Shown piece after piece: positions 1 through 22,073 of a stretch of 22,073 nt of DNA. A program made the position numbers and the translations under genes. This stretch comes from Elusimicrobiota bacterium (lineage in GTDB: Bacteria; Elusimicrobiota; UBA8919). Within the stretch, counting starts at the first letter, position 1, and the number at the start of each line of letters is the position of its first letter. The stretch lies in assembly GCA_043816185.1 (NCBI GenBank), contig JBDRIG010000045.1, positions 1-22,073 on the forward strand. Direction: 5' to 3'. The notes beneath the pieces were generated by a model that had not been told where the DNA came from, made no database searches, and was given only the letters and a program-made list of their open reading frames with translations.

Positions 1-401
1 AAGGGCGTTCGGGAATAAGTTTCTTTGAGACGCTCGTCAGAACTCGCTCTGCAATTTGCTCCTGGAACAAATAAGTCGCAAATTGAGGCTCTGCAGAAAC
101 TTTTCCCTCACTCTGCGATGATATAAGGTGAAAGGCATTAAAAGGGCGCTCGGGAATAAGTTTCTTTGAGACGCTCGTCAGAACTCGCTCTGCAATTTGC
201 TCCTGGAACGAATAAGTCGCAAATTGAGGCTCTGCAGAAACTTTTCCCTCACTCTGCGATGATATAAGGTGAAAGGCATTAAAAGGGCGTTCGGGAATAA
301 GTTTCTTTGAGACGCTCGTCAGAACTCGCTCTGCAATTTGCTCCTGGAACAAATAAGTCGCAAATTGAGGCTCTGCAGAAACTTTTCCCTCGCTCTGCGA
401 T
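1..401. repeat. Tandem array of a 141-bp palindromic unit (two full copies plus a 119-bp copy; may extend left of the window)
   Basis: Near-identical units start at 1, 142 and 283 (aagggcgYtcgggaataagtttct...). The third ends at ctctgcgat (401). Internal inverted repeats: gggaataagtttct/agaaacttttccc and caatttgc/gcaaattg. Confidence 0.97.
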
Positions 402-432
402 TAGGGAAGGTTGGAGATTAAAGAGGTGCAAT

Positions 433-1512
433 ATGATATACAAAGGAATTATTGAACGATATAAAAAATATTTACCAGTAACAAGTAAAACGCCCACCAT
501 TACTCTTTATGAGGGTAATACGCCTTTACTCCGTGCAAAAAATCTTGAAAAATATCTTAATTTCAATCTTGATCTGTATCTCAAATTTGAAGGGATGAAT
601 CCTACTGGCTCATTCAAAGACCGTGGTATGACCATAGCGATTTCAAAAGCGGTCGAGGAGGGAAGCAAAGCGGTAATATGTGCATCAACAGGAAATACAG
701 CGGCTTCTGCGGCGGCGTATTCTGCACGAGCAGGGATAAGATGTGTTGTTGTAATTCCAGATGGTTCAATTGCTCTCGGAAAACTTTCTCAGTCGATGAT
801 GCACGGTGCAAAGGTTATTGCATTGAAAGGGAATTTTGACGATGCATTAAAAATTGTATTAGAAATCGCTGAAAAATATCCGATAACACTTGTAAATTCG
901 CTCAATCCTTATAGAATTGAAGGGCAAAAAACAGCTGCGTTTGAAATTGTAGATTTTCTGAAAAAAGCACCAGATTATCATTTTATACCCGTCGGAAATG
1001 CTGGAAACATTACTGCATATTGGAAAGGATACAAGGAGTATAACCATTTAGATTCTGCTCACAATTCCCTGCCTCATATGATTGGTTTTCAGGCATCAGG
1101 TGCCGCTCCAATCGTAAGGGGAAAGCCAATAAAAAATCCAAAAACAATAGCGACAGCAATAAAAATTGGAAATCCTGCAAGTTGGAAAAAAGCAGAAGAG
1201 GTAAGAGACGAGTCAAAAGGCGTAATTGATATGGTTACCGACGCTGAAATTATAAAGGCATATAAATTATTGGCATTGTTGGAAGGTGTTTTCGTGGAAC
1301 CCGCCTCTGCTGCCTCAGTTGCTGGTTTGATAAAATATAAGAATGTTGTTGTGAGGAATTCCAAATTGACGACGAAGCAATCTCGACTTACAGTCGTTTG
1401 CACTTTAACCGGCCACGGACTCAAAGACCCCGACAGAGCAATAAAATCCGCAACGCAACCAAAAGTTTTAGAACCAGATATGAAAAAAATAATAAAAGCA
1501 ATCGGGTTATAA
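433..1512 (+). CDS. thrC: Threonine synthase (PLP-dependent, fold type II)
   Basis: Motifs [45 protein letters not shown] at 433 follows GAGGTG. The ORF-track extension from 307 is read-through of the repeat. Confidence 0.95.
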
Positions 1513-1669
1513 AGGGGCGCTCGGGAATAAGTTTCTTTGAGACGCTCGTCAGAACTCGCTCTGCAATTTGCTCCTGGAACAAATAAGTCGCAAATTGAGG
1601 CTCTGCAGAAACTTTTCCCTCACTCTGCGATGATATAAGGTGAAAGGCATTAAAGGGGCGCTCGGGAAT
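1510..1669. repeat. Fourth copy of the 141-bp unit plus a 19-bp start of a fifth
   Basis: Matches the unit at 1-141. taaaggggcgctcgggaat occurs at 1510-1528 and 1651-1669. Overlaps the thrC stop codon. Confidence 0.97.
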
Positions 1670-1683
1670 TGCTTCGCAACTAA

Positions 1684-1732
1684 TAGTTCATAGTTCGTGA
1701 TTTGTCGTTTGTGTTGCGTATTGTATAGTGTA
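1684..1732. repeat. Degenerate heptamer tandem repeat
   Basis: tagttca tagttcg tgatttg tcgtttg tgttgcg tattgta tagtgta. Confidence 0.55.
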
Positions 1733-1737
1733 AAAAT

Positions 1738-1809
1738 GCACAAATACAGTTCGTGCCTATAAAATCAATAAAATGATCAATATAATCGCACAAATAAATT
1801 CGTGTCTAC
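1738..1809 (-). repeat. Two REP-like short palindromes (GTAG-type on the - strand)
   Basis: gcacaaatacagttcgtgcctat (1738-1760) and gcacaaataaattcgtgtctac (1788-1809). The reverse complement of the second is GTAG followed by an imperfect hairpin. Confidence 0.6.
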
Positions 1810-1856
1810 AACAAGTTCAATAATCCCCTTACCTTACAATTAAAAAGTAGGTTTTA

Positions 1857-2390
1857 ATGAACCCTGTTGATTTAATAATTCTTTTGTCTATAGTTTTTTT
1901 TGGATGGCTTGGTTCAAGAATTGGGATACTCATTACTATTTCAAGCGTTTTATCTGGAATCTTTGGTTTTATAATTGCCAATCTCTTTTACATAAAATTT
2001 GCTGTTTTCCTTCCGCCAAAACCATCTAATTTAATAATAAGTTATTTTTTGATATTTTTTTCCATTTCTGTCTTGGTATTTTATATAGGGGTGGCAATTT
2101 CCAAACTGATGCATCTGATGTTTTTTGGTTTGGTAGATAAATTTTTAGGTGCGTTAGTTGGAATTGCGTTTGGTTGTATTATCTGCGGTGCAATGCTTTT
2201 TGTTGCAGGTATGACTGCGTCGGTAAAAATAAAGCAGTGTATAAAAAATTCAAATATTGCACCAATTATTACGAATAAAATTATTACAATTATCAAACCA
2301 TTTTCAAAAACAAATTACAAGATATCAGCAAAAGATATTACAATCGATGCCGTTAAGAGAGTAAAATCCATTTCCTCATCGTTAAAATAA
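1857..2390 (+). CDS. cvpA: CvpA (colicin V production) family membrane protein
   Basis: MNPVDLII start, four hydrophobic segments, DKFLGALVG motif, 177 aa. Confidence 0.85.
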   Translation: MNPVDLIILLSIVFFGWLGSRIGILITISSVLSGIFGFIIANLFYIKFAVFLPPKPSNLIISYFLIFFSISVLVFYIGVAISKLMHLMFFGLVDKFLGALVGIAFGCIICGAMLFVAGMTASVKIKQCIKNSNIAPIITNKIITIIKPFSKTNYKISAKDITIDAVKRVKSISSSLK

Positions 2391-2460
2391 TCTTACTACC
2401 TGTTTGCAAAATGGAGTTTTGTTGTTGCAAAAAGACAGATGATGAAATGAAAATTTTTTG

Positions 2461-2489
2461 TTGATTTTTACAGGCTTATTTTATAGAAT
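2461..2489 (+). promoter_or_regulatory. Putative sigma70 promoter for the nucleotide-sugar operon
   Basis: TTGATT (2461-2466), 17 bp, TAGAAT (2484-2489). Confidence 0.55.
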
Positions 2490-2633
2490 AGAACCGTTGA
2501 CGAATATGACGGATGCAGGAAGTTTGGAGAAAAGGTAGTGATACGGTGATATAGCCATTGTATATCGTTGTATTACCGTACAGCCATATTAATATATCGG
2601 CTTTTTCTTTGCGATTAACAGGAGGATTGACAG

Positions 2634-3584
2634 ATGAAAATTTTAATAACTGGTATTACAGGTTTTGCTGGAAGTCACTTGGCCGAATTTTTGCTCTCAC
2701 AAAACCATGAAGTTCACGGCATTGATAGATGGAGAAGTAAAACGGAAAACATAGATGGATTCAAAGACAAAATTACCCTTCACGAGTGCGATATTAAGGA
2801 TTATCATTCAGTAAAAAAGACGATTGAAGAAGTAATGCCGGAAAAAATTTTTCATCTTGCTGCACAATCCTTTGTTCCAGTATCGTGGAAGGCACCATCA
2901 GAAACAATTGCAACAAATGTTATAGGCGAATTAAACATTTTTGAAGCAGTGAAAGAATTAAAAATAAATCCATGGATACAAATTGCCTGTTCGTCTGAAG
3001 AATACGGGATGGTTTATGAAAACGAGGTACCGATAAAAGAAACTAATCCGCTGAGGCCTTTGTCTCCGTATGGTGTTTCAAAAGTTGCTCAAGATTTGTT
3101 GGGTTATCAGTATCATCAGAGTCACAATTTGAACATAGTAAGAACTCGCACGTTTAATCATGAAGGCCCTCGTCGTGGCGAAGTTTTTGTTACAAGCAAT
3201 TTTGCCAAACAGATAGCAGAAATAGAAAAAAATAAAAAACCACCAATATTGTATGCAGGAAATCTTGATGCCCGTCGTGATTATACAGATGTTCGGGATA
3301 TTGTTCGTGCATACTGGCTTGCAACGGAAAAATGTATTGCTGGCGAAGTTTATAATATCTGTTCGGGGCGTGATTGGAAAATAAAGGATATGTTAAATTA
3401 TCTTTTATCGCTTTCCAAAGTAAGAGTTGAGGTTAAACAAGATCCTGCACGGATGCGACCTTCGGATGTTCAGATATTGCTTGGTGACTGTACCAAATTT
3501 AGGGAGCAAACTGGCTGGAAACCTGAAATTCCGTTTGAAAAAACACTGGAAGATACATTGAATTACTGGCGGGAGAGAAATTAG
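2634..3584 (+). CDS. GDP-mannose 4,6-dehydratase / GDP-4-keto-6-deoxymannose reductase (Gmd/Rmd-like SDR)
   Basis: GITGFAG, HLAAQS, SSEEYG, YGVSK, FNHEGPRRG, GNLDARRD, RPSDV motifs. RBS GGAGG upstream. Confidence 0.85.
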   Translation: MKILITGITGFAGSHLAEFLLSQNHEVHGIDRWRSKTENIDGFKDKITLHECDIKDYHSVKKTIEEVMPEKIFHLAAQSFVPVSWKAPSETIATNVIGELNIFEAVKELKINPWIQIACSSEEYGMVYENEVPIKETNPLRPLSPYGVSKVAQDLLGYQYHQSHNLNIVRTRTFNHEGPRRGEVFVTSNFAKQIAEIEKNKKPPILYAGNLDARRDYTDVRDIVRAYWLATEKCIAGEVYNICSGRDWKIKDMLNYLLSLSKVRVEVKQDPARMRPSDVQILLGDCTKFREQTGWKPEIPFEKTLEDTLNYWRERN

Positions 3585-3715
3585 GGACACATCCCATATT
3601 ATTTTTTGACGTGGATTAAGTAATGTTGTAGAATTCTTCTTGTTGGAGAAGCATAACAAAATACCGATAAAAATTGAGAGAAGAGAATGAAAAATAGGGG
3701 ATGTGTCCCTAATTT
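3578..3715. mobile_element. MITE/REPIN-like element with perfect 18-bp terminal inverted repeats
   Basis: aaattagggacacatccc (3578-3595) and gggatgtgtccctaattt (3698-3715) flank ~100 bp of non-coding AT-rich DNA. Confidence 0.6.
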
Positions 3716-3750
3716 TCCCATTGAATTAATGGAGGGGATGCATATAATGC

Positions 3751-3826
3751 CGCGGAACAGACACTGAAATAAGGAACACGAAATTGACACAGAACAGATA
3801 CAGAAAGTTCCGCGTAAGTTCTGTGT
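3751..3826. repeat. Degenerate ~10-bp repeats with inverted copies
   Basis: cgcggaa/cactgaa/cacgaaa/cacagaa/tacagaa followed by the complementary ttccgcg and ttctgtgt. Confidence 0.5.
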
Positions 3827-3842
3827 ATTCACGGAGCGAATT

Positions 3843-4901
3843 ATGAAAGCACTTGTTTTATCAGGTGGAAAAGGAACACGGTTAAGGCCTATTACTCATA
3901 CGTCGGCGAAACAACTTGTACCAATTGCAAACAAGCCAATACTTTTTTATGGGCTTGAAGCAATTGCTGATAGTGGTATAAAAGATGTCGGAATCGTCGT
4001 TGGTGATACTAAAAATGAGATAATGGCTGCAGTTGGTGACGGAAAAAAATTTGGAATAAAAGTTACATATATTCCACAAGATGCACCGCTTGGTCTTGCT
4101 CATGCCGTGAAAATATCACAAAGTTTTCTGAAAGACGACGAGTTTGTAATGTATCTCGGCGACAATTTAATCAGAGATGGTATCAAATCTTTTGTAGATC
4201 AGTTTAGAGAGAAAAAACCGAACTCGCAGATTCTTCTCGCAAAAGTTTCGAATCCTCAACAATTCGGAGTAGCAGAACTTAAAAATGGAAAAATAATAAA
4301 GTTAATTGAAAAACCCAAACAGCCAAAAAGTGATTTAGCATTAGTTGGTGTTTATATGTTTGACAAAAATATTTTTGAAGCGGTCAATAAAATAAAACCC
4401 TCTCAAAGAGGGGAACTCGAGATTACAGATGCCATACAATATCTCGTCAATAAAAAATTTAATGTCGTTCCTCATATAATTAATGGCTGGTGGAAAGACA
4501 CGGGAAAATTAGAGGATATGCTTGAAGCAAATAGAATTATCCTCGACACTCTGAAAAGAGTAGATTTGGGCATTGTAGAAAACTCGAAGATAGAAGGTAA
4601 AGTTGTAATTCAAAAAAATGCTGAGATCAAGAATTCAACAATAAGAGGTCCAGTTATCATTGGTGAGAATTGCAAAATTCACAATTCCTACATCGGACCT
4701 TTTACCTCTATTTATTTTAATACCGTTATAGAAAACAGCGAAATAGAACATTCAATAATTCTTGAAAACTCAAAAGTGAAAGATGTAAAACGGATTGAAG
4801 ATTCTTTGATAGGCCAGAATGTGGAGGTTCTGAAATCCGAGAAAAAACCGCAGGCATATAGAATTATGGTTGGTGATTCATCGAAGGTGGAGATAATATG
4901 A
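3843..4901 (+). CDS. rmlA: Glucose-1-phosphate thymidylyltransferase, long form
   Basis: LSGGKGTRLRP, KQLVPIANKP, EKP, RGELEITD, WWKDTG, plus a C-terminal hexapeptide (left-handed beta-helix) region. Confidence 0.9.
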   Translation: MKALVLSGGKGTRLRPITHTSAKQLVPIANKPILFYGLEAIADSGIKDVGIVVGDTKNEIMAAVGDGKKFGIKVTYIPQDAPLGLAHAVKISQSFLKDDEFVMYLGDNLIRDGIKSFVDQFREKKPNSQILLAKVSNPQQFGVAELKNGKIIKLIEKPKQPKSDLALVGVYMFDKNIFEAVNKIKPSQRGELEITDAIQYLVNKKFNVVPHIINGWWKDTGKLEDMLEANRIILDTLKRVDLGIVENSKIEGKVVIQKNAEIKNSTIRGPVIIGENCKIHNSYIGPFTSIYFNTVIENSEIEHSIILENSKVKDVKRIEDSLIGQNVEVLKSEKKPQAYRIMVGDSSKVEII

Positions 4902-5344
4902 TAAAAGGCGTGTTTGTTAAAGAACTAACTGTTCACAAGGACGAACGTGGGGCATTGTTTGAAATTCTTCGCAGTGATTCTCCTGAATTCAAAAAATTTG
5001 GGCAGGCGTATATTACCGTCTGTAAACGAGGATGGGTAAAGGGCTGGCATTATCATAAAATTCAGACGGATAATTTCTGTGTTGTCAAAGGAAAAGCAAA
5101 GATTGTTCTGATTGATTTCGCAAAAAAAGAATTTATGGAGTTTGAGCTTTCGGATAAAAAACCATCTATACTAATTATTCCACCAAAAGTTATTCATGGG
5201 TTTGAATGTATATCAAAAAATGAGTGTTGGATTATGAATATACCGACAGAAATCTATAAATACAAAAAACCCGATGAATACCGAACTTTATTGAATGACC
5301 CCTCGATTCCATACAAACCATGGAGAAAAAGAAAAGGGTTTTGA
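4898..5344 (+). CDS. rmlC: dTDP-4-dehydrorhamnose 3,5-epimerase family (cupin)
   Basis: DERG, KGWHYH, HGF motifs. ATGA overlap with rmlA and position among rml genes. Confidence 0.8.
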   Translation: MIKGVFVKELTVHKDERGALFEILRSDSPEFKKFGQAYITVCKRGWVKGWHYHKIQTDNFCVVKGKAKIVLIDFAKKEFMEFELSDKKPSILIIPPKVIHGFECISKNECWIMNIPTEIYKYKKPDEYRTLLNDPSIPYKPWRKRKGF

Positions 5345-5385
5345 ATAAAATAATTTGAACAAAACAACAAGTAATAGGGGAACAA

Positions 5386-6378
5386 ATGAACATATTAGTC
5401 ACAGGCGGTTGCGGTTTTATCGGTAGTAACTTCATTTTGCATATATTAAAAAAATATAAAAATTATAAGATTGTGAATCTTGACAAACTAACTTATGCAG
5501 GAAACGAAGAAAATCTTTCATCGGTCAAAAATAATCCGAGACATAAATTTGTTAAAGGGGATATTTGTAATAAAAAATTAGTCAATTCATTGATGAAAAA
5601 AGTTGATGTCGTTGTTCATTTTGCGGCTGAGAGTCATGTTGATAGAAGTATTTTACACGCAGACGAATTCATAAAAACAAATATAATGGGAACACAAATA
5701 CTTCTTGATGCCGCGGTGAGATGTGGCAAAAAAAGATTTCATCATATTTCTACTGACGAGGTTTTTGGTGAGTTGAAAAAAACCGGAAAATTTTCTGAAA
5801 AAACATCATATAATCCGCGTTCACCTTATTCAGCATCAAAATCGGCTGCCGACCATTTGGTAAGAGCATATTTTTATACTTACTGTTTGCCGATTACAAT
5901 CTCTAATTGTTCTAATAATTATGGGCCATATCAATTTCCTGAAAAACTAATACCGTTGTTTATAACAAATTTGATTGAGGGTAAAAAAATTCCTGTTTAT
6001 GGAAGAGGTCAAAATATTCGCGACTGGATTCATGTTGACGATCATAATGAGGGTGTAGATTTAATTCTTCATATGGGAAGAATTGGAGAAACATATTGTT
6101 TGGGTGGAAACACGGAAATGAGAAATATAGATATAACAAAAATGATTTTAAAAGAGTTTGATTATGGCAATGGAATGATTGATTTTGTTGAGGATAGAAA
6201 AGGACATGATTTTAGATATGCAATTGATTTTACAAAAATAAAAAAAGAACTCGGTTGGTACCCGAAGCACACATTTGAAAAAGGTTTAAAAGAAACAATT
6301 GTATGGTATAAGAAAAACGAAAATTGGTGGAAGTCGTTAAAAAATAGAATTATCAAGGACATTACGAAGAAACAATGA
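5386..6378 (+). CDS. rmlB: dTDP-glucose 4,6-dehydratase
   Basis: GGCGFIGSN, DKLTYAGN, AAESHVDRSI, STDEV, YSASK, SNNYGPYQFPEKLIP, GHDFRYA. Confidence 0.96.
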   Translation: MNILVTGGCGFIGSNFILHILKKYKNYKIVNLDKLTYAGNEENLSSVKNNPRHKFVKGDICNKKLVNSLMKKVDVVVHFAAESHVDRSILHADEFIKTNIMGTQILLDAAVRCGKKRFHHISTDEVFGELKKTGKFSEKTSYNPRSPYSASKSAADHLVRAYFYTYCLPITISNCSNNYGPYQFPEKLIPLFITNLIEGKKIPVYGRGQNIRDWIHVDDHNEGVDLILHMGRIGETYCLGGNTEMRNIDITKMILKEFDYGNGMIDFVEDRKGHDFRYAIDFTKIKKELGWYPKHTFEKGLKETIVWYKKNENWWKSLKNRIIKDITKKQ

Positions 6379-7259
6379 AAATTTTGATTACTGGTTGTTC
6401 AGGTATGCTCGGAACTGATCTATGTGAGGTGTTAATTGGCGAGAACGAAATCCACGGAGTAGACACTAAACAGCCTACTTGCCACTCATCGCTTATCACT
6501 TGTCACTTGCTTGATATTACCGATTTTAGAAAAACATATAAAACGATTACAAAAATTAATCCAGAAATTATAATTCATACTGCTGCGTGGACAGATGTCG
6601 ACGGTGCTCAAAAAAATCCTAAAGATGCGTATAGACTGAACGTTTTAGGGACAAGAAATATAGCACTTTCCTGTCAACGATTTGATACTGCACTTGTTTA
6701 TATCTCATCTGATTATATTTTTGATGGAGAAAAAAAAGAGCCATATATTGAATTCGACAGGCCGAATCCACTGTCCGTCTATGGAAAATCAAAATATTAT
6801 GGCGAACTCGTCGTTCAGCAGTTATTAAATAAATTTTTTATTGTGCGTTCTTCTTGGTTATATGGTATAAATGGAAAAAATTTCGTGAAAACAATTATGA
6901 ATCTTGCACAGGTAAAGAAAGAACTTAAAGTTGTGAATGACCAAATCGGTTGCCCAACCTATACAAAAGATTTAGCCAAAGCAATAAATGTTTTACTTAC
7001 AGCTGGTCTTTACGGAATACATCATATAACAAATTCAGAAAGTTGCAGTTGGTATGAATTTGCCAAAGAAATAGTAAAATTATCAGGTAGTGGATGCAAG
7101 GTTTTACCGACGACGACCGAAGAATTTAATAGTTTGGCAAAAAGACCCAAAAATTCTGTGTTAAAAAATTTTATGTGGGAATTAAACGGGTTTGAACCGT
7201 TAAGAAGTTGGCAAGAAGCATTATTGGATTACTTGAAAGACAACACGGATAAACGCTGA
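6375..7259 (+). CDS. rmlD: dTDP-4-dehydrorhamnose reductase
   Basis: GCSGMLG, AAWTDVD, SSDYIFDG, YGKSK, DQIGCPT, AKRP. Confidence 0.94.
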   Translation: MKILITGCSGMLGTDLCEVLIGENEIHGVDTKQPTCHSSLITCHLLDITDFRKTYKTITKINPEIIIHTAAWTDVDGAQKNPKDAYRLNVLGTRNIALSCQRFDTALVYISSDYIFDGEKKEPYIEFDRPNPLSVYGKSKYYGELVVQQLLNKFFIVRSSWLYGINGKNFVKTIMNLAQVKKELKVVNDQIGCPTYTKDLAKAINVLLTAGLYGIHHITNSESCSWYEFAKEIVKLSGSGCKVLPTTTEEFNSLAKRPKNSVLKNFMWELNGFEPLRSWQEALLDYLKDNTDKR

Positions 7260-7356
7260 TATTGGCGGGGGGGGGCATGCTCCGTTGGAACGACAGGATT
7301 TTACACAATATGTGAGTGGCAGGAATAAGTTTTTAAGACGATTAGAAAAAATGCTC

Positions 7357-7386
7357 TTGACAATAATGTGAAACATTTGCTAAAAT
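7357..7386 (+). promoter_or_regulatory. Putative sigma70 promoter of the AAA ATPase gene (near-leaderless)
   Basis: TTGACA (7357-7362), 18 bp, TAAAAT (7381-7386) with an extended TG. ATG lies 9 nt after the -10 box with no SD. Confidence 0.65.
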
Positions 7387-7395
7387 ACGGATACT

Positions 7396-8526
7396 ATGAT
7401 ACCCAGATTTATAGAAAATCAGATATCGGCTTCTCTGAAGACAGGTAAGGTTATCGGGCTTTTCGGTGCTAGAAGAACCGGCAAAACAGTGTTGATGAAT
7501 TTAGTGAAAGAAAAATTAAAAAACAAACCTGTTTTGATGGTAAATGGCGAAAATCTTGATGTAATAGAAGTTTTGTCAAGTCGTAGATTGAATGTCTTAG
7601 AAAAGTTCGTTTCCGGATATAAATATCTTTTTATTGACGAGGCGCAAAAAATACCGGATATAGGGCTTAACCTGAAACTTATGGTTGATAGTATTCCCGG
7701 AGTTTCAATTTTTGTTTCTGGCTCGTCCGCATTTGATTTAAAAAATAAAATAGGCGAACCGCTGGTGGGAAGGAGCAAGTTCTACTATCTCTATCCGATA
7801 TCGCAATTGGAAATAAACAGACATTACGACTTTTTAAAAAATAAGGAAGGGCTGGAAGATAGATTAATATACGGAATGTATCCGCAGGTGCTTACGGAAA
7901 AAACTTTGAGAGGTAAAAAAGAACTTCTTGAATCCGTAAGAGACGGGTATCTATTAAAAGACATACTGCTGTTGGATAATCTTAAAAATTCCTTGTTTGT
8001 TTTTAATTTGTTGCGGCTTATAGCATTTCAAATAGGCAACGACATTTCATATACTGAACTTGCCGGCCATCTGAATTCAAATAAAAAAACGGTTATGAGA
8101 TATCTTGAATTGTTGGAAAAATCATTTGTATTATTTTCTTTATACGGGTTCAGCAGGAATTTAAGAAAGGAATACACCAAAACACCGCGTTATTATTTTT
8201 GGGATAATGGTATAAGGAACACTGTCATATCAAATTACAATGGAATTACCCTGCGGGATGATATCGGAAAATTGTGGGAAAACTATTGTATATCAGAAAG
8301 GATAAAAAAATTAAACTACAAAAATGTTCGTTGCAATAAATATTTTTGGAGAACTTACGACAAGAAAGAAATTGATTTAGTTGAAGAACGTGGTGGCCGT
8401 CTTTATGGTTTTGAGTGCAAGTGGAAAGCGCAAAATGTAAAACCCCCAAAAGATTTTATTGAAACATATAAGAATTCAAAATTTGCCGTTATAAATCAGG
8501 ATAATTATTGTGATATCATCGGATAA
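7396..8526 (+). CDS. AAA_14 + DUF4143 ATP-binding protein with C-terminal PD-(D/E)xK-like motif
   Basis: Walker A GARRTGKT, Walker B FIDEAQ, GSS, LVGR, YYFWDNGIRN, WEN, EIDLV...FECK. Confidence 0.88.
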   Translation: MIPRFIENQISASLKTGKVIGLFGARRTGKTVLMNLVKEKLKNKPVLMVNGENLDVIEVLSSRRLNVLEKFVSGYKYLFIDEAQKIPDIGLNLKLMVDSIPGVSIFVSGSSAFDLKNKIGEPLVGRSKFYYLYPISQLEINRHYDFLKNKEGLEDRLIYGMYPQVLTEKTLRGKKELLESVRDGYLLKDILLLDNLKNSLFVFNLLRLIAFQIGNDISYTELAGHLNSNKKTVMRYLELLEKSFVLFSLYGFSRNLRKEYTKTPRYYFWDNGIRNTVISNYNGITLRDDIGKLWENYCISERIKKLNYKNVRCNKYFWRTYDKKEIDLVEERGGRLYGFECKWKAQNVKPPKDFIETYKNSKFAVINQDNYCDIIG

Positions 8527-8554
8527 TGAAATAATGGGGACGGAGAAAAGAGAG

Positions 8555-8608
8555 ATTAGGTAGTTGCGAGGTTTCCTCGCTATTGGGTAGTTGCTCCTCG
8601 CTATTAGG
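8555..8608 (+). repeat. GTAG-type REP-like hairpin plus an internally deleted tandem copy
   Basis: GTAG-tt-GCGAGG-ttt-CCTCGC (8560-8580), then GTAG-ttgc-tcctcgc (8587-8601), each bordered by attRgg. Confidence 0.6.
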
Positions 8609-8617
8609 AAATGAATT

Positions 8618-10057
8618 ATGCGAATTAAAATTAAAACAAAATTTGTAGCGGTCGCATTACGATGCGACTTCCTTTTATCCTTAATTTTTCTCCTGCTTTT
8701 TACTTGCCCGGTATTTTCCAAAAACATTGCAGTAATCCCTTTTCAGAATATCACCGGTGACAAAGAAAAAAACTGGATAGGTGCAGGTTTTTCAGAAACC
8801 TTAACTACAAAACTTGTTAAGGTAAGTGAAATAACTGTACTTGAAAGAGAAAATCTATCAAAAATATTAGAAGAAATAAATTTTCAATATACCGGCGCTG
8901 TTGACGAAAATACCGCAGTTAAAATGGGTAAAATGTATGGTGCAGATGTGATGATTTTTGGCTCTTTTCAGGTTATGGGAGATAAATTAAGAATTACTGC
9001 AAGATTTGTGGATGTTCAGACCATAAAAGTAATTGACACAGCAGAGGCAAATGGAAATATCTCCGATATTTTTAAACTTCAGGATGAAATTGCATTTAAT
9101 TTATTGAATAGCTTGAAAATAGTTTTGGGTGAAAAAGAAAAAGAAGAAATAAAAATAAATCCAACCGAAAACCTAACCGCATACCAATGGTTCAGTAAAG
9201 GAATTGAGGCATATAATGAGGCATGTGATAAAGAAATAGATGCAACGATTGAGATGCATGATTTAAATGAAAAACTTTATAGTAAAGATAAAGCATTAGA
9301 ACTTTATCGTGAAGCAACAAAATCAATATATGATAAAACAATAGAATATTATACAGAGGCGATTGAAATAGATAAAAATTATGTAGATGCCTATATCAAC
9401 CGCGGAAAGACTTATATTAGGAAAGGTTTATATGATGAAGCAATAGAAGATTATAATAAAGCAATTGAAATAAACCCAAAACTTGCAGAGGCTTACTATC
9501 GTCGGGGAATTGCTTATAAATGTGGAAAAGGTTGGGAAAAATTAGCAATGAAAGATTTTAACAAAGCTGCTAAATTAGGCGATTACTCATATTTTGCCGG
9601 TGAATTGCGTATAAAAGGACTTAAAAGTGAAGGGGAGGGTAAAATTGATGAAGCAATAGAATACTATACAAAAGCAATAAAACTAAACCCAAAAGATGCG
9701 GTTAATTATGGATGTCGGGCGACGGCTTATTATAAAAAAAATAGTTTTAATGAAGCAATTAAGGATTATACAAAAGCAATAGAAATAGAACCAGGGGAAG
9801 CAAGTTATGGCTATTATATTATACGAGGACACTCTTATCGTGAAAAAGGTTTATATGACGAGGCAATTAAAGAATATACAAAAGTAATGGAGTTTTATTC
9901 GGCGGAGCCTGAATCATTTTTGTTTTATTTCCGTGGAATAACGTATCATAAAAAAGGTTTAGATAAATTGGCAATAAAAGACCTTAAAAAGGCTGCAGAC
10001 TTAGGGAATGAAAACGCAAAGCAAAACTTAAAAAAGTTTTTTAATATTGATTATTGA
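8618..10057 (+). CDS. Exported TPR-repeat protein with N-terminal CsgG/FlgO(TolB-N)-like domain
   Basis: Hydrophobic signal ending PVFS. IAVIPFQN...GADVMIFGS...LRITARFVDV domain, then multiple TPRs (AYINRG...YDEAIEDYNKAIEINP). Confidence 0.8.
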   Translation: MRIKIKTKFVAVALRCDFLLSLIFLLLFTCPVFSKNIAVIPFQNITGDKEKNWIGAGFSETLTTKLVKVSEITVLERENLSKILEEINFQYTGAVDENTAVKMGKMYGADVMIFGSFQVMGDKLRITARFVDVQTIKVIDTAEANGNISDIFKLQDEIAFNLLNSLKIVLGEKEKEEIKINPTENLTAYQWFSKGIEAYNEACDKEIDATIEMHDLNEKLYSKDKALELYREATKSIYDKTIEYYTEAIEIDKNYVDAYINRGKTYIRKGLYDEAIEDYNKAIEINPKLAEAYYRRGIAYKCGKGWEKLAMKDFNKAAKLGDYSYFAGELRIKGLKSEGEGKIDEAIEYYTKAIKLNPKDAVNYGCRATAYYKKNSFNEAIKDYTKAIEIEPGEASYGYYIIRGHSYREKGLYDEAIKEYTKVMEFYSAEPESFLFYFRGITYHKKGLDKLAIKDLKKAADLGNENAKQNLKKFFNIDY

Positions 10058-10101
10058 AAATTATACAGGAAAAATTGGGACAGATTGGGCTCAATTTCCA
10101 T

Positions 10102-10158
10102 AAGATTTACGGTTTGACAGATGAAGAAATAAAAATCGCGGAAGGTAAATATGTCTGA
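10102..10158 (+). pseudogene. C-terminal scar of a type IIG/Eco57I-like restriction-modification enzyme
   Basis: Translates KIYGLTDEEIKIAEGKYV*, matching the typical (L/I)YGLTxEEIxIVE terminus. The rest of the gene is absent. Confidence 0.6.
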
Positions 10159-10318
10159 GTTTGAAAAGTGGTTAACAATATGTGCCTCAGTTATTACTAT
10201 AATTGGTTCCTTGCTCGGTTTCTTTTTTGGAAAAAGAAAAGGAGTGAAGATGATGCAAGAGCAGAAGCAGGTTTCGGATGACAAAAAACAGTATCAAAAA
10301 CAAATGTTTGAAAATTAA
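10151..10318 (+). CDS. 55-aa single-transmembrane orphan protein (below ORF-track cutoff)
   Basis: MSEFEKWLTICASVITIIGSLLGFFFGKRKGVKMMQEQKQVSDDKKQYQKQMFEN*. TM followed by KRK. GAAGGT upstream. Start overlaps the scar's stop. Confidence 0.6.
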   Translation: MSEFEKWLTICASVITIIGSLLGFFFGKRKGVKMMQEQKQVSDDKKQYQKQMFEN

Positions 10319-10335
10319 AGAGAAAATGGGGATAT

Positions 10336-10608
10336 ATGCTTGATAAAAAAACGAGTCAAGAACAATATCAGAGCATAAATGTTGCCAATGCAGAACATGG
10401 TATGACAGACAGTATTAGATGTAGGTTTGTTGCAGAAGATACTGGGTATATTCCGATGGGTCCCGCTTTTTTAAGAATGGCGAATGAAGTTAAGGTGTTG
10501 ATTTATAAAGGTGAAGTGAAAAAAGTATTTTGTTCTTATTTTGAAAATGGGAATTGTAAAAGCCCATACAATAATGAACAAGAAAAAAAATGTTATTTGT
10601 ATAAATAA
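10336..10608 (+). CDS. Hypothetical 90-aa protein with Cys-rich C-terminus
   Basis: ORF 17 bp after the preceding small ORF. C-x7-C-x11-C at the C-terminus plus one earlier Cys. Confidence 0.55.
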   Translation: MLDKKTSQEQYQSINVANAEHGMTDSIRCRFVAEDTGYIPMGPAFLRMANEVKVLIYKGEVKKVFCSYFENGNCKSPYNNEQEKKCYLYK

Positions 10609-10701
10609 AAATACCACCAGCTCTGGAAAATGTGAAAAAACCAAAAATCCGGGGCGTCCTGCATTTTGATTAGCGGGAATAAATTTCTTGTTCGGTAAAA
10701 A

Positions 10702-11193
10702 ATGAAAACTGTAAAAAATAAAAACAACTATGCATTTATTGATAGCCAGAATTTGAATCTTTCAATTCGCGAACAGGGTTAGATGCTTGATTTCAAACGG
10801 TTCAAAAAATATTTAGAAGATAAATATTCTATTACAAAAGCATTTTTGTTTATCGGATATGTTCCCACAAACGAGAGTTTGTATACTTCATTACAAAAAT
10901 ATGGTTACATTTTGATATTTAAACCGACTTTATTGCTACCGGATGGTAAGGTTAAGGGCAATATAGATGCTGAACTGGTTTTGCACGCTATGATAGAATA
11001 TCCTAATTACGATAAGGCGGTGATTGTTACAGGTGACGGCGACTTTCATTGCTTAATTGAATACCTTAAAAAACAGGGTAAATTGGAAAGATTGCTAATA
11101 CCAAATCGTAATAAATATTCTTTTCTTCTGCGGAAGTTTCGACATAATATGGCTTTTGTTGATGATTTGCGCGGGAAGTTGGAGTATAAATGA
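10702..11193 (+). pseudogene. NYN (LabA/DUF88, PIN-like) nuclease interrupted by an in-frame TAG
   Basis: ATG 10702 gives MKTVKNKNNYAFIDSQNLNLSIREQG*(10780-10782)MLDF... in one frame. Motifs FIDSQN, KGNID, TGDGDF. Confidence 0.85.
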
Positions 11194-11245
11194 AAAAGGG
11201 GCATTCCGCGGGACGAACCCTTTGGATAACCCCTCATCGTGATTC
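11191..11245 (-). ncRNA. Candidate ~55-nt structured small RNA convergent with the NYN gene
   Basis: GC-rich island just downstream of a - strand promoter. Nested stems, possible pseudoknot and a 3' U-run. Inferred, not matched to a named family. Confidence 0.5.
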
Positions 11246-11251
11246 AACGTG

Positions 11252-11280
11252 AGTATATATAAAAATTTGATTTTTGTCAA
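11252..11280 (-). promoter_or_regulatory. Near-consensus sigma70 promoter on the - strand
   Basis: TTGACA (11280-11275), 17 bp, TATACT (11257-11252). Confidence 0.75.
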
Positions 11281-11295
11281 GTATTTTTTTGGAAT

Positions 11296-11460
11296 ATGAA
11301 AAATATAAACATCAGGCAAAATTTGCCGTTAAAAGATGAATATACTTTTGACTTTTTGGAATTAGGTGAAGAGCATTCGGAAAAACAGTTGGAAGTTGAA
11401 CTGATTAACAATGTTGGATCGCTGAAAAAGTCATCAACGGTCTTGATTACACAGATATAA
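11296..11460 (+). pseudogene. Internal fragment of a YhcG/DUF1016 PD-(D/E)xK nuclease gene
   Basis: KDEYTFDFLELGEEHSEKQLE motif. The preceding KYKHQAKFAV lies in a shifted frame. No N- or C-terminal domains. Confidence 0.7.
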
Positions 11461-11487
11461 TGTTCATTATATCGGGAGATACAGATT

Positions 11488-12777
11488 ATGAAATTATCAG
11501 TTATAGGGACAGGTTATGTCGGATTGACGACGGGTGTTTGCCTTGCTGATATTGGACATTCCGTTATTTGTGTTGATAACGATAATGCCAAAATTGCTCT
11601 TTTGAAAAAGAATAAATCTCCAATTTACGAGCCGCAACTTGAAGAAATCCTGAAAAAAAATGTTCAAAATAAACGGCTGTCATTTTCAACAAATATAAAA
11701 GAAGCCGTCATAAAATCAGATGTGATTTTTATTTGTGTTGGGACACCGCCGCGTGAGGATGGTTCTGCTGATTTGTCGTATATTGAAAACGTAGCATCGG
11801 AAATTGCAAAAAATATGAGTAGTTATAAATTGATTGTTGACAAATCAACAGTTCCGGTTGATACTGGCGAAAAGGTTGAAATGACAATCAAGAGAAATCT
11901 CAAAAAAAATATTCCCTTTGATATTGCGTCAAATCCGGAATTTTTAAGAGAGGGTTCTGCCGTTTACGATACTTTTAATCCAGACAGAATAGTTATTGGT
12001 GTTTCGTCGGAAAAAGCAGAAAAGATATTAAGAGAAATTTATAAACCATTAAAAACAAAAATTCTTGTTACCGATATAAAAAGTGCGGAAATTATTAAAC
12101 ACGCGTCCAATTCTTTTCTTGCTACAAAAATTTCTTTTATAAACGCAGTTGCAAATATATGTGAACGTTGCGGTGCAGACGTTGAAAAGGTTGCCGAAGG
12201 CATTGGATTGGACAAAAGAATTGGTGCCGCATTTCTCGATGCTGGGATTGGTTTTGGCGGGTTTTGTTTTCCTAAGGATCTTGAAGCATTTTTGTGGATT
12301 TCGAAAAAATTGGGTTACGAATTTGATTTATTAAAAAATGTCAGAGAGATAAATGAATATCAAAAGCACAGTTTTATTAAAAAAATCGAGGATGCTTTAT
12401 GGATTGTCAAAGGTAAAACTATCGGCATTTTGGGGTTGGCATTTAAACCAAATACGGACGACATGAGATTTGCACCGTCGATTGATATAATAAATGCTCT
12501 TCAAAACGAAGGTGCAAAAATAAAGGTGTTTGATCCGAAGGCGACCGAAAAAGCAAAAGAGGTTTTAAAAAATGTCGTGTATTGCGATAATCCATATGAG
12601 GTTGCAAAAAATTCTGATTGTCTTGCAATTTTAACAGAATGGGAAGAAATAAAAAAAATTGATTTGGAAAAAATAAAAAAACTTTTGAAACATCCAATAA
12701 TCATTGATGGAAGAAATATTTTTAATCCCAAAAAAATGGAAAAACTCGGGTTTATTTATAGAGGAGTTGGACGTTAA
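11488..12777 (+). CDS. ugd: UDP-glucose 6-dehydrogenase
   Basis: [49 protein letters not shown]. Confidence 0.95.
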
Positions 12778-13736
12778 TGGATAAAATTATGCAAGTACTA
12801 ATTACTGGTGGTGCGGGTTTTATTGGCAGTCATTTGTGTGATAGATTTATTCGAGATGGCCATTATGTTACCTGCATGGATAATCTTCTTACAGGTTCAC
12901 TAAAAAACATAGCACATCTAAAAAAAGAGAAAAAATTTAAGTTCGTAAAGCACAATGTAACAAAACACATAACGGTAAATGGCTCTGTAGACGCAATTCT
13001 TCATTTTGCATCACCTGCATCGCCGATTGATTATATAAAATTGCCTATTCAAACATTAAAAGTTGGTTCACTTGGTACCCACAATGCACTTGGTCTTGCA
13101 AAAGAAAAAAAAGCGAGATTTCTACTTGCATCAACATCGGAAGTTTATGGTGATCCGCTTGTTCATCCTCAGAAAGAAAGTTATTGGGGAAATGTAAATT
13201 GTATTGGTCCAAGGGGCGTCTACGATGAAGCAAAAAGATTTGCCGAAGCAATTACGATGGCATATCACAGAATTCACAAAGTTGATACAAAAATTATAAG
13301 AATTTTTAATACTTTCGGAGAAAGAATGCGGCTTAACGACGGAAGAGTGGTACCTAATTTCATATATCAGGCGATAAAAGGTATGCCTCTAACTATTTAT
13401 GGAAGTGGTAGACAAACCAGAAGTTTTTGTTATGTGTCTGATATGGTAGACGGTATTTTGCGACTTTTAATGTCATCCGCTAATGAACCTGTGAATATAG
13501 GTAATCCCGATGAATATTCAATTTTGGAGTTTGCAAAAATAATATTAAAATTAACAAACTCAAAAAGTAAAATAGTTTTTGAAAAACTTCCAGTAGACGA
13601 TCCAAAAATGAGACAACCGAATATTTCAAGAGCAAAAAAAATATTAAAATGGAGTCCGAAAGTATCCATTGAAGAAGGAATTGAAAAAACCATAAAATGG
13701 TTTGCACAAAAAGCAGAATTGAAAATTAAGGATTAA
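12777..13736 (+). CDS. UDP-glucuronate decarboxylase (UDP-xylose synthase)-like SDR; alternative start 12789
   Basis: [54 protein letters not shown]. Confidence 0.9.
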
Positions 13737-13787
13737 GAGAGCAGGATTAAATTGCAAGGATTAAGAAACTTAATTCTTAAAGCGAAG

Positions 13788-13820
13788 ATTTCTACCAATA
13801 TGCCGCCCCCCTATGGGGCT
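13788..13820. repeat. REP-like palindrome remnant
   Basis: tttctaccaatatgccgcccccctatggggct: GC-rich hairpin (cccc/gggg) with CTAC (GTAG on the - strand) in an AT-rich spacer. Confidence 0.5.
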
Positions 13821-13920
13821 GTGATACATATGGAATTTATAGATGTTAATCCAATTGTTCCGCCGTGCAATACTTCACAATATCGGTAGCATGTCATTAA
13901 GCGGTTTTACAGGAGAAATG

Positions 13921-14868
13921 ATGAAAGTTTTGGTGACAGGTGGTGCTGGGTTTATTGGTTCACATATTGTTGAGCAATTGCTGAAAATGAAAATGAATGT
14001 AATAGTATTGGATAATTTCTGTACTGGCAAAAAAGAAAATTTGAATTTTTCTCCTTCTTCCTCCCCATCTTCTCTTGAAATTGTTAAGGGTGACATCAGG
14101 GATGAAAAAATGGTTGCAAAAGTTATGAAGGGTGTTGATTTCGTTTTTCACGAGGCAGCTTTGCGATCAGTACCTCGCTCTATCGACGATCCCATTTCAA
14201 CAAATAATGTAAATATAACAGGCACGCTTAATCTTTTGATTGCCGCCAAAAATGAAAAAGTGAAAAGATTTATCTATGCATCATCTTCGTCGGTGTACGG
14301 TGATACAAAAGAACTTCCAAAAAAAGAATTGCAAAAACCACAGCCGATTTCTCCATATGCTGTTTCAAAATTGACTGGAGAATATTACTGTCAAGTTTTT
14401 TCGAAAACATTTGGGCTTGAGACGGTTTCGTTACGTTATTTTAATGTTTTTGGTCCTCGTCAGGATCCAGAGTCAAAATACGCAGTTGTCGTGCCTATAT
14501 TTATTTATTGTGGACTTAAAAATAAACCGTTTGAAGTTCACAGCGATGGCAAACAATCGCGAGATTTTACATATATTGACAATGTAGTAAGTGCAAACAT
14601 TTTATCTTTAACTGCAAAAAATGTATCGGGGAAAGTTTTTAATATTGCTTGTAATAAGAAACACTCTATTTTGGAAATCGCATATAATGTCGGAAAAGTT
14701 TTAGGAATAAAACCGAAGTTTGTATACAAGCCGAAAAGGGTCGGAGATGTAAGACATACCCTCGCAGATATAACCTTTGCAGGAAAAATTTTGAAATACA
14801 AGCCGTTGATTAATTTTGAAGATGGTATGAAAAAAACAGTGGAGTATTTTAGGAAATTTTATGCTTAA
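13921..14868 (+). CDS. NAD-dependent UDP-sugar (UDP-GlcNAc/GlcNAcA) 4-epimerase-like SDR (WbpP/TviC-like)
   Basis: [56 protein letters not shown] at 13911 supports a start at 13918/13921. Confidence 0.88.
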   Translation: MKVLVTGGAGFIGSHIVEQLLKMKMNVIVLDNFCTGKKENLNFSPSSSPSSLEIVKGDIRDEKMVAKVMKGVDFVFHEAALRSVPRSIDDPISTNNVNITGTLNLLIAAKNEKVKRFIYASSSSVYGDTKELPKKELQKPQPISPYAVSKLTGEYYCQVFSKTFGLETVSLRYFNVFGPRQDPESKYAVVVPIFIYCGLKNKPFEVHSDGKQSRDFTYIDNVVSANILSLTAKNVSGKVFNIACNKKHSILEIAYNVGKVLGIKPKFVYKPKRVGDVRHTLADITFAGKILKYKPLINFEDGMKKTVEYFRKFYA

Positions 14869-16150
14869 AGAAAAAATTGAGAAAAAACAAGCAGTTATAT
14901 CAATTATAGGTCTCGGATATGTAGGGCTTCCACTTGCTATAGAGTTTGCCAAGAGTGGTTTCAAAACTATTGGTCTAGATATTGACGAAAGAAAAATTTC
15001 ATCGTTGAAAAACAAAACAAGTTATATTAAACATATTCCGTCAGAAAATATAAAAAATCTCAAAAATTTCGAAGCATCATCAGATTTTTCAAAATTGAAG
15101 ATTTGCGATTGTATTATTGTATGTGTGCCGACACCATTAACCAAAATGAAAGAGCCCAACATGAGTTTTGTAGTAGAAACATCTGAAGTTATTGCAAAAT
15201 ATCTACACAAAGAACAGGTAGTTATTCTTGAAAGTACAACATATCCTGGCACTACGGACGAGGTTGTAAAACCGATATTAGAAAAAACAGGGCTTAAAGC
15301 AGGAGTCGATTTTTATCTTGCTTTTTCACCAGAGCGTGAGGATCCTGGCAATAAAAATTACTCAACAAAAACAATTCCCAAAGTAGTCGGAGGAATAAAC
15401 AAAATTTCAACAGAAATTGCCTCGCTTCTCTACGCAAGCGTGTTAGATAAAATTATTCCAGTATCGTCTATGAAAGTCGCAGAAGCTACAAAAATGCTTG
15501 AAAATACTTTTCGTGCCGTCAATATCGCAATGATAAACGAACTTAAAATTCTGTTTGATAAAATGGATTTTAATATTTGGGAAGTTATTGAGGCAAGTAA
15601 AACGAAACCATTTGGGTTTATGCCTTTTTATCCTGGGCCTGGCTGGGGTGGACACTGTATTCCCATCGATCCATTTTATCTTTCTTGGAAAGCAAAACAA
15701 TACAATTTTAACTTAAAGTTTATAGAACTCGCTGGTGAAATAAATACAAGAATGCCAGAATATGTCATTGAAAAATTACAAAATGCACTTAATGAAAAAG
15801 GCGTTGCACTTAAAAATTCAAAGATTCTAATATTGGGAATGGCTTATAAAAAAGACTCTGATGATATAAGAGAATCTCCGTCTTTGGAATTGTTAGAAAT
15901 TTTAGAAAAAAAAGGTGCTATTGTTTCATACAATGACCCTTATATTTCTAAAATTCCAAAAATGCGTCGTCATCAAATTGAAAAAAAATCCGTCGATATA
16001 ACAACCAATAATCTTAAAAAGTTTGATGCTGTTTTAATTTCAACTAATCATACTTTATACGATTACGATTTTATCTTAAAGAATTCAAAATTAATTGTTG
16101 ATACCCGAAATGCAATAGAAAAAAAAGATAAAAAAGTAGTTAAGGCATAA
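14861..16150 (+). CDS. UDP-N-acetylhexosamine 6-dehydrogenase (WbpA/WecC family)
   Basis: GLGYVGLPLA, CVPTP, ESTTYPGTT, SPEREDPGN, GGHCIPIDP, DDIRESP, DTRN. Confidence 0.92.
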   Translation: MLKEKIEKKQAVISIIGLGYVGLPLAIEFAKSGFKTIGLDIDERKISSLKNKTSYIKHIPSENIKNLKNFEASSDFSKLKICDCIIVCVPTPLTKMKEPNMSFVVETSEVIAKYLHKEQVVILESTTYPGTTDEVVKPILEKTGLKAGVDFYLAFSPEREDPGNKNYSTKTIPKVVGGINKISTEIASLLYASVLDKIIPVSSMKVAEATKMLENTFRAVNIAMINELKILFDKMDFNIWEVIEASKTKPFGFMPFYPGPGWGGHCIPIDPFYLSWKAKQYNFNLKFIELAGEINTRMPEYVIEKLQNALNEKGVALKNSKILILGMAYKKDSDDIRESPSLELLEILEKKGAIVSYNDPYISKIPKMRRHQIEKKSVDITTNNLKKFDAVLISTNHTLYDYDFILKNSKLIVDTRNAIEKKDKKVVKA

Positions 16151-16286
16151 AACACGAAACAAATACGCAACTTTTAATTTTCATTTCAGCGGGCTGGCTA
16201 AAATCAAGTGCAAATATTTTACATCGGCTTCGCGGCATTTTTATAGAATCGGATGCAACGTTTTGCGTCGGTTTCACGGTATTCCC

Positions 16287-16997
16287 ATGAATATACCAAA
16301 AACTATCATAAATTCCATACTTAATTTTTTTTATCCCAATGTTTGTATTGTTTGCGGGGATAGTACTGATGGAAATAATTTATCGATTTGTCGAAAATGT
16401 TTAGATAAAATTGAATACATAAAACCATTATGTTGTCAGACTTGTAGTCAACCGCTTCCTGACGGTGGGGCGCATTGCTGGCAGTGTCGCAAAACAAAAT
16501 ATCATTTTGAAAAAATTGTTGCTGTTGGTAAATATGTAGATGTTTTGCGGGAGTTGATACTTAAATTTAAGAAAAAAGATTTTTTGAAAAATGTTCTTGG
16601 CAATTTATTGATTAAGGTTTTGAAAAAAAATGTTAATATTAAGGAGTTTGATTTAATTGTAGCAGTACCATTAAGCAAAAAAAAGGAATTTTTCAGAGGA
16701 TATAATCAATCGCAACTTTTATCTGAATTTATTGCATGTAAATTTGATAAACAAGTAATCAAAGGAAATCTTATTAGGGCAAGGAACACAAAGTCTCAAT
16801 TTGAATTGACCCGCGAAGAACGTTTAATCAATTTAAAAAATGCCTTCAAAGTCAAAAATCCATTAGTATTTGAAAATAAAAACGTTATTCTTGTGGATGA
16901 TATTGCAACAACTTGTTCAACATTGGAAGAATGTTCGATAGTATTAAAGAATGCTGGTGCAAAAAAAGTTTTGTGTGCCGTTTTGGCACGGGATTAA
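16287..16997 (+). CDS. comF: ComF family protein (double zinc ribbon + phosphoribosyltransferase domain)
   Basis: Four CxxC pairs, RGYNQS, ILVDDIATT. Confidence 0.9.
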   Translation: MNIPKTIINSILNFFYPNVCIVCGDSTDGNNLSICRKCLDKIEYIKPLCCQTCSQPLPDGGAHCWQCRKTKYHFEKIVAVGKYVDVLRELILKFKKKDFLKNVLGNLLIKVLKKNVNIKEFDLIVAVPLSKKKEFFRGYNQSQLLSEFIACKFDKQVIKGNLIRARNTKSQFELTREERLINLKNAFKVKNPLVFENKNVILVDDIATTCSTLEECSIVLKNAGAKKVLCAVLARD

Positions 16998-17001
16998 ATA
17001 T

Positions 17002-17967
17002 ATGAATATATTAAAAAATATAAATGAAGTTATAAAAAGTGAAATTGAAACGTTAGTGGTTTTAGAAAAAAATATTGATGTATCGTATGAAAAAGCGGTA
17101 AAGATGATTTTTAATTGTCGTGGAAAAGTGATTGTTACGGGTGTTGGAAAATCAGGTAACATTGCTCAAAAAATCGCGGCAACATTAGTATCAACAGGAA
17201 CACTGGCGATATATCTTCATCCGACGGAAGGGATGCACGGTTCGCTTGGCGTTGTTTGCAAAAACGATATAATTTTCGCCATAGGTAAATCAGGAGAAAG
17301 TGAAGAACTTTTGGGAATTCTTAGAACCATCAAAAAAATTGGTGCAAAAATAATTTCCATAACTGCAAATCTTGAATCAACGCTCGCAAAAAGTTCAGAT
17401 ATAATTTTATATACTCCGATAAAGCAAGAGGTATGCCCTTTGAATTTGTGTCCGACCAACTCAACAACGGTTGCTCTGGTTGTTGGCGATGCTATAGCAG
17501 TTACGCTTATGAAAATGAGGAAATTTAAGCCAGAAGATTTTGGTTTGCTTCATCCTGGTGGCGTAATAGGCAAACGATTGCTTCTTACTATTGGTGACAT
17601 TATGCGATCTGGTAACGATAATTCCACAGTTAGAATAGACGATTCGATAGAAAATATGCTTCTTGAAATAACAAAAAAAAGATGCGGCGCAGTATCGATT
17701 ATTGATAAAAATCAAAAATTATTAGGTTTTATTACCGACTATGATATAAGAAAAATTTTTGAAAAAAAAGAGGACATATTTTCCAAAAAAATAAAAGATA
17801 TTATGAATCCAAAACCGATATTTATATATTCCGACGTAAAGGTGGTAGTTGCGATTGCTGTTATGCAAAATCGTGAAAAGACGATTGTAGTTTTACCCGT
17901 AGTAAATAAACAAAAGAATGCTATAGGAATAATTCATATGCAGGATATTTTAGCGAAGGGTTTGTGA
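17002..17967 (+). CDS. kdsD: KpsF/GutQ family arabinose-5-phosphate isomerase (SIS + CBS pair)
   Basis: TGVGKSG, STGT, MHG, KSGES, PTNST, HPGG, C-terminal CBS domains. Confidence 0.88.
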   Translation: MNILKNINEVIKSEIETLVVLEKNIDVSYEKAVKMIFNCRGKVIVTGVGKSGNIAQKIAATLVSTGTLAIYLHPTEGMHGSLGVVCKNDIIFAIGKSGESEELLGILRTIKKIGAKIISITANLESTLAKSSDIILYTPIKQEVCPLNLCPTNSTTVALVVGDAIAVTLMKMRKFKPEDFGLLHPGGVIGKRLLLTIGDIMRSGNDNSTVRIDDSIENMLLEITKKRCGAVSIIDKNQKLLGFITDYDIRKIFEKKEDIFSKKIKDIMNPKPIFIYSDVKVVVAIAVMQNREKTIVVLPVVNKQKNAIGIIHMQDILAKGL

Positions 17968-18064
17968 GGAGTGGGGATGGTTGTGATGACAAACAGAACG
18001 ATATTGGTGACAGAATTAGATTTGGTTGTATCGCTGTTATTATAATCTCAGAGAGGAATATTTT

Positions 18065-19207
18065 ATGAAAATACAAATGGTAGATTTAGCGGCAAGTTAT
18101 CCAGAGGTTAGGGCTGAAATCGATATCGCAATAAAAAATGTTTTAGATAAAACAAATTTTATTCTTGGCGAAGAAGTAAAAAAGTTTGAAGAAGATTTTG
18201 CAAAATACTGCGGCGTAAAATATGCTGTTGGTGTTGCCAATGGGACCGATGCTTTAAAAATTGCGATACTTGCTTGCGGTATTAAAAAAGGCGATGAAAT
18301 TATTACAACACCATTTACTTTTATTGCAACAAGTGAGGCAATCGTTCAATCTGGTGCTGTTCCTGTTTTTGTGGATATTGATGAAAAGACATATAATATC
18401 GACACTGACAAAATTGAAGAGTATATAAAATTCAAAATTCAGAATTCAGAATTCAAAACAAAGGCAATCCTGCCCGTTCATTTATATGGTCATCCATGTA
18501 ATATGGATAAAATTTTAGAAATTGCAAGAAAATACAATTTGAAAGTTATAGAAGATTGTGCTCAAGCATTTTCAGCTAAGTATAAACTTCCGATTTCCGA
18601 TTTCCGATTCACGGGTTCTATAGGCGATGTTGGTTGTTTCAGTTTTTTCCCTGCGAAAAATCTCGGTTGTTTTGGTGATGGTGGGATGGTTATTACGAAC
18701 AGTAAAGAAATTTATGAAAATGCAAAAGCGTTGAGAAACCATGGACAGCGTCAAAAATATTTTTCAGAAATTGACGGCTTTAATTCGCGATTAGACACAA
18801 TTCAAGCAGCGATTCTTTCAGTTAGGTTGAAATATATAGATAAATGGACGGAAATGCGAAATGAAGTTGCAAAAAAATACAACGAACTATTGAAAGATGT
18901 TTCTATTGTACCGACAGTTTCAGAAAATTGTCTCCATTCGTTTAATTATTACACAATTCGATTTAAGAGCAAGGATGAAAGAAATAAAGTTCAAAAATAT
19001 CTGATAGATAACAATATACCGTGTCAGATTTACTATCCACAATCGCTGCATTTGCAAAAAGTTTATGAAAATTTGGGTTACAAAAAAGGTGATTTTCCAG
19101 TTTCAGAAATGGCACAAGACGACACGCTCTCTTTGCCGATGTACCCAGAATTGGACGACGAAAAAATAAAATATATCGTCAGCAAAATAAAAGATGGTTT
19201 GTTATAG
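18065..19207 (+). CDS. DegT/DnrJ/EryC1/StrS family PLP aminotransferase (WbpE-like)
   Basis: NGTDAL, PVHLYG, EDCAQA, SFFPAKNLGCFGDGG, NSRLD, SLPMYP. GAGGA upstream of ATG 18065. Confidence 0.93.
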   Translation: MKIQMVDLAASYPEVRAEIDIAIKNVLDKTNFILGEEVKKFEEDFAKYCGVKYAVGVANGTDALKIAILACGIKKGDEIITTPFTFIATSEAIVQSGAVPVFVDIDEKTYNIDTDKIEEYIKFKIQNSEFKTKAILPVHLYGHPCNMDKILEIARKYNLKVIEDCAQAFSAKYKLPISDFRFTGSIGDVGCFSFFPAKNLGCFGDGGMVITNSKEIYENAKALRNHGQRQKYFSEIDGFNSRLDTIQAAILSVRLKYIDKWTEMRNEVAKKYNELLKDVSIVPTVSENCLHSFNYYTIRFKSKDERNKVQKYLIDNNIPCQIYYPQSLHLQKVYENLGYKKGDFPVSEMAQDDTLSLPMYPELDDEKIKYIVSKIKDGLL

Positions 19208-19209
19208 CG

Positions 19210-19575
19210 GTGGATGTAAATCCACTTGATGCGATTTCAAAAATAAAACATAAATATGGATGGCTCTCTGACATCCCTGATAATAGGGATTTTCTTTATG
19301 CAAGGATAATAAAGATTCCAAAAGTATTGCCTGACAAAATTGATTTAAGAAAAGGATGTTCTTCTGTTAAAAACCAGGGTCAATTAGGAAGTTGCACTGC
19401 CAATGCTTTGGCAGGCAATTTAGAATTTTTGGATATTCAGGATGGAAATGGTTATACTGACCAGAGTCGGTTGTTCGTTTATTATAGTGAAAGATTATTG
19501 TGTGACACAGTTAATGACGACTCATGGGTTTCACGGTCTTTAATAGGAGGTCTTTATGGAAGAGCAAGAAATTGA
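19210..19575 (+). pseudogene. Truncated papain-family (C1A) cysteine peptidase, N-terminal part only
   Basis: YGW..D.PD.RD, LPDKIDLR, NQGQLGSCTANA, SRLFVYYSER. Similarity ends near DDS (~19523); no His/Asn catalytic motifs. Confidence 0.8.
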
Positions 19576-20362
19576 TTTATTGGATTATTTGAGGGTATTG
19601 AAAAGGAAGTGGAAATTGGTTGTTGGGGTTATAGTCGCTATTGCTGTTATTTCAGCGGTGATTTCACTTTTATTGCCAAAGATCTACCAAACCACGGCGA
19701 TTATTGAGCCGGCAAAAATTCAGAAAATACCGGTTGAGACCGCCGCAACATTAGAATTGTTATTCAAAAATCCGCTGAATCCGTACTTGAAAGAAATTGT
19801 ATTGGCCATGAATATAGATGAAAATAAAGCATATAAATTAGATAAAAATTTTAAGATAGTTGATAAAATAGGTTATTTGAGTATATTAAGCAACGGCAAA
19901 TCGCCCAACGAAGCCAAAAAATTATCTGACTTACTGTGCTCATTAATTTTGAAAAGGCATGCCGACTTGATGGTTGATGTACTGAAAATATCAGACTATG
20001 AAATAAATAACATAAAAGAGCAGATTTTGTTAGTAAAAAAGGATGTTGGGCAAGTGAACAAAAAACTTTTGATGAAGGAGAGTGCGGATACACAGGGACA
20101 GGGATTCGTGTTTCAAGGACTAATTCAATCAAAGGAAAACGCATTAAAAAGACAAACGGAATTAGAGGAAAGATTAAGAGCGAAGAATATAGAATTAAAA
20201 TACTATACAAAGTCGGCAAAAATTGTTGCTGAGGCATCAGTTCCTCGGTTTCCAATTGCCCCGCAAAAAGTAACAATAGTTTTAATTGCTACTTTATTTG
20301 GTTTTTTTATCTCCATATTTTCAGCATTTGTTATTGAGTTTTTCCAAAAAAACACATTGTAA
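19556..20362 (+). CDS. wzz: Wzz-type polysaccharide chain-length regulator
   Basis: EQEIDLLDYL, N-terminal TM, PKIY, coiled coil, Pro-rich PRFPIAP and C-terminal TM. GGAGG RBS. Confidence 0.88.
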   Translation: MEEQEIDLLDYLRVLKRKWKLVVGVIVAIAVISAVISLLLPKIYQTTAIIEPAKIQKIPVETAATLELLFKNPLNPYLKEIVLAMNIDENKAYKLDKNFKIVDKIGYLSILSNGKSPNEAKKLSDLLCSLILKRHADLMVDVLKISDYEINNIKEQILLVKKDVGQVNKKLLMKESADTQGQGFVFQGLIQSKENALKRQTELEERLRAKNIELKYYTKSAKIVAEASVPRFPIAPQKVTIVLIATLFGFFISIFSAFVIEFFQKNTL

Positions 20363-20416
20363 AAACTTATTTTACTTTTCAACTCTGTCGCATAGATTAA
20401 AGATAAAAGAGGAAAT

Positions 20417-20737
20417 ATGATTGATATTGAGTTTTATTTGAATGAAATTGTTAGAAAAATTACCAGCAATTTCAATCCAGAGAAAATCATTCTTTTTGGT
20501 TCTTATGCATATGGTCATCCTACGACTGACAGTGATATTGACATTATGGTGGTGATGAATACTGAGGAAAAACCGCATAAAAGAGCTGCATCTTTAAGAA
20601 AATTACTTAAAAATTTAGGTGTTCCAAAAGACATTATTGTAAAGACGCCAAATGAATTTGAACGATTTAAGGATATTATTGGGACAATTGTTTATCCTGC
20701 TGCTCATAAAGGGAAAGTTCTCTATGAAAAAAAATGA
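20417..20737 (+). CDS. Minimal nucleotidyltransferase (MNT) antitoxin
   Basis: ILFGSYAYG...DSDIDIMVV, 106 aa, directly upstream of a HEPN gene. Confidence 0.9.
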   Translation: MIDIEFYLNEIVRKITSNFNPEKIILFGSYAYGHPTTDSDIDIMVVMNTEEKPHKRAASLRKLLKNLGVPKDIIVKTPNEFERFKDIIGTIVYPAAHKGKVLYEKK

Positions 20738-21131
20738 TAAATTAGAGGTTGTAAAAGGCTGGTTTAAGAAGGCGGAAAACGATATTATAAATGCCGATAA
20801 TACAATTGAGATGGAGACACCACCTTGCGATACGATATGTTTTCATTCTCAACAATGTGCGGAAAAATATCTTAAAGGTTTCCTTACATTTTATGAAATA
20901 GAGTTTCCTAAAACTCATTCATTGGAAGATATTATTTTGTTATGCAAACGCGTTGAACCACTGATTGAATCAGAAATAGGTGAAGTAGAGATTTTGTCTA
21001 ATTATGGTGTAGAGGTTAGATGTCCTGACGAAATTTACTGTGATATATCTAAAGAAGATGCCATAGAGGCAATTAATTTAGCTAAAAAAGTTAAATTAGT
21101 TGTCCTACGATATCTGAAAGAGAAAATATAA
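20724..21131 (+). CDS. HEPN domain protein
   Basis: W..KA..D, FHSQQCAEKYLKG, PKTHSL, VRCP. ATG 20724 overlaps the MNT end. Confidence 0.88.
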   Translation: MKKNDKLEVVKGWFKKAENDIINADNTIEMETPPCDTICFHSQQCAEKYLKGFLTFYEIEFPKTHSLEDIILLCKRVEPLIESEIGEVEILSNYGVEVRCPDEIYCDISKEDAIEAINLAKKVKLVVLRYLKEKI

Positions 21132-21147
21132 GAGTAGTGTTGGATTA

Positions 21148-21180
21148 GTCATTGAATTTTTCCAAAAAAATCCATTGTAG
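21148..21180 (+). pseudogene. Second, diverged copy of the last 11 codons of wzz
   Basis: gtcattgaatttttccaaaaaaatccattgtag vs 20330-20362, 28/33 identical (VIEFFQKNPL* vs VIEFFQKNTL*). Confidence 0.8.
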
Positions 21181-21258
21181 TGTAGCATCATACTTGTGAG
21201 CGTGGAATATTCACATAAATTTCTTAACATTGGTACCGTGTCGTAATTGTTATCAAGT

Positions 21259-21291
21259 CCGTCATTCTAGCATGTTTTTAGCGAGAATCTA
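21259..21291 (+). repeat. CGTC-type REP-like palindrome remnant
   Basis: cCGTC-attct-agc...gcg-agaat: imperfect hairpin immediately before the next start codon. Confidence 0.45.
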
Positions 21292-21293
21292 TT

Positions 21294-22073
21294 ATGAAAA
21301 AAAATCAAATCATTGTAAAAATAATAAAGAAAGGTGAATCAGAAATTGTAGAATTCAAAAATAATTTTGACAATGAAACAATAGAAACACTCGTAGCATT
21401 TGCCAACACAAAGGGTGGAAAAATATTTATTGGTGTTACCGATGGCGGACGAATTGCGGGTGCCAAAATAGGAAATGAAACTACCCAACAGTGGCTCAAT
21501 GAAATAAAAACGAAAACCCAACCAGCTCTTATTCCTGACGTAGAAATCGTTGAGGTTTCTGGTAAATGTGTCGTGGTATTTGACATACAAGAATATCCTG
21601 TAAAGCCCGTTTCTTTCAGGGGAAGATATTATAAGAGAATAAAAAACTCAAATCATTTAATCCGTATAGAAGAGGTAGTAAATTTGCACTTGAAAACTTT
21701 TAACACCAGTTGGGATTATTACACCGATGCTATGCATTCCATTAAAGATATTTCGCTTGAAAAAGTTAACAAATTTATTGACCTAACAAATAAAAACAGA
21801 GATGTGAAAATTGTGGACGACCCGTTGTCTGTCCTTAGAAAATTTGAATTATTAAGAAAAGATGGTATTTCACAGGCGTGTTTTTTACTTTTTATGAAGG
21901 ATACCTCTCTTTTAAGCAGTATTGAAATAGGTAGATTTCAGACAGAAACACTAATCAAGGACAGTTTAAGAATTAGAACCGATCTTTTTACAGAAGTTGA
22001 GCAAATACTGGATTTCATTAAGAAACATATAAACAAAAAATATATAATAACAGGTAATGCCCAACGAGAAGAA
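21294..22073 (+). CDS. Schlafen/AlbA_2 domain protein (usually with a RecG-C/HATPase_c_4-like region); runs off the window end
   Basis: Own translation is open for 260 codons: GESEIVEFK, LVAFANTKGGKIFIGVTD, YPVKP, YYKR. Absent from the ORF track because there is no stop in the window. Confidence 0.88.
   Translation, partial: MKKNQIIVKIIKKGESEIVEFKNNFDNETIETLVAFANTKGGKIFIGVTDGGRIAGAKIGNETTQQWLNEIKTKTQPALIPDVEIVEVSGKCVVVFDIQEYPVKPVSFRGRYYKRIKNSNHLIRIEEVVNLHLKTFNTSWDYYTDAMHSIKDISLEKVNKFIDLTNKNRDVKIVDDPLSVLRKFELLRKDGISQACFLLFMKDTSLLSSIEIGRFQTETLIKDSLRIRTDLFTEVEQILDFIKKHINKKYIITGNAQREE

Follow-up and report, generated by a model that had tools for sequence, protein, structure and literature searches.

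A conserved structured RNA gene convergent with NYN nuclease genes suggests an undescribed RNA-and-nuclease pair in many bacterial phyla

In the type II toxin-antitoxin system VapBC, a toxin with a PIN domain is matched by a protein antitoxin that is encoded upstream in the same operon. The txpA/RatA and bsrG/SR4 pairs of Bacillus subtilis are of type I, and their antitoxin RNAs are convergent with the toxin genes and overlap them at the 3' end. The type III toxin-antitoxin systems include ToxIN, CptIN and TenpIN (PMC3401426, PMC5086642). The survey of PIN-like proteins by Matelska et al. (2017, PMC5499597) lists the group NYN.COG1432 as "function unknown", and those passages of the survey that deal with NYN proteins name no RNA partner.

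The window, by which is meant the whole 22,073-nucleotide stretch of Elusimicrobiota DNA analysed here, contains a NYN gene and a candidate RNA gene that converge upon one another (Table 1). Many bacterial phyla share this module of NYN gene and RNA gene; in the window a nonsense codon breaks the nuclease gene, and the RNA gene is undamaged. The predicted RNA consists, in order, of the 5' tail, P1, an internal loop, P2a, a second internal loop, P2b, the loop UUCGU and the U-run, and its transcription start is predicted to fall near 11245/11244.

Table 1. Parts of the NYN and RNA genes and their positions in the window.
Feature	Position	Strand	Remarks
NYN (LabA/DUF88-type, PF01936) nuclease gene	10702..11193	+	163 codons, one nonsense codon
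In-frame TAG replacing the invariant Trp27 codon of the NYN gene	10780..10782	+	read from the sequence
-35 box TTGACA of the RNA gene	11280-11275	-	exact consensus hexamer
-10 box TATACT of the RNA gene	11257-11252	-	17-nt spacer from -35; 8 nt before AUCAC
Predicted small RNA, ~53 nt	11193..11245	-	match to covariance model R1; ends predicted from promoter and U-run
Single-stranded 5' tail AAUCACGAUG	11235..11244	-	core AUCAC.A invariant across phyla
Covarying hairpin of the RNA gene	11197..11234	-	P1, P2a, P2b and apical loop
Stem P1	AGGGGU 11234-11229 with GCCCCU 11202-11197	-	6 bp, GC-rich
Stem P2a	CC 11225-11224 with GG 11207-11206	-	inside the hairpin
Stem P2b	GGG 11220-11218 with CCC 11212-11210	-	inside the hairpin
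Apical loop UUCGU	11217-11213	-	in the hairpin of the RNA gene
U-run of the intrinsic terminator, UUUUU	11197..11193	-	read from the sequence

The pair resembles the type III systems in that it is a mobile pair of an endoribonuclease-type protein and a small, structured non-coding RNA with a sequence specific to its family, for which a role in abortive infection is plausible. If the RNA binds and silences the NYN protein then the type III mode of action would be matched as well. It differs in the protein, which has the NYN fold and is not of the ToxN/AbiQ/CptN/TenpN type, and in the RNA, which is a single unit rather than a tandem repeat array, with two separate RNA genes in some relatives. 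The RNA gene is also not upstream of the toxin gene and co-transcribed with it but downstream, convergent and behind its own promoter, and nothing in the NYN-RNA pair suggests processing by the toxin as in type III. The first-pass annotation of this DNA had judged the arrangement to be unlike type III, and the absence of a repeat array and the convergent layout bear this out.

Type I is approached in the separately promoted convergent small RNA, the overlapping 3' ends and the terminator hairpin common to both strands, the U-run and hairpin of the RNA overlapping the NYN stop codon or last codons. However, the toxin candidate is a 163-residue soluble nuclease fold and not a short hydrophobic peptide, the overlap comprises the terminator region only, unpaired bases are conserved across phyla and there are RNA genes without a toxin gene. 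With VapBC the pair would have in common that a nuclease of the PIN-like superfamily is the harmful partner in a horizontally spreading addiction or defence module, but the antidote of VapBC is a protein whereas the partner here is an RNA with no conserved protein neighbour. The protein of the window is itself a member of the NYN.COG1432/LabA-like group, as indicated by the Pfam NYN match, the best match to 2QIP and the conserved acidic residues, and what sets its clade apart within that group is a compact architecture of one domain and an RNA gene dedicated to it. Judged from sequence, the pair is best filed as a new RNA family together with a putative new toxin fold, in a module of the RNA-antitoxin kind.

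Rfam 15 gave no match to the window at the gathering threshold, and when the region was searched at E up to 10 only four chance rows for eukaryotic snoRNA/roX families were returned, all lying elsewhere. The only match in 15 homologous loci was one tRNA, and 20 loci with diverged RNAs gave none at E up to 0.1. A full-text search of the literature, the coverage of which left out most subscription journals, found no RNA partner of NYN/LabA proteins. The first-pass annotation had not recognised the arrangement as a described family, in agreement with the absence of the RNA from Rfam 15 and from the papers searched.

A minus-strand promoter, TTGACA-17-TATACT, had been noted with no gene behind it, and it is present at the place given. 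As every long ORF of the window is on the plus strand, this promoter has no protein gene to serve. The nested stems described within a GC-rich island are present too, the GC content at 11170-11259 being 0.50 as against 0.2-0.4 in the surroundings. The U-run that had been placed at the NYN stop codon lies at 11197-11193 and overlaps the TGA at 11191-11193, the last U of the terminator being the complement of the A in this stop codon. On the minus strand the GC-rich 6-bp P1 is followed by UUUUU, as in an intrinsic terminator; a simple terminator scanner, with a loop limit of 8, missed it. The plus strand after the hairpin reads CAUCGUGAU and has no U-run. The covariance model R1 matched the window at 11187-11245 (71.6 bits, E 7.5e-16). 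No tRNA or tmRNA was found in the window, and the sole repeat given by Tandem Repeats Finder was a 16-nt, A-rich one at 10695-10725, the RNA being a single unit and no array. PDC-S01 is also present within the window.

The sequence of the window alone does not set the RNA gene above chance. The fold z-score of -1.37 for the minus strand and -1.30 for the plus strand was at chance level, as was the number of promoter matches of at least 11/12, with two seen and 1.4 +/- 1.1 expected. The RNA gene is established only by comparison of related loci. The -35 region with its A-rich upstream part, AAAAATACTTGACAAAAA, occurs four more times elsewhere in the 1.44-Mb genome, always before a gene, and hence matches the organism's own promoter style.

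A scan using one genome per species gave 255 NYN relatives, the best 80 of which were kept for comparison. According to the record titles these 80 loci come from Omnitrophota, Elusimicrobiota, Planctomycetota, Patescibacteria, Chloroflexota, Nitrospirota, Melainabacteria, WOR-3 and some proteobacterial bins. The protein identity of these loci is 62-96%, NYN being 60-96% identical across the same phyla, and the DNA directly past the NYN stop codon is similar in nearly all of them. The exact 9-mer CATCGTGAT was present in 57 of the 80 loci and, with up to two changes, in 74. Three of the six loci without it are cut by the contig end (L032, L064 and L079) and the other three have a variant tail and a similar hairpin (L065, L066 and L069).

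The minus strand was then scanned for TTGACA-N16-18-TATAAT in 72 sequences, namely the 71 loci with sufficient room and the window. Conservation of the promoter beside NYN homologues was confirmed, with a match of at least 10/12 at a fixed distance in 64 of the 72 sequences, compared to 1.3% of shuffled copies and 3/72 on the opposite strand of the same DNA. The -35 box was exactly TTGACA, at the same place, in 52 of the 72, and the commonest -10 hexamers were TATAAT (18), TATACT (15) and TATATT (15). The distance from the end of the -10 box to AUCAC was 6-9 nt in 68/72, and the spacer between the two boxes was not conserved. Since the promoter points into the terminator of the RNA, it can drive only a short RNA. 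In the 75-sequence alignment the tail columns A3, T4, C5, A6, C7 and A9 are invariant. The apical-loop G and the G-C pair at the centre of the inner stem do not vary either. A peptide-coding role for the RNA was considered and rejected, given that 16 of 74 anchored loci have no AUG, that there is no stop codon before the terminator and that the stems covary.

For the same 75 sequences RNAalifold predicted the outer stem, with compensatory changes in 8 of its 9 pairs. Over the three-helix structure 89.8% of the cells were paired, compared to 78.6% in shuffled alignments, and none of 500 shuffles reached the observed value. Double changes were seen in 11 of the 12 pairs and all three helices covary. 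When the partners were slid by 1-3 columns, pairing was only 51-66%. A model-based alignment of 86 sequences gave similar covariation, an alignment of this kind leaning towards the model. A G.U cell can pair on the minus strand only and an A.C cell on the plus strand only; the outer stem P1 has 53 of the former and 12 of the latter. In the aligned homologues P1 is followed by a U-run, and at other loci the NYN stop codon lies inside the hairpin. The G.U excess, the U-run and the promoter together identify the minus strand as the RNA strand. A hairpin that acts only as a plus-strand terminator is thereby excluded, there being no U-run after it on the plus strand and the G.U pairs fitting the minus strand.

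The first-pass annotation had also raised a pseudoknot between the ACGA of the tail and the UCGU of the loop. The complementarity is indeed present, being kept in 96.9% of the cells, but compensation is lacking, as there are no double changes and, at the variable tail-loop pair, 6 of 22 changes break the pairing uncompensated. By our estimate some 12 bp of helix would separate the tail from the apical loop, and the pseudoknot is a possibility with which the alignment is compatible.

R1 found the RNA in 76 of the 80 NYN loci (E <= 4e-6), in at least eight phyla and always on the strand opposite to NYN. There is exactly one RNA copy in the 1.44-Mb genome of the window. In a sample of 151 genomes from the window's phylum, Elusimicrobiota, the RNA was found in 11 genomes (12 places) and NYN in 10 genomes (11 places), both being present and abutting in 9 genomes. 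The RNA and its promoter are intact and NYN is absent in G118, the RNA is degenerate in G003, and G095 has a NYN protein of 56% identity with a diverged RNA missed by R1. The second sample, 151 genomes of Patescibacteria, was taken at phylum level, the class of G151 having only 6 genomes. NYN was present at E <= 1e-20 in 40 of these genomes (46 places), about a quarter, and R1 matches in 21 (25 places). The match abuts the NYN 3' end in 22 of the 25 places, two of which form a tandem pair behind one gene, and the other three matches stand alone with no NYN remnant in a tblastn search at E <= 10. Four of five genomes from other phyla had one RNA copy each. The proposed pairing of the RNA with NYN is thus upheld in both phylum samples, where the RNA is single-copy and linked to NYN.

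Clustering of the flanking ORFs gave 189 singletons out of 210, the largest cluster spanning five loci, and no conserved protein partner was found near NYN and the RNA among these clusters. No conserved NYN promoter was found either; the DNA upstream of NYN is unconserved and conservation starts at the NYN start codon. The unit therefore consists of the NYN gene and the RNA gene only. It is mostly co-oriented with its neighbours, as judged from the nearest ORF (64/75 upstream and 52/68 downstream). Restriction-modification, Abi_2, Fic, DpnI and Cas3-like genes are included among 25 hand-picked neighbours out of 237 flanking ORFs. A search of 50,697 phage records gave no match, plasmids gave only matches of <36% identity and IMG/VR gave one locus. 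Taken together, the comparisons show a conserved, single-copy, strand-defined and structured RNA gene with its own predicted promoter and terminator, co-inherited with one nuclease family.

The Patescibacteria sample included 25 NYN places without an R1 match, 24 of which were examined. The NYN proteins at these loci are relatives of 37-63% identity, and in at least 19 of the 24 they carry different RNAs in the same layout, with a convergent promoter, a short 5' tail that is mostly (A/U)AUCA or AUUAC, a hairpin and a U-run, the inner sequences being different. Four of these 19 diverged loci were recognised first, and of the further 15 a simple script picked up nine and inspection by eye six; the RNA types were judged by script and eye and not by covariation. 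One further locus was ambiguous and four had no RNA. A second RNA gene in tandem was present at L113, L115, L125 and G292:C4, and the second RNA of L115 is of a type otherwise found with a different NYN clade. Such tandem extra RNA genes, one of them foreign in type, fit an action in trans.

When the TAG is read through, the NYN protein of the window matches Pfam NYN PF01936 over residues 12-129 with 52.1 bits, the cut-off being 24.2. The AlphaFold model of this read-through protein has a pLDDT of 89.1, and Foldseek gave 2QIP as the best match (E 1.8e-9, TM 0.75) followed by the NYN domains of MARF1 and KHNYN; 2QIP is the best match by sequence too. For this protein PADLOC returned two hits only, to a NYN model at a weak E of 2.7e-5 and, marginally, to HEC-09 (E 0.0065, with no stretch matched), and neither model is of the ToxN type. 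The protein is 62-85% identical to 24 intact homologues, and the acidic residues D14, D89, D112 and D114, together with W27, are invariant in all 25 aligned proteins. The set of catalytic residues is not intact in the window copy, where the TAG at codon 27 parts D14 from the remaining domain. Recoding of TAG was rejected, as this codon is an ordinary stop in the genome, ending 127 of 588 long ORFs, and as the relatives have Trp at that position. With an ordinary stop codon at the invariant W27, the NYN copy in the window must be dead.

The same TAG at W27 is found, with the same upstream flank, in a genome of the same genus (G035/L006), while G111/L040 has a TAG at another NYN codon and L014, L075 and L083 also have in-frame stops, making 5 of the 80 loci in all. 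NYN is truncated at the N-terminus in G010, G035:C5, G188, G211 and G222, and it is wholly lost with the RNA kept at L092 and L138-L140. The suggestion that the nonsense mutation would fit toxin behaviour gains from these several independent breaks, as the decay of NYN with retention of the RNA is toxin-like; it could equally mean that NYN is dispensable. The stand-alone RNA genes, of which there are 4-5 cases, could mean that the RNA has a job of its own.

The best reading of these results, to which we would assign a probability of roughly 0.5, is that NYN is a toxin and the RNA its antitoxin, acting by direct binding to the protein. There would be a portable two-gene module of a metal-dependent NYN nuclease and a convergent RNA gene of ~55 nt. 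The NYN gene, having no conserved promoter of its own, would be read from whatever lies upstream, and a near-consensus sigma-70 promoter would drive the RNA, which would end at its own hairpin-plus-U terminator overlapping the last part of the nuclease gene. The RNA would be produced all the time and in surplus, and would keep NYN harmless. The most likely route would be that it binds NYN via its invariant unpaired bases, these being the tail AUCACGA, the apical loop UNGU and the 3' bulge AAU. Should RNA production cease, because the module is lost or because a phage shuts production down, the nuclease would be released. We infer all four elements of this account, namely transcription of the RNA, toxicity of NYN, its neutralisation and binding as the mode, from comparison of genomes.

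Direct binding is favoured on three counts. Across phyla the unpaired bases stay the same even though the stems covary and the promoter spacer drifts; no factor other than NYN accompanies the RNA through such different hosts; and the existence of spare and orphan RNA genes points to an action in trans. The odds are also about even that the pair represents a class of nuclease system not described before, with an RNA as antitoxin or other partner, in which a dedicated, co-evolving RNA of ~55 nt, convergent and separately promoted, governs each LabA/DUF88-type NYN protein of the clade. These proteins form one of the large prokaryotic nuclease families that are still uncharacterised.

An antisense mechanism would require just the convergent, overlapping arrangement that is so strictly kept, and binding alone leaves this arrangement unexplained. 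It is rather unlikely that the RNA is a cis-antisense RNA of a type I-like kind, which anneals to the NYN messenger at its 3' end, where its exact complement must be present, and needs no contact with the protein. The outcome in that case would be cleavage, loss of the stop codon or decay, aided by the collision of converging polymerases. The layout in which the RNA terminator lies over the NYN stop codon or last codons is found in every type of RNA seen. The plus strand lacks a U-run and the nearest downstream ORF is on the same strand, and often close, in the majority of loci, so that NYN transcripts probably run through the RNA gene.

An unpaired 5' tail is usual in antisense RNAs, as is an apical loop of small size that often reads pyrimidine-U-N-purine, and the present RNA has such a tail and loop. 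Against this, the bases of the tail and loop do not vary across phyla even as the stems covary, and as complementarity in cis is automatic, an antisense mechanism leaves this invariance unexplained. RNA genes also persist where there is no NYN gene to pair with, and an RNA of foreign type sits beside another module. Known type I toxins, moreover, are small membrane peptides and not nucleases of 160 residues. Given the strict overlap of the 3' ends, an antisense contribution may accompany the proposed binding.

It is more doubtful still that the RNA is a working partner of NYN, either as cofactor, guide, scaffold or natural substrate, in a ribonucleoprotein that would be active in, for example, defence or RNA processing. 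The linkage, the co-diversification and the invariant unpaired bases would be expected of such a partner as much as of an antitoxin, and the bacterial NYN proteins of the group have no known function (PMC5499597). A guide with an invariant 9-nt tail would, however, give every host the same target. The complement of the tail (9 nt, with up to one mismatch) was looked for in the rRNA of carrier genomes, the window's genome having no assembled 16S. None was found in three 16S sequences and in two of three 23S sequences; the third 23S has two sites with one mismatch, which are not common to the other two. No full match to the tail complement was found in the 41 tRNAs of the window's genome, where the sole other match to the 11-mer is one chance hit inside a coding region. 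The RNA was accordingly rejected as a guide to a universal RNA, the carrier rRNAs and these tRNAs sharing no tail complement. An antidote would better account for the spare RNA genes and for the RNA being kept where the NYN gene is dead or missing. With no conserved target found for the tail and with an RNA that outlives the nuclease gene, a cofactor role becomes less likely.

That the RNA element is only a portable regulatory or structural cassette with no NYN-specific role (a terminator with a promoter, an insulator or an attC-like site) is very improbable, for although NYN itself looks like a cassette without a promoter that has been placed in many contexts, the element occurs once per genome, is bound to NYN and is not repeated at other cassettes, its promoter points into its terminator and can drive nothing beyond the short RNA, the invariant tail and loop bases and the strand-specific G.U pairs would be unexpected of a mere insulator, and no attC-type boxes or repeats were seen. 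A dispersed cassette or integron attC-type site was rejected on the same grounds, namely one copy per genome tied to NYN and no such boxes or repeats.

NYN/LabA (COG1432) proteins are abundant, one query returning at least 7,978 clusters at E <= 1e-10, all of them named "hypothetical", "NYN domain-containing" or "LabA/DUF88". The co-inherited, dedicated RNA gives a first testable functional handle on this clade of NYN proteins, and as it is short and has clear invariant bases it is easily tested in a laboratory host. For annotation there is a warning that the "terminator" past these NYN genes is a gene. If the RNA is an antidote, the RNA-antitoxin systems would gain a toxin fold and a layout, that of a single convergent RNA with its own promoter, standing between types I and III. 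The pair would then probably serve addiction or defence in Patescibacteria, Omnitrophota and other uncultivated lineages, about whose defences little is known. On the reading as a new class of system, it would be passed horizontally among at least eight phyla, perhaps for abortive infection or addiction. The results suggest an undescribed RNA-and-nuclease toxin-antitoxin or defence pair that may be at work across many bacterial phyla.

In many relatives (loci L036, L038, L048, L078 and L085 among others) the NYN nuclease frame extends into the hairpin of the convergent small RNA, so that the two genes share as much as ∼45 nt. The extended frames gain a Lys/Arg-rich tail which is encoded by the complement of the RNA's U-run and stem.

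Two consecutive small-RNA genes are found behind NYN in some modules (L113, L115, L125 and G292:C4:32192-32385), and the second RNA of L115 is of the type that accompanies another NYN clade elsewhere (L117). Intact RNA genes also stand alone, with no NYN remnant, at L092 (genome G118), L138 (G300:C28), L139 (G238:C12) and L140 (G204:C6). By eye, the translation next to L138 looks like a ribbon-helix-helix and RelE-like pair.

The PADLOC candidate defence family PDC-S01 aligns end to end with an AAA_14 + DUF4143 ATPase in the window, E-value 1e-142, and because of this match the module may lie in a defence-type neighbourhood. Directly beyond the RNA promoter lies a short ORF whose match to the YhcG PDDEXK profile takes in only the first ∼34 of the 157 positions and, at 26 bits, falls short of the cut-off. 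This ORF is probably what a rearrangement has left of a gene.

The A-rich tract and TACTTGACAAAAA of the RNA promoter were found at four further sites in the window's own genome (G000), and at every one of them a -10-like box and then a gene come next. The combination looks like the strong-promoter consensus of this organism.

Features in the window and promoter-like sites elsewhere in its genome
Feature	Position	Strand	Remark
AAA_14 + DUF4143 ATPase, 376 residues	window 7396-8526	+	PADLOC PDC-S01 match
54-codon ORF	window 11296-11460	+	partial YhcG PDDEXK nuclease domain match
Promoter-like recurrences (L002-L005)	G000 C19:7033-7063, C111:3485-3521, C2:14367-14402, C58:1820-1846		

The same assembly holds no 16S rRNA and a single 23S rRNA piece, C104:45-2673 (L099, L100). 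Given that 1.7 kb of this piece spans only model positions 1785-2014, a large insertion in 23S, of the intron or homing-endonuclease type, is suggested.

The window's NYN gene (10702-11193) was compared with that of a same-genus relative (G035, locus L006, 1501-1992). Both are broken and are identical over their first ∼390 bases, whereas many, mostly synonymous, differences separate them over the last ∼100 NYN bases and in the RNA. The 3' part of the window's gene instead matches the relative's second, truncated copy on G035:C5 (L090), at 97% over residues 104-163. This pattern, an identical 5' part joined to a 3' part resembling another copy, suggests that NYN copies have recombined with one another.
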